Of a DNA stretch of 64,000 nt, positions 1-64,000 are shown in pieces. The notes beneath the pieces were generated by a model, which made no database searches, was not told where the DNA came from, and worked only from the letters and a program-made list of their open reading frames with translations. Location: NCBI RefSeq assembly GCF_963506605.1, contig NC_083288.1, positions 42,284,001-42,348,000 of the forward strand, given 5' to 3'. The DNA is from Zootoca vivipara (Eukaryota). Both the position numbers and the translations under genes were made by a program. Numbering within the stretch: position 1 is the first letter of the stretch; the number at the start of each line of letters is the position of its first letter.

Positions 1-203
1 AAACAACAATTTATTGGAGTTTGCACATTGAGTCACTGGGAAATGTCAAAAAGGAGTCCAAATGTAATTGAAATAAGCTGTTTAGTGAATTTCTGAAATG
101 AATGTTGTTCTATTGCAAATCCCTTTTAAGAAAGAGCTTAATCCCCCTTTTAGCTATTCTTTGAGTCCACTTATTTTATATATCTCTTTCATACGTGTAT
201 TAG

Positions 204-465
204 ACAGCGCCTAACTCTGTATGCACTGAGAGCTGCCACCCTGGTTTTTGCAGGAAGGTGAAGGAGGGGGAAGCATTTTGCTGCTACGATTGCATCCCAT
301 GTCCAGAGGGGAAGATTTCAGACCAGGAGGGTAAGAAATTTAGTGTATATATTTATAGCTTGTTTCCTCTGATCAAGAACATGCATATGAAATCTTGCAT
401 TCACCAAGATTTCTTTTGACAGTTCATGAAATATTGAGAAATCCTGCTGAAGAGGGACATAATGA

Positions 466-522
<57 letters not shown>

Positions 523-1697
523 TGTAAATGGTTCCAGTTGCATTCAAAGTGAATATGTTAACTGACAACTTGAAGAAGTGAATCCTAAACGGATTTTGAC
601 GATATTGAATAAATTGTTATGAGTTTGGAGGAACATTCTGGATAAATCCCTGGTTAACACTGCAATTCTGGGAATCCAGCCAGATGATTGTTCGGAAGTC
701 CTTGTATGCTTTTTTATTCATTTTAATTATGTATTTGCAAGCAGTGGCATGTCGCTCATATTTTTGGGATTAAGAACCATGTCTTTCTTTCTCAGACATG
801 AATGACTGCTATGAATGTGAAGATGAAAAGTATCCAAACAAACATAAGAATATATGTATTGCCAAGCATACAACTTTCTTGTCCTTTGAAGAACCTCTGG
901 GCCTCAGCTTAGCCTGTTCGGCTCTTTCCTTTGCTCTCATTACAGCACTGGTGCTGGAAATATTTGTGAAGCACAGGGACACTCCTGTTGTGAAAGCCAA
1001 CAACCGGGACCTCACCTACGCTCTGCTCATCTCCCTCTTGCTTTGCTTCCTTTCTGCGTTACTCTTCATTGGACATCCTGACAACGTGACGTGTCTCCTC
1101 CGACAAACTGTTTTTGGCATCATCTTCTCAGTGGCTGTTTCTTGTGTTCTGGCAAAAACCATCACTGTGGTTCTGGCTTTCATGGCCACAAAACCAGGAT
1201 CCAGGATGAGGAGGTGGGTAGGGAAAGGACTGGCAAACTCTATTGTCCTCTCCTGCTCCCTTATCCAAGTAGTCATCTGCACTCTATGGCTGGTGATCTC
1301 TCCTCCATTCCCTAATGCTGACATGAAGTCAGTGGCTGAAGAAATTGTACTGGAGTGCAATGAGGGGATGGTGACCTTCTTTTACTGTGTCTTGGGCTAC
1401 ATGGGCTTCCTAGCTTTGGTCAGTTTCACTGTGGCTTTCCTTGCCCGAAAATTACCTGACAGTTTCAACGAAGCCAAGTTCATCACTTTCAGCATGTTGG
1501 TCTTTTGCAGTGTTTGGTTATCCTTTGTTCCTGCCTACATGAGCTCAAAGGGGAAATACATGGTGGCTGTGGAGATCTTCTCTATCTTAGCCTCCAGTGC
1601 TGGGTTGTTGGGTTGCATCTTTTCCCCAAAATGTTACATTATTTTGCTGAGGCCTGAGCTGAACAGTAGGGAAAACCTAATAAGAAGAAAATGCTGA
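204..1697 (+). CDS. Vomeronasal type-2 receptor (V2R, class C GPCR), gene A, 5'-partial (last two exons only)
   Basis: Exon 5 is 204..330 (127 bp, tag|ACA...GAGG|gtaag) and encodes [42 protein letters not shown], part of the cysteine-rich domain. Exon 6 is 796..1697 (ctcag|AC ATG), a 7TM domain with the [29 protein letters not shown] and PKCYIIL motifs. Upstream exons lie outside the window. Confidence 0.95.
466..518. repeat. (TG)n(AG)n microsatellite in V2R intron 5
   Basis: Paralogous length variants at about 10056-10085, 20594-20648 and 38117-38131. Confidence 0.95.
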
Positions 1698-3578
1698 AGA
1701 AATCAAAGTTTTGTTTCATTGGCTATAATATTTAGTTCAGGGATTTGTATGTATCTCTGGAGAGAAGCACCCAGAAACCTCAACCATATTCAGCTATTCC
1801 AGATCCACTGTATCTTTTCCTCTGCTCACTGGGAAGTTTGCATTTGTTATTTTTATATGTCGGCACTGTACTATTCTGCCCTCAGTAGCAGAGATGAAAA
1901 ATTTTACCCTCTCTAATCCAATCTTATTTTTCTGCTTGAGCTGTGTTAATATACATCCTGCCCCACTCTAATGGGGTTTTTAAAGATAAGTCTGTGGAAA
2001 TCCTATAAAAACTGAACATAAAAACAGTCACAAAATATAAGCACTGAGTACTGAAAGGTTTATGAAGGACATGTTCTGTCCCCCCTCCCCCCTTGCTTTC
2101 TTCAATTCATTAAATCTGACAGATAATCTGGATAAAAATGTTTTGCCATCACATCCATACCAAGGAAGACTCAGGACACTACTTTAAGTTGGGGGAAAGG
2201 CTATATTCATTAAATATAACATTAAGGAAAGCTTATTATAATGATTTGCCCTTAGCAGCCGAGATAAACAATTACCACGACCACAGGACCACATCAAAGA
2301 AAGTGAAAGAGCTAAATAAATTCCCAGCTAATTTAAAGGGAAATAAATATGTCAAACACTCAATACGTAGTTATTTCAGATTCCAATCATTTTGGGTTGG
2401 GCTGGATTCCTGTGGTTTTTTGTCCAATGATGACCTCTGCTTATTGACAATCTGCTCAAAAAGCAAATAATAATAAAAAGAGAAGAAACAAAAGATAAAG
2501 CTGGAGAGTTTCATGAGGAAGGATGGGAGAATGGGAAGCTTTTGGGGGTTGATTCCCACCCCCCTCAATGCCAGATGGCTTCATTCTTGCTCTTGATTGT
2601 TTTCATCTTCAGGTTGCTTGCCTCTCTGTAGTCAGAGCCTGGATAAATGCTTCTGTGTTGTTGCATTTTCAAACTGTTTTTAGCAGTGAAATTATAAATG
2701 TGTACAGGTCAGATGGAGTACCAGCAATTCTCCGGTTGTGTAGAGTATGTGTTCTGCATCATTACATGAATCAGTAGTCTCACATAAGCCTGTTCCACCT
2801 CTGTTCCACAACCTTTCAGGCCCAAAAATGATGCATGTGTCAGCTGTCAGAAGTCCATCAGGCACAGGCAAAATTCTCGCCGCCTGTACACTTAATTGCA
2901 ACCAGGAATGACTTGGGCAGGGAGGGTCTCATAAAGGCCTCATGGGTTGATTGCTGATGTGCTAGGTTTGGTAGTAAGTTGGAAGTGTACCAAATAAGAG
3001 ACCAACACCAACTTATCACATTGACAGAAGAGGCTGGCTTTCTTTCAGCCAGAACTCAGTTCTATCACCTCTTGGGTGGAGGCATTCATGCAGAGTTTCA
3101 CGACCTCTTTTTCTTGAAAAATAGCACTGAAAAGGGGCACTGGGCTGTGTCCTTGGTGGCACATCATTTTATTGACAACTGAACTGAACAATAGGGATTG
3201 GATCTGAGCACTAGGTTATCAATGAGAAAGCGAGACAGATCTTTTGAGCCAATAGGAATGAGAAACCTCAAATGAGTTGGGGATAGGGAAACAGGCGTCC
3301 AGCACATCCTTCACTGTAGATGAAGAAGGTCAGGAGACCCATTTGAACTCCACATTAACACCTTCGTGCATGGTAGGAGGATCCCCCTTGGAGAATTTTG
3401 GGGTCATATTATACTACATGTAATCAAATAAAATACCTATATGAGGATTTGCTACTTTCAAATATGCCTTATTCTAATGGTATACAATCATTCATTGTAC
3501 ATAAACAGCTCATAGTCTGCCATTTCATGTTCTTGTTGTTCTATATTTTACCATTCAATATTACATCATTTTATATAC

Positions 3579-4212
3579 TGTTATGAATTTGGGCTGGGAC
3601 AGGCTGCATGTTAGATTCTTTTAACCCCTGGATTCAGCAAGCGTTAAAATATAAGCTAGGCTACCTTCCTGTGTTGAGGTGATTGCCTGGGTGATGGGCC
3701 ATTAGGAGAACAAGGGAAAGGGGGCTCTATGTGACACACAAAATGGTTGGGGCTACTCCCTCAATTGGTTGGAAGGACAAAACCTGGGTTCAGAGTTCAA
3801 AGTTTGCACTGATGTGACCTGGAAATAAAGCAGCAAGCTGGAGAAAGAGTCAGAGAGCAATGTTTGAATGTCTGTTTGAATCCAAGGCTACAGCTAAGAG
3901 GAAAGAAACTAAAGACATTAGGGGTGTTAATGCTGTGGAAACCCCCCCGGATTGAATACTTTCAGTTTAAGTACTCCGCGGACCCGTCTGGAACGAATTA
4001 ATCCACTTTCCATTGCTTTCAATTGGAAAGTTCGCTTCAGGTTAAGCACGATTCAGGTTAAGTACAAACTTCCGGAACCAATTGTGTACTTAAACCACTG
4101 TATAATGTGTAAATAAACCACATATCCCAAAAATGCCAAAAACTCTGCTCTGCCTCATTCCAAAAGGAAACGCAAAGCCTGGCTGAGCACCCGAAGACCC
4201 GGGAATCTAACA
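3579..4212 (+). mobile_element. Possible old solo LTR in the V2R intergenic unit
   Basis: TGTTATG...CTAACA ends with an internal AATAAA (about 4112). Partial copies at about 13470-13696 and 15670-16510 (minus). No clean TSD. Confidence 0.35.
3948..4100. mobile_element. Truncated Tc1/mariner (pogo/Tigger-like) MITE
   Basis: Homologous to the MITEs at 17924 and 42324. Ends CCACTG|TA; the other end is missing. Confidence 0.7.
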
Positions 4213-5229
4213 CCACTTAGAGATTGAGGGGGTGGGCAATAATCAGTATGTCTGCACTTAAATTATATTCCTATTTGTAAAGCACAAAGAAAGGGAAAGG
4301 GGAGAATAATAATGTATTTGTGTCACAACTGTTTACATTTTGGCAAGGAAAAAGTGACAAAAGGAGATGAGGAAAGGGAGATGCAAGAATAACAAGAGGT
4401 AAAGTTGAGCAATGCCAATGAATTAAAAATTTGTTCTGTAGTGGAGAAGACATTATTCACACTTCATTTTTGTTTCTCCAGCATTAAAGCTGGTGCTTTT
4501 CTCCCATCTATTGGCAAGACAAGTTGACCAACTAATGTGATTGCTCTTCTTTCTGTGAACTTTGAATCAATGTAAGTAGCTTAAGACCCCCCCCTCCCAT
4601 TGCATAGGATTCTTCTTTCCAGATCAGAATTTCAAGAGGCCAGTGTTATGATCAAACATGCTCATTTCCTCACTCTTTTGAGACCCTAGGGTTGCAATTC
4701 CTGTATTTCTTCTTCTTCTTCTTCAAAATCTTATGCAGCTAAGAGGAAATAAAAACTCCTGCTAAGAAAGACACACAAGTGACTATCTTCCCTTTAATTA
4801 TCAAAAGAACTATAATCAATGTTCCCACTGGTCAAACCACCTCATGGACTTGCACAGTACACTATCGAAGCTAATGAGAAAGTCTGTGAAAGGTACTATA
4901 ACTGAGGCTTTCAAAGTCTGGTGGCCTTGGACTGTTTTGGTTCCTAACCCCAACACCTGCAGCTTGCTTTGAATGCTGTGAATTATGGTTCAAAACATCT
5001 GATGGATACAAAGTGGAGGAGCCTGATAAAAATATATTACCTCCAGCAATCACAGCTAGACTTAGCAATCAGAAACCAGAAAGGATCCATCAGTGTCATC
5101 ATTATTTTCCCCCCAGTTTTCACAGTCTGGGTTTCAGAAATATGAGCAGACTAAAAGGCCAACTAGGTCAGACTACTTCAGTCTCAAAAGCTGTAATAGA
5201 ACTAGGCGCATCTTAGTGCATAGGGGGAA

Positions 5230-8200
5230 ATGGTACCAAGGATGCTGCCATTATTGGTCTTGCTGCTGATTCTACTTCCTAATGCAATATGCAAACCTTC
5301 CATTGTTAAATGCCACATCCATGATCCACACACTCCACTTCATCAGTATCATCAGGAAGGAGACCTCATCCTTGGTGGCTTAGCCTCTCACAGCGTCATC
5401 ATCTCCATTTCAATAGCCTTCACTGAAAACCCCCCACCAACATTGCTGGAAGAGCTACAGTAAGAACTGGATAATTTCACTTATGCATTTTGATTCCTAC
5501 TTTGACACTGGAGTAATCAGTTTTAGAGGAGGGGTGGATAAACTGTGGCCATGCAGTGGTTGTTTGACTCCATCAGTTGCACTCATAATAATGGACTATA
5601 TTGGACAGCAACATCTGGAAGGCCAGAGTTCTGCACCCTTGTCCAAGAGGCAGAATTACTGTTTGGGTCGAAAGAGATGTGATGTGGGAGAAATGTGGTC
5701 AGGAGGATCTCCACTAGTTTGAAGAAAATGTTTCCACTTTCCACACTGAGTTAAACATTCAGGTATAATATGAAGACATGTTATATTGCTGTGGAAAAAA
5801 CTGCATCACTTTTGCTTCAGGGCCCCAAGAGAATTAAATAAGGACAAGACTTCTACACAGATTAAGAAGGCAGCATTAAACATGTACATCAGGGACAATT
5901 GAATATCTGTGTTCCCTCCCAATTGAATTTTCCCTACATCCCTTTTATACCATTGTAGACGAAGAGGTGGATCAATTTAAGTGATAGTTGTTCAATTGTT
6001 ACCTCCCCAGTAAAAAACCATTAAAGAATTTCAGGAATGAATAAAACTAATGAGGATGATGTAGAACTGTGTTGTGATAAATTTACAAAGTGTTATATTG
6101 CCTTGTGATAGAATATGAAACTTTCTTTTTAGAGTGGTGCCTAAGAATTATCAGCACATCCTGGCCTTGCAATTTGCAGTGAAGGAGATCAACAAAAACC
6201 CTCAGCTCTTACCCAATGTCACTTTAGGCTTCCGCATCTATGACAGTTATTTCAATGCCAAATGGACCTCTCATGCCACAATGTTGCTCATATCCACTCT
6301 GGAACCATTTGTCCCCAACTACATCTGTGACATGAAGAAAAACTTGATAGCCATCATTGGGGGACTGGACTCCCAAATTTCCCTTCAAGTGGCAACAATC
6401 GTGGATATCTATAAGGTTCCACAGGTGAGAGGGAGATATCTCTGATATGTCATGGGAGCTCGACACATCCAGATAGATTTGGATAAATAAATGTGCAGAT
6501 TTCATATAATCAGGTGGGCCATACTAATGACAGATCCAAGGTAAGAAACAGTCTTGATAGCACACAGGGCCGGCTCTAGGGGCGCCATGCGGTGGAGCCG
6601 TGTGGAAACTGTGCTGCTTGCTGCGCCGGCCCACCAGCCGCGGCAAAAAACTGAGCGGGGCGAAGGCGCCAGAGCGAACTCCGCCCCACGGCGCCAGGGC
6701 GCCCGCCGTGCTTGAGACGGCCCTGATAGCACATATGTTTTTTCTTCATATATCCATTTTGGTCTAGTCATTACCTGATTTATAAGAACAGCTGATTGGC
6801 AGGTGAGTGTCGTTGGCTTAACAAAAATAGCATGCACACCAAAAAATAAAGGAATGTTATCCCCAGTTGGAAATTGCCCCACTGATGCTTGTAATACACA
6901 AATATAATATCTAAAAGTTATTGTTGCTTCTGTCTCTTTCTCCTCCTATCACAACTATGTTTAGCTTATATATGGCCCTGCTCCAGTGATGAATGATAAA
7001 ACCCCAGGCCTTTTCTTCTACCAGATGATGCCCAAAGAAACCTGCCAGTATAAGGGGATCCTGTCTTTGCTTCTGCATTTCAGGTGGATATGGATTGGGA
7101 TCCTTACCTTCTATGATGAGAATGCAGAAAGATTTGTGCAAACTGTGGTTCCCCTATTTTCCCAGAGTGGCATCTGTTTTGCCTTCATAGAAAGAAGTCA
7201 CAAACCTACTTATGTCACTGAAATTAACAATATGTTTAAACTGGGGGCAAAAATACATGACAAAATAAATTTTAGCAAAGCCAATGTAGTCTTGTTTTAT
7301 GGAGAATCATACACTCTGGCATTTTTTCGATGGTTGCCTTACCTATCAGAACTGGAACAAAGTTCAAATACCCCAAAAGGCAAAGTGTGGATTATGGCAG
7401 CCCAGGTGGAGCTCACTTCTTTTGTCTTTCAACGGACTTGGGATACAGAAATCCTCCATGGGGTTCTCTCATTCACAACTCACTCGAATGATCCACCAGG
7501 ATTTCGACAATTTGTCCAGAGCAAAAACCCTTCCAGCCCAAAAGGAGATGGCTTTATTTTGGACTTCTGGCAACAGGCATTTGGCTGTGTGTTTCCAAAT
7601 CGAGTTGTTGGCAGTGTGACAGGAGATATTTGCACTGGGCAAGAGAATCTGGAAAATATTCCTAGTCCTTTCTTTGAAATGACTATGACAAGCCACAGCT
7701 ACAACATCTACAATGCTGTCTATGCTGTGGCCCATGCTTTACATGCCATGTCTATTTCCCAAGTCAAAGACAGACCAGTAATTCTCAGTGGAGGAATGAA
7801 GTTTCAGAATCAACATCTGTGGCAGGTAATGGGCTGAACACTGTTCCTGAAATAGCTTCAAAAGCCTTTGGTTTTATACCCTTGTTAATTGTCACTTTTT
7901 CTATGCAACCACAGCAGGGGTCAGCAATGTGGATGCAGAAATGCTCTTGAACTCTTTCATAGGAGCCACCAAAGCCACCTCTTCAATTCACTGCCCTTTG
8001 GTGATGAGATAGTCGCTTTATCTCTATTCAAATGCACATAGTGACAAATGGGAACATCTCCACATGCTTTTCTCGGTTCAAATTCAGCCTACTGGACTTC
8101 CCTTCCTATTGACATCAGACAGAAACCTTCACTGTATTCATTTACCCACCTGCTTAAAACCTATTTGTTTAGGAAAGCCTACCCAGTCACATGGGTGTTG

Positions 8201-10271
8201 ACGTATTTTAATCTCCTTTCATTTCTTGCAAATTTTAATTACTTTAAAAGTTTCCTTCAACTATTCATACCCTCTTAGATGAGCATGGGGCTGATTTCCC
8301 ATTTACCTCTGAAATTGGAGTATCAAAGGAATAATATATCATATTTTGTAGCATAGCATATAAAGTCTATAGAGAGCAAAGTGATATATTTTAGACAACA
8401 AAATGAACAGAGCATCCACTTTCTGTTAATAAAGTTTTTCAAGACTGTGTGTTGATTTCCTGTGGGAGATCTTAAGAATCTGTAATTTGAAATGAACTTC
8501 CAAATGTCAGAAAGTCTTGGCTTAAATCTCATATATATAAAAATAGAGGAAAAGAAAGCTGCTTTCCTACAATGTGGATATTTGGAAACCTGCCATGAAA
8601 GTAAACGTCATGATTGTCCCTTGCTGAATTAAAACCTTTTCTCTACTTTTTCTTTCTTTTTCAATCTAGCTCCATCATTTACTGAGGGGTATCTCATTTA
8701 ACAACAGCGCTGGGGATAAGATTTCCTTGGACCAGAATGGGGAGATACTAGCTGGATTTGATATTAACAATTGGATCGTTTCCTCCAACCAATCCTTTCA
8801 GAGAGTGAAGGTAGGAGGGGTGGATTCCCTGGCTCCTCCACAGCAAGCGTTGACCATCAATGAGGGAGCCATAAAATGGCACCATTGGTTTAACCAGGTA
8901 GGATGTAACCATCAGCTATTTGTCATTGTGAACATTTTAAAATAACATGCAAATATTATTTCATTGTACATTCTTCAGCCATATAAAATTGGATTAAAGG
9001 TAGCACAAGCTATGAATTATAAGCTAAATTCACAGTCTCTATACTGATTCCAGTTACAAGTGAATATGTTAACTGACAACTTGAAGAAGTGAATACTAAA
9101 CAGATTTTGATGATATTGAATATATTGTTATGAGTTTGGAGGATCAGTTTCGATGAAACCCTGGTTCACATTACAATTCTGGGGTTCTGCATCAGTGAGG
9201 AAAGAATAAATAAAGGGAAGTTTGCTGAACTAGTTCGTCAAGGTAATGGCTTTGACAGGCTAGTTAAGATCTACGGATTGCAGGTATAAATATTTCAGTT
9301 TAAAAAGGGCCCATATGTCAATTTTCAGCACTTTATAAACTGTGGTTCTTTTTACAAAATTGGTTTAAAGTTTTTTCACATTTGTACACTTCACAATGCA
9401 GATAATGCATGCCATGTTTCAATGTTTTAGAATAGCAGGTGTATAACTTTGTGGCTTAATTTGCAGTAGGCAAACCACCACAACCCTTTAATGTCACTTT
9501 AGCAGAAAGAGGTGTGCATACAGAGTCAGAACCCTTATTATAGAAGATACTAAAATTACTACTATGCACAACAGTAATGGCAAAAAACAACAATTTATCG
9601 GAGTTTGCACATTGAGTCACTGGGAAATGTCAGAAAATGAGTCCAAATGTAATTGAAACAAGCTATCAAGTGAATTTCTGAAATGAATGTTGTTGTTCTA
9701 TTGCAAATCCCTTTTAAGAAAGTGCTTAATCTCCCCTGTTAGCTTTTCTTTGAGTCCTCTTATTTTATATATCTCTTTCATACATGTATTAGACAGCGCC
9801 TAACTCTGTATGTACTGAGAGCTGCCACCCTGGTTTTTGCAGGAAGGTGAAGGAGGGGGAAGCATTTTGCTGCTACGATTGCATCCCATGTCCAGAAGGG
9901 AAGATTTCGGACCAGAAGGGTAAGAAATTTAGTGTATATATTTATAGCTTGTTTCCTCTAATCATGAACATGCATATGAAATCTTGCATTCACCAAGATT
10001 TCTTTTGACAGTTCATGAAATATTGAGAAATCTTGCTGAAGAGGGACATAATGAATGTGTGTGTGTGTGAGAGAGAGAGAGAGAATTAATTTGTAATTGG
10101 TTCCAGTTACACTCAAAGTAAATATGTTAACTGACAATTTGAAGATTTGAATCCTAAATGGATTTTGATGATATTGAGTATATTGTTATGAGTTTGGAGT
10201 ATCAGTCTGGATGAAACCCTGAATAACACTGCAATTCTGGGGACCCTGCCAGATGGGTGCGGTATAAATAA

Positions 10272-10305
<34 letters not shown>

Positions 10306-12241
10306 GTGATTGTGGATGTTGAATGCTGTTAATAAGGAAGAATCTTATCCACCACATTGAACGGAAAAACTATTAAGTAGATTTTCAGATGAGCCAGGAG
10401 GTTTTCTTACAGCTGGAAATATGCTGTGGTTGAGACCGGGATAGGGGGTGGAAGAGGTACTTAGGATATAATGGCATGAAGGCTATTCAGCTTGGTCACA
10501 ATAACTGAAAACCCAGCCTAATTTAAGATAATGAAAAGGGTGGTGTAACCCCAACACTTTTTTAAAAGCTTGTTTTCTCTCTGATCAGCTTTGGCTAGCT
10601 CAAGAAGCAGCAGACCTGCTCACAAATGCTGCACTTTATTCCGTATAAATGTCAGGATTGCATTACGCCATCATATTGGCAAAGTATTGGTCCCTAAATG
10701 TGAAATCATATTCTACAGCAGTCCTTGAAATCTGTTTTGACACTTTGGATACAGTTGGCTGAATCCTTGTCACTTGCACATATTTCTACACATAATTCAT
10801 TTGATTTGTTAAAAACTAAATCCTGCATTTTCTCGTAAAATGTGTTTAGGCTTACTTTTTTTTCTTCTTACAAACAATATTTGAATGTGCATTTAATTTC
10901 TCGTAACATATTTAAACATGTATTTTCATGCTCTTAAATTTCAAAGAATTGTGCCGTAATGTTTGGAGAAGTGTGAAAGACCTAAATCCAGAAAACAGTT
11001 GAAAGGTGTTGATTAAGTCCTCAAATGTCAAAATTTCCAAAGACTGAATTACACAAATACTCCTTAATTAGGGAGTTAGTAAATGTGAGCAACTAGAACA
11101 GTGACAGGTTAATTTGAGTTGGCTTCAGAGCCAGAGAACAGAAAGTATCTTTGTGGCCTTGCATTTTGCCTCAATCAGTATTCTACATCAGATAGGTGAG
11201 AAGGGCATAGTTCCATCATTTTCAATCTGCATTGTTTGGAAGTCCTTGTATGATTTTTAATTCATTTTAATTATGTATTTGCAAGCAGTGGCATGTTGCT
11301 CATATTTTGGGGATTAAGAACCATGTCTTTCTTTCTCAGACATGAATGACTGCTATGAATGTGAAGATGAAAAGTATCCAAACATACATAAGAATATATG
11401 TATTGCCAAGCATACAACTTTCTTGTCCTTTGAAGAACCTCTGGGCCTCAGCTTAGCTTGTTCGGCTCTTTCCTTAGCTTTCATTACAGCACTGGTGCTG
11501 GAAATATTTGTGAAGCACAGGGACACTCCCATTGTGAAAGCCAACATCCGGGACCTCACCTACGCTCTGCTCATCTCCCTCTTGCTTTGCTTCCTTTCTG
11601 CATTACTTTTCATTGGATATCCTGACAAGGTGACGTGTCTCCTCCAACAAACTGCTTTTGGCATCATCTTCTCAGTGGCCGTTTCATGTGTGCTGGCAAA
11701 AACCATCACTGTGGTTCTGGCTTTCATAGCCACAAAACCAGGATCCAGAATGAGGAAATGGGTGGGGAAGGGACTGGCAAACTCTATTGTCCTCTCCTGC
11801 TCCCTTATCCAAGCAGTCATCTGCACTCTATGGCTGGTGATCTCTCCTCCATTCCCTAATGCTGACATGAAGTCGGTGGCTGAAGAAATTGTACTGGAGT
11901 GCAATGAGGGGACGGTGACCTTCTTTTACTGTGTCTTGGGCTACATGGGATTCCTAGCTTTGGTCAGTTTCACTGTGGCTTTCCTTGCCCGGAAATTACC
12001 TGACAGTTTCAACGAAGCCAAGTTCATCACTTTCAGCATGTTGGTCTTTTGCAGTGTTTGGTTATCCTTTGTTCCTGCCTACATGAGCTCAAAGGGGAAA
12101 TACATGGTCTCTGTGGAGATCTTCTCTATCTTAGCCTCCAGTGCTGGGTTGTTGGGTTGCATCTTTGCCCCCAAGTGTTACATAATCATTCTGAGGCCAG
12201 AGCTGAACAATAGGGAACAGCTAATAAGAAGAAAATCCTGA
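5230..12241 (+). CDS. Vomeronasal type-2 receptor, gene B, intact 6-exon gene, 879 aa (Vmn2r26-like class)
   Basis: join(5230..5459,6133..6424,6965..7825,8670..8897,9793..9919,11340..12241) = 2640 nt. All introns are GT-AG with consistent phases. The product has a signal peptide, a Venus flytrap domain ([25 protein letters not shown]; [12 protein letters not shown]), a cysteine-rich domain and a 7TM domain. Confidence 0.95.
6565..6725. mobile_element. hAT MITE (GC-rich) in intron 2 of V2R-B
   Basis: TIRs CAGGGCCGGCTCTAG / CTTGAGACGGCCCTG and a perfect 8-bp TSD ATAGCACA (6557..6564, 6726..6733). Absent from C and D. Confidence 0.9.
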
Positions 12242-12942
12242 ACTAATCAAATGTCTGTGTCGTTGGCTATAATATCTAGTAAAGTCATTTCTATGTATCC
12301 GTGAAAAAAGCACCCAGAATCCTTTTCAGACTACCATCCCTCAGAATTTAACCCTCCTATGCTGTCAGTCGGAAAGTGGAAATGAGATGGTGTGTCTCCT
12401 TTCCCTGCCCGCTCCCAACTTAATTAGAATTTTTAAAACACCAATTAAATTTTAGCCCTACCCATGAATTGCTCTGAGGATGGATGCAAGGTAGGGCAGT
12501 AGTTTCCCTCAGCCAGCCCTATCCAGGGCCCCAGATTGCACCCCCAAATCAGGTAGGCTGTTCAGGTGCCCACTGTGCATATCTACTGCCTACAAATCTC
12601 CACTACTTGCCCTCTTTCAACACACTGAGCACCCCATATTCAGCAATTCCATATCTACTTCATCTTTTCCTCTGCTCACTGTGAACTCTGCACTTGTTGT
12701 TCTTAGGCCTCGGCACTGTGCAATTGTGTGATGCTCTTTCCCACAACTTGTCCGCACTAGAGATGAACAATTTTACCCCGTCTAATCCCATCTTTTTTTT
12801 TTTTACATGTGGCTATGTTAATGTACATCCTGCCCCGCTCCAGTGGAGATTTTTAGGATAAGTTGGTGGAAATCCCTTAAAAACTGCACATAAAAACAGT
12901 CACAGAATATAAACCCTCAGTACTATAAGTTTTTGTCATTGC

Positions 12943-12990
<48 letters not shown>

Positions 12991-13118
12991 TTATTATTTA
13001 TATCCCGCCCATCTGGCTGGGTTTCCCCAGCCACTCTGGGCAGCTTCCAACAGAAATATTAAAATACAATAATTTATTAAACATTAAAAGCTTCCCTAAA
13101 CAGGGCTGCCTTCAGATG
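12943..13118 (-). mobile_element. L2 LINE 3' end with (ATT)n tail
   Basis: Reverse complement of the 3' end of the L2 at about 46790-47060 (…GCCAGATGGGCGGG…ATAAATAATAAATTATT…). Confidence 0.85.
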
Positions 13119-13293
13119 ACAAACCTAGACAGCATCTTTAAAAGCAGAGACATCACCTTGCCGACAAAGGTCTTTATAGTTAAAGCTATGGTTTTCCCAG
13201 TAGTGATGTATGGATGTGAGAGCTGGACCATAAAGAAGGCTGGTCGCCAAAGAATTGATGCTTTTGAATTATGGTGCTGGAGGAGACTCTTGG
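13116..13293 (+). mobile_element. BovB (RTE) LINE internal fragment
   Basis: Encodes MTNLDSIFKSRDITLPTKVFIVKAMVFPVVMYGCESWTIKKA...IDAFELWCWRRLL, the BovB C-terminal ORF region. Confidence 0.9.
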
Positions 13294-13696
13294 GGTCACA
13301 TTATGAAACATCTAATGAAACAAAAATTTTCTACAAGGATCTGCTACCTTCAAATATTACTCTTTCTAATGGTATAAAATCATTGACCGTACATGAATAA
13401 CCTATATTCTGCTACTTCTTCTTGCTTCATGTGCAATATAGCTTTTAACATTATATTATTTTATATACTCTTATGAATTTGGGCTTCGATGGGGGGAAGT
13501 AGGCTGCATGTCAGATCCTTCTAACCCCAGGATCGAGCAAGTGTTAAAATATAAGCCAGCTACCTTCCTGTGTTGAGGTGATTGCCTGGGTGATGGGCAA
13601 AGGAAAGGGGGCTCTATGTGAGACAGGAAATGGTTGGGGCCCCTCCCTCAATTGGTTGGAAGGACAAAGCCTGGGTTTAGAGATGAAAGTTTGCAC

Positions 13697-14856
13697 GTGC
13701 TAAACAACGCTCTACTCTTTTACACTGGCCTGCCCCACCCGAGACTTTTAACAGAGTTACAGCTTCATTAGAATATTCACCTTATACTGAAAAAATCATT
13801 AAGTTGATACGGAAACACTGACACATCCTTTGGAATGTGCCAGGTTGCTCGGATTTCCCTTTGATAGGACTTAAACGGACTAATTGTCTTAAGAACTTAT
13901 TAGCGCATACAGATGTTAACAGACTATCTTGCACCCGTATCTCTGGGGGTCCTGGGGGTCATTTTAAATGTGGGAGGTGTCCCACTTGCCTCTGGCCTTG
14001 CAAACTAAGGTGATTTATAATGAAAAGACGAAATTCAAGTTTGTTATTAACCATTTCAGCACATGCCAAACTAAAGAGGTAGTATATTTAATCAGATGCC
14101 CATGTAACTTATTTTATATAGGTTCAACTACTCGGTCTGTGGGAATACGAATTGGTGAACACCGATCCCGCATTAGGAATGCAGTCCTGGAAGCACCCCT
14201 GGCTGAGCATTTTTTAGCCAACAATCATTCAGACTCGGACTTGCTGTACACCGTGTTGTGGATTAATAGGAGGAAGGGGAATGCTAAACGAGATTATGTT
14301 AGATTATTAAGACAGAAAGAATCACAATTTATTTTCATGTTCAAAACGCTCCATCCAGAAGGATTGAACTCTGAGTTTGATTTGAGTTGTTTCATTTAAT
14401 TAGATTACTTTCAGGATCTTGAGGTGCATGTTACTTTAAAATTCCATTAGCCTTGGTTGACTAGGGTGTGACCTGTGGTGTTATTGTATATTAAGCTCTT
14501 TATTCCTTGCGTCAGGCAGCAGGGGTTACATATGAGTATGACCCCTGTTCTGCAGAGTACACGCAAGTACTAGGTATGTTGTATCTTTGTTTTATTGTTG
14601 AATCTTCCTGTATTTTTGCATTGTGAAAATAATATGGACTGTATAGCCCATGCCGGCTATTGACCTGATTATAATGTATGATTTAATAGTATGTATGACA
14701 TGATTATTGACTTATACTTATTTGATTTATTTTAGTTATAAAACTGAAGAAGCATTAACCGAAACAGATGATTACCCTGGATCACTGTCTGTGGTTAACT
14801 ACAGGTTAAAACAGTTATATTTTGCCCAAGAACTGGTAGACGTGTTGCCTCCTTTT
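13697..14856 (+). mobile_element. Penelope-like element (Neptune type), 5'-truncated, GIY-YIG endonuclease
   Basis: ORF 13968..14399 reads VVYLIRCPCNLFYIGSTTR...RIGEHRSRI...LAEHF...LRQKESQFIFMFKTLHPEGLN. An upstream frame (1-bp frameshift) encodes GHFKCGRCPTC, the Cys linker typical of Neptune. It interrupts the V2R intergenic unit after TTTGCAC and runs into the gap. Confidence 0.85.
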
Positions 14857-15000
14857 NNNNNNNNNNNNNNNNNNNNNNNNNNNNNNNNNNNNNNNNNNNN
14901 NNNNNNNNNNNNNNNNNNNNNNNNNNNNNNNNNNNNNNNNNNNNNNNNNNNNNNNNNNNNNNNNNNNNNNNNNNNNNNNNNNNNNNNNNNNNNNNNNNNN
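14857..15000. other. Assembly gap (N run)
   Basis: 144 Ns. Confidence 1.
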
Positions 15001-15113
15001 AAGTCCAGTCGCGAATGACTCTGGGGTTGTGGTGCTCATCTCGCTCTATAGGCCGAGGGAGCCGGCGTTCATCCACAGACAGTTTTTCCAGGTCATGTGG
15101 CCAGCATGACTAA
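15001..15113 (-). mobile_element. Sauria (Squam1) SINE 3' fragment
   Basis: Reverse complement of the SINE at 15925-16040. The tail points into the gap. Confidence 0.85.
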
Positions 15114-15785
15114 GTATGTTTTTATTTCATCTAAGCTGCATGAGATTTTGATTTCAATGATAAGCAATGAGGAAAAAACCCCACTGGAAATACAACCCTT
15201 TGGTCTCAACAGAGGGATGAAATCAACTTGTTTGATCAAAACACTGGCCTCTTGAAATTCTGACATGGAAAGACAAAACCTAGGGAGTTGAGGAGCTTTC
15301 CACTACATAGATTGCATTCAAAGTTCACATGAAAGAACAATGACATTAGTTGGTGTCCTTGTCTTGCCAAGGGATGAGAGAAAAGCACCAGCTTTTATGC
15401 TGGAGAAACTAAAATCAGACAGGGGTAATGTCTCTGCCAAAATGGAAACACATTTCGAATTCGTTGGCAGGGCTCAATATTACCCCTTTTTGTTATTCTT
15501 GCGTCTCCCTTTCCTTATCACATTTTGTGACTACGTTCCTTGCAAAAATGTAAAAAGATGTGCCAGGAAGTCGTTATTAAATTTCCCTTCCCTTTCTTTG
15601 TGTTTTACAAATGGGAATATAATTTAAGGGCAGACATACTCATTCTTGTACTCCACCCCAATCTCTAAGTGGTGTGAGATTTCCGTGCTTTAAGCGCTCA
15701 CCCAGGCTTTGTGTTTTCATTTGGAAGGGGGCACAGCAGAGACTGTGGCATTTTTAGAATATATGGTTTATTTGCATAGATATAT

Positions 15786-16056
15786 GAGCTCCCGTTGTTC
15801 GGTCCCAGCTCCTGCCAACCTAGCAGTTCGAAAGCACGTCAAAGTGTAAGTAGATAAATAGGTACCACCCTGGCAGGAAGATAAACGGTGTTTTCGTGCG
15901 CTGTTCTCGTTTCGTCAGAAGCGGCTTAGTCATGCTGGCCACATGACCTGGAAAAACTGTCTGTGGATGAACGCCGGCTCCCTTGGCCTATAGAGCGAGA
16001 TGAGCACCACAACCCCAGAGTCATTCGCAACTGGACTTAACTGTCAGGGTTCCTTT
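15786..16056 (+). mobile_element. Sauria (Squam1) SINE, 5'-truncated
   Basis: GAGCTCCCGTTG...CCAACCTAGCAGTTCGAAAGCAC...GTCATGCTGGCCACATGACC...CCTTT matches the full copy at 48213. Confidence 0.9.
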
Positions 16057-16184
16057 NNNNNNNNNNNNNNNNNNNNNNNNNNNNNNNNNNNNNNNNNNNN
16101 NNNNNNNNNNNNNNNNNNNNNNNNNNNNNNNNNNNNNNNNNNNNNNNNNNNNNNNNNNNNNNNNNNNNNNNNNNNNNNNNNNNN
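16057..16184. other. Assembly gap (N run)
   Basis: 128 Ns. Confidence 1.
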
Positions 16185-16527
16185 GAGGTGTTCACAGCAT
16201 TAACTCCCTAAAGGGTCTAAATTGTAGTCTTGAATTAAAAAAGACATCAAACATTGCTCTGTCAGTCTTTCTCCAGCTTGCTGATTTATTTCTAGGTTGC
16301 ATCACTGAAAACTCTCAACTCTAAACCCAGGCTTTGTCCTTCCAACCAATTGAGGGAGGAGCCCCACCCATTTACTGTCTCACATAGAGCCCCCTTTCCT
16401 TTGTTCTCCTAATGGCCCATCACCTAGGCAATCACCTCAACACAGGAAGGTAGCCTGGCTTATATCTTAACACTTGCTGGATAGAGGAGTTAGAAGGATG
16501 CCACATGCAGCCTTCCCCTTTATTTAA

Positions 16528-16584
16528 TTTCCTTCGTATTAATGGACCCCTATCATTCAGTTCAGGCCTCCACAACATAATGTA
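16528..16584 (-). pseudogene. Relic of the C-terminal tail of a divergent V2R exon 6
   Basis: The minus strand encodes YIMLWRPELNDRGPLIRRK, compared with [19 protein letters not shown] in genes C and D. No other part of that gene is adjacent. Confidence 0.75.
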
Positions 16585-17034
16585 GTCCAGATGTACAAAT
16601 ATGGAATGGAGGGAGGGAGGGAGGGAGGGAGGGAGAGGATATGTAGTTAATAGCAATACGATTTTTGGCTATGCTATTGTTTTGATGCCCAGGAAGTGTT
16701 AGTCGATTCATGTACACATAATTTACCCATAGACCTCTAAAAACATGCACAGAGAGAGATGGATCTCTTTTGTGAGTCAAACACATGGGGCCATGAAAAT
16801 GTGCCTAAACAGTTTTTAACTCAGAAAATCACAACACCGACAATTTCAAAAGCAAACTTTTATTAAAAGTTGGGTATGGGAAAATATGGTTTCAGCCACT
16901 ACGTTATAATCAATGCAATGTAATACTTTTGTTGGTGAATTTTAATTCTAATATTCTAATTCATTCATACTCCTTAATCTGGAGAGACAAGAGTTCCTTC
17001 AAAGTGGAATGAAAGTGGTGAATCATAACCCTTA

Positions 17035-17393
17035 CAGGTGAAACTCGGGAAATTAGAATATCGTCGAAAAGTGCATTTATTTCAGTAACGCAACTTAAAA
17101 GGTGAAACCAATGTATGAGATAGATGCATGACATGGAAAGCAAGATATGTCAAGCCTATATTTGTTTTAATTGTAATTATTTGTCGTTCGGCGGGTCAAT
17201 TATAAATCGAATGTAATTAATGAAATGTAATAGCGATGTTTATTGTTGTATTATTGTAACTATTTGTTTTATTACTGTGGAATTCCCAAAAGAAAGCATT
17301 TGTAAAAATTAAAAGAAAAAGAAAAAATAATAAGTTGCATTACTGAAATAAATGCACTTTTCAACGATATTCTAATTTTCTGAGTTTCACCTG
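17035..17393. mobile_element. Tc1/mariner MITE
   Basis: TIRs of about 63 bp starting CAGGTGAAACTC..AAATTAGAATATCGT, with a TA TSD on both sides. The empty site is visible in the paralogous sequence at about 40855-40880. Confidence 0.9.
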
Positions 17394-17923
17394 TAGTTGC
17401 AGAAGCCCCTATGGTGTGAACCACTCATGGGAAACCCCACAGGATCACTAGGAGGGGCCCCCTCTTCCTGCCAATTGCCACCAAGGATCCAGCCCAAAGC
17501 CCCTTCTCAGTGCTTTCTTTTTAAAATAGGTGTCAGAACTCTGCATGAACGCCTGTTTTGTTCTCTTAAAATGGCAATGGCAGCCTCCTGAGAGGTGCCG
17601 GAGCTGAGTTTCGGTGAGTTCTGGCTGGAGAAAAAGCTCAGCCTCTTCTTTCACTTGTGTTAGTATCCTGCCAATCTACCACCAAATCTAGCACATCAGC
17701 AACCAACCCACAAGGCCTTTATGAGTGCCTGCCTTAATTGGTTGCAATTAAGTGTACAGGCGGTGAGCATTTTGCTTGTGCCTGATGGACCTGTGACTGC
17801 CGATACACGCATCATTTTTGGCCCTGAAAGGGTGTGGAACAGGGCGGAACAGGTTTACATGAGACTACTGATTCATGTAATGACCCGGAACACATAATCC
17901 ACACAACCGGAGAATTGCTATTA

Positions 17924-18111
17924 CAATCATACCTCGGTTTAAGTATGCCTCGGTTTGAGTATTTTTAGTTTAAGTACTCCATGGACCTGTCTGGAACGGA
18001 TTAATCCACTTTCCATTACTATCAATGGGAAAGTTTGCTTCAGGTTAAGTATGCTTCAGGTTAAGTACAGACTTCCGGGACCAATTGTGTTTGTAAACCG
18101 AGGCACCACTG
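17924..18111. mobile_element. Tc1/mariner (pogo/Tigger-like) MITE
   Basis: TA|CAATCATACCTCGGTTT ... AAACCGAGGCACCACTG|TA. The empty site is in the paralog at about 2711-2740. Confidence 0.85.
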
Positions 18112-18564
18112 TACTCCATCTGACCTGTACACATTTATTATTACACAACTAAAAAACATTTGAAAATGCAACAACACAGAAGCATTTATCTAGGTTCTGA
18201 CTACTGAAAGTCAAGCAACCTGAATATTAAAACAAGCAACAGCAAGAATGTCAGCTGGCATTGAGGGGGGGGGACAACCCCCAAAAGCTTCCCATTCTCT
18301 CTCCCCCTTTCCTTGTCCAATTCTCCAGCTTTATCTTTTTTTCTTCTCTTTTTATTTTTCTTCTCTTTTTGAACATATTGCGAAGAAGCAGATATCATTA
18401 TTGGACTCAAAACCAGTGAAATCCAGCCAAACCCAAAGTGGAATCTGAAATAATTACATTTTGGGTGTTTGACGTATTTCCCTTTAAATTAGCTGGTAAT
18501 TTATTTCGCTCTTTCCCTTTCTGTAATATGGTCATGGAAATTGTCCATCTCTGCTGCTAAGGGC

Positions 18565-18786
18565 TGAGAAGAGAAGACTCCCTGGAAAAGACCCTGATGT
18601 TGGGGAAGATGGGGGGCACAAGGAGAAGGGGACGACAGAGGATGAGATGGTTGGAGAGTGTTCTCGAAGCTACCAACATGAGTCTGACCAAACTGTGGGA
18701 GGCAGTGGAAGACAGGAGTGCCTGGTGTGCTCTGGTCCATGGGGTCACGAAGAGTCAGACACGACTAAACGACTAAACAACAGCAA
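18565..18786 (+). mobile_element. BovB (RTE) LINE 3' end, 5'-truncated
   Basis: Ends GACACGACTAAACGACTAAACAACA, with a 12-bp TSD GCTGCTAAGGGC (18553..18564, 18787..18798). Empty site at about 2248-2260. Confidence 0.92.
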
Positions 18787-20589
18787 GCTGCTAAGGGCAG
18801 ATTGTTATAATAAATTTTCCTTAATGTTACATTTAATGAACATACCGTAAGCTTTCTTCCCAACTTAAAGTGGTGCCTTGGTATTTGTGTGATGGCCAAA
18901 CATTTTTACCCAGATTAACTTTCAGATTTACAGTTTTGAAGAAAGCAAGGAGAAAGAAAAAGGATAGGGGAGGTCCTTCAGAAACCTTTTAGTACTCAGT
19001 GACTGTTTCTATGTTCAGTTTTTAAAGGATTTCTACAGACTTATCCTACAAAATCTCCACTGGAATGGTGGAGGGATGTACATTAACAGGGTAAAATGGT
19101 TCATCTCTGCTGCTAAAAAGTCACGGGAAAGCATGAGGTCAGAATACTACAGTGCCTAAGAATGCCAAATGCTGAGTTGACCGTGAGCAGAGGAAAAGAT
19201 ACAGTGGATCTGGAATAGCTGAATATGGGAGGTTGAGGTTTCTGGGTGCTTCTTATCAGGGATACATACAAATCCCTGAACCAAATATTATATCCAGTGA
19301 CACAGACCTTTAATTTGTTCATCATTTTCTTCTTATTAGGTGCTCCCTATTGTTCAGCTCAGGCCTTAGCAAAATAATGTAACATTTTGGGGAAAAGATG
19401 CAACCCAACAACCCAGCACTGGAGGCTAAGATAGAGAAGATCTCCACAGCCACCATGTATTTCCCCTTTGAGCTCAGGTAGGCAGGAACAAAGGATAACC
19501 AAACACTGCAAAAGACCAACATGCTGAAAGTGATGAACTTGGCTTCGTTGAAACTGTCAGGTAATTTCCGGGCAAGGAAAGCCACAGTGAAACTGACCAA
19601 AGCTAGGAAGCCCATGTAGCCCAAGACAAGGTAAAAGAAGGTCACTGTCCCCTCATTGCACTCCAGTACAATTTCTTCAGCCATTGATTTCATATCAACA
19701 TTCGGGAATGGAGGAGAGATCACCAGCCATAGAGTGCAGATGACTGCCTGGATAAGGGAGCAGGAGAGGACAATAGAGTTCGCCAGTCCCTTCCCCACCC
19801 ACTTCCTCATCCTGGATCCTGGTTTTGTGGCCATGAAAGCCAGAACCACAGTGATGGTTTTTGCCAACACACAAGAAACAGCCACTGAGAAGATGATGCC
19901 AAAAACAGTTTGTCGGAGGAGACATGTCACCTTGTTCGGGTATCCGATGAACAGTAATGCAGAAAGGAAGCAAAGCAAGAGGGAGATGAGCAGTGAGTAG
20001 GTGAGGTCCCGGTTGTTAGCTTTCACAACGGGAGTGTCCCTGTGCTTCACAAATATTTCCAGTACCAGTGCTGTAATGAGAGCTAAGGAAAGAGCCGAAC
20101 AGGCTAAGCTGAGGCCTAAAGGTTCTTCAAAGGACAAGAAAGTTGTATGCTTGGCAATACATATATTCTTATGTTTGTTTGGATACTTTTCATCTTCACA
20201 TTCATTGCAGTCATTCATGTCTGAGAAAGAAAGACATGGTTCTGAATCCAAAAAGTATGACCAACATGTGACTACTCTTCTTCTATTTTGTTTCATTTCA
20301 ACATTTCTTTTAAAAAAATTAAAGTATGATCTTTTGAATACATAATTAAAATGATTTAAAAGGGTCCAAGGCTTACACCAGTTCTAGAAGCATCACATTC
20401 ACCTCAGCCTGCTTGATCTTTCTTTATTATATCATATCAAGGCGAAATTATAGCATATTATTTCCAGCTGTTACTGAAACCTCATGGCTCATCTGAAAAT
20501 CCACTTTATACTAATCTTTTCCAAACTGGTGGAGTTTGCTATAGGATTCTTCCTTAATAACATCAGTCAACATCCAGAATCACATCACA

Positions 20590-20648
<59 letters not shown>

Positions 20649-23599
20649 TTTCATTATGTCCCTCTTCAGCTAGATTTCTCAATATTTCCTGAACTGTGAA
20701 ATGAATCTTGGTGAATCCATGATGTCATATGCATGTTCTTGATTAGAGGCAACAGGCCTTAAATATATACAATATATACAAGCTATAAATATACCGTATA
20801 CAATAAATTTCTTACCCTCCTGGTCTGATATCTTCCCTTCTGGACATGGGATGCAATCGTAGCAGCAAAATGCTTCCCCCTCCTTCACCTTCCTGCAAAA
20901 ACCAGGGTGGCAGCTCTCAGTACATACAGAGATAGGCTGTGTCTAATACACAAATGAAAGAGAAAGATGTATACAGAAAGTGGACTCAAAGTCCTCTCAA
21001 AGTTGAGCTCTTCATTAAAAGGAATTTGCAAAAGAACAACATTCAATTCACTTAATAGGTTGTTTCAATTCCATTTTGAGTCATTTCCTGACATTTCCCA
21101 TTGACTCATTGTGCAAACTCCAATAAATTGTTGTTTTTTTGCCATTACTCTTGTGGATAGTAATATTTTTAATATCCTGTACAGTCAGGGCTCAGACTAG
21201 GTATGCACACCTCTTTCTGCCAGAGTGACATTAAGGGGTTGTGGCGGTGTCCCTTAATGCAAATTAAGCCTCAAGGTTATACACCTGCTATTCTAAAACT
21301 TTGAAGCATGGCTAGGGCGTACCCAGCGTGTGGCGGGGGGGCGCTGCCCCTCCCTAGAGGGGAGCCGCTGCCCCCCCTAGAAGCAAAAATTAAGCGTGGC
21401 AAAAGCGGCTCCCCGTCCTCCTCCCCGCTCCTTCCCTGGCTGTCTCTCCGGCAAAGCCTCTCAAAGGGGAGGAGTTGTGAGTGGGAGCCGGTTCCCTGCG
21501 TTGGCAAGGGGGCTATCGGCTCCTTGCCTTAGCCGTCCCAGTTGCCATGCCCTGCCTACTGCACCCAGCCATTAGGGCTGGCTCGGGGGCGGGGGCTAGT
21601 TGCATTCAAACAGCCGCGGCAGCCCTGAGCCATCCTTCCTTATTGCCTCCAGTCCTCCTTCGCTCAGCTGACTACCTTGGGCTTTGAGCTGGCAGCACCT
21701 CGCCGCTCGCCCCTTTCGGCTTTTCCTGGCTTGTCCACAGAAGCGGAACAGGTTCATTCTCCCTGGGAGTGGTAACGTTCGGGGATCAGGGCTTGTACCT
21801 GCGGGGGGGGGGGGTTCTTGTTTTGGAGGCTTTTTTCTTTGCTGATTACTTTCTAATTGGGCATGTTCTGCCTTTTAACTGCTTTACAGTTTAGCAAAGG
21901 CTTTTGGTGGGGAGGGGTGCATCTGGGAGCGTGGCTGAGCATTTTTCCCTTCCTGCATCTGGGAGCGTTTTTTCCCTTCCTGCTGCTGCTTGGCTCCTCC
22001 CCCTTACTCCTCACTCCCCGTCTTTGCCTCTGTTGGGATTAATAACATATCTTTGTGGGGCGTGTGTGTGGCTGAGGGAAGCGTGTCCCGGCTGCACGGC
22101 TGTTTTATTTTATTTTATTTTATTTTAGTTGTCTTTGTGGGAGTGGAGCTCCCCCCCCATCTTCGGCCAGTGAAGGTCAGCCTAGCTCGTTGGGGCATGT
22201 AGTTAGCTTTATTGTGACTTTATCTTGCCTGCTCAGTTGCCCTTTTGCCGAAACACCTACCGTAAATTGCTCTTAATAGTTATCATTGTCTGAGCCTGCA
22301 GCGTCAATTGCCTATCGTTCTCGTCGTCTAGCAACCAGTGTTTCAGAGGGATTTCTCATGTGAGTGTGGTTGGTAGGGAGAGCCCTTATACAGTTCTTAC
22401 GAGCCTTTTAAAGAACAGAAACTTCTGCACTGTAGCCAAAGCCAATTAAACTGCTTTTTAACGTATCTTAAATTCTATCTTAAATGGTGTGACTCACCCT
22501 GGGGACTGTTCCAGGAGTTTAAAAACTGCACAGGCTACTGGCTAGTCAAAGCTACTCCTTTAACAAAGCATGAAGTAGAGAACACTTTCTCCCCCACATT
22601 CCTTATGCACTAAGCAAAAAAAAAAGGGGGGGGGACAATAAAATTGGTTCCCTTTTCACTAGAACACCATAAATTCAAACCTTGAGGAAAAAGAAAAGAA
22701 AAAAGACACCAGGTGCAAAATTGGTTATGAGCGAGAGAAAGGGACTCTGTTGCACCAAGTGTCAGGCCTTTGTGATCTTGATGTGGGTATGATGATTTCA
22801 GACCTAATTTGTGCATTCTGCTAACACAAAAGTTCTTGCAGCTCCTAAGTGATCTTTCAATGCAGAAGGAACACACTCATTAGGTTTTTTTCACCTTCTC
22901 ACCTGCCTTCATTAAGGCATACCCTTTACAATCCCAATTGAACAGCAGGGGACATTATGAGCTAACTGAGAAGTGCCCCCCCTTTAACATGTGTTTCTCC
23001 CCTCCATCACTGAGCACCAGAGAAGAGTGCTGCATGTAGATCATCTTTTCATCAAATTTGTACAGCAAAAAACAGTTGCTGTTGTTGAATGCTTTAAGAA
23101 AAAATAAACAAAGCCCTGGGAAACTAAAGTAAGAAGATAGAGAAATTGGATAACAAATCCCCCTCCCCCAGAATGTATCTAAACTGCGCCTCGTGATTAC
23201 ATAAACATCAATATCAAGAAATTTCCCAAATGGGTTTGGGGAGCTGTGAATTCTTAATTTTCTGAAGCAAACTTAAGACATGTTTATCAATTCAAGGGTA
23301 TGGATATAGATCACTCAAAACCACAAAAGGGGGGGGGATGTATCCTGCAACTAAAACAACAACTCTAATGTAGATTTATTTTGTTATAAAAATGCACACA
23401 CCATGGTTTTGTTTCTGTTGGTTATTCTTCACATTTGCCTTTCCTTGTTCTTTGTATGCATGAAGACAACCCTCAATACCAACTTTTCAGATGGAAATAA
23501 TATGTATCTGTCTCTCTTCTGCACACATTTGCTGAGTATTTTAATCATAGTATCACAGAACTGGATGGTTGGAAGGGACCCCCCAAGGGTCCTCTAGAC

Positions 23600-25072
23600 C
23601 ACGGGTGTCAAACACAAGGCCCGGGGGCCTAATCCGGCCCGCCAGACCTCGTCATGTGGCCCGCGTAGCCGCCACCGACATTAGCCGCTGACAGTAGTTC
23701 TGGAGCCTGCGATTGGCCGAGGGTCAAAACCGGGGGCGGGGCTGCAGGCGGAGGCCGGGGCACTGGAGCCGCGCTGACGGCCTTGGCCAGGGAATTTCAA
23801 TTTCGAATGAGGCTGAGGGAGGTGGTGGCACAGCGGCCAGACGGGGAAGTGAGATGCAGGAGGAGGAGGAGGAAGCCCGCCGATGAGGTAGGAAAGCCCT
23901 ACAGGTGTCGCCGGCAAAGTTGGTGCCGGGACGGAGCAGCGCTGGATATTTTTTTGGCGGGCTTTGCTGTTGTCTCTGAGAGTGAGTGAGGCGGCACTGG
24001 GGAGCCGCCGCCCACCGCTTCCCTTCCTCTCCTTGGCTGCATCCGGGAGGTGGGCGAGTGAGCGGGCGAAAGGGACGCGGAGTGAGCCTGAGGGGGAAGT
24101 AGGCGAAGCGCAACAGCCACTCTCTTGATGGAGCCGGGTTTCTCTTCCCTCTTCCCCCGTTTTCTCCTCATAGACACTCGGGAGGGTGCCTGGCTTTTGC
24201 TCTGCCCCCCCACCCCCGAGCCGCCCTTTGGCTTCTCAGTTCCTGCAGAGCTGCTCCCCGGGGGGCGGCCGGGAGGGAGGCGGCGGCGACGGCACGGGTT
24301 CCTGCTCTTCCCGCTCTGCCGCTGCCTCCTCTCAGCCCCTCGTGATGTAGGGCTCCAGATGGAGTCGCCTCGCGGTTTGAGTAGGTGGGAGGGGATTTTT
24401 TTTGGGGGGGAGGTTTTCAAGCCTCCTCCGCCTGCAGTCCCGGTAGGGAGAGGCGGCGGCGAAGACGACAACAGCGCGGGTGGGGGGAAGAGCAGCTCTG
24501 AGGCGAAGATGCACGTCCGCTGGGGCTGCCGCCGCCCTCCTCCTCAGGAAATCCGCTGCCCTCCCTCAGCGTGAGGGGAAGGGACTCTGGCGCTGAGGAG
24601 GGAGGATGCAAAAGCAAAGCAGGGAGTTGGCGCTGCACTGCATGTTCCTGCCCCTCTCCAAAGCATGGGGTGGGTTGCAGCGTGTGGCATCCTGCCTAGC
24701 GGGGTTTGGGTGTGCGCAGGGCGGGAGAGGGAAGCCCTCTTTCCATCTGCAGGTTTTTAATCCCAGCAGTGGCTTTCTCCCTGCCGAAGGTTTAGTTGAG
24801 CCCCCCCCCCCCGGGAAGCCGTCGATCCCCACCTTTTGTTCAAATTTCCCTCGTTTACATCCCCTCCCACACACGCGCCATGACGCAGGAATGTGATCCG
24901 CGTGGGGGCGGGAATGAGCTTACATTATTACTAAAAACAGTAATAATTGAATGCAGTGACAATAATTTATGATAATAAAGAGTGGACACATAGTCCTACA
25001 GACACAACCGGCCCTTTGAGGGTGACCAAACTGCTGATGCGGCCCCCGATGAATTTGAGTTTGACACCCCTG
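23600..25072. mobile_element. Nested hAT-Charlie-type non-autonomous element with CpG-island-like interior
   Basis: TIRs CACGGGTGTCAAAC / GTTTGACACCCCTG and a perfect 8-bp TSD CTCTAGAC (23592..23599, 25073..25080), which fits the Charlie NTCTAGAN target. It splits a CR1-type tail. Confidence 0.9.
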
Positions 25073-25164
25073 CTCTAGACCAACCCCCTCCAGTGCAGGA
25101 ATCACACCACAAGCATCTCTCACAAAACAAGTTTGCTCCATCTTCCCTATGAACAGGCCTTCAG

Positions 25165-25294
25165 ATACAACAGAATAACAGAACCATTCACAGAGTTGGA
25201 AGGGAACCACCAGGGTCATCTAGTCCAACCCCCTCCAATGCAGGAATCTTTTGCCCAACATGGGGCTTGGAACCACAACCCTGAGATTAAGAGT
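25165..25294 (-). mobile_element. tRNA-Lys(CTT)-derived SINE with CR1-type 3' tail, 5'-truncated
   Basis: The minus strand reads ACTCTTAATCTCAGGGTTGTGGTTCCAAGCCCCATGTTGGGC (tRNA-Lys 3' half) followed by GGTTGGACTAGATGACC...TTCCAACTCTGTG (CR1 tail). A second tail at about 23545-23599/25081-25103 is split by the Charlie element. Confidence 0.7.
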
Positions 25295-28200
25295 GTAAGT
25301 GTGGTGTCAGCTCCCTTAAAAAAGGTCAACAACTCTGGGAAAGGGAGGGCGCCGGAGGGATTGCCGAATATGCTTAAGACGGCCCTGGGTGCCAATGCGG
25401 GGAGGGCGCTGCAAGAAGGGGGCTCTGCCGCCACCTAGGTGGAAAGTTCACCACTGCATCAGGACAATGGGGAACTGACTTGGAGCAGCCAGCCTCCTGA
25501 ACCATGGCTTGCCCCCCCCCCCGTTTTGATCCTGGGTACGCCCCTGAAGCATGGCTTGTTTCATCTGCCTTGTGAAGTCATTTATAAATGTAGCCACAGT
25601 TTAGAAAGTGCTGAACATTGACATATGGATCCTTTAAAACTGAAATATTTATACCTGCCATCCATAGATAGGTTTCTTTCTAATTTTGGTGAAAACCACT
25701 GTTGCACTTTATTCAGGCTTGTCAAGAATGACATACTTTCAATGGGTGACAAACACCAGAGTGGTTAAAACATGATTAATATTTCACTTTTTAAATATTT
25801 TTACTTATGAATTTTGAAAAATGAAAAAATTAACAACATGGTTAATGTTTCCCTTGCCCATTAAAGCATATGGGAGCTAGAAGAAACATTTTATTATCTT
25901 AATACAAATCTATTTTAAAAAATATTTTGTTTAAAGTTCAGCTGGTGTGGTTTGAGCCAATGTGTTTTTTGTGTAATCTGTATTATAGCATCCCACATCC
26001 TTGCCTTTGGCCTTTGTTTGCAGAGCCACAGTAGAAAGCCACTGCTCCATATCCAGCAGGTGATGGCAGCTAACTCTCCACTGAGCTATTCAATTGTGGG
26101 CTTAATATCAATATCAAAGGTGGAGAACTCAGATGCCCTGAAAAATGATTCTTAGTGACTGCCAGGGGGTTACCAAGGTACAGAGAGGGCTAAGGACTTC
26201 CTTGTTGATGACATTGTACAGAATATTTTAAACACCAAAGACCTTACTTTGTTCTTTAGTTCTATCTAGGAATACACCAACCAGAGGCTATAGGGATTAG
26301 GCTTTTGTTATGGGGCTGATGTAAAAGTTGATGTCACTTCATGTTTCTTCCTTGTCAAAGTATTCTCATAAATTTGGGATACAGGCACAGATGTGTGGCA
26401 GCCCAAGTATTCCAGATACTATCTAGGTTGGACTATTGGGTGTAATTTCTATTTACAGTACATTGTTATATGCCATACCAATCTCCAAGTAGTGAGAGAA
26501 TCAGGAGTTTGATTTTCTTTTAATGATGGTCGGAGACCTCAGAGTCTTGAGTATATATGACTTTATTTAAACATTTAAACATATGGCTATATTTAAAATA
26601 GTTCAGCAAGCTTCCCTTTCTGTGTGCTCCCCTCACTGATGCAGGAACCTAGGACTGGAAGGGGAACCAGGGTTTTATCCAGACAGATATTCCAAATTCA
26701 TAACAATATATTCAATACCATTAAAATCTATTTAGAATTCACTTCTTCAAGTTGTCAATTTATTTTTTCACCTTCAGTGAAACAAGAACCAGTATAGAGG
26801 CTGTGCATTTAGCTTATAATTCATAGCTTGTGCTACCTTTAATCCAATTTTTTAAAGGCTGAACACCGTACAATGAAAATATGTTTGTATGTTATGTTAA
26901 ACTGTTCACATTCACAAATGGCTGATGGTTACATCCTACCTGGTTAAACCAATGGTGCCATTTTATGGCTCCCTCATTGATGGTCAGCGCTTGCTGTGGA
27001 GGAGCCATGGAATTCACCCATCCTACCTTCACTCTCTGAAAGGATTGGTTGGAGGAAACAATCCAATTGGTAATGTCAAATCCAGCTAGTATCTCCCCAT
27101 TCTGGTCCAAGGAAATCTTATCCCCAGCACTGTTGTTAAATGAGATACCCCTCAGAAAATGATGGAGCTAGATTGAAAAGGAAAGTATAGAAAAAGCTTC
27201 AATATAGCAAGAGACAATCAAGATGTTCACTTTCATGGCAAGTTTCCAAATATACACCTTTCAGGAAAGCATTCTTTTAATATTTTTAAATATATATACA
27301 TAAGATTTAATCTAAGCCTTTCTCACATTTTGAATTTCATTTTAAATTACAGATTTCTAAGATCTCCAGTAGCAAATCCATACACAACCATAAAAATATT
27401 ATTAATAGAAAGTTTACTGTATTTTGTTTTCTAGGATATATCACTTTGCTCTCTATAGACTCTATATGCTATGGGATGTGAAATACAGTACTATTCCTTT
27501 TACATGCCAACTTCAGAGTTAAATGGGGAATCAGCCCCATGCTGAACTAAGAGGTTGGCATGAATAGGTTGAAGAAGGAATGGTGATAAAGGCAAAGTCT
27601 AGAAGTTGGCTAAATCATGCTTGGATGGAATTCGTTTTCTTTTATTCTCTTTCTGTATTTCTACTTTAAGTTGCAACAGTTTAAAAGAAGACATTTAAAG
27701 GGTTTTAAATTATAAGTAAAATGCGAAGAGATTAAAATATGTCAACACTAAACAAAAATAATTTAAGCAGGGGCCTAAATGAATGCAGTGAGGGTGTCTG
27801 TCTGATGTCAATAGGCAGGGAAGTCTAGTAGGCTGAATTTGAAGCTAGAAAAGCAAGTGGAGAAGTTCCCATTGGGCTTTATGTGCATTTCAAGAGAGAT
27901 GAAGCAACTATCTCATGGCCAAAGGGCTGTGAATAGAGGAAGTAGTTTGGGGGCACCTGCGGAAGATTTCAGGAGCATTGCTGCACCCACATTGGTGACC
28001 CCTGCTGTGGCTGCTTAGAAAAAATGACAGTTAACCTAACGGAAAGATAGAAAAGGCAAACAGAACATGTTTTGAACGTCTTTCAGGAAGGGTATTCAAC
28101 CCATTACCTGCCACAGCGGTTGATTCTGAAACTTCATTCCTCCATTGATAATTACCGGTCTGTGTTTCACTCGGGATATAGACATGGCATGTAAAGCATG

Positions 28201-30421
28201 GGCCACAGCATAGACAGCATTGTAGATGTTGTAACTGTGGCTGGTCATAGTCATTTCAAAGAAGGGACTAGGAAGATTCTCCAGCTTCTCTTGCCCAGTG
28301 CAAATATCCCCCTTCACACTGCCAACAACTTGATTTGGAAACACACAGCCAAATGCCTGTTGCCAGAAGTCCAAAATAAAGCCATCTCCTTTTGGGCTGG
28401 AAGGGGTTTTGCTCTGGACAAATTGATGAAATCCTGGTGGATCATTTGAGTGAGTTGTGAATGACAGAACCCCATGGAGTATTTCGGTATCCCAAGTCCG
28501 TTGAAAGACAAAAGAAGTGAGCTCCACCTGGGCTGTCATAATCCACACTTTACCTTTTGGCTTATTTGAACTTTGTTCCAGTTCTGATAGGTAAGGCAAC
28601 CATCGAAAAAATGCCAGAGCATATGATTCTCCATAAACCAAGACTACATTATTTTGTCATGTATTTTTGCCCCCAGTTTAAACATATCGTTAATTTCAGT
28701 GACATAAGTAAATTTGTAACTTCTTTCTATGAAGGCAAAACAGATGCCACTCTGGGAAAAAAGGGGAACCACAGTTTGCACAAATCTTTCTGCATTCTCA
28801 TCATAGAAGGTAAGGATCCCAATCCATATCCACCTGAAATGCAGAAGCAAAAACAGGATCCCCTTATACTGGCGGGTTTCCTTGGGTGCCATCTGGTAGA
28901 AGAAAAGGCCTGGGGTTTTATCATTCATCACTGGAGCAGGGCCATATATGACCTAAAAATAGTTGTTGTTAGGAGGAAAAAGAGACAGAAGCAACAATAA
29001 CTTTAACATATTAGATTTGTGTATTACAAGCATCACTGGGGCAATTTCCAATTGGGCCTTCCAATCCTTGCTATTTGGCCTGCCCATGATATTTCTGCTT
29101 AGCCAAGTGACACTTACCTGCCAATCAGCTGTTATCATATATATTGGGCATTGGGTAGGCCTGAAGGGACATTTGAAGCAATAATTTATGTGTTAACAAT
29201 ATTTTATTTATTTGCTTGGATCTATCATTAGAAGGACCCATTGGATTATTTGAAATCCGAATGTGTTACGTTCCCTTTACTTGACAGAGAGAGATATATC
29301 TCACCTGTGGAACCTTATAGATATCCAAGATTGTTGCCACATGGAGGGAAGTTTGGGGGTCCAGTCCTCCAATGACGGCTATCAAGTTTTTCTTGATGTC
29401 ACAGATGTAGTTGGGGACAAATGTTTTCAGAGTGGATAGGAGTAACATTGTGGCATGAGAGGTCCATTTGGCATTGAAATAACTGTCATAGATGCAGAAG
29501 CCTAAAGTGACATTGGGTAACAGCTGAGGGTTTTCGTTGATCTCCTTCACTGCAAATTTCAAGGCCAGGATGTGCTGGTAATTCTTTGGCACCACACTAA
29601 AAAGAGTTTCATTTTCCATCAGAAGGGCACGTAACACTTTCTAAATTTATTACAACTCAAGTCTTCATCCTCATCAGTATTATTTATTATTGTGTTCATT
29701 TAATTATTACTATTTTTTTGTACATGCGGAAACTCTTGAACTGCAAATGACCTTCCTCCTTGCCTACAAGGTGGAAAAGGGATGAAGGGGAAAATTCTAT
29801 GAGAGGGGAGCACAGACCTTTCCTTATTTCATTCTCCTGAAGCCCTGAAGCAAAACTGACGCAGTTATTTCCACAATATTACATGTCTTTCTATGTTACC
29901 TGAATGTTTAATTCAGAGGGGAAAGTGGCAATGTTATCTTCAAACTAGTGGAGATCCTCTTGACCACATTTCTCCCACATCACATATCTTTTGACCCAAA
30001 CAGTAGTTCTGCCTCTAGGACAAGGGTGCAGAACTGTGCCCCTCCAGATGTTGCTGTCCAACAATATCCATTCTTATTGATGAAACTGATGGAGTTGAAC
30101 AACCACTGCAGGGCCACAGTTTAGCCACCCCTCCTCTAAAATTGATCACTCCAGTGTCCAAATAAGGAATCAAAATGCAGAAGTGAAATTATCCAGATCT
30201 TACCTTAGTTCTTCCAGCAATGTTGGTGGGGGTTTTTCGGTGAAAGCTATTGAAATGGAGATGATGATGCTGTGAGAGGCTATGCCTCCAATGATGAGGT
30301 CTCCTTCCTGATGATGTTGATGAAGTGGAGTGTATGGATCATGGACATGGCATTTAACAATGGGAGATTTGCCTGTTGTATGAGGAAGTCGAGTCAGCAG
30401 CAAGACCAATAATGCCACCAT

Positions 30422-30621
30422 CTTTGGTACAATTTTTCTCTATACACTAAGATTCCTCTAGCACTATTACAGCTTTTGAGACTGAAGTAGTCTAACCTAG
30501 TTGGCCTTTTAGTTTGCTGATAGGTCTGAAATCCTGACTATGAAAACTGGGGCAGAAATAGAGATGGCGGTGATGGATCCTTGCTGGTTTCTGACTCCAA
30601 CATTTGCTGTGATTACTGGAG

Positions 30622-30661
<40 letters not shown>

Positions 30662-31912
30662 CCTTCTCCAACCTTGTACCCCTCAGATGTTTTGGGCTAT
30701 GAGTCACCGCATTCAAAGCTGGCTACAGGTGGTGGGGTTGTGATCCAGAATAGTCCAAGGGCACCAGGCTTTTAAAGGCTAAATTATAGTAACTTTCACA
30801 GACTTTTGTTTTTTGTTTTGATAGTGTACTGCGCAAGTCCATGAGGTGATTTTAATTATAGTCCTTTTGATAATTAATGGGAAGATAGTCACTTGTATGT
30901 TTTTATTTCATCTAAGCTGCATGAGATTTTGATTTCAATGATAAGCAATGAGGAAAAAACCCCACTGGAAATACAACCCTTTGGTCTCAACAGAGGGATG
31001 AAATCAACTTGTTTGATCAAAACACTGGCCTCTTGAAATTCTGACATGGACAGAAGATACCTAGGGAGTTGAGGAGCTTTCCACTACATAGATTGCATTC
31101 AAAGTTCACATGAAAGAACAATGACATTAGTTGGTGTCCTTGTCTTGCCAAGGGATGAGAGAAAAGCACCAGCTTTTATGCTGGAGAAACTAAAATCAGA
31201 CAGGGGTAATGTCTCTGCCAAAATGGAAACACATTTCGAATTCGTTGGCAGGGCTCAATATTACCCCTTTTTGTTATTCTTGCGTCTCCCTTTCCTTATC
31301 ACATTTTGTGACTACGTTCCTTGCAAAAATGTAAAAAGATGTGCCAGGAAGTCGTTATTAAATTTCTCATTGTTTTTTTCTCATTGTTTATCATTGAAAT
31401 CAAAATCTCATGCAGCTTAGATGAAATAAAAACTTCTGTTAAGAAAGACACACAAGTGACTATCTTCCCATTAATTATCAAAAGAACTATAATTAATGTT
31501 CCCACTGGTCAAATCACCTCATGGACTTGCGCAGTACACTATCAAAACAAAAAACAAAAGTCCGTGAAAGTTACTGTAATTTAGTCTTTAAAAGCCTGGT
31601 GCCCTTGGACTATTCTGGATCACAACCCCACCACCTGTAGCCAGCTTTCAATGCGGTGAATCATAGCCCAAAACACCTGAGGGATACAAGGTGAAATATA
31701 TATATTACTTCCAGTAATCACAGCTATATGTCGGAGTCAGAAACCAGCAAGGATCCATCAGCACCATCCCTATTCCCCCCCCCCCAGTTTTCATAGTCTG
31801 GATTTCAGACCTATCAGCAGACTAAAAGGCCAACTAGGTTAGACTACTTCAGTCTCAAAAGCTGTAATAGTGCTAGAGGAATCTTAGCGTATCTGGAAAA
31901 ATTGTACCAAAG
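30422..31912. promoter_or_regulatory. Divergent (head-to-head) V2R-C/V2R-D upstream region with inverted arms and a ~410-bp spacer
   Basis: 30422..30960 is the reverse complement of about 31372..31912. Both are homologous to the gene B 5' flank (about 4735-5229). Confidence 0.7.
30624..30658. repeat. (AT)n microsatellite about 200 bp upstream of the V2R-C ATG
   Basis: About 17 units, against about 5 in D (31696-31705) and AATATATT in B. Confidence 0.95.
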
Positions 31913-34900
31913 ATGGTGGCATTGTTGGTCTTGCTGCTGACTCTACTTCCTCATGCAACATGCAAATCTCCCATTGTTAAATGCCATGTCCATGATCCAT
32001 ACATTCCACTTCATCAACATCATCAGGAGGGAGACCTCATCATTGGAGGCATAGTCTCTCACAGCATCATCATCTCCATTTCTATAGCCTTCACCGAAAA
32101 CCCCCCACCAACATTGCTGGAAGAACTAAAGTAAGAACTGGATAGTTTCACTTATGCATTTCGATTCCATCTTTGACACTGGAGTGATCAGTTTTAGAGG
32201 AAGGGTGGCTAAACTGTGGCCCTGCTGTGGTTGTTCAACTCCATCATTTCCATCAATAATAATGGATATTGTTGGACAGCAACATCTGGAGGGGCACAGT
32301 TCTGCACCCTTGTCCTAGAGGCAGAATTACTGTTTGGGTCGAAAGAGATGGGATGTGGGAGAAATGTGGTCAGGAGGATCTCCACTACTTTAAAGAAATT
32401 GTTTCCACTTTCCCCACTGAATTAAACATTCAGGTAACATAGAAAGACATGTAATATTGCTGCACAGTTAAGAACAGAACTGGGCCTCCCCTCCATTGTT
32501 GCGAGAGCCCACATTAGAATTATTTGTTTTTATTGTAAATTAATAACTGCCCCAGGTTCCCTATTAGCCAGGCAAGCCTTTTTAACTTGTTCCCATAGCA
32601 ACAAATGGTCTAAGGGCATGGAGTCTATTATTGCATGCTACTCCCTCCCAGAATTCGACACGCTGTCATCCTGGGACCAACATAAAATCCGGGCCTGGAT
32701 TCTTACAAGGGACGAGGCCATGGACCTGGCACGGTCCACCACTTTCCTAAAGTGAAAGTGGTAAGATCACTTGCCAACTACTTGATAGACCTGACGGAGC
32801 CCAATTTGAGAAGAGCGTTTACTATGGCCCGTTTCCATTCTATACCCATCGGCCTTCCTGCAGGGGATTTACTCTAAGACCCCTATTACTCAGTGCCTAT
32901 GCCCATGCACGATGAATGAAATAGAGGACTTCCTACATTTCTTTTTCTACTGCCCCATTTATGAGCCAATAAGATCTAAGCTCCTCCTCTTGATCCCGTC
33001 CACCATTACATCTAAGGAAGACTGTTTGAAATTACTTCTTGTGGACACAAATCCCCTAATTTCACGTGGGGTGGCAATCTTCATAGTTCAGGCTCTGAAA
33101 CTCCGGGCTACCCTGACAGTGTAGTGTGTCCTAGACCTGGACCTGTTTTAATTCTCTCTATTTCATTTTTAACTGAATGTGCCGAGCCTATTTTGGGCTA
33201 TTTTATGCTTTACATATATCTGCATATTAGTTTTTTGCTGCTGGCACCTAAATCTTTGCATTATGGTCGTAGAGTAATTTAAATGTTATTACACCAGCAA
33301 TATCACCTTGAATTATGCTTTGTTGCTTGTCTCTGGCATTTTGTATTGTTTTTATTTTGCTATGGCTGTATGCTAACGCAATAAAGGTTTGAGTTTGAGA
33401 CATGTAATATTCTGGAAATAACTGCATCAGTTTTGCTTCAGGGCTTCAAGAGAATGAAATAAGGAAAGGTCTGTGCTCCCTTCCCATAGAATTTTCCCCT
33501 TCATCCCTTTTCCACCTTGTAGGCAAGGAGGAGAGTCACTTGTAGTTCAAAAGCTTCCTCATGTACAAAAAAATATTAATAATTAAATGAACACAGTAAT
33601 AAATAATACTGGTGAGGATGAAGACTTGAATTGTAATAAATTTAGAAAGTGTTACGTGCCCATCTGATGGAAAATGAAACTCTTTTTAGTGTGGTGCCAA
33701 AGAATTACCAGCACATCCTGGCCATGCAATTTGCAGTGAAAGAGATCAACGAAAACCCTCAGCTCTTACCCAATGTCACTTTAGGCTTCCGCATCTATGA
33801 CAGTTATTTCAATGCCAAATGGACCTCTCATGCCACAATGTTACTCATATCCACTCTGAAAAGATTTGTCCCCAACTACATCTGTGACATCAAGAAAAAC
33901 TTGATAGCCGTCATTGGAGGACTGGACCCCCAAACTTCCCTTCATGTGGCAACAATCTTGGATATCTATAAGGTTCCACAGGTGAGATATATCTCTGTCA
34001 AGTAAAGGGAACTTAACACATTCGGATTTGGATAATTAAATGTGCACATTTCAAATAATCCGATGGGCCCTTCTAATGATAGATCCAAGCAAATAAATAA
34101 AATATTGTTAACACATAAGTTATTGCTTCAGGTGTCCCTTCAGGCCTACCAAATGCACGATATATATGATAACAGCTGATAGCAAGGATTGGAAGGCCCA
34201 ACTGGAAATTGCCCCAGTGATGCTTGTAATACACATACCTACCTGTAACTGATATATTAAAGTTATTGTTGCTTCTGTCTCTTTCCCCTCCTACCACAAC
34301 TATGGTTAGCTCATATATGGCCCTGCTCCAGTGATGAATGATAAAACCCCAGGCCTTTTCTTCTACCAGATGGTGCCCAAGGAAACCCGCCAGTATAAGG
34401 GGATCCTGTCTTTGCTTCTGCATTTCAGGTGGATATGGATTGGGATCCTTACTTTCTATGATGAGAATGCAGAAGGATTTGTGCAAACTGTGGTTCAACT
34501 TTTTTCCCAGAGTGGCATCTGTTTTGCCTTCATAGAAAGAAGTTACAAATTTACTTATGTCACTGAAATTAACGATATGTTTAAACTGGGGGCCAAAATA
34601 CATGACAAAATAAATGATAGCAAAGCCAATGTAGTCTTGTTTTATGGAGAATCATATGCTCTGGCATTTTTTAGATGGTTGCCTTACCTATCAGAACTGG
34701 AACAAAGTTCAAATAAACCAAAAGGTAAAGTGTGGATTATGACAGCCCAGGTGGAGCTCACTTCTTTTGTCTTTCAACGGACTTGGGATACCGAAATACT
34801 CCATGGGGTTCTGTCATTCACAACTCACTCGAATGATCCACCAGGATTTCGTCAATTTGTCCAGAGCAAAACCCCTTCCAACCCAAAAGGAGATGGCTTC

Positions 34901-37900
34901 ATTTTGGACTTCTGGCAACAGGCATTTGGCTGTGTGTTTCCAAATGAAGTTGTTGGCAGTGTGAGAGGAGATATTTGCACTGGGCAAGAGAAGCTGGAAT
35001 ATCTTCCTGGTCCTTTCTTTGAAATGAGAATGACCAGCCACAGCTATAACATCTACAATGCTTTCTATGCTGTGGCCCATGCTTTACATGCCATGTCTAT
35101 ATCCCGAGTGAAACACAGACCGGTAATGATCAATGGAGGAATGAACTTTCAGAATCAACCGCTGTGGCAGGTAATGGGTTGAACACCCTTCCTGAAAGAC
35201 GTTCAAACATGTTCTGTTTGCTTTTTCTATCTTTCCGTTAGGTTAACTGTCAATTTTCCTAAGCAACCACAGCAGGGGTCACCAATGTGGGTGCAGCAAT
35301 GCTCCTGAAATCTTCTGCAGGTGCCCCCAAACTACTTCCTCTATTCACAGCCCTTTGGCCATGAGATAGTTGCTTTATCTCTCTTGAAATGCACATAAAG
35401 CCAAATGGGAACTTCTCCACTTGCTTTTCTAGCTTCAGATTCAGCCTACTAACCTTCCCTGCCTATTGACATCAGACAGACACACTCACTGTCTTCATTT
35501 AGGCACCTGCTTAAAATATTTTTGTTTAGGCACATGAGTGTTGACATATTTTAATCTCTTCGCATTTTACTTCTAATTTTAAACCTTTTAAATGTCTTCT
35601 TTTCAACTGTTTGAACTTAAAGTAGAAATAAAGAGAGAGAATAAAAGAAGATGAATTCTATCCAAGCATGATTTAGCCAACTTCTAGACTTTGCCTTTAT
35701 CACCATTCCTTCTTCATCCTTCCTTCTCCATCCTCTTAGTTCAGCATGGGGCTGATTCCCCATTTTCCTCTGAAACCTGCCATGAAAGTGAACATCTTGA
35801 TTGTCTCTTGTTATATTGAAGCCTTTTCTATACTTTCTCTTTCCTTTTCAATCTAGCTTCATCATTTTCTGAGGGGTATCTCATTTAACAACAGTGCTGG
35901 GGATAAGATTTCCTTGGACCAGAATGGGGAGATACTAGCTGGATTTGATATTACCAATTGGATCGTTTCCTCAAACCAATCCTTTCAGAGGGTGAAGGTA
36001 GGAGGGGTGGATTCCCTGGCTCCTCCACAGCAAGCGTTGACCATTAATGAGGGAGCCATAAAATGGCACCATTGGTTTAACCAGGTAGGATGTCACCATC
36101 AGCCATTTGTGAATGTGAACAGTTTAACTTAACATAATATACAAACATATTTTCATTGTATGGTGTTCAGCTTTTAAAAAATTGGATTAAAGGTAGCACA
36201 AGCTATGAATTATAAGCTAAATGCACAGCCTCTATACTGGTTCTTGTTTCACTGAAGGTGAAAAAATAAATTGACAACTTGAAGAAGTGAATTCTAAATA
36301 GATTTTAATGGTATTGAATATATTGTTATGAATTTGGAATATCAGTCTGGATAAAACCCTGGTCCCCCTTCCAGTCCTGGTTCCGGCATCACTGAGGGGA
36401 GAACACAGAAACGGAAGCTTGCTGAACTATTTTAAATATAGCCATATGTTTAAATGTTTAAATAAAGTCATATATACTCAAGACTTTGAGGTCTCCGACC
36501 ATCATTAAAAAAAAATCAAACTCCTGATTCTCTCACTACTTGGAGATTGGTGCGGCATATAACAATGTACTGTAAATAGAAATTACACCCAATAGTCCAA
36601 CCTAGATAGTATCTGGAATACTTGGGCTGCCACACACCTGTGCCTATATCCCAAATTTATGAGAATACTCTAACAAGGAAGAAACATGAAGTGACATCAA
36701 CTTTTACATAAGCCGCATAACAAAAGCCTAATCCCTATAGCCTCTGGTTGGTGTATTCCTAGATAGAACTAAAGAGCAAAGTAAGGTCTTTGGTGTTTAA
36801 AATATTCTGTACAATATCAACAACAAGGAAGTCCTTAGCCCTCTCTGTACCCTGGTAACCCCCTGGCAGTCACTAAGAATCATATTCCAGGGCATCTGAA
36901 TGCTCCACCTTCGATACGGATATTAAGCCCAGAATTGAATAGCTAAGTGGACAGTTATCTGCCATCACCTGCTGGATATAGAGCAGTGGCTCTCTACTGT
37001 GGCTCTGCAAAAAAAGGCCCAAGGCAAGGATGTGGGATGCTATAATACAGACTACACAAAAAAACACATTGGATCAAACCACACAGGCTGAACTTTAAAC
37101 ATTTTTTTTAAAAAAAATAGATTTGTATTAAGATAAACAATAAAATGTTTCTTCTAGCTCCCATATGCTTTAATGGGCAAGGGAAACATTAATCATGTTG
37201 TTCAATTTTTCATTTTTCAAAATTCATAAGTAAAAATATTTAAAAAGTGAAATATTAATCATGTTTTAACCACTCTGGTGTTTGTCAACCATTGAAAGTA
37301 TGTCATTCTTGACTAGCCTTAATAAAGTGCATCAGTGGTTTTCACCAAAATTAGAAAGAAACCTATCTATGGATGGCAGGTATAAATATTTCAGTTTTTA
37401 AAAAGGATCCATATGTCAATGTTCAGCACTTTCTAAACTGTGGCTCCTTTTATAAATGACTTCACAAGGCAGATGAAACATGCCATGTTTCAAATTTTAG
37501 AATAGCAGGTGTATAACCTTGAGGCTTAATCATTAAGGGACACCGCCACAACCCCTTAATGTCACTCTAGCAGAAAGAGGTGTGCATCCCTAGGCTGAGC
37601 CCTGACATTACAGGATATTTAAAATATTACTATCCATAACAGAAACAGCAAAAACAATTTATTACAGTTTGCGCATTTAGTAAATGGGAAATGTCAGAAA
37701 ATGAGTCAAAATGGAAATGAAACAACCTATTAAGTGGATTGCTGAAATGAATGCTGTACTTTTGCAGATTCCTTTTAATGAAGAGCTCAACTTTGAGTGG
37801 ACTTTGACTCCAATTTTTTTTATATACATCTCTCTCTTTCATTTGTGCATTAGACACAGCCTAACTCTGTATGTACTGAGAGCTGCCGCCCTGGTTTTTT

Positions 37901-39418
37901 CAGGAAGGTGAAGGAGGGGGAAGCATTTTGCTGCTACGATTGCATCCCATGTCCAGAAGGGAAGATTTCAGACCAGGAGGGTAAGAAATTTATTGTATAT
38001 ATTTAAGGCCTGTTGCCTCTAATCGAGAACATGCATATGAAATCATGCATTCACCAAGGTTCATTTGACAGTTCAGGATATATTGAGAAATCTTGCTGAA
38101 GAGGGACATAATGAAAGTGTGTGTGTGTGTGATAATTTGTGATTGGATGCCGAATGTTGTTATTAATGAAGAATCCTATAGCAAGATCCACCTCGTTGAA
38201 CAGGATTAGTATAAAGTGGATTTTCAGATGAGCCAGGAGGTTTCTATAAGAGCTGGAAATAAGCCATAATATCTCCTTGATATGATATAATAAACAAAGA
38301 TCAATCAGGCTGAGGTGAATGTGATGCTTCTTAAACTGGTGTAAGCCTTGGACCCTTTTGAAATCACTTTAATTATGTATTCACAAGATCATACTTTAAT
38401 ATATATTTTTTTTTAAAAAAAAAACACTAGCCCAAATGTTAAAATGAGACAAAATAGAGGAAGAGTAGTCACATGTTGCTCATATTTTTGGGATTAAGAA
38501 CCATGTTTTTCTTTCTCAGACATGAATGACTGCTATGAATGTGAAGATGAAAAGTATCCAAACATACATAAGAATGTATGTATTGCCAAGCATATAACAT
38601 TCTTGTCCTTTGAAGAACCTCTGGGCCTAAGCTTAGCCTGTTCTGCTATTTCCTTTGTTTTCATTACAGCACTGGTACTAGAAATATTTGTGAAGCACAG
38701 GGACACTCCCGTTGTGAAAGCCAACAACCGGGACCTCACCTATGCTCTGCTCATCTCCCTCTTGCTTTGCTTCCTTTCTGCATTACTGTTCATCGGATAT
38801 CCGAACAAGGTGACATGTCTTCTCCGACAAACTGTTTTTGGCATCATCTTTTCAGTGGCCGTTTCTTGTGTTCTGGCAAAAACCATCACTGTGGTTCTGG
38901 CTTTCATGGCCACAAAACCAGGATCCAGAATGAGGAAGTGGGTGGGGAAAGGACTGGCAAACTGTATTGTCTTCTCCTGCTCCCTTATCCAGGCAGTCAT
39001 CTGCACTCTGTGGCTGGTGATCTCTCCTCCATACCCTAATGTTGAGATGAAATCAATGGCTGAAGAAATTGTACTGGAGTGCAATGAGGGGACAGTGACC
39101 TTCTTTTACTGTGTCTTGGGCTACATGGGATTCCTAGCTTTGGTCAGTTTCACTGTGGCTTTCCTTGCCCGGAAATTACCTGACAGTTTCAACGAAGCCA
39201 AGTTCATCACTTTCAGCATGTTGGTCTTTTGCAGTGTTTGGTTATCCTTTGTTCCCACCTACATGAGCTCAAAGGGGAAATACATGGTGGCTGTGGAGAT
39301 CTTCTCTATCTTAGCCTCCAGTGCTGGGTTGTTGGGTTGCATCTTTTCCCCAAAATGTTACATTATTTTGCTAAGGCCTGAGCTGAACAATAGGGAGCAC
39401 CTAATAAGAAGAAAATGA
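31913..39418 (+). CDS. Vomeronasal type-2 receptor, gene D, intact 6-exon gene, 874 aa
   Basis: join(31913..32130,33690..33981,34310..35170,35857..36084,37854..37980,38520..39418) = 2625 nt. Introns are GT-AG and the exon structure matches gene B. This is the inverted paralog of gene C. Confidence 0.95.
32459..33397 (+). mobile_element. RTE-X-like non-LTR retrotransposon 3' fragment in intron 1 of V2R-D
   Basis: 14-bp TSD AGACATGTAATATT (32445..32458, 33398..33411), AATAAA and a (GAGTTT)n tail. Degenerate C-terminal ORF RRAFTLARF...[25 protein letters not shown] with a CCHC motif. Absent from gene C. Confidence 0.8.
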
Positions 39419-40269
39419 TGAAGACATCAAAAGTCTGTGTCATTGGCTATAATATTTAGTTCAGGGATTTGTATGTATCCCTGAAAAGAAGCACCTAGAA
39501 CTGTAGGCTACCAACCAACAGGATTAACCCTCCTCGGCTGTCAGTTGGAAAGTAGGAAGGAGATTGTGTGTCTCCTTTCCTTGCCTGCTTCCAAAAATCA
39601 GAATTTTTAAAACAACATTTAAATATTAGCCCTGTCCCCAAATTATTCTGAGGATGGATACAGGACTGGGCAGTTGTTCCCTCGGGCAGCCCAATTCAGG
39701 GCCCAAAATTGCACACACACCCCAGATCACGTAGGCTGTGCAGATGCCCACTTCTCATTACTATTGACTGAAAATCTCCACTACTTGCCTTCTTTCAACA
39801 CACTGAGTCCTCCATATTCAGCGATCCCTGATCTACTGCATATTTTCCTCTCCTCAGTTTCAACTCTGTATTTCTTATTCTTAGGCCTTGGCACTGTACT
39901 ATTCTGCTCTGATGATCTTTCTCACAACTTATGCGCACCATAGATGAACAATTTCACCCTGTCTAATCCCATTTTATTTTTCTGCATTTGGCTGTGTTAC
40001 ATCCTGCTCCACTATAGTAGCAATTTTCAGGATAAGTCTGTGCAAAGCTGTGAAAAGCTGTGAAATAAAAAATGTGTACAGTCTGGATGGAGTGCCAGCA
40101 ACTCTCTGTTTGTGCGGAGTTCATGTTCCGAGTCATTACACAAATAAGTGGTCTCATGTAAGCCTGTTCCATCTCTGTTCCACCCCCTTCAGGGGCCACA
40201 AATTGACGCATGCATCATCCGTCATGGGTCCATCAGGAGCACGCAAAGTGTTCCCCGCCTGCACATATA

Positions 40270-40497
40270 CAGTGGTACCTCGACTTACGAAGGCGATCCG
40301 TTCCGCAGCGCTCTTCGTAAGTCGAATCCTTCGGTTGTGGAAGCGTCCATTTTGTGCATGCGCAAAGCGCGTTTTTGCGCTTCTGCGCGTGCACCGACCC
40401 CACGCGCCGCTTCTGCGCAGGTGCAGAATGCACTCGCAGCAAAAAGACTTCCAGGTTTGCCGACTTCGGAAGTCATTCGGATGTCGAGGTACCCCTG
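40270..40497. mobile_element. Tc1/mariner (pogo/Tigger-like) MITE
   Basis: TA|CAGTGGTACCTCGAC ... GTCGAGGTACCCCTG|TA. CpG-rich, so probably young. Empty site at about 2885-2900. Confidence 0.9.
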
Positions 40498-40616
40498 TAA
40501 TTGCAACCAGCAATGACTTAGGATGGCAGGCTCTGATAATGGCCTCGTGGGTTGGTTGCTGATGTGCTTGGTTTGCTGGTAAATTGGCAGGATACCAACC
40601 TAAGTGACAGAAGAGG

Positions 40617-40752
40617 CAGGGCATCTTTTCAGCCGGAACTCACCAGAACTCAGTTCAGGGAGCTTCCATGTGGGCGCCATTGCCATTATAAGAGAATAAG
40701 GGAGGTGTTCACACTGAGTTCCGGCATCTCTTTTTCTAGAAAAATAGCACTG
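40617..40752. mobile_element. hAT MITE, shared by V2R 3' flanks (copies at about 3033-3129 and 17507-17640)
   Basis: CAGGGCATCTTTTC ... GAAAAATAGCACTG, with 8-bp TSD AGAAGAGG/AGAAGGGG. Confidence 0.75.
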
Positions 40753-41732
40753 AGAAGGGGCATTGGGCTGGACCCTTGGTGGCAATGGGCAGGAAGAGGG
40801 GAGCCCTCCTAGTGATCCCGTGGGGTTTCCCAGGGGTGGTTCACACCATAGGGGCTTCCGTAACTAAGGGTTATGTTTCACCACTTTCTTCTCCACTTTG
40901 AAAGAACTCTTATCTCTTCAGATTAGGGAGCATAAATGAATACTGCTAACAATCCAGGAGAGAGACCCCACAGCTAGACTGTTAAAGAGGCAAAGTGAAC
41001 AAAGAACTGGAAAGCACTTATTTCTTCCCTCACTAGTGAAAAAGAGAGAGGGAAGACATTTGTATTTTTATTTTCTGGTGGCGTTTATGTTGTTGGTTCC
41101 CCCTAAATAGCTTCCCTCCATATTAAAAGGGAAGGGTTTTTATTTATTTATTTAAAGGAAACTACCTTTTTGCTTGCTCGCCCTTGATAAAAAGGGAAAG
41201 ATTGAGGGGGCGGGCTAGAGGGGACCTTCTGGGGTGTGGAGGGGAGAAGATTTAGCTGGCTGCCTTATGCTGAAATGGGAGGTTGGGTACTCTGTGAGAA
41301 TGATGTGGAGGGTGTTTTTTCAGTAAGCAGTGAAAGCAAATGCACATCTACTCACAAGCAAGCCCTACTGAATTCAACAGGGCTTACTCTCAGGAAAGTA
41401 GAAGAAAGTTTAGTTGACCTCAGTGGGGTTTATGGCTGCACAGATTCCACTTAGACCTCTGAGTGGGGAAACAGATGCAGCTTGACCACTCTTAAATTAG
41501 TTGAAAATATATTATAATGTATGGATGTTTGTTTACTATTTTTATTAAATCTACTGCTTCCTTACATCTTAAGGCCCTCCACCACCGCAGGGAGCCTCCT
41601 CAAGGCCCTTGGCTGCTGCGGGGAAGCGCAGTGCCCCTCTGCTGCCATGGGGAGGTACGGCGGGACCCTTTGCTGCTTCAACAAAGCATGGCGCACACTC
41701 CGCCACCGCAGATGTATATCGTGATATATCAA

Positions 41733-42309
41733 AATTAAAAAATTCCTTCAGTAGCACCTTAAAGACCAACTAAGTTTTTATTTTGGTATGAGCTTTCGTG
41801 TGCATGCACACTTCATCAGATACACTGAAACAGAAGTCACCAGACCCTTATGTATATTCAGAGGGTGGGGGTGGGGGTGATGGGAATGGGTGATGGGCTG
41901 ATAGGAGTGGTAAACCTGTTGATGACTGTTAACGACTGTTAATGACTGCAATTGGTCTGGCGGGGGGGGGGAAGCAAGGGCTGAAGTGCTAAGGAAAGCT
42001 TGATCATGTATAATGAGATAAGAATCCTATGTCTCTGTTCATTCCATGGTTTTAAGCTTGCTAATGAGTTGCAATTCAGCAACTTCTCTTTCCAGTTTGT
42101 TTCTGAAATTTTTCTGTAATAAAACATCTGCTTTGAGATCTTGTATGGAATGTCCTGGGAGATTGAAGTGTTCTCCTACTGGTTTCTCTGTCTTGTGATT
42201 CCTGATGTCAGATTTATGTCCATTTATCCTTTGGCGTAGGGATTGGCCTGTTTGTCCAATATAGAGAGCTGAAGGGCACTGTTGGCATTTGATGGCATAC
42301 ACAATGTTA
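41733..42309 (-). mobile_element. Penelope-like element (Poseidon type), 5'-truncated, GIY-YIG plus 3' pLTR
   Basis: ORF 42039..42302 reads VYAIKCQQCPSALYIGQTGQSLRQRINGHKSDIR...PVGEHFNLPGHS. 10-bp TSD GATATATCAA (41723..41732, 42310..42319). Confidence 0.9.
41786..41823 (-). ncRNA. Minimal type I hammerhead ribozyme motif in the Penelope pLTR
   Basis: 5'-GUAU CUGAUGA A GUGUGC AU GCACAC GAAA GC UC AUAC-3'. It has a complete core, helix I GUAU/AUAC, a 6-bp helix II and a palindromic AGCU helix III. Confidence 0.75.
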
Positions 42310-42323
42310 GATATATCAAGATA

Positions 42324-42740
42324 CAGTGGTACCTCGGTTTATGAACACAATTGGTTCCGGAAGTCTGTTCATAAACTGAAGCGTTCATAAACTGAAGCGA
42401 ACTTTCCCATTGAAAGTAATGGAAAGTGAATTAATCCGTTCCAGACGGTCCGCAGAGTAAGCGTTCATAAACTGAAGCAAACTTTCCCATTGAAAGTAAT
42501 GGAAAGTGGATTAATCCGTTCCAGACGGGTCCGCGGAGTACTTAAACTGAAGCGTTCATAAACTGAAGCATGGGTGTAATTGGTTCCGGAAGTCTGTTCA
42601 TAAACTGAAGCATTCATAAACTGAAGCAAACTTTCCCATTGAAAGTAATGGAAAATGAATTAATCCATTCCAGATGGGTCCGCGGCGTTCATAAACCGAA
42701 AATTCATAAACCGAGGTGTTCATAAACCGAGGTTCCACTG
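42324..42740. mobile_element. Tc1/mariner (pogo/Tigger-like) MITE with internal tandem triplication
   Basis: TA|CAGTGGTACCTCGGTTTATGAACAC ... GTGTTCATAAACCGAGGTTCCACTG|TA, with three internal copies of AACTTTCCCATTGAAAGTAATGGAAA..ATTAATCC. Confidence 0.92.
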
Positions 42741-42996
42741 TATTGTGATATTTAGCTGGCGATATATTGTGATGTTAAAAACAAGATATCGCCAAGCCCT
42801 AATCTGGACAATATTCCATTGATTGAAGTGGTAAAATCACACATTTAAAAAGGAGGAGAAAATCACACTCCACTTTTCCCGATCTTTCTTGATCCTGTGT
42901 CATTTACTCAGGAAACCAAATCAGAAGTCAAACTAGCACAGAACGTACCCTTGAGAACAGCTCTGTAACACTTGCCTCACAAAGTTTTACTTTTTA

Positions 42997-44579
42997 TTAT
43001 TATTATTTTTATAATAATTTTATTGATTTTTTTTTATAGAAACAAAACAAACAAAACACACAATACATACTATGTCCCTCCAATTTCCCTCCCCCCACAA
43101 GTCCACTTCTGCCACCAGTAGAACCCGTGGGCATTGAGAATCAGAGGGGTCCATTGTAAGGCTGGGTTTGACCTCCCCCTCCCCCCTCATCCCCTCCCTG
43201 CCACTGAAAGGACAGGGATGGAGGGGCTCTGGGGATTGGTTTCCCCTCAGCTGCTCCTTTAACACAAGCCTTCAACAAAGCATAAACACAATACCTATAA
43301 AAAAAGAAAAACAACACCAAAAAAGAAAACAAATAAAAATTTAAAAATTTCCAATTCTTATTTTCTTCACATTATAATTGTGACTTCCTCAAATCTCTTC
43401 TTCCTGGTTTTCCTAACTTCTCTAATTAATTGTGGCGGATTTTCTACTTCATTTCCAAATCTTATCCTTATAATATTAACTTATTCCTCCTCCTTCTTCA
43501 TGCTGCCTCCCCACAAGTCCCCTCCTGCCACAAGAGGAACCTGCTAGGCGCAGCACTTCAAAGGTTCCATTTTTGTGTCTGGGCTTCCCTCCCCCCCCTC
43601 TCCCCCCCAGAGCACCCTCTGCCACCAGGTGCTTCTGAGCAAAGAGAGGGGGGAAGGCGGCCCTCCATCCAGACACCTATCTGAACACAAACATATCACT
43701 ACAAATCCAAAAATTGTTTCCCAAGCCATTCTTCTACTCCCCTCCAGAAAACTAAATTTTTATATCTATTCACTCTCCCTTCTCCTCCCGGTGTCTTTTT
43801 CCCCCCCTTGGATCAGCAGTCCTTTAACAGGCCAAGATTTCAGAAACCGTTAATCAATCACTAAAATACTTTTTGACTAAAATTTTTTACCCCACACCCA
43901 TTCTTTCCCACTTCCAAATCCAGGCCTCTGTCCCCCCCTCCCTCTGCCTTTCCTTTTCCTCAATTACCCATGCCCAATTTTTAGTCCCTCCAGGAGCCTT
44001 CTTTTCTTGAATCAATTCATTTTGTTGTTCTTGACAGCTGTCATTTTCCTTTTCAAGTCCTTGTTGTTCTTCCTCCAAGTCACATTTTTTATAATCCACC
44101 TCAGTTTTTGCAAAATCCACTTCTTGTTCTTTGCTCTCAAATAGGCTTTCCACACTGTCCTCTAAGTCCTGATCTTGAACCAAAGTCTCTGAACATGTTG
44201 GACTGGAGTGTTGCAGTGTCCTGTGAATGTCCTTCAGAATCTCTAAATAGTTCAAAACTGTCTCTTGGAAGCTTGGTGAATACATTGTTTTCATTCCTTC
44301 TAACCACAGACTGGCAGGAGATTAGGAGGCAGAGCACACTGGAAATTTCCATTCACTCACGCTTTCCTCCATCTTGGCTATTCCTTCCATTGTCTTTAAC
44401 TTTTCCACAATAAATCATCTCTTAAGTCCAAATGCTTCTCTTTTAATAAGATCTTACAACCAGTTAAACTCTCAACAAATTTTATAAATTTTTCTTGTCT
44501 TTTGGCAGTTTTGACAGCTTTGACAGCTGTCAAAAATTTTCCCCTTAACGCACTTACTGTTCCTCAGGAGGTGCCGGCG
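42997..44579 (-). mobile_element. L1-type retroposed insertion lacking reverse transcriptase (non-autonomous / HAL1-like candidate)
   Basis: 16-bp TSD AAAGTTTTACTTTTTA (42981..42996, 44580..44595), with AATAAA and an A-rich tail on the minus strand. The only notable ORF is a 135-aa E/K/Q-rich one (43887..44294). Empty site at about 53730-53750. Confidence 0.7.
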
Positions 44580-45860
44580 AAAGTTTTACTTTTTAAACTA
44601 GCTCCCTGGGACCAGATAAGGCACCAGCAAATGCAATCCCTGTGGGGGGTGGGGGGGATGAGCAATTAATTACTTACACACACTCTATTTACTCTTGATT
44701 TACTGTTCATCCTGCCTTTTAGGTAGATATCTCATCCTTGCAACACACACAGCCAACAGATGGAACTCAATCAAACAGCTCCATGTTCATGCTGAGCTGA
44801 ACCGAAGAAGTTGCTGCAGAAAACCTCAAGGAATATCTGCTTGGGTTTGCAGGTGAGCGAAACAATAGTTGAGGATGTATTAGATTTTTCCAAAGGGCAG
44901 GTCAAGGCTCTGAGATGAATGAAATTTTTCAAACTCCTCCAAGGAGCTGTTCAGCATTTTCCATCTGCTAATCTGCTATCTCCCCCTCTCTATCTCCAAC
45001 GCTCCACATGCTTTTTTGTGGCTAGATTGCTTAGGGACATAGGGGTAGCATAGAGACTGGTCAGCATTGTTAGGATTTAATTCTCCACCCAAAGCAACTG
45101 GAGACTATGTATAGGGCCTTCAGGGTCAGAGGTGGCATGCCTCTCAATGCTGGAGAACAACAGTGGAAGAAGGTTGCTGCTCTCAAATACTTATTGTGGG
45201 TTTCTCATGGCCATCCGTCAGAAGACAGAACACTCAGCTAGATTACTGCAGCCTGATCTGGAATGAATCCATCCCAGCATGTTGTTAGAATACTGAGGTT
45301 AGGGAAGTGGTGTTCCTTTCTAAGGGAGAATATAAGAACTTGAGCAATCAGAACTACCCATCCAGATCAGACTGTGGCTCAGATAAACGTTACATATACA
45401 CATTGAGGTTGAATCCTGACAAGACAGAAGTACTGTTTGTGGGGGACAGGAGGCAGGCAGGTGTGGGGGACTCCCTGGTCCTGAATGAGGTAACTGTGCC
45501 CCTGAAGGACCAGGTGTGCAGCCTGGGAGTCATTTTGGACTCACAGCTGTCCATGGAGGTGCAGGTTAATTCTGTATCCAGGGCAGCTGTATATCAGCTC
45601 CATCTGGTATGCAGGCTGAGACCCTACGTGCCCGCGGACTGTCTCGCCAGAGTGGTGCATGCTCTAGTTATCTCTTGCTTGAACTACTGCAATACGCTCT
45701 ATGTGGGGCTACCTTTGAAGGTGATCCGGAAACTACAATTAATCCAGAATGCGGCAGCCAGACTGGTGACTGGGAGCAGCCGCCGAGACCACATAATTCC
45801 GGTCTTGAAAGACCTGCATTGGCTCCCAGTATGTTTCCAAGCACAATTCAAAGTGTTGGT

Positions 45861-46548
45861 TGTTGTTGTTTAGTCGTTTAGTCGTGTACGACTCTTCGTG
45901 ACCCCATGGACCACAGCACGCCAGGCACTCCTGTCTTGCACTGCCTCCCGCAGTTTGGTCAAACTCATGTTCGTAGCCTCGAGAACACTGTCCAACCATC
46001 TTGTCCTCTGAAGTCCCCTTCTCCTAGTGCCCTCAATCTTTCCCAACATCAGGGTCTTTTCCAAGGATTCTTCTCTTCTCATGAGGTGGCCAAAGTATTG
46101 GAGCCTCAGCTTCACGATCTGTCCTTCCAGGGAGCACTCAGGGCTGATTTCCTTAAGAATGGATAGGTTTGATGTTCTTGCAGTCCATGGGACTCTCAAG
46201 AGTCTCCTCCAGCACCACAATTCAAAAGCATCAATTCTTCGGTGATCAGCCTTCTTTATGGTCCAGCTCTCACTTCCATACATCACTACTGGGAAAACCA
46301 TAGCTTTAACTATACGGACCTTTGTCGGCAAGGTGATGTCTCTGCTTTTTAAGATGCTGTCTAGGTTTGTCATTGCTTTTCTCCCAAGAAGCAGGCGTCT
46401 TTTAATTTCGTGACTGCTGTCACCATCTGCAGTGATCAAGGAGCCCAAGAAGGTGAAATCTCTCACTGCCTCCATTTCTTCCCCTTCTATTTGCCAGGAG
46501 GTGATGGGACCAGTGGCCATGATCTTGGTTTTTTTGATGTTGAGCTTC
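45861..46548 (-). mobile_element. BovB (RTE) LINE 3' fragment nested in L2
   Basis: Open 216-aa ORF 45870..46520 (...EIKRRLLLGRKAMTNLDSILKSRDITLPTK...HGVTKSRTRLND), (CAA)n tail and 9-bp TSD AGTGTTGGT. Confidence 0.95.
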
Positions 46549-46810
46549 AGTGTTGGTGCTGACCTTTAAAGCCCTAAACAGCCTCGGTCCAGTATACCTG
46601 AAGGAGCGTCTCCACCTCCATCGCTCTGCCCGGACACTGAGGTCCAGTGCCGAGGGCCTTCTGGCGGTTCCCTCGCTGCGAGAAGCAAAGCTACAGGGAA
46701 CCAGGCTAAGGGCCTTCTTGGTAGTGGCACCCACCCTGTGGAACGCCCTCCCACCAGAGAAAAATAACTACCAGACTTTTAGAGGACATCTGAAGGCAGC
46801 CCTGTTTAGG

Positions 46811-46900
46811 CATAGCTGCCAAGTTATCCCTTTTTTAAAGGGATTTTCCCTTATGCTGAATAGGCTTCCTCGCGAGAAAAGGGAAAACTTGGCAGCTATG
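46811..46900. mobile_element. 90-bp MITE nested in L2
   Basis: 15-bp perfect TIR CATAGCTGCCAAGTT with a flanking 8-9-bp duplication CTGTTTAG(G). Confidence 0.8.
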
Positions 46901-47015
46901 AACTGTTTAGGGAAGCTTTTAATCTTTAAGAAATTAGTGTATTCTAATATTTCTGTTGGAAGCCGCCCAGAGTGGCTGGGGAAACCCAGCTAGATGGGCG
47001 GGGTATAAATAATAA

Positions 47016-47062
<47 letters not shown>

Positions 47063-48212
47063 AGTTCATTCCGTTTTCCCAGTATTTCCTGACTATCAAT
47101 GTTCAAATTATATTGGCTCTTTTAAGAACTAAGAAGGTAAACAGTGTAAGTTTAGCCCCATTTCCATAATATTTGCAAATGATTTTTATGGCAGCAAATA
47201 ACATGGAAATTAGCACTAAAACTGCATTATATTCCACCATAGTTCTGGAAGTTGTTGTGTGAATGATCAAATATAGCGTGGAAATTAACAGTTACATAAA
47301 CTTTGGGGAAATACCGGTAGCATAAACAATGTGTGAATGCAGCCTGGGCCATCTAGCTGAGCACTCTGTCTTCAGACAGTGCCTAACCAGATGTTTCTTT
47401 GGAAAGGAATCTCAAAATAGGCCATGATCTTGTCATCTGACTGTTCATAATTCTGACAGTTATTTCCTCTGCCTCTGAACACACTGTCATGCACAGGAGG
47501 CATTGAGAAATCTCTGTGTGTTCATATATTTATTTCTGTAATTTATTCTTATTATCACAATGGGCTGTGGCAACAAATTTCACAGGTGACCAATGAGCTG
47601 TCCAGCTGGTTCCTTTCACTTTGCGCAATAGAAAATCATGGGTGTAACATCTAAAGTGCCATCTAATACTGATCTTAGCACCTAATGGGCTGCAGCCAAA
47701 ACAGGGCTGAGAAACACCAGCATCCCCAGTGGAACCTCGATAAGTCCCCCAAAAAGTTTGTTGACAGAAAGTGGATTTGGTGGGTGTTATATTGGATTGG
47801 ACAAAGTGAATATTGTTTTTTTATAGCAGATGTAGAATCAAAAGTTACTTATTTTCTAAATCTTATTTTTCTATCTTTCTCTTTTAACCTCTTTTCTACT
47901 CTTTCTCTTTCTTTCTCTTTCTCCATTTCCTTCTACACCCCCACCGTTTTGGTGTTTTCATTATATCTAAATAAAAGTACTGGTTTGGTGTGTTTTTTAA
48001 GGGGGGGAGAATGTTAAGTTTTGAATTTTTTTCTATAAACCTTAATTAATGTTTTTTTAAAAAGTAAGAAAGAAAGTAAAATAAAAAATCTTTTAGAAAA
48101 CACCAAGGAAGCTGAATGTTGGAAGGTTCAGGGCAGGTGAAATCAAGCACTTCAGGAGGCGGTGATAGCCACCAACTTTGCATAACCTTAAAAGAGGATT
48201 AGACACATTAAT

Positions 48213-48801
48213 AGGGACGCGGGTGGCGCTGTGGGTTAAACCACAGAGCCTAGGGCTTGCCGATCAGAAGGTCAGCGGTTCGAATCCCCGCGACGGGGTG
48301 AGCTCCCGTTGCTCAGTCCCAGCTCCTGCCAACCTAGCAGTTCGAAAGCATGTCCAAGTGCAAGTAGATAAATAGGTACTGCTGCGGTGGGAAGGTAAAC
48401 GGCATTTACCAGTGTGGTGTAGTGGTTAAGCGGTAGACTCGTAATCTGGGGAACTGGGTTCGCGTCTCCGTTCCTCCACATGCAGCTGTTGGGTGACCTT
48501 GGGCTAGTCACACTTCTCTGAAGTCTCTCAGCCCCACCTCACAGGGTGTCTGTTGTGGGGGAGGAGGGGAAAGGAGATTGTTAGCCGCTTTGAGACTCCT
48601 TCGGGTAGTGATAAGGCGAGATATCAAATCCAAACTCTTCTTCTTCCGTGTGTTGCTCTGGTTCGCCAGAAGCGGCTTTGTCATGCTGGCCACATGACCT
48701 GGAAGCTATACGCTGGCTCCCTCGGCCAATAATGCGAGATGAGCGCGCAACCCCAGAGTCGGTCACGACTGGACCTAATGGTCAGGGGTCCCTTTAGCTT
48801 T
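48213..48801 (+). mobile_element. Full-length Sauria (Squam1) SINE, interrupted by a Squam3 SINE
   Basis: GGGACGCGGGTGGCGCTGTGGGTTAAACC head, GGTTCGAATCC B box and GGGGTCCCTTTA tail. TSD TTAGACACAT(T/C)AAT. Confidence 0.92.
48408..48646 (+). mobile_element. Squam3 (tRNA/CORE-derived) SINE nested in the Sauria SINE
   Basis: CCAGTGTGGTGTAGTGGTTAAG head, GGGTGACCTTGGGCTAGTCAC core and (CTT)n tail. Confidence 0.8.
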
Positions 48802-49774
48802 TTAGACACATCAATGGAGGACAAGGTCACCAATCACTACCAGCCGCAATGGATACGTTCTGCCTCCACAGTCACAGGCATCTTAGCACCATATCATCCT
48901 TGTTTTGTTGTTAACATTTGGAGGGGGTGGCTAGGAATAAAAAGTTGAAAGCAAACGGGAAGAAGAGCAACACATATCAGCTATGACCACACACTCAACC
49001 ACCCTGTCCCATCCATTAGAAACTACACTATCATATTAAATACAAAAGACACACAAACACAAGGGAAATCAGTAGAGAGAGGTGCACGGAAACAAAAGCA
49101 ATAGTAATGACGATAATTTATTTCTGCTTTTATTATGATTATTGCCTCTATGCCTCAGTTTTTTGTGTTTAACTTTTGTATTCCAACTCCTTTTTGAACC
49201 TGCACTAGTTTCATTTGTTCATCTACTTTCTGCAACATAATTTTTCTACTTCTCAAATATTGATTTTTTTTTCTTTTTTGCTCAATTGGTGTTACAAGAC
49301 CTGGTCCAGAGTGTTTTCTCATTCCCCTTTGTATGCTAACAGCTCTGAATCTAAAGCAGAAAAAGAGAGGAAATGGCACAAGCCTCAACAGAGAGGCATG
49401 ACCCTGATATTCCTCATCCATGCTCTAACCCAGCACTCTTAACAAACAACTGTTCCCAGTATTCCCATGGTGTGTCATTTTCTGGTTCACCTCAGGCAGC
49501 AAGTTAACTTGGGCTGGTCCTGCTTTCTATAAGATTGGGAGCCTATGGCCCTTCGGATATTTGTTTGGACTCTTGAGTCCCATCATCCCTAGCCAACATG
49601 CTCAGGAATGACAGGAGATGGAGTCCGACAGCATCTGAATGGCCACAGATGATACTGATTTGGATGGAGCAATAGTACGATGCAGCATATGTCACCCTAT
49701 GATGTTTTTGTGGATATTGTATGAATCACTAGGGCAGTAGCCTCAGGACCCAGCCAAGAATAATAGCAGCTGAC

Positions 49775-50084
49775 AAACACCCCCATCGTTCTGCCCAGAC
49801 ACTGAGGTCCAGTACCGAGGGCCTTCTGGCGGTTCCCTCGTTGCGAGAAGCCAAGTTGCAGGGAACCAGGCAGAGGGCCTTCTTGGTGGTGGCGCCCACC
49901 CTGTGGAACACCCTCCCATCACATGTCAAAGAGAAAAACAGCTACCAGATTTTTAGAAGACATCTGAAGGCAGCCCTGTTTAGGGAGGCTTTTAATGTTT
50001 AATCAATTATTTTATTTCATTCTTCTGTTGGAAGCCACCCAGAATGGCTGGGGAAGCCCAGCCAGATGGGTGGGGTTTAAATAA

Positions 50085-50132
<48 letters not shown>

Positions 50133-50147
50133 GGTATTATTATTATT
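49775..50147 (+). mobile_element. L2 LINE 3' end with (TAT)n tail, just upstream of the OR pseudogene acceptor
   Basis: Highly similar to 46610-47060 but without the MITE. Confidence 0.9.
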
Positions 50148-50243
50148 AATCATTTACTGATTTTACCTAAAGCTTTGATGGAATCATCTCATTACCCTTG
50201 CCTTTCTCCCCTTCCTATTTTTACAGAGGTATGCATGAAGGGA

Positions 50244-51204
50244 ATGATGTCAGCAAACCAGACAGTGGTGACCGAGTTTGTCCTGCTGGGCCTCTCTGAA
50301 ACATGGGAAGTCCAGCTCATCTTATGTGTTGTCTTCCTCCTCCTCTACATTGGTACTCTCTTCAGCAACATCCTCATATTCTCAGCAATTTTCAGGGATC
50401 AACGCCTTTCAGACTCCCCCATGTTCTTTCTGCTAGGTCAGCTGGCTTTCCAGGACCTCTGCCTGTCCTCCTTTGCCATCCCAAGATCCCTCTTTGATTA
50501 TTTTGCCAAATGCCATGTCATCTCCTTCAGTGGCTGCATGGCACAAATCTTCTTTGTCCATCTCTTTACAGGCAGCGAGATGCTCCTATTGGTGGCCATG
50601 GCCTATGACCTGCTATGTAGCCATCTGTCATCCTCTCCACTATGTTTCGCTCATGAGCCGGCATCATTGCATTGGGCTTGTGCTTGCCTCCTGGGCTGGT
50701 GGGCTCCTCCATGGCACTGTGCAACTGGCTTTCATCATTAATGTGCCTTTCTGTGGGCCCAATCGGGTGGACAGTTTCTTCTGTGACCTCCCCTTGGTCA
50801 TCAAGTTGGCTTGCGTTGACACCTACCCCCTGGAGGTCATGATGGTCACCAACAGTGGCATTTTATCACTGGTGTCTTTTCTTGGCCTGCTTATCTCATA
50901 CGGATTCATCCTCTACACAATCCGCTCCCGGGGTCCCTCTGAAGGGACCACCAAGGCTGCCTCCACATGCACCTCTCACCTCATTGTGGTCACCATGTAC
51001 TTTGGGCCCTGTTTGTTCATTTACCTGCGTCCATCTGCCCGGTTCATGATTGATAAAGTTCTCTGCGTCTTCTATACCTGTGTCACCCCCTTGCTGAACC
51101 CAGCTATCTATGCTTTGAAGAACAAGGAGATGAAGGCGGCCATTCGAAGCCTGTTGGCAAGGCTTTCTGGGCAGGTTTCCACTCAGGGCCGTCCCCACCA
51201 TTAG
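50244..51204 (+). pseudogene. Olfactory receptor pseudogene, OR4-like (class II), 1-bp insertion in the MAYDRY motif
   Basis: The ORF is split into 50175..50741 and 50473..51204. GCC TAT GAC C[T]GC TAT GTA has an extra T at about 50611. It carries the NQTVVTEFVLLGL, FCGPNRVDSFFCDLPLVIKLAC, STCTSHL and PLLNPAIY motifs. A splice acceptor (ttacag) lies 17 nt upstream of the ATG. Confidence 0.9.
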
Positions 51205-53679
51205 GGAGCCTGAGTCAGCCACATCCAGCAGCAGGTCATAAAAGGCAACAAATCATTCGTTATTTGATTTATTGTTCCCCTTACGTTTATACAAGGTGCA
51301 GAGAAAGTGGGTAGGGAGATTTTCTCCTTTCCTAATCCTAAAACCCGGGCTCATCCAGTGGAGCTGAGAAAGAACTGTTTATTTAGAGCAGTACACAGTT
51401 GAACAATGAAATTTCTTAGCACAAGGGATGGCACCATCTTCAACCTCTTTAGCAGATTAAACAAATTCATGGAGAATAAAGCTTACGGTGGCTAGTATCA
51501 GAAGCAGTAAGCCGCAGTGGCTTGGGCAACAAGAGTGATGTTGAGCTCATCCAGTATGGCTGTTCCCATGACTGCTAGGGAAGGGAAATTGAGAACTATC
51601 AAGGTCTCTTCCAACTGTACAATTCCCTCTGTATTTGTCCTGAATTTAGCTGAAGGCCCAATGAAACGGGGCCAAAATGGCATTGGATTCATATAGCACT
51701 GGATGGGCCCATGCTGGGCTGGGCCCCGAAGAGTCATCTAGAGTTGTCATGGGTGGGGTGGAGGGCGGGAATATTTCAAAGGACTGTTTCACCCTCCTAC
51801 TCTCGGTTGGGGGTGGGAAAAGGCAAAGCAGCATCTCCTCCTTTTTTTTAACAATGAAATAAAAAACATTTTAAAAAGATTAAACACGGATTGCTCTGCT
51901 GCAGATTGTTTTTTTTAGAATATGTGTGTGTTATGCTATAATAACATGTTCTCTTTATTCAAAAACAGTAGTGGAATTTTCTATCACAAGGGGCACAGTT
52001 CCCCGTACTTGCAATGAGCGGTTGGGTACAGAAGGGATAAGACAATCTTTTGGGCATCCATGTCCCAGGCTATACAGAGCTTTCGGTACCAACAGAAGGT
52101 CAAGCCATTTTGGTAGCTGAAGTGTAAAATTGCACAAATTCAAGGGCTGTGCACTTTCACACAAACACACACACACACTATATGGTCAGCTATAGTAACA
52201 AACCAAGATGTATTTGTGTTTTCTTCTCATGGCAGTTAGAATGTTAATTAATAGTGCAACCTTGGAATGACTCAAAATGGCTTACTGGGACAAGAAAGTA
52301 CGGGATGTAGCCTTGATGAAAAAACTAACTCAGTCACTACACGTGGCAATGAGCAGAAGAAAACAGACTCTTTTGCTGAAAACTAGTGGAGCTGTATAAC
52401 CTTCCTTAATAAAGAAAAAAAGCAGGCCAGCTAGTGCCTATGGCCTTTCAAAATATATGGCTGATTTAATAGACACATGCAAGGGTGCCAGCTTGAATAA
52501 AATATTGAGAGGCAGCTAAGTCCCACCCCACATAATTGACCACAAGACACGGTGTGCACACAAAATTTAAATGACAGTGTCCATCAACTGGGGGGCACCC
52601 CCCTCAAATCTTTTACTTTTGAAAGGAGCAAAGGGGCCTTGGCCTCTAGGAGTTACCAGTAGAGACTATCAACATGTGAATAGACTCCTGTCCAAGGAGA
52701 TCCACTTTAGCTTTCTTCCATGTTGCCAACACAAACTGTTAATTTATAGCTACCGGTATTGTTTGCTTACATTATGTGTTTGGTCAGTACTTAATTGAAA
52801 GCCCCTCTGGAGAGAGTGGGGGTGGAGGGAGGAGGAGGGCTGGGTGTGTGAAAAATAAAGATCAATAATACTTTTCATGGATCCACATGGGTTTTTTTTC
52901 GAAGCACTGACTGTTAATGAAGCAGCTTTCATCCACCCCACCCCCCTTCCACAGTGTACCTCTCTCATCTTGTCATAATATTCTCCACCTGTTGCTCAGG
53001 AGGAAAGATTTGCTCACCTTCAGATGACAAGAGCAGGGAACTGTGGTCCTCTAAATGTTGCTGGACCACAGTTCCCATCATGCCTGACCATTGGTCAAGC
53101 CAGCTAAGGCTGATGGGAATCGAAGCACAACAACATATGGTGAGCCACAGGTTCTGAAAACAAAGCCTTCACAACTGCTTGCCTTTCTAAATGGAACTGA
53201 AATCTGGAGCACGTCGAAGCAACATATTCACCTGGCCTCAGTATATTCCCAGGAGACTGCTCAGAAAGCATCAATGTCTCCTAGTGGCCATTCAGTCCCA
53301 TTTATTTTAGTAAGTAAATTTACTAAAATTTATTCCTCCACATATTGCTCATGTACATTATCTCAGTTGTCTTTGCAACATCCTCGTCAAAGAATCAGCA
53401 GTATTATACTGATTTGGGGTTCACAGATAAACCATGTGTGCACTTACGTTCCTAAATGGACACCTGGTAAATGGAATAACCCAAAATGTTCTTGCTAATC
53501 TTATTATCCACTTCATATCTTGTACACCCTTCCTTCCTTCTGATTGGTACAGTTGGATATCATTTGATTGATGGAGGTGGTGGACTCACACATTTAGAAA
53601 AAGGAGAGAAAATTATCCCCCAGTTTCTCCCCATCTTTTTTCATCCTTTGCAATGTACCCAGGAAACCAAATTAGAACT

Positions 53680-54010
53680 CAAGCTAGCACAGAATGCACC
53701 CTTGAGATCTGCTGTGTAACACTTACCTGATGAAGTATTACTTTTCTAATTAGCTCCAGAGAAGCAGATAAGGCAGCAGCAAATGCAGCCCCCATCAGAG
53801 GAAAATGAGCAATTAATTAGAATTACCAACACAAACACACACACAAACACACTATTTACACTCAATTTGCTTGTTCATCCTGCCTTTTAAGCAGAGATCT
53901 CACCCACACAGCAGAAGGAACTGGATCAAGCAGCTCCATGCTGATGCTGAGCTGAACAGAAGTTGCGGCAGAAAACCTCAATGGATATCTGCTGGGATTG
54001 GCAGGTGGGT
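53680..54010 (+). promoter_or_regulatory. Putative OR promoter and non-coding first exon (paralogs at about 44596-44858 and 60580-60953)
   Basis: The blocks CAGATAAGGCA..CAAATGCA and ATGAGCAATTAATT (homeodomain-type) and a GCAG|GTGRG donor are conserved upstream of all three ORs. Confidence 0.5.
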
Positions 54011-54564
54011 GAAGAAACAGTTGAGAGTTTATTAGATTTTTTTCAAAAAGGCAAGTGTGAAACTCTGGGAAGAGTGGAATACTGCAGCTCCTCCAAGAGC
54101 TCCTCAGCAGTTTCCATCTGCTGGTGTTCTCTTTTCCCCTCTCTTACTCCAGTGAGTCACATGCCTTTGGGTGGCTGGATTATAGATGGATACAGGGGTA
54201 GCATGGGGACTGGTCAGCATTATTAGGATGTAATTGTCCATTCAAAACTTCCAGTACCATAGATGGGATACCTCTGAATACCAGGGCAAAGCAGCAGGAG
54301 AGGACTACTGTATCCATCCTCTGTGAGTTTCTTGTAGGCATCTGATTGACCGCTGCCAGAAGACAGAATACTCAGCTAGATGGTCACAGCCTGTTCAAGA
54401 ATGGTTCAGTCGCAGCATGCAGTTGGAATACTGAGGTTAGGGAAGCGGTGTTCTTTGCTAAGGGAGATTGTAAGAAACTGGGAAATCAGAAGTATCATTC
54501 CAGATCAGGCCATGGCTTGTGTACACGTAGCAATTTATTCCATTTTCCTTGTGTTTTCCTTATC

Positions 54565-54918
54565 TTTTTTTTTGCTATATAATTTTTATTAATTTTTCAA
54601 CATACAATAATAATATCCATTACATTGTTTACCCTATTTAAACATTTGGGCTTTTTAAGGCCATGACTGTCTTCAAACCCTCCTTCTGATGTTCTAATAT
54701 TAATTGCTAATATTTATACTTCACAAATCAATCACTGCCTTAAATTATTACACTTAATCTTATCACTAAAATTCTATACTACAATGACTTTTCTTTTTTT
54801 TATCTTACAAAGCTTCTCGCAACCCTTCTCGCAATTGTCTTTCAGATAATCTGCAAATTTAGTCCAATCTTTAATGAACTTCTGGTCCCACTGTTCTCGA
54901 ATTCTTCCCGTCATTTTG
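54565..54918 (-). mobile_element. L1 LINE 3' end, 5'-truncated
   Basis: The minus strand encodes KMTGRIREQWDQKFIKDWTKFADYLKD (resembles a squamate L1 ORF2 C-terminus), with AATAAA and polyA. 16-bp TSD TTGTGTTTTCCTTATC. Confidence 0.8.
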
Positions 54919-56160
54919 TTGTGTTTTCCTTATCATTATTAAATTTTACATTACATTGGAGCTTTCACATGATGGAAAATACACTTTTCAAATGACAGAC
55001 GAATATAGCGTGGGTTCAGTCCTCAGTTCCATAGTTTGCAACTGATTTTTTTCTGGCAGCAAATAACATGGAAATTAGCACTAAAATTGTTCTATTGGCG
55101 ATGGAATAAGCTGCCATGAGAGTGCATCCTCGGACCATTTATCTGAGCAATCTGTCTTCTGATAGTGCCCCAAAAGATAGGAGTCACAAAACAGGACATG
55201 ATAATGTTTCTGGCATGTTAATACTTCTGTTGGATTTTTTTCTTCTGCCTCTGAACATGGTATCATGGGTAGAAGTTACTGAGAGATCTGTGTGTCTATG
55301 TGTGTGTCTATAATTTATTATTACTGGTTTTCATAATATGAAGAAGCAATCAATCTCACAGGCTACCCCAGAGCTATCTAGCTAGTTCTTTTCACTTTGC
55401 ACAACACACCATCATGGTTGTAAGTTACTACAGTGCTGTCTAATAGTGATCACAGCACCAACAGGACTGTGGCCAAACTAGGAACCCTGAGAAATACAAA
55501 TAATATTAATAATAATAATCTTTCAGAAAACACCAATGAAGTTCGTTCAAGGCAGATGAAAGTACTTCAGGAGTCAGCGATTGCCACCAAGTTGGATGGC
55601 TTTTAAAGGTAAACCTTTGAACAACACATTAAGAGCAGGTGCAGTTCAATTATGAAGATGGCCAAAGGGGTACATTCAGAGCATCTCAGGTCTGCAACTA
55701 GAATCCTGACATGCAGTCTCTGTCACACCCACCCTAGTGGTGGAGCTGCCACTAAGAGCTGTGTGAGAGCACTAGGCAGCTTTCTTCTCCACAGTCATCT
55801 GTGGATGGTAACGCCTCCTGAGAATCTCCCCCAATCTCTTCTATAGAAGCTCTGAAGAGCCCCAAAACGTTATACTCCAGACATTACCCAGGGTTACGTT
55901 GCATTTTTGAAAGTGGTCTACCGTACTTCTTAGGAAGGTGGATCGTTGGTGAATTGGGGGTGGGTGAATGTACAAAACATTGGGCAGAAGGTCAGTATAT
56001 TTTAGGGGAACTGAAAAGATGGGGAAGGGTAATAAATAAGTGGTAGAGCATGGCTTTACATTCAGAAGGTCCCAGATAGGTTTGTGTCTAAAGATCTGAA
56101 TAGCCCCTGCCAGACAGTGTAGACTAGACTGAGCTAAATGGACCAATGTTCTGACTCAAC

Positions 56161-56217
<57 letters not shown>
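56161..56217. repeat. (GT)n microsatellite
   Basis: Direct reading. Confidence 0.95.
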
Positions 56218-56218
<1 letters not shown>

Positions 56219-56578
56219 ACCACTTCCAAGTGGTTTTCTGCTTCTCCCATGCTTTTTAGGCATGTGTCTAAGTGGTTTTGCCTTTGCCCTGCCGCTATCC
56301 TCCAGAAAACCCACTCTTTAGCACCAAATTGCAACAAACAGCAATCCATAGAAAACCCTATTGCTATTTGTTGTGGTTCAGTGCTAAACTACGGGGTTTC
56401 CCAGGTAAAATGGCTGGGGAAATGGAAGTGTGTATGAGCACTCAGACCCCAGCTGAGAATAACAGCAGCTAACACACGAATACACCCTTTCCTGGTTTAA
56501 CTTAATGCTGTGATGGAAGTATCTCATTACTGTCTCCTTTCTCCCTTCCCAGTCTACACAGTGATATGCAAGAAGGGA

Positions 56579-57532
56579 ATGATGTGGGAAAACCAGACAA
56601 TGGTGACTGAGTTTGTTCTGCTGGGCCTTTATGAAAAATGGGAAGTCCAACTTTTCATATTTGTCCTTTTCCTTGTCCTTTATGTGGCTACTCTCTTCAG
56701 CAACATTCTTATTTCCTCAGCAATTTTCATGGATCACCGTCTTTCAGATTCACCCATGTTCTTTCTGCTGGGTCAACTGGCTTTACTGGACCTCTGCCTG
56801 TCCTCCTTTGCCATCCCAAAATCTCTCTTTGATTACATTGCTCAACACCAAGTCATCTCCTTCAATGGCTGCATGGCACAAATCTTCTTCATCCATTTCT
56901 TTGGAGGCAGTGAGATGCTTTTGCTGATAGTCATGGCCTATGATCGGTACGTAGCCATCTGCCATCCTCTCCGTTATGCCTCACTCATGAACCGACACCA
57001 TTGCATGGCACTTCTCCTTGCCTCATGGGCTGGTGGGTTCCTCCATGCCATTGTGCAACTGGCTTTCATCATTAATGTGCCTTTCTGTGGACCCAATCGG
57101 GTGGACAGCTTCTTCTGCGACCTCCCCTTGGTCATCAAGTTGGCTTGCGTTGACACCTACCCCCTGGAGGTCATGATGGTCACCAATAGTGGCATTATGT
57201 CACTGGTGTGCTTTATTGGCCTGCTTCTCTCATATGGATTCATTTTCTACACAATCCGATTCCGGTCCTCTTCTGAAAGAACCACCAAGGCTACCTCCAC
57301 ATGTACATCTCACCTCATTGTGGTCACTATGTACTTTGGGCCCATTATGTTCATTTACTTACGTCCATCTACCCAGTTCATGATTGATAAAGTGCTCTCT
57401 GTCTTCTATACCTCCATTACCCCCTTGCTGAACCCAGCTATCTATGCTTTGAAGAACAAGAAGATGAAGGCTGCCATTGGAAGTCTGCTCTCAAGGTTTT
57501 CTAGGCGGGTTTCCTCTCAGGGCCAGCCCTGA
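56579..57532 (+). CDS. Olfactory receptor, OR4-like (class II), intact single-exon CDS, 317 aa
   Basis: Runs MMWENQTMVTEFVLLGL...MAYDRYVAICHPLRY...KATSTCTSHL...PLLNPAIYALKN. The ATG at 56579 is preceded by an acceptor (tacacag ending 56561), so the longer 340-aa ORF start is intronic. Confidence 0.95.
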   Translation: MMWENQTMVTEFVLLGLYEKWEVQLFIFVLFLVLYVATLFSNILISSAIFMDHRLSDSPMFFLLGQLALLDLCLSSFAIPKSLFDYIAQHQVISFNGCMAQIFFIHFFGGSEMLLLIVMAYDRYVAICHPLRYASLMNRHHCMALLLASWAGGFLHAIVQLAFIINVPFCGPNRVDSFFCDLPLVIKLACVDTYPLEVMMVTNSGIMSLVCFIGLLLSYGFIFYTIRFRSSSERTTKATSTCTSHLIVVTMYFGPIMFIYLRPSTQFMIDKVLSVFYTSITPLLNPAIYALKNKKMKAAIGSLLSRFSRRVSSQGQP

Positions 57533-58399
57533 TGTTAGGTAGCATGAGGTGTTCCTCTCTGTGTCACAAAAGAGCAGCAAATTGTTAGTTATTTAATTTA
57601 CTGCATCTCTAGCATTTTGTACACAGTGTTCAGAAAGTGGGTGAGAGGTTCTTCTCCTCCTCATCCAGTTGAGCTGAAAAGGACATTCTTTTTTTAGACA
57701 ACAGAGAACCTGAACAGCACAATTTGCTAGCACAAGTGAGGACCATCAACTTGGAGGTCTTGTTTAGACATGTTCATGGAGGGTAATAATATCAATGGCT
57801 ACTACTCCTGATGGCTATACTAGTACCAGTATCAGAGGCCATATGCCCTAGAATACCAGTTACTTGGGGAACATGAGTGGGAGAATGCGGTTCAGCTCAT
57901 GTTGTGCTTGTAGGTTTCTCATGGACTGGCCACTGTAAAAACAGGATGATGGACTAGATGGCTAGTGATGCAGAAGGGAACAGTAGACATCTCTGTTAGG
58001 GCTCTGCCCTGGATTTGGCTGAAGGCTGAACCAAAATGGGCCAATCTGGGTTTAGGCTGTATCTGGATGAGATAGATTGCCCTGTGTTGGGTTGGACCAC
58101 CACAAGTCATCAGGAGTTGTCAGGGTTAAGGTTATAGGTGGGTAAGTTGCAGGGGTGTGTTCCCTGTGTAGAATGCCATGGTGAATCAGAACACTCAGCA
58201 TTCATTCCAGCTGGTTTCAGGATGTTCCTATGCAATCACCTTCCAGACAGTAAGCAGTATGTAACAGAATTAAACTTTCCTGTTCTCAGTTGAATGCTCT
58301 GCCACAGATAGCTTTTTAGAATATAAGTGTGATATGCTGTGATTTATTTTGTATCCACTGGGCTCTTCACTCTGCTGTTATATCAGATGATTCTCATGT

Positions 58400-58772
58400 T
58401 GTGTCCAGAGCACTGTATAGTCCTGTTGTGTTGGATGAGTTTTAGTAAGGCTGTGGATGTGGACAAGATGCTTGGATCAGTCAGGACGACCAATTGTATT
58501 CTGGATCCTTGCTCCTCATGGATGATAAAAACTAGCAGGGAGGGGATAGCTGGCTGAGCCAGGGAGGCAATGAATGTCTCCTTGTGAGAGAGGATGGTCC
58601 CTGCCTGCTTGGAGGAGGCAGTGGTAATACCACTCCTCAAGAAACCCTCATTGGATTCAGAAAATCTACTGGCCAGTTGCTAATCTCCCCTTCCTGGGCA
58701 AGATTCTTGACTGGGTGGTCATGGACCAGATCTAGGTGCTCTTGAAGGAAACTGATTGTCTAAATCCATTTT
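58400..58772 (+). mobile_element. Degenerate L2 RT-region fragment
   Basis: DVDKMLGSVRTTNCILDPCSSW..., VIPLLKKPSLD, PVANLPFLGKIL, with stops and frameshifts. Confidence 0.7.
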
Positions 58773-58989
58773 ACAAAAAAATGATATATCTTCAATAAAA
58801 ACTTTTACAACCATAATTTAAAACAAACAGAAGGTTTAAACCACAATAGACTAAAACAAATGGCAACTCATACTAACTTTCTATACATCTGTGTAGCTTT
58901 CTCTAAATAAAAATGTCTGCACAGACAAGAGACTCTTTGTATTTAGGTAGAATTTTCTATCTGAAGGGCCACAGGTTCCCCCTGGCTGC

Positions 58990-59548
58990 AAAATCTCTTC
59001 CGCCGGAGGAGGAGGAGGAGATGTTGTGGGCCCACGAGGCCTTCACGTGGGGGGGGGTGGCCATTCCCCCCCAGCCCATTGGTCGGTTCCCTGCTGTGGT
59101 GCGCCCTTGGTGCATCCAATTAGGAGGCTCCAGGGGGGCATGGCTCACTGATTTAAGCGAGTGCACGGCAGGGAATCGGCCTCGCTTCTCCTGGACCCCA
59201 GCTGCTCCTCCCCCAAAATGCGGAAGGGTACTCCCTTAAGAAGTCCGGGGGCATTGCCAAGTCCGAAGCCGTGGTAGGTGAGGGCCAGAGGGCATGCACC
59301 CTAGTGGTGGCCCCAGGATGAGTTCCTAGTTGATGTGCATCGCAGGACTCGTCCAACAGTGGTTAACCCTTCACAGACTGCCAGCAGAGCGGGCTGGAGT
59401 CGGATATAGTCGGTTAGATCCAATGCCTATGCCAATACCTCTCTACACCCGTAATCAATAAAGTTGTGGCCTTCTATGCCCATTAACCTTATGCAATGTG
59501 TCCTGTGTCTTTATTTCTCCCAGGGAGGCATTGGGGTATCGCCACACA
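58990..59548 (+). mobile_element. Probable LTR fragment (Gypsy-like)
   Basis: GC-rich block with TTTAAG, AATAAAGTTGTGGCC, a GT-rich downstream tract and a ...CACA end. The 5' end and TSD were not identified. Confidence 0.45.
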
Positions 59549-61549
59549 ACAACCAGTTGGTACAGAAGGAATAAGATTATCATTCAGACATCCAGGTCCC
59601 AGTCTGTACGGAGCTTTGGGTACCAGTGACTGTTCAAGTTATTTTGGTACCTGAGGCAGGAAATTCTAGGGCTGGCCACAATTCCACACACACACCCAAA
59701 CTGGGAAGATCCAGAAGAAAGCCAGCCAGGATACAGATCCAAATCAACGTATTGTGTGATGGGGTTAATATTGAATTAGTCTTAATTTAGAGTAGGAACA
59801 GATATAGGAACAAACCAAGGTGCTACTAACAAGGAATTAATTGTTTCAATACATATTGAAGCCCATATTGAAGGGAGGTTTCAACCTTGTGGACTTTTCT
59901 CTACTCTTAGAAGGATGGTTGGGGAAATCCAAATTTGACTTCTCCTTACTTAGACCTCTGTAAGTCCAATACAGGTCACTGGATTCTATTCTAATTTCTT
60001 GAGGTTTCCATAACTAAGGGTTATGCTCAATCATTTTGTTTTGTCCTTTTAAATGGCTCGTATTTCTTTAGATTTAGGAGTGTGAATGTATTAGGATACT
60101 AGGATTAAAAGAAACTTGTGACTGTACTGCATTGTGCTGATTAGATTGTAACAACTGAGATCTCTTTTTTCCAAGACCACGGTGTAATAAAAGTTTGCTT
60201 TTGAAATTCTCTGTGTTGTGAATTTCTTGGTTTGGAATTGTTTAGGCACACATTCAAGGCATCGTGTGTTTGACTCCCACAACATACCCACCTCTCACAC
60301 GTGTCTGTTCTGGGGTTCATGGCTGAATCATGTATGCACACATGTTCCTAAAGGCACATGTAATATTGGTGGTGGACTGCCTGAGCACTTGGGAAATAAT
60401 ATAGCCACAAATTACCTTGCTAATCTTGTCGTCCACTTAATAACACGTCCTTCCTTCTTTCCTGATTGGTACAGTTGGATATTATTCAATTCCTGGAGGT
60501 GGTGAGATCACACATTTGGAAAACTTGTGGGGGAATCAAACCCTTGTTTCTTACCGTCTTTTTTTGATCCCTTGCCATCTACCCAGGAAACCAAACTAGA
60601 AGTCAAACGAACACACAGTGCGCCCTTGTGGTCTGCTGTGTAGCATGTCCCTTAGTGACAAATAATTGCTTTTTTCTCTAGCTCCCCAAGAGCAGAAAGA
60701 GCAGATAAGGCACCAACGAATGCAGCCCCCTTTCAAAAAGAATGAGCAATTAATTACACACACACACTCCATTTACTCTTGACTTGCTGTTCAACCTTTG
60801 AAGCAGATAGATTATCACCAGAGATGTCTCATCACAGCACTAACAGGCAGCAGATGGAACCCGATCAATCAGCTCCAAACTGATGCTGATCCTGAGTAGA
60901 AGAAATTGCTGCTGAAAACCTCAAGAAATATCTGCTGGGATTTGCAGGTGGGTGAAAAAATAGTTGCGGGTGTACAGTATTAGATTTTTCCAAAAAGGCA
61001 GGTGCGAAACTCTGCGGAAGTTGACATATTGCAGACTCCTCCAAGGAGCTGTCCAGCAGTTTCTATCTGCTGATCTGCTCTCTCTCCCTCTCTATCTCCG
61101 GAGCTCCACATGCCTATTGGTGGCTAGATTGTTTATGGGCATAGGAGTAGCATAGAGACTGCTCATCATTGTTGGGATGCAATTCTCCATCCAGAGCACT
61201 GGAGGCTATAGATAGTACCTCCAGTATCGAAGGTGACATGCATCTCAATGCTGGAGAACAACAGTGGAAGATGCCTGTTGCTGCTTTCAAGTTCTATTTA
61301 TGGGTTTTTCATAGGCATCTGTTTGACCACTGTCAGAAGACAGAACACTCAGATTACCACAGCCTGATCTGGAATGGATTCGCCCCAGCATACTGTTGGA
61401 ATACTGAGGTTAGGGAAGTGGTGTTCCTTTCTAAGGGAGAATATGAGAACTCAGAACTACCTTTCCAGGTCAGACACTGGCAGGTATACACATGGCAGTT
61501 CATTCCATTTTCCCAGTGTTTCCCTGACTGTTAATTTTCACATTACATT

Positions 61550-61879
61550 TGTTGTTGTTTAGTCGTTTAGTCGTGTCCGACTCTTCGTGACTCCATGGAC
61601 CATAGCACACCAGGCACTCCTTTCTTCCACTGCCTCCCGCAGTTTGGTCAAACTCATGTTCGTAGCTTCGAGAACACTGTCCAACCATCTCGTCCTCTGT
61701 CGTCCCCTTTCTCCTTGTGCCCTCCATCTTTCCCAACATCAAGGTCTTTTCCAAGGATTCTTCTCTTCTCATGAGGTGGCCAAAGTATTGGAGCCTCAGC
61801 TTCACGATCTGTCCTTCCAGTGAGCACTCAGGGCTGATTTCCTTAAGAATGGATAGGTTTGATCTTCTTGCAGGCCATG
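61550..61879 (-). mobile_element. BovB (RTE) LINE 3' end
   Basis: Highly similar to 45861-46190, with a (CAA)n tail. Confidence 0.92.
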
Positions 61880-62506
61880 TACATTATACAATGTAAAAAA
61901 AAACCACACCCAGAACTATAGAAGGGTGTAGCAGATGTTTAGCCCTCGTTTCCATAATATTTGCAAAGGTTTTTTTTCTGGCAGCAAACAGCACAGAAAT
62001 TAGCACCAAAGTTTTGCTGCATTCAGCTATCGTTCTGGAGGTATCTTTTGTGTCCTGTGAAAGCTCAAATATAATGTGGAAATTAACAATTAGAGAAAAG
62101 TCACAGAAATGAAATAAACTGCCCTGGGAATGCAACTTATGACCAACTAGCTGAGTACTCTTTCAGCTGCTGGAAAATGCAGGAGGGGAGAGAGTGCTTT
62201 TCTGCGCAGGTCTGGTTTGTGGGTTTCCTAAAAGCATCTGTTTGGGCACTGTGAGAGTAGTACACTGGATTGGATGAGCCATTGGCCTGATCCATGAGGG
62301 TTCGCTGGTCTTCTTAAAGAGGGGGAACAAAATAGACACCTCAAAACAGCCCAGTGAGGACTGAATATGCCCAGTGGTCACAAGAGTTCTAACAGCCTTT
62401 TTCTGGGATTGTGTGGTGGCAGTGGGAAGGTGGAAAACTGGGAGGGGGGGAATAGAGGGGAGAGATGGGTAGCTGAGATACCAAGACACTCCACAGAGCA
62501 ACATTT

Positions 62507-62537
62507 TCTTCTCTTCTCTTCTCTTCTCTTCTCTTCT
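62507..62537. repeat. (TCTTC)n microsatellite
   Basis: Direct reading. Confidence 0.9.
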
Positions 62538-63242
62538 ATTAAGGTCTGCAAAAATTAAATCCATCAGAGTGTCACCAAGAATAGATAACTGTGGCAACTC
62601 TACTTTCACTTCCAACAACCCTTTATGTGCAGGGAACAAGGGGAGCAGGGTTCAAACAACGGTGAGAAGGAAAAAGATCTGGGTTCAAACTCACCAACCC
62701 ACATTTATCAAAATATACCTTATTAGAACGGGGCGGGGAACCAAGGTCAATGATAGATGTGAAAAAGGAGGAGGAAGCAAAAGTTAAACCTCAGTTGGGC
62801 ATGCAGTTTTAAGGCCAGTCTTTAAACAGTACAATAGGAGTGGATCCAGTTCAGTAATGAAGGTAGGGGAAGGGGTACAGTACTTCTTCTTTTTTACGCT
62901 AATAATCTTACAAGACATGGTCCGGAGTGCCTTCTCATTCTTTCCATGGGTAGGTTAATGTCCAGTCTCTCTTGGAATCTATAAGCAACCTGCACAATTT
63001 TTATACCAATCAATTCTCTATTCTAATATACAATTAGCTTAAAGTTATGCCCTGTTTGCCCCTGATCTTTTTTTGTTTATGAAGTGATGTTAACATTTTT
63101 AATTACCTGCTTTTATTCAAAACGTGAGGGAGTCTGTCAATATGGTGTCCATTTCTAAGCAATTTCTCACTTGCCCAATGCCTAAATCTGATGGTTTCTT
63201 TGACACAAAACTGATGGACTTGAGTGAACTGCACCTTGGATA

Positions 63243-63420
63243 CAGGTAGGTAGCCGTGTTGGTCTGAGTTGAAGCAAAATAAAAAAATTCCTTCAGTAGC
63301 ACCTTAAAGACCAACTAAGTTTTTATTTTCTGACGAAGTGTGCATGCACACAAAAGCTCATACCAAAATAAAAACTTAGTTGGTCTTTAAGGTGCTACTG
63401 AGTGAATTTTTTTATTTTGC
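63243..63420. mobile_element. Miniature Penelope insertion: inverted pLTR pair around a mutated hammerhead core
   Basis: Inverted arms of about 56 bp (63274..63329 / 63365..63420) homologous to 41733-41785. The loop reads CTGACGAAGTGTGCATGCACACAAAAGCTCATAC. Flanking direct repeat TGCACCTTGGATA. Confidence 0.85.
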
Positions 63421-63841
63421 ACCTTGGATAGTCAGTCTTTCTTTTTTGTGGCATGTATGATTTATTCATTGCTCCAACTATGACTCAATGTAAGGCAGTA
63501 AACATATAAATAAATCAAAGACAGGCAACCTATGTCCCTTCAGATATTTGTAGGACTCCAATACCCATCATGCACAGCCAGCATTGTCAGTGGTAAAAGA
63601 GAAAGGAAGTTGGAATTCCAAAAGACCTGAAGAGCCACATATTCTCCATCCCTGGTGCAGACGATACTAAGTTAGATCAAGGAACAGTCTGAATCACTAT
63701 AAGTCCTGCGATAATGTATGAACCACTCAGGCTGGAGTCTCAGCACTCAGCTGAGAAGAATGGCACACCTAAAACTGTGAAGCAAGTATCTCATTACTCT
63801 CTCCTTTCTCCCCAATTTTCACAGTGATACACAAGGAGGGA

Positions 63842-64000
63842 ATGGTGTGGTCAAACCAGACCATGATGACTGAGTTTGTTCTACTGGGCCTCTCTCAAAC
63901 CTGGGAATTACAGCTCATCTTATTTGTCTTCTTCCTCCTCCTCTACATTGGTACTCTCTTCAGCAACACTCTCATCATCTTTGCAATTTTCAGGGATCAC
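63842..64000 (+). CDS. Olfactory receptor, OR4-like, 3'-partial (cut by window end)
   Basis: ATG at 63842 gives MVWSNQTMMTEFVLLGLSQTWELQLILFVFFLLLYIGTLFSNTLIIFAIFRDH, paralogous to the other two ORs. Acceptor ttcacag ends at 63824. Confidence 0.9.
   Translation, partial: MVWSNQTMMTEFVLLGLSQTWELQLILFVFFLLLYIGTLFSNTLIIFAIFRDH

What the first reader, a model, noticed from the sequence alone, without database searches (positions are those of the whole stretch)
23600..25072. Charlie-type hAT carrying ~1.2 kb of CpG-island/promoter-like DNA: a portable promoter
Seen: perfect TSD CTCTAGAC and TIRs. The interior 23690-24915 is extremely GC- and CpG-rich in an otherwise AT-rich, CpG-depleted locus. 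It has a reverse CCAAT box (GATTGG, about 23711), GC boxes (GGGGGCGGGG about 23732; GGGGGCGGG about 24904), a half-CRE TGACGCA (24881), and GGA/GGC triplet runs typical of housekeeping 5' UTRs, with abrupt changes in style that suggest a mosaic. There is no recognisable transposase. Inference: the element captured fragments of host CpG-island promoters or first exons (open chromatin in the germline) and can seed them into chemoreceptor clusters that are normally silenced.
Basis: partly seen in the sequence, partly recalled or inferred. Interest (0 to 1): 0.72.

Follow-up and report, generated by a model that had tools for sequence, protein, structure and literature searches.

The report
Transposon carrying a lizard gene's promoter
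A small jumping DNA element in this lizard carries a copy of the likely promoter, first exon and first-intron start of the host gene EPB41L2 and has spread it to more than 300 places in the genome, but all 99 full copies examined show the mutation pattern of methylated DNA, so most are likely silent, and whether any works as a promoter is untested.

Summary
The element is real: 1,473 bp, 8-bp target duplication, 14/16 TIRs, no transposase. At least 323 copies share this interior's right junction. A larger sister subfamily has the same 65/154-bp ends and an unrelated interior. The source was found: a TIR-less CpG island on G000:C3, 27 kb upstream of the first coding exon of EPB41L2. It matches 23687-24066, 24191-24280 and 24888-24917 in order (E 5e-118). 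Database EPB41L2 isoforms begin in that island. Older copies in an unrelated transposon family hold the intervening 24067-24190 and parts of 24281-24605 in the same order. So the interior is most likely one captured 1.23-kb stretch that the host later trimmed, not a mosaic. Capture is supported; 'portable promoter for chemoreceptor clusters' is not. All 99 full copies carry at least 5 CpG transitions (mean 12). None of 99 has a receptor exon in about 2.3 kb of flank. The window copy points antisense inside an intron of a frameshifted V2R gene, and the 'half-CRE' is a CpG mutation. Verdict: an unusually high-copy Pack-TIR, a cut-and-paste analogue of bat HelibatN3. The scan noted a similar hAT (CENPW) in another lizard genome.

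The parts
23600..25072 (+). Non-autonomous hAT, subfamily A (Pack-type element), 1,473 bp
23592..23599 (.). Left target-site duplication (8 bp)
   Evidence: a single copy of the site in 5 of 5 other copies of the outer element
25073..25080 (.). Right target-site duplication (8 bp)
23600..23664 (+). Left end shared with sister subfamily B; TIR 23600-23615
   Evidence: (1 difference between A and B majority sequences)
24919..25072 (+). Right end shared with sister subfamily B; TIR 25057-25072
   Evidence: 1 difference in the last 140 bases
23665..23686 (+). A-specific filler between the transposon end and the host piece; variable among copies, with micro-duplications
23687..24066 (+). Captured EPB41L2 island, piece 1: GC box, likely first exon and intron start; matches L161:7124-6761
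   Evidence: 85% over 384 columns, E 5e-118; 87.5% for the family consensus
23888..23893 (+). Captured splice donor (GTAGGA here and in 26 of 30 copies; GTAAGA in the host)
   Evidence: contig 4 of run X1 leaves the element at 23887
24067..24190 (+). Block missing from today's host island but present, in order, in old copies: likely ancestral host sequence
24191..24280 (+). Captured island, piece 2; matches L161:6760-6668
   Evidence: E 2e-15
24281..24887 (+). Block missing from today's host island; 24297-24395 and 24477-24605 are in old copy L196; about 24606-24887 is untraced
   Evidence: one search found no source
24888..24917 (+). Captured island, piece 3 (second GC box); 30 of 30 identical to L161:6668-6639
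21312..25546 (+). Outer, older multicopy hAT-like element into which the finding inserted; 8-bp duplication AAGCATGG at 21304-21311 and 25547-25554
19322..29640 (-). V2R-type receptor gene whose intron (between exons at 27167-26895 and about 20942) holds both elements; 16-bp deletion near 28650 shifts the frame
   Evidence: V2R identity read from the translations, recalled family knowledge

Best explanation
This is a non-autonomous hAT DNA transposon whose interior matches, in order, the CpG island at the 5' end of the host gene EPB41L2, most likely taken up once as a single 1.23-kb stretch, then likely spread by cut-and-paste to more than 300 sites where it is likely methylated and mostly silent. 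Shown: the ends are shared with a sister subfamily, the interior is colinear with the TIR-less island, and the copies have distinct target duplications and CpG decay. Inferred: after excision, gap repair switched template from a sister-type element to the open island and back, leaving 22 bp of filler on the left. Inferred: a transposase supplied in trans amplified the product. Inferred: the host island later lost 124 and about 610 bp that the element still keeps. In this window the copy is a passenger, nested in another transposon in an intron of a broken V2R gene.
For: Mobility: 91 of 98 full copies have perfect 8-bp duplications, T at position 4 in 86 of 91 and A at position 5 in 88 of 91; empty site in 5 of 5 other outer-element copies. 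Foreign interior: 19 of 20 sampled left-end copies share only 65 + 154 bp with it and carry one other interior. Source: one TIR-less CpG-rich hit among 62 pattern matches; three colinear pieces; island GC 0.65, CpG o/e 0.90 over 840 bp, extending past both captured ends; upstream 443 bp single-copy apart from 4 old partial copies. Gene: FERM exons downstream; first coding exon 100% identical to proteins named band 4.1-like protein 2; 5 of those 120 proteins begin with 14 residues encoded in the island just past the captured end. Contig 4 of run X1 (1,845 nt, RNA by guess) matches 23800-23887 with 7 differences, the host has 8, and it leaves at the donor. Direction: old copies join the host's upstream sequence to the interior, so that junction predates this element. 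Methylation: CpG transitions 5.3% per site vs 0.56% at other C/G, 9.5-fold, in 30 copies; minimum 5, mean 12.3 in 99 copies; 16 in this copy.
Against: Only about 500 of 1,231 interior bases match today's island; about 280 bp have no source found (one exact-type probe, low power). Host and family consensus differ by about 6% (28 of 482 aligned sites, rough alignment), whereas copies differ from their consensus by only 0.9% outside CpG; this gap is unexplained. The onward sequence of contig 4 was not seen, so splicing of the captured exon to EPB41L2 is inferred. The transcription start is unmapped. Methylation is read from mutation pattern, which reflects the germline only. No autonomous partner was found in 30 of 74 transposase-domain loci, flanks 1.5 kb only.
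Confidence: 0.82

Rival explanations
1. The C3 island is itself an old transposon insertion that EPB41L2 adopted as a promoter, and subfamily A later copied it: a promoter passed through two transposon families.
For: In 4 old copies the match to the host begins right at the inner edge of that family's terminal repeat, with a 7-base overlap. An A-run 170 bp past the captured end of the host island loosely resembles that family's right end. Where the old copies can polarise them, most host-versus-A changes and both large deletions fall on the host line.
Against: No recognisable terminal repeat upstream in the host; CpG-rich sequence runs beyond both boundaries. An old copy on C13 continues 260 bp through the supposed right end. 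The right end of old copy L195 is not preceded by host-like sequence.
Confidence: 0.12
2. The interior is a mosaic: host pieces from EPB41L2 interleaved with blocks taken from the old transposon family or from other islands.
For: Two blocks (124 and about 610 bp) are absent from today's host; about 24606-24887 has no traced source; recombination between elements is described in Anolis hATs (PMC3014272).
Against: The blocks sit between host pieces in the same order in 70-80% identical old copies. The deletion edges in the host show short repeats (read by eye). One capture and two later host deletions is simpler.
Confidence: 0.12
3. One reading: the element is an active portable promoter that switches on chemoreceptor genes.
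For: It does carry a real island piece with GC boxes, an ancestral CCAAT box and a GT donor. RNA reads of family type cover the interior in runs X13-X15.
Against: CpG decay in 99 of 99 copies with near-Poisson spread (mean 12.3, variance 14.9), so no spared class. Read depth in the interior is at most about 25, on both strands, with no start pile-up (6% of each run read). 0 of 99 flanks hold a receptor exon. This copy is antisense to a frameshifted gene.
Confidence: 0.04

Closest known systems
Multicopy Pack-TIRs of animals, e.g. Pack-hAT-N8_XT with the CAPSL 5' UTR in Xenopus tropicalis (Tan et al. 2021, PMC8277862; abstract and passages read)
   Same: hAT ends around a GC-rich host 5' fragment; parent without TIRs on another chromosome; distinct target duplications.
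   Different: That survey found 4 multicopy cases among 370 Pack-TIRs; the frog example has 3 copies and 291 bp. Here at least 323 copies and about 1.23 kb, with likely promoter, exon and donor. 'Lizard' does not occur in its main text; its supplements were not read.
HelibatN3 with the NUBPL promoter in vesper bats (PMC4224331 and PMC4778049; passages read)
   Same: Promoter, first exon and splice donor of one host gene amplified to hundreds or thousands of copies; same exon-trap anatomy.
   Different: Helitron (rolling circle, no TIRs) rather than cut-and-paste. Promoter activity was shown there in cells and in 3 bat transcripts; here none is shown and copies look methylated.
Non-autonomous hAT families of Anolis carolinensis (Novick et al. 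2011, PMC3014272; abstract and hAT section read)
   Same: 8-bp NTCTAGAN-type target as in the Charlie-related hAT-HT N families; shared ends with family-specific interiors of extraneous DNA. The TIR listed for TcMar-N15_AC resembles this TIR.
   Different: The extraneous DNA described there is mostly old transposon fragments; no host promoter source is named in the section read.
Pack-MULEs of rice (PMC5861414, search listing only; otherwise as described in PMC8277862 passages)
   Same: TIR element with GC-rich gene fragment, often multicopy.
   Different: Plant Mutator superfamily; often several gene fragments (recalled), here one locus.

Membership tests
hAT superfamily (non-autonomous) | 8-bp target-site duplication | tested here: met
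   91 of 98 full copies perfect
hAT superfamily (non-autonomous) | Short TIRs beginning YARNG | tested here: met
   14 of 16 match; right end fits, left end has C at position 3 in the family; motif from PMC3014272
Charlie/Buster subgroup of hAT | Target with central TA (NTCTAGAN type) | tested here: met
   T4 86 of 91, A5 88 of 91; same pattern as the Charlie-related Anolis families
Charlie/Buster subgroup of hAT | Partner transposase falls in the Charlie clade | tested here: inconclusive
   No matching ends near 30 of 74 PF05699 loci; no tree possible
Pack-TIR (Tan et al. 2021) | Interior duplicated from host sequence whose parent copy has no TIRs | tested here: met
   L161:7124-6639, no element ends in L161-L166
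Pack-TIR (Tan et al. 2021) | Multicopy type: several copies with distinct target duplications, parent far away | tested here: met
   parent on C3, window on C13
Pack-TIR (Tan et al. 2021) | Whole interior traced to the parent | tested here: inconclusive
   About 500 bp in today's host, about 350 bp more through old copies, about 280 bp untraced
Promoter-carrying exon trap (HelibatN3-like function) | Carries promoter region, first exon and splice donor | tested here: inconclusive
   Island piece and GT donor present; start site unmapped, splicing inferred from one contig
Promoter-carrying exon trap (HelibatN3-like function) | Copies start transcripts that splice into neighbouring genes | tested here: inconclusive
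   No start pile-up in 3 shallow RNA-seq samples; CpG decay in 99 of 99; somatic state untested
Helitron | No TIRs and no target duplication | tested here: not met
   TIRs and 8-bp duplications present

The most novel reading that the evidence does not exclude
The EPB41L2 island is a repeat donor, taken up at least twice by unrelated cut-and-paste families, and the 300-plus young copies form a genome-wide set of promoter-plus-donor cassettes, some of which start new transcripts in tissues where they lose methylation. The element also preserves about 730 bp of promoter and intron that the host gene has since deleted.
Probability: 0.2. Interest if true: 0.75.

Novelty: new member of a known kind. 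Interest (0 to 1): 0.52.

Why it matters
It is a named-source case of a vertebrate cut-and-paste transposon amplifying a host gene's 5' regulatory end about a hundred times beyond the 3-copy frog example in the animal Pack-TIR survey. It gives 300-plus near-identical CpG-island copies of one age in different chromosomal settings. That is a natural test of whether CpG-island sequence alone protects against methylation in a reptile germline, and the mutation record here says it did not. It also suggests that GC-rich interiors of lizard hATs can be traced to specific host islands and can keep sequence the host has lost.

Tried and rejected
Plain DNA searches return only the 40 best copies and cannot show a source. 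The first filtered pattern missed the source because the host differs inside that probe: 79 matches; 52 fetched, of which 46 were element copies and 6 chance matches; 2 more were known copies; 25 were not fetched. The probe at 24851-24870 gave 8 matches, all element copies. The probe at 24080-24099 gave 16 matches: 15 copies and one old relative. Search for an autonomous partner around 30 of 74 PF05699 loci found only one weak left-end likeness. One search listed no holder on record as RNA; this is not evidence either way. Protein search with the + frame 24092-24571 found nothing among longer proteins. My first reading, nineteen different interiors, was wrong: they are one sister subfamily (output cut, but L092 was seen to match all 18 others). 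Reads across the empty site in X14 and X15 are explained by other copies of the outer element, not necessarily by an insertion polymorphism. Paper searches showed no description of this family or of EPB41L2 capture among the rows listed; one search was swamped by unrelated words.

Full report
Observation. The element spans 23600-25072 with the 8-bp duplication CTCTAGAC on both sides and TIRs that match at 14 of 16 bases. The interior has GC 0.64 and CpG o/e 0.67 in a window at about 0.26. The listed motifs are present. Only the GC-box hexamers exceed simulated sequence (7 vs 2.8, p 0.022). The half-CRE is not ancestral: 25 of 29 other copies have C at 24881.

Family. A search of the own genome (G000; window on C13) scored 40 of 542 candidates; 39 were full-length at 95-100% including this copy. 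An exact 21-base left-end pattern has 1,409 matches; an exact 19-base pattern across this interior's right junction has 323, a lower bound for subfamily A. I fetched 20 left-end matches on C1, mostly + strand, leaving out two already known to be A. One was A. Nineteen shared only the first 65 and last 154 bases and carried one different interior or deletions of it: subfamily B. A and B ends differ at 1 of 65 and 1 of 140 bases. Of 98 full A copies with both flanks, 91 have perfect 8-bp duplications centred on TA, the pattern given for Charlie-related hAT families of Anolis (PMC3014272). No autonomous partner was seen near 30 of 74 hAT dimerisation-domain loci, so 'Charlie' rests on ends and target only.

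Source of the interior. A pattern made of an interior 19-mer plus one position that excludes the element's left end gave 62 matches. By their displayed sequence one, at C3:56.663 Mb, was CpG-rich non-element DNA running into the interior; two other odd rows proved to be interrupted or truncated copies. That locus has no element ends. It matches window 23687-24066 (85% over 384 columns, E 5e-118 for the genome size), 24191-24280 (E 2e-15) and 24888-24917 (30 of 30), and the three pieces abut in the host. It is a CpG island (GC 0.65, o/e 0.90 over 840 bp) that runs past both captured ends. The 443 bp upstream give 5 candidates, itself and 4 old partial copies; the 337 bp downstream give 2.

The gene. 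Twenty-seven kb downstream on the same strand lies an exon 100% identical to lacertid proteins named band 4.1-like protein 2, EPB41L2, followed by FERM exons. Five of the 120 listed proteins start with 14 residues that are encoded in the island about 95-135 bases past the captured end and end at a GT donor, so database gene models start EPB41L2 in this island. A second donor lies inside the captured piece (host GTAAGA, element GTAGGA at 23888) and is in frame with the coding exon, which has a one-in-three chance. In run X1 (RNA by guess), a 1,845-nt contig of depth 60 matches 23800-23887 with 7 differences and then leaves. The host differs from the window at 8 places there. That contig and an element-type contig both start 30 bases before 23830, the first base at which host and family differ, as a 31-mer assembly fork would give. 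I infer that this is the spliced host transcript; its onward sequence was not seen.

One piece, not a mosaic. Four old loci (L194-L197; C16 twice, C14, C1), 70-80% alike and poor in CpG, start the host match at the same point, in three of them just inside the end of a different transposon family. They contain host upstream sequence, lack the exon region, and hold 24067-24190 between its neighbours; L196 also holds 24297-24395 and 24477-24605. So these blocks are most likely ancestral island sequence that today's host has lost, and the island was taken up at least twice. The CCAAT box at 23711 is shared with L196 and absent from today's host allele. About 24606-24887 remains untraced. Unexplained: host and family consensus differ by about 6%, while copies are only 0.9% from consensus outside CpG. 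Most polarised changes fall on the host line. Fast change of the host island, or a donor allele from another lineage, are both open. The rival that the island is itself an adopted old transposon is weakened but not excluded.

Activity. In 30 copies, CpG transitions run at 5.3% per site against 0.56% at other C and G. In 99 distinct full copies the count is 5 to 25, mean 12.3, variance 14.9; about 1 would be expected at the non-CpG rate; this copy has 16. The sample leans to copies like this one and to copies with small indels. The copies were therefore methylated in the germline (established knowledge of methyl-CpG deamination); somatic state is untested. In three RNA-seq runs (6% read each) interior depth is at most about 25, on both strands, with no start pile-up inside the element; reads cannot be assigned to this copy.

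Context. The copy sits in a short repeat fragment inside an outer hAT-like element, 21312-25546, with its own 8-bp duplication; 5 of 5 other outer copies examined have the empty site. The whole 4.2-kb block is absent from the paralogous intron at about 37.5 kb. The surrounding V2R-type gene is on the minus strand, so the captured promoter points antisense, and that gene has a 16-bp frameshifting deletion near 28650. None of 99 copies, this one included, has a V2R or olfactory-receptor exon in about 2.3 kb of flank, against 33 of 60 random pieces of this window. Copies are spread along the chromosomes listed. Five 300-bp flanks, of 4 copies, look island-like and were not followed up.

Mechanism. 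Shown: shared ends, host-derived interior, repeated insertion, CpG decay. Inferred: template switching during repair of an excision gap, onto an open germline island, then mobilisation in trans. The fork-stalling and template-switch model of PMC8277862 would fit equally.

Comparison and novelty. It meets the Pack-TIR definition of PMC8277862 (passages), which found 4 multicopy cases in 100 genomes, and has the anatomy of bat HelibatN3 (PMC4224331 and PMC4778049, passages), whose promoter was shown to work. Extraneous DNA in lizard hATs is described in PMC3014272 (hAT section). Searches listed no paper on this family; supplements were not read, and the Pack-TIR list in PMC8277862 could bear on this. 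Verdict: new, very high-copy member of a known kind; capture well supported, promoter function unsupported.

Noticed in passing
window 21312-25546: Outer multicopy hAT-like element (copies 87-96% alike) with a GC-rich left part (GC 0.63 over 21312-21800). Its 23300-23580 and 25075-25190 parts have RNA depth up to about 300, mostly one strand, in runs X14 and X15. Its 21460-21640 stretch has many further 73-87% matches in the genome. It may be another Pack-type element.
   Followed up: partly
L092-L110 (G000:C1): Sister subfamily B, roughly 1,000 copies by subtraction, has a CpG-rich interior with an inverted repeat of about 300 bp and a long CT-rich block; its origin was not traced.
   Followed up: partly
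L194-L197; L199: Old CpG-depleted copies of other parts of the same EPB41L2 island: four in a different transposon family, and one 260-bp copy of the downstream part on C13.
   Followed up: partly
window 28090-28960 (minus strand): 16-bp deletion in the large extracellular exon of the V2R-type gene relative to its paralogue; likely pseudogene or assembly error.
   Followed up: partly
window 50085-51204: Olfactory-receptor-like gene split over two frames, while its paralogue at 56501-57532 is in one frame.
   Followed up: no
window about 19240-29890 vs 33400-39500: Inverted duplication of a V2R gene at 88-94% identity, the two genes head to head.
   Followed up: no
L153 (G000:C11:12.889-12.896 Mb): Three full A copies in tandem about 2.25 kb apart; probably a local segmental duplication.
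   Followed up: no
L162, L163 (EPB41L2 first intron): Three more GC- and CpG-rich blocks of 0.5-1 kb between the island and the coding exon, repeat-like; not identified.
   Followed up: no
L025, L075, L114, L169: A copies with island-like flanks; first candidates for escape from methylation, or insertions into other GC-rich repeats.
   Followed up: no
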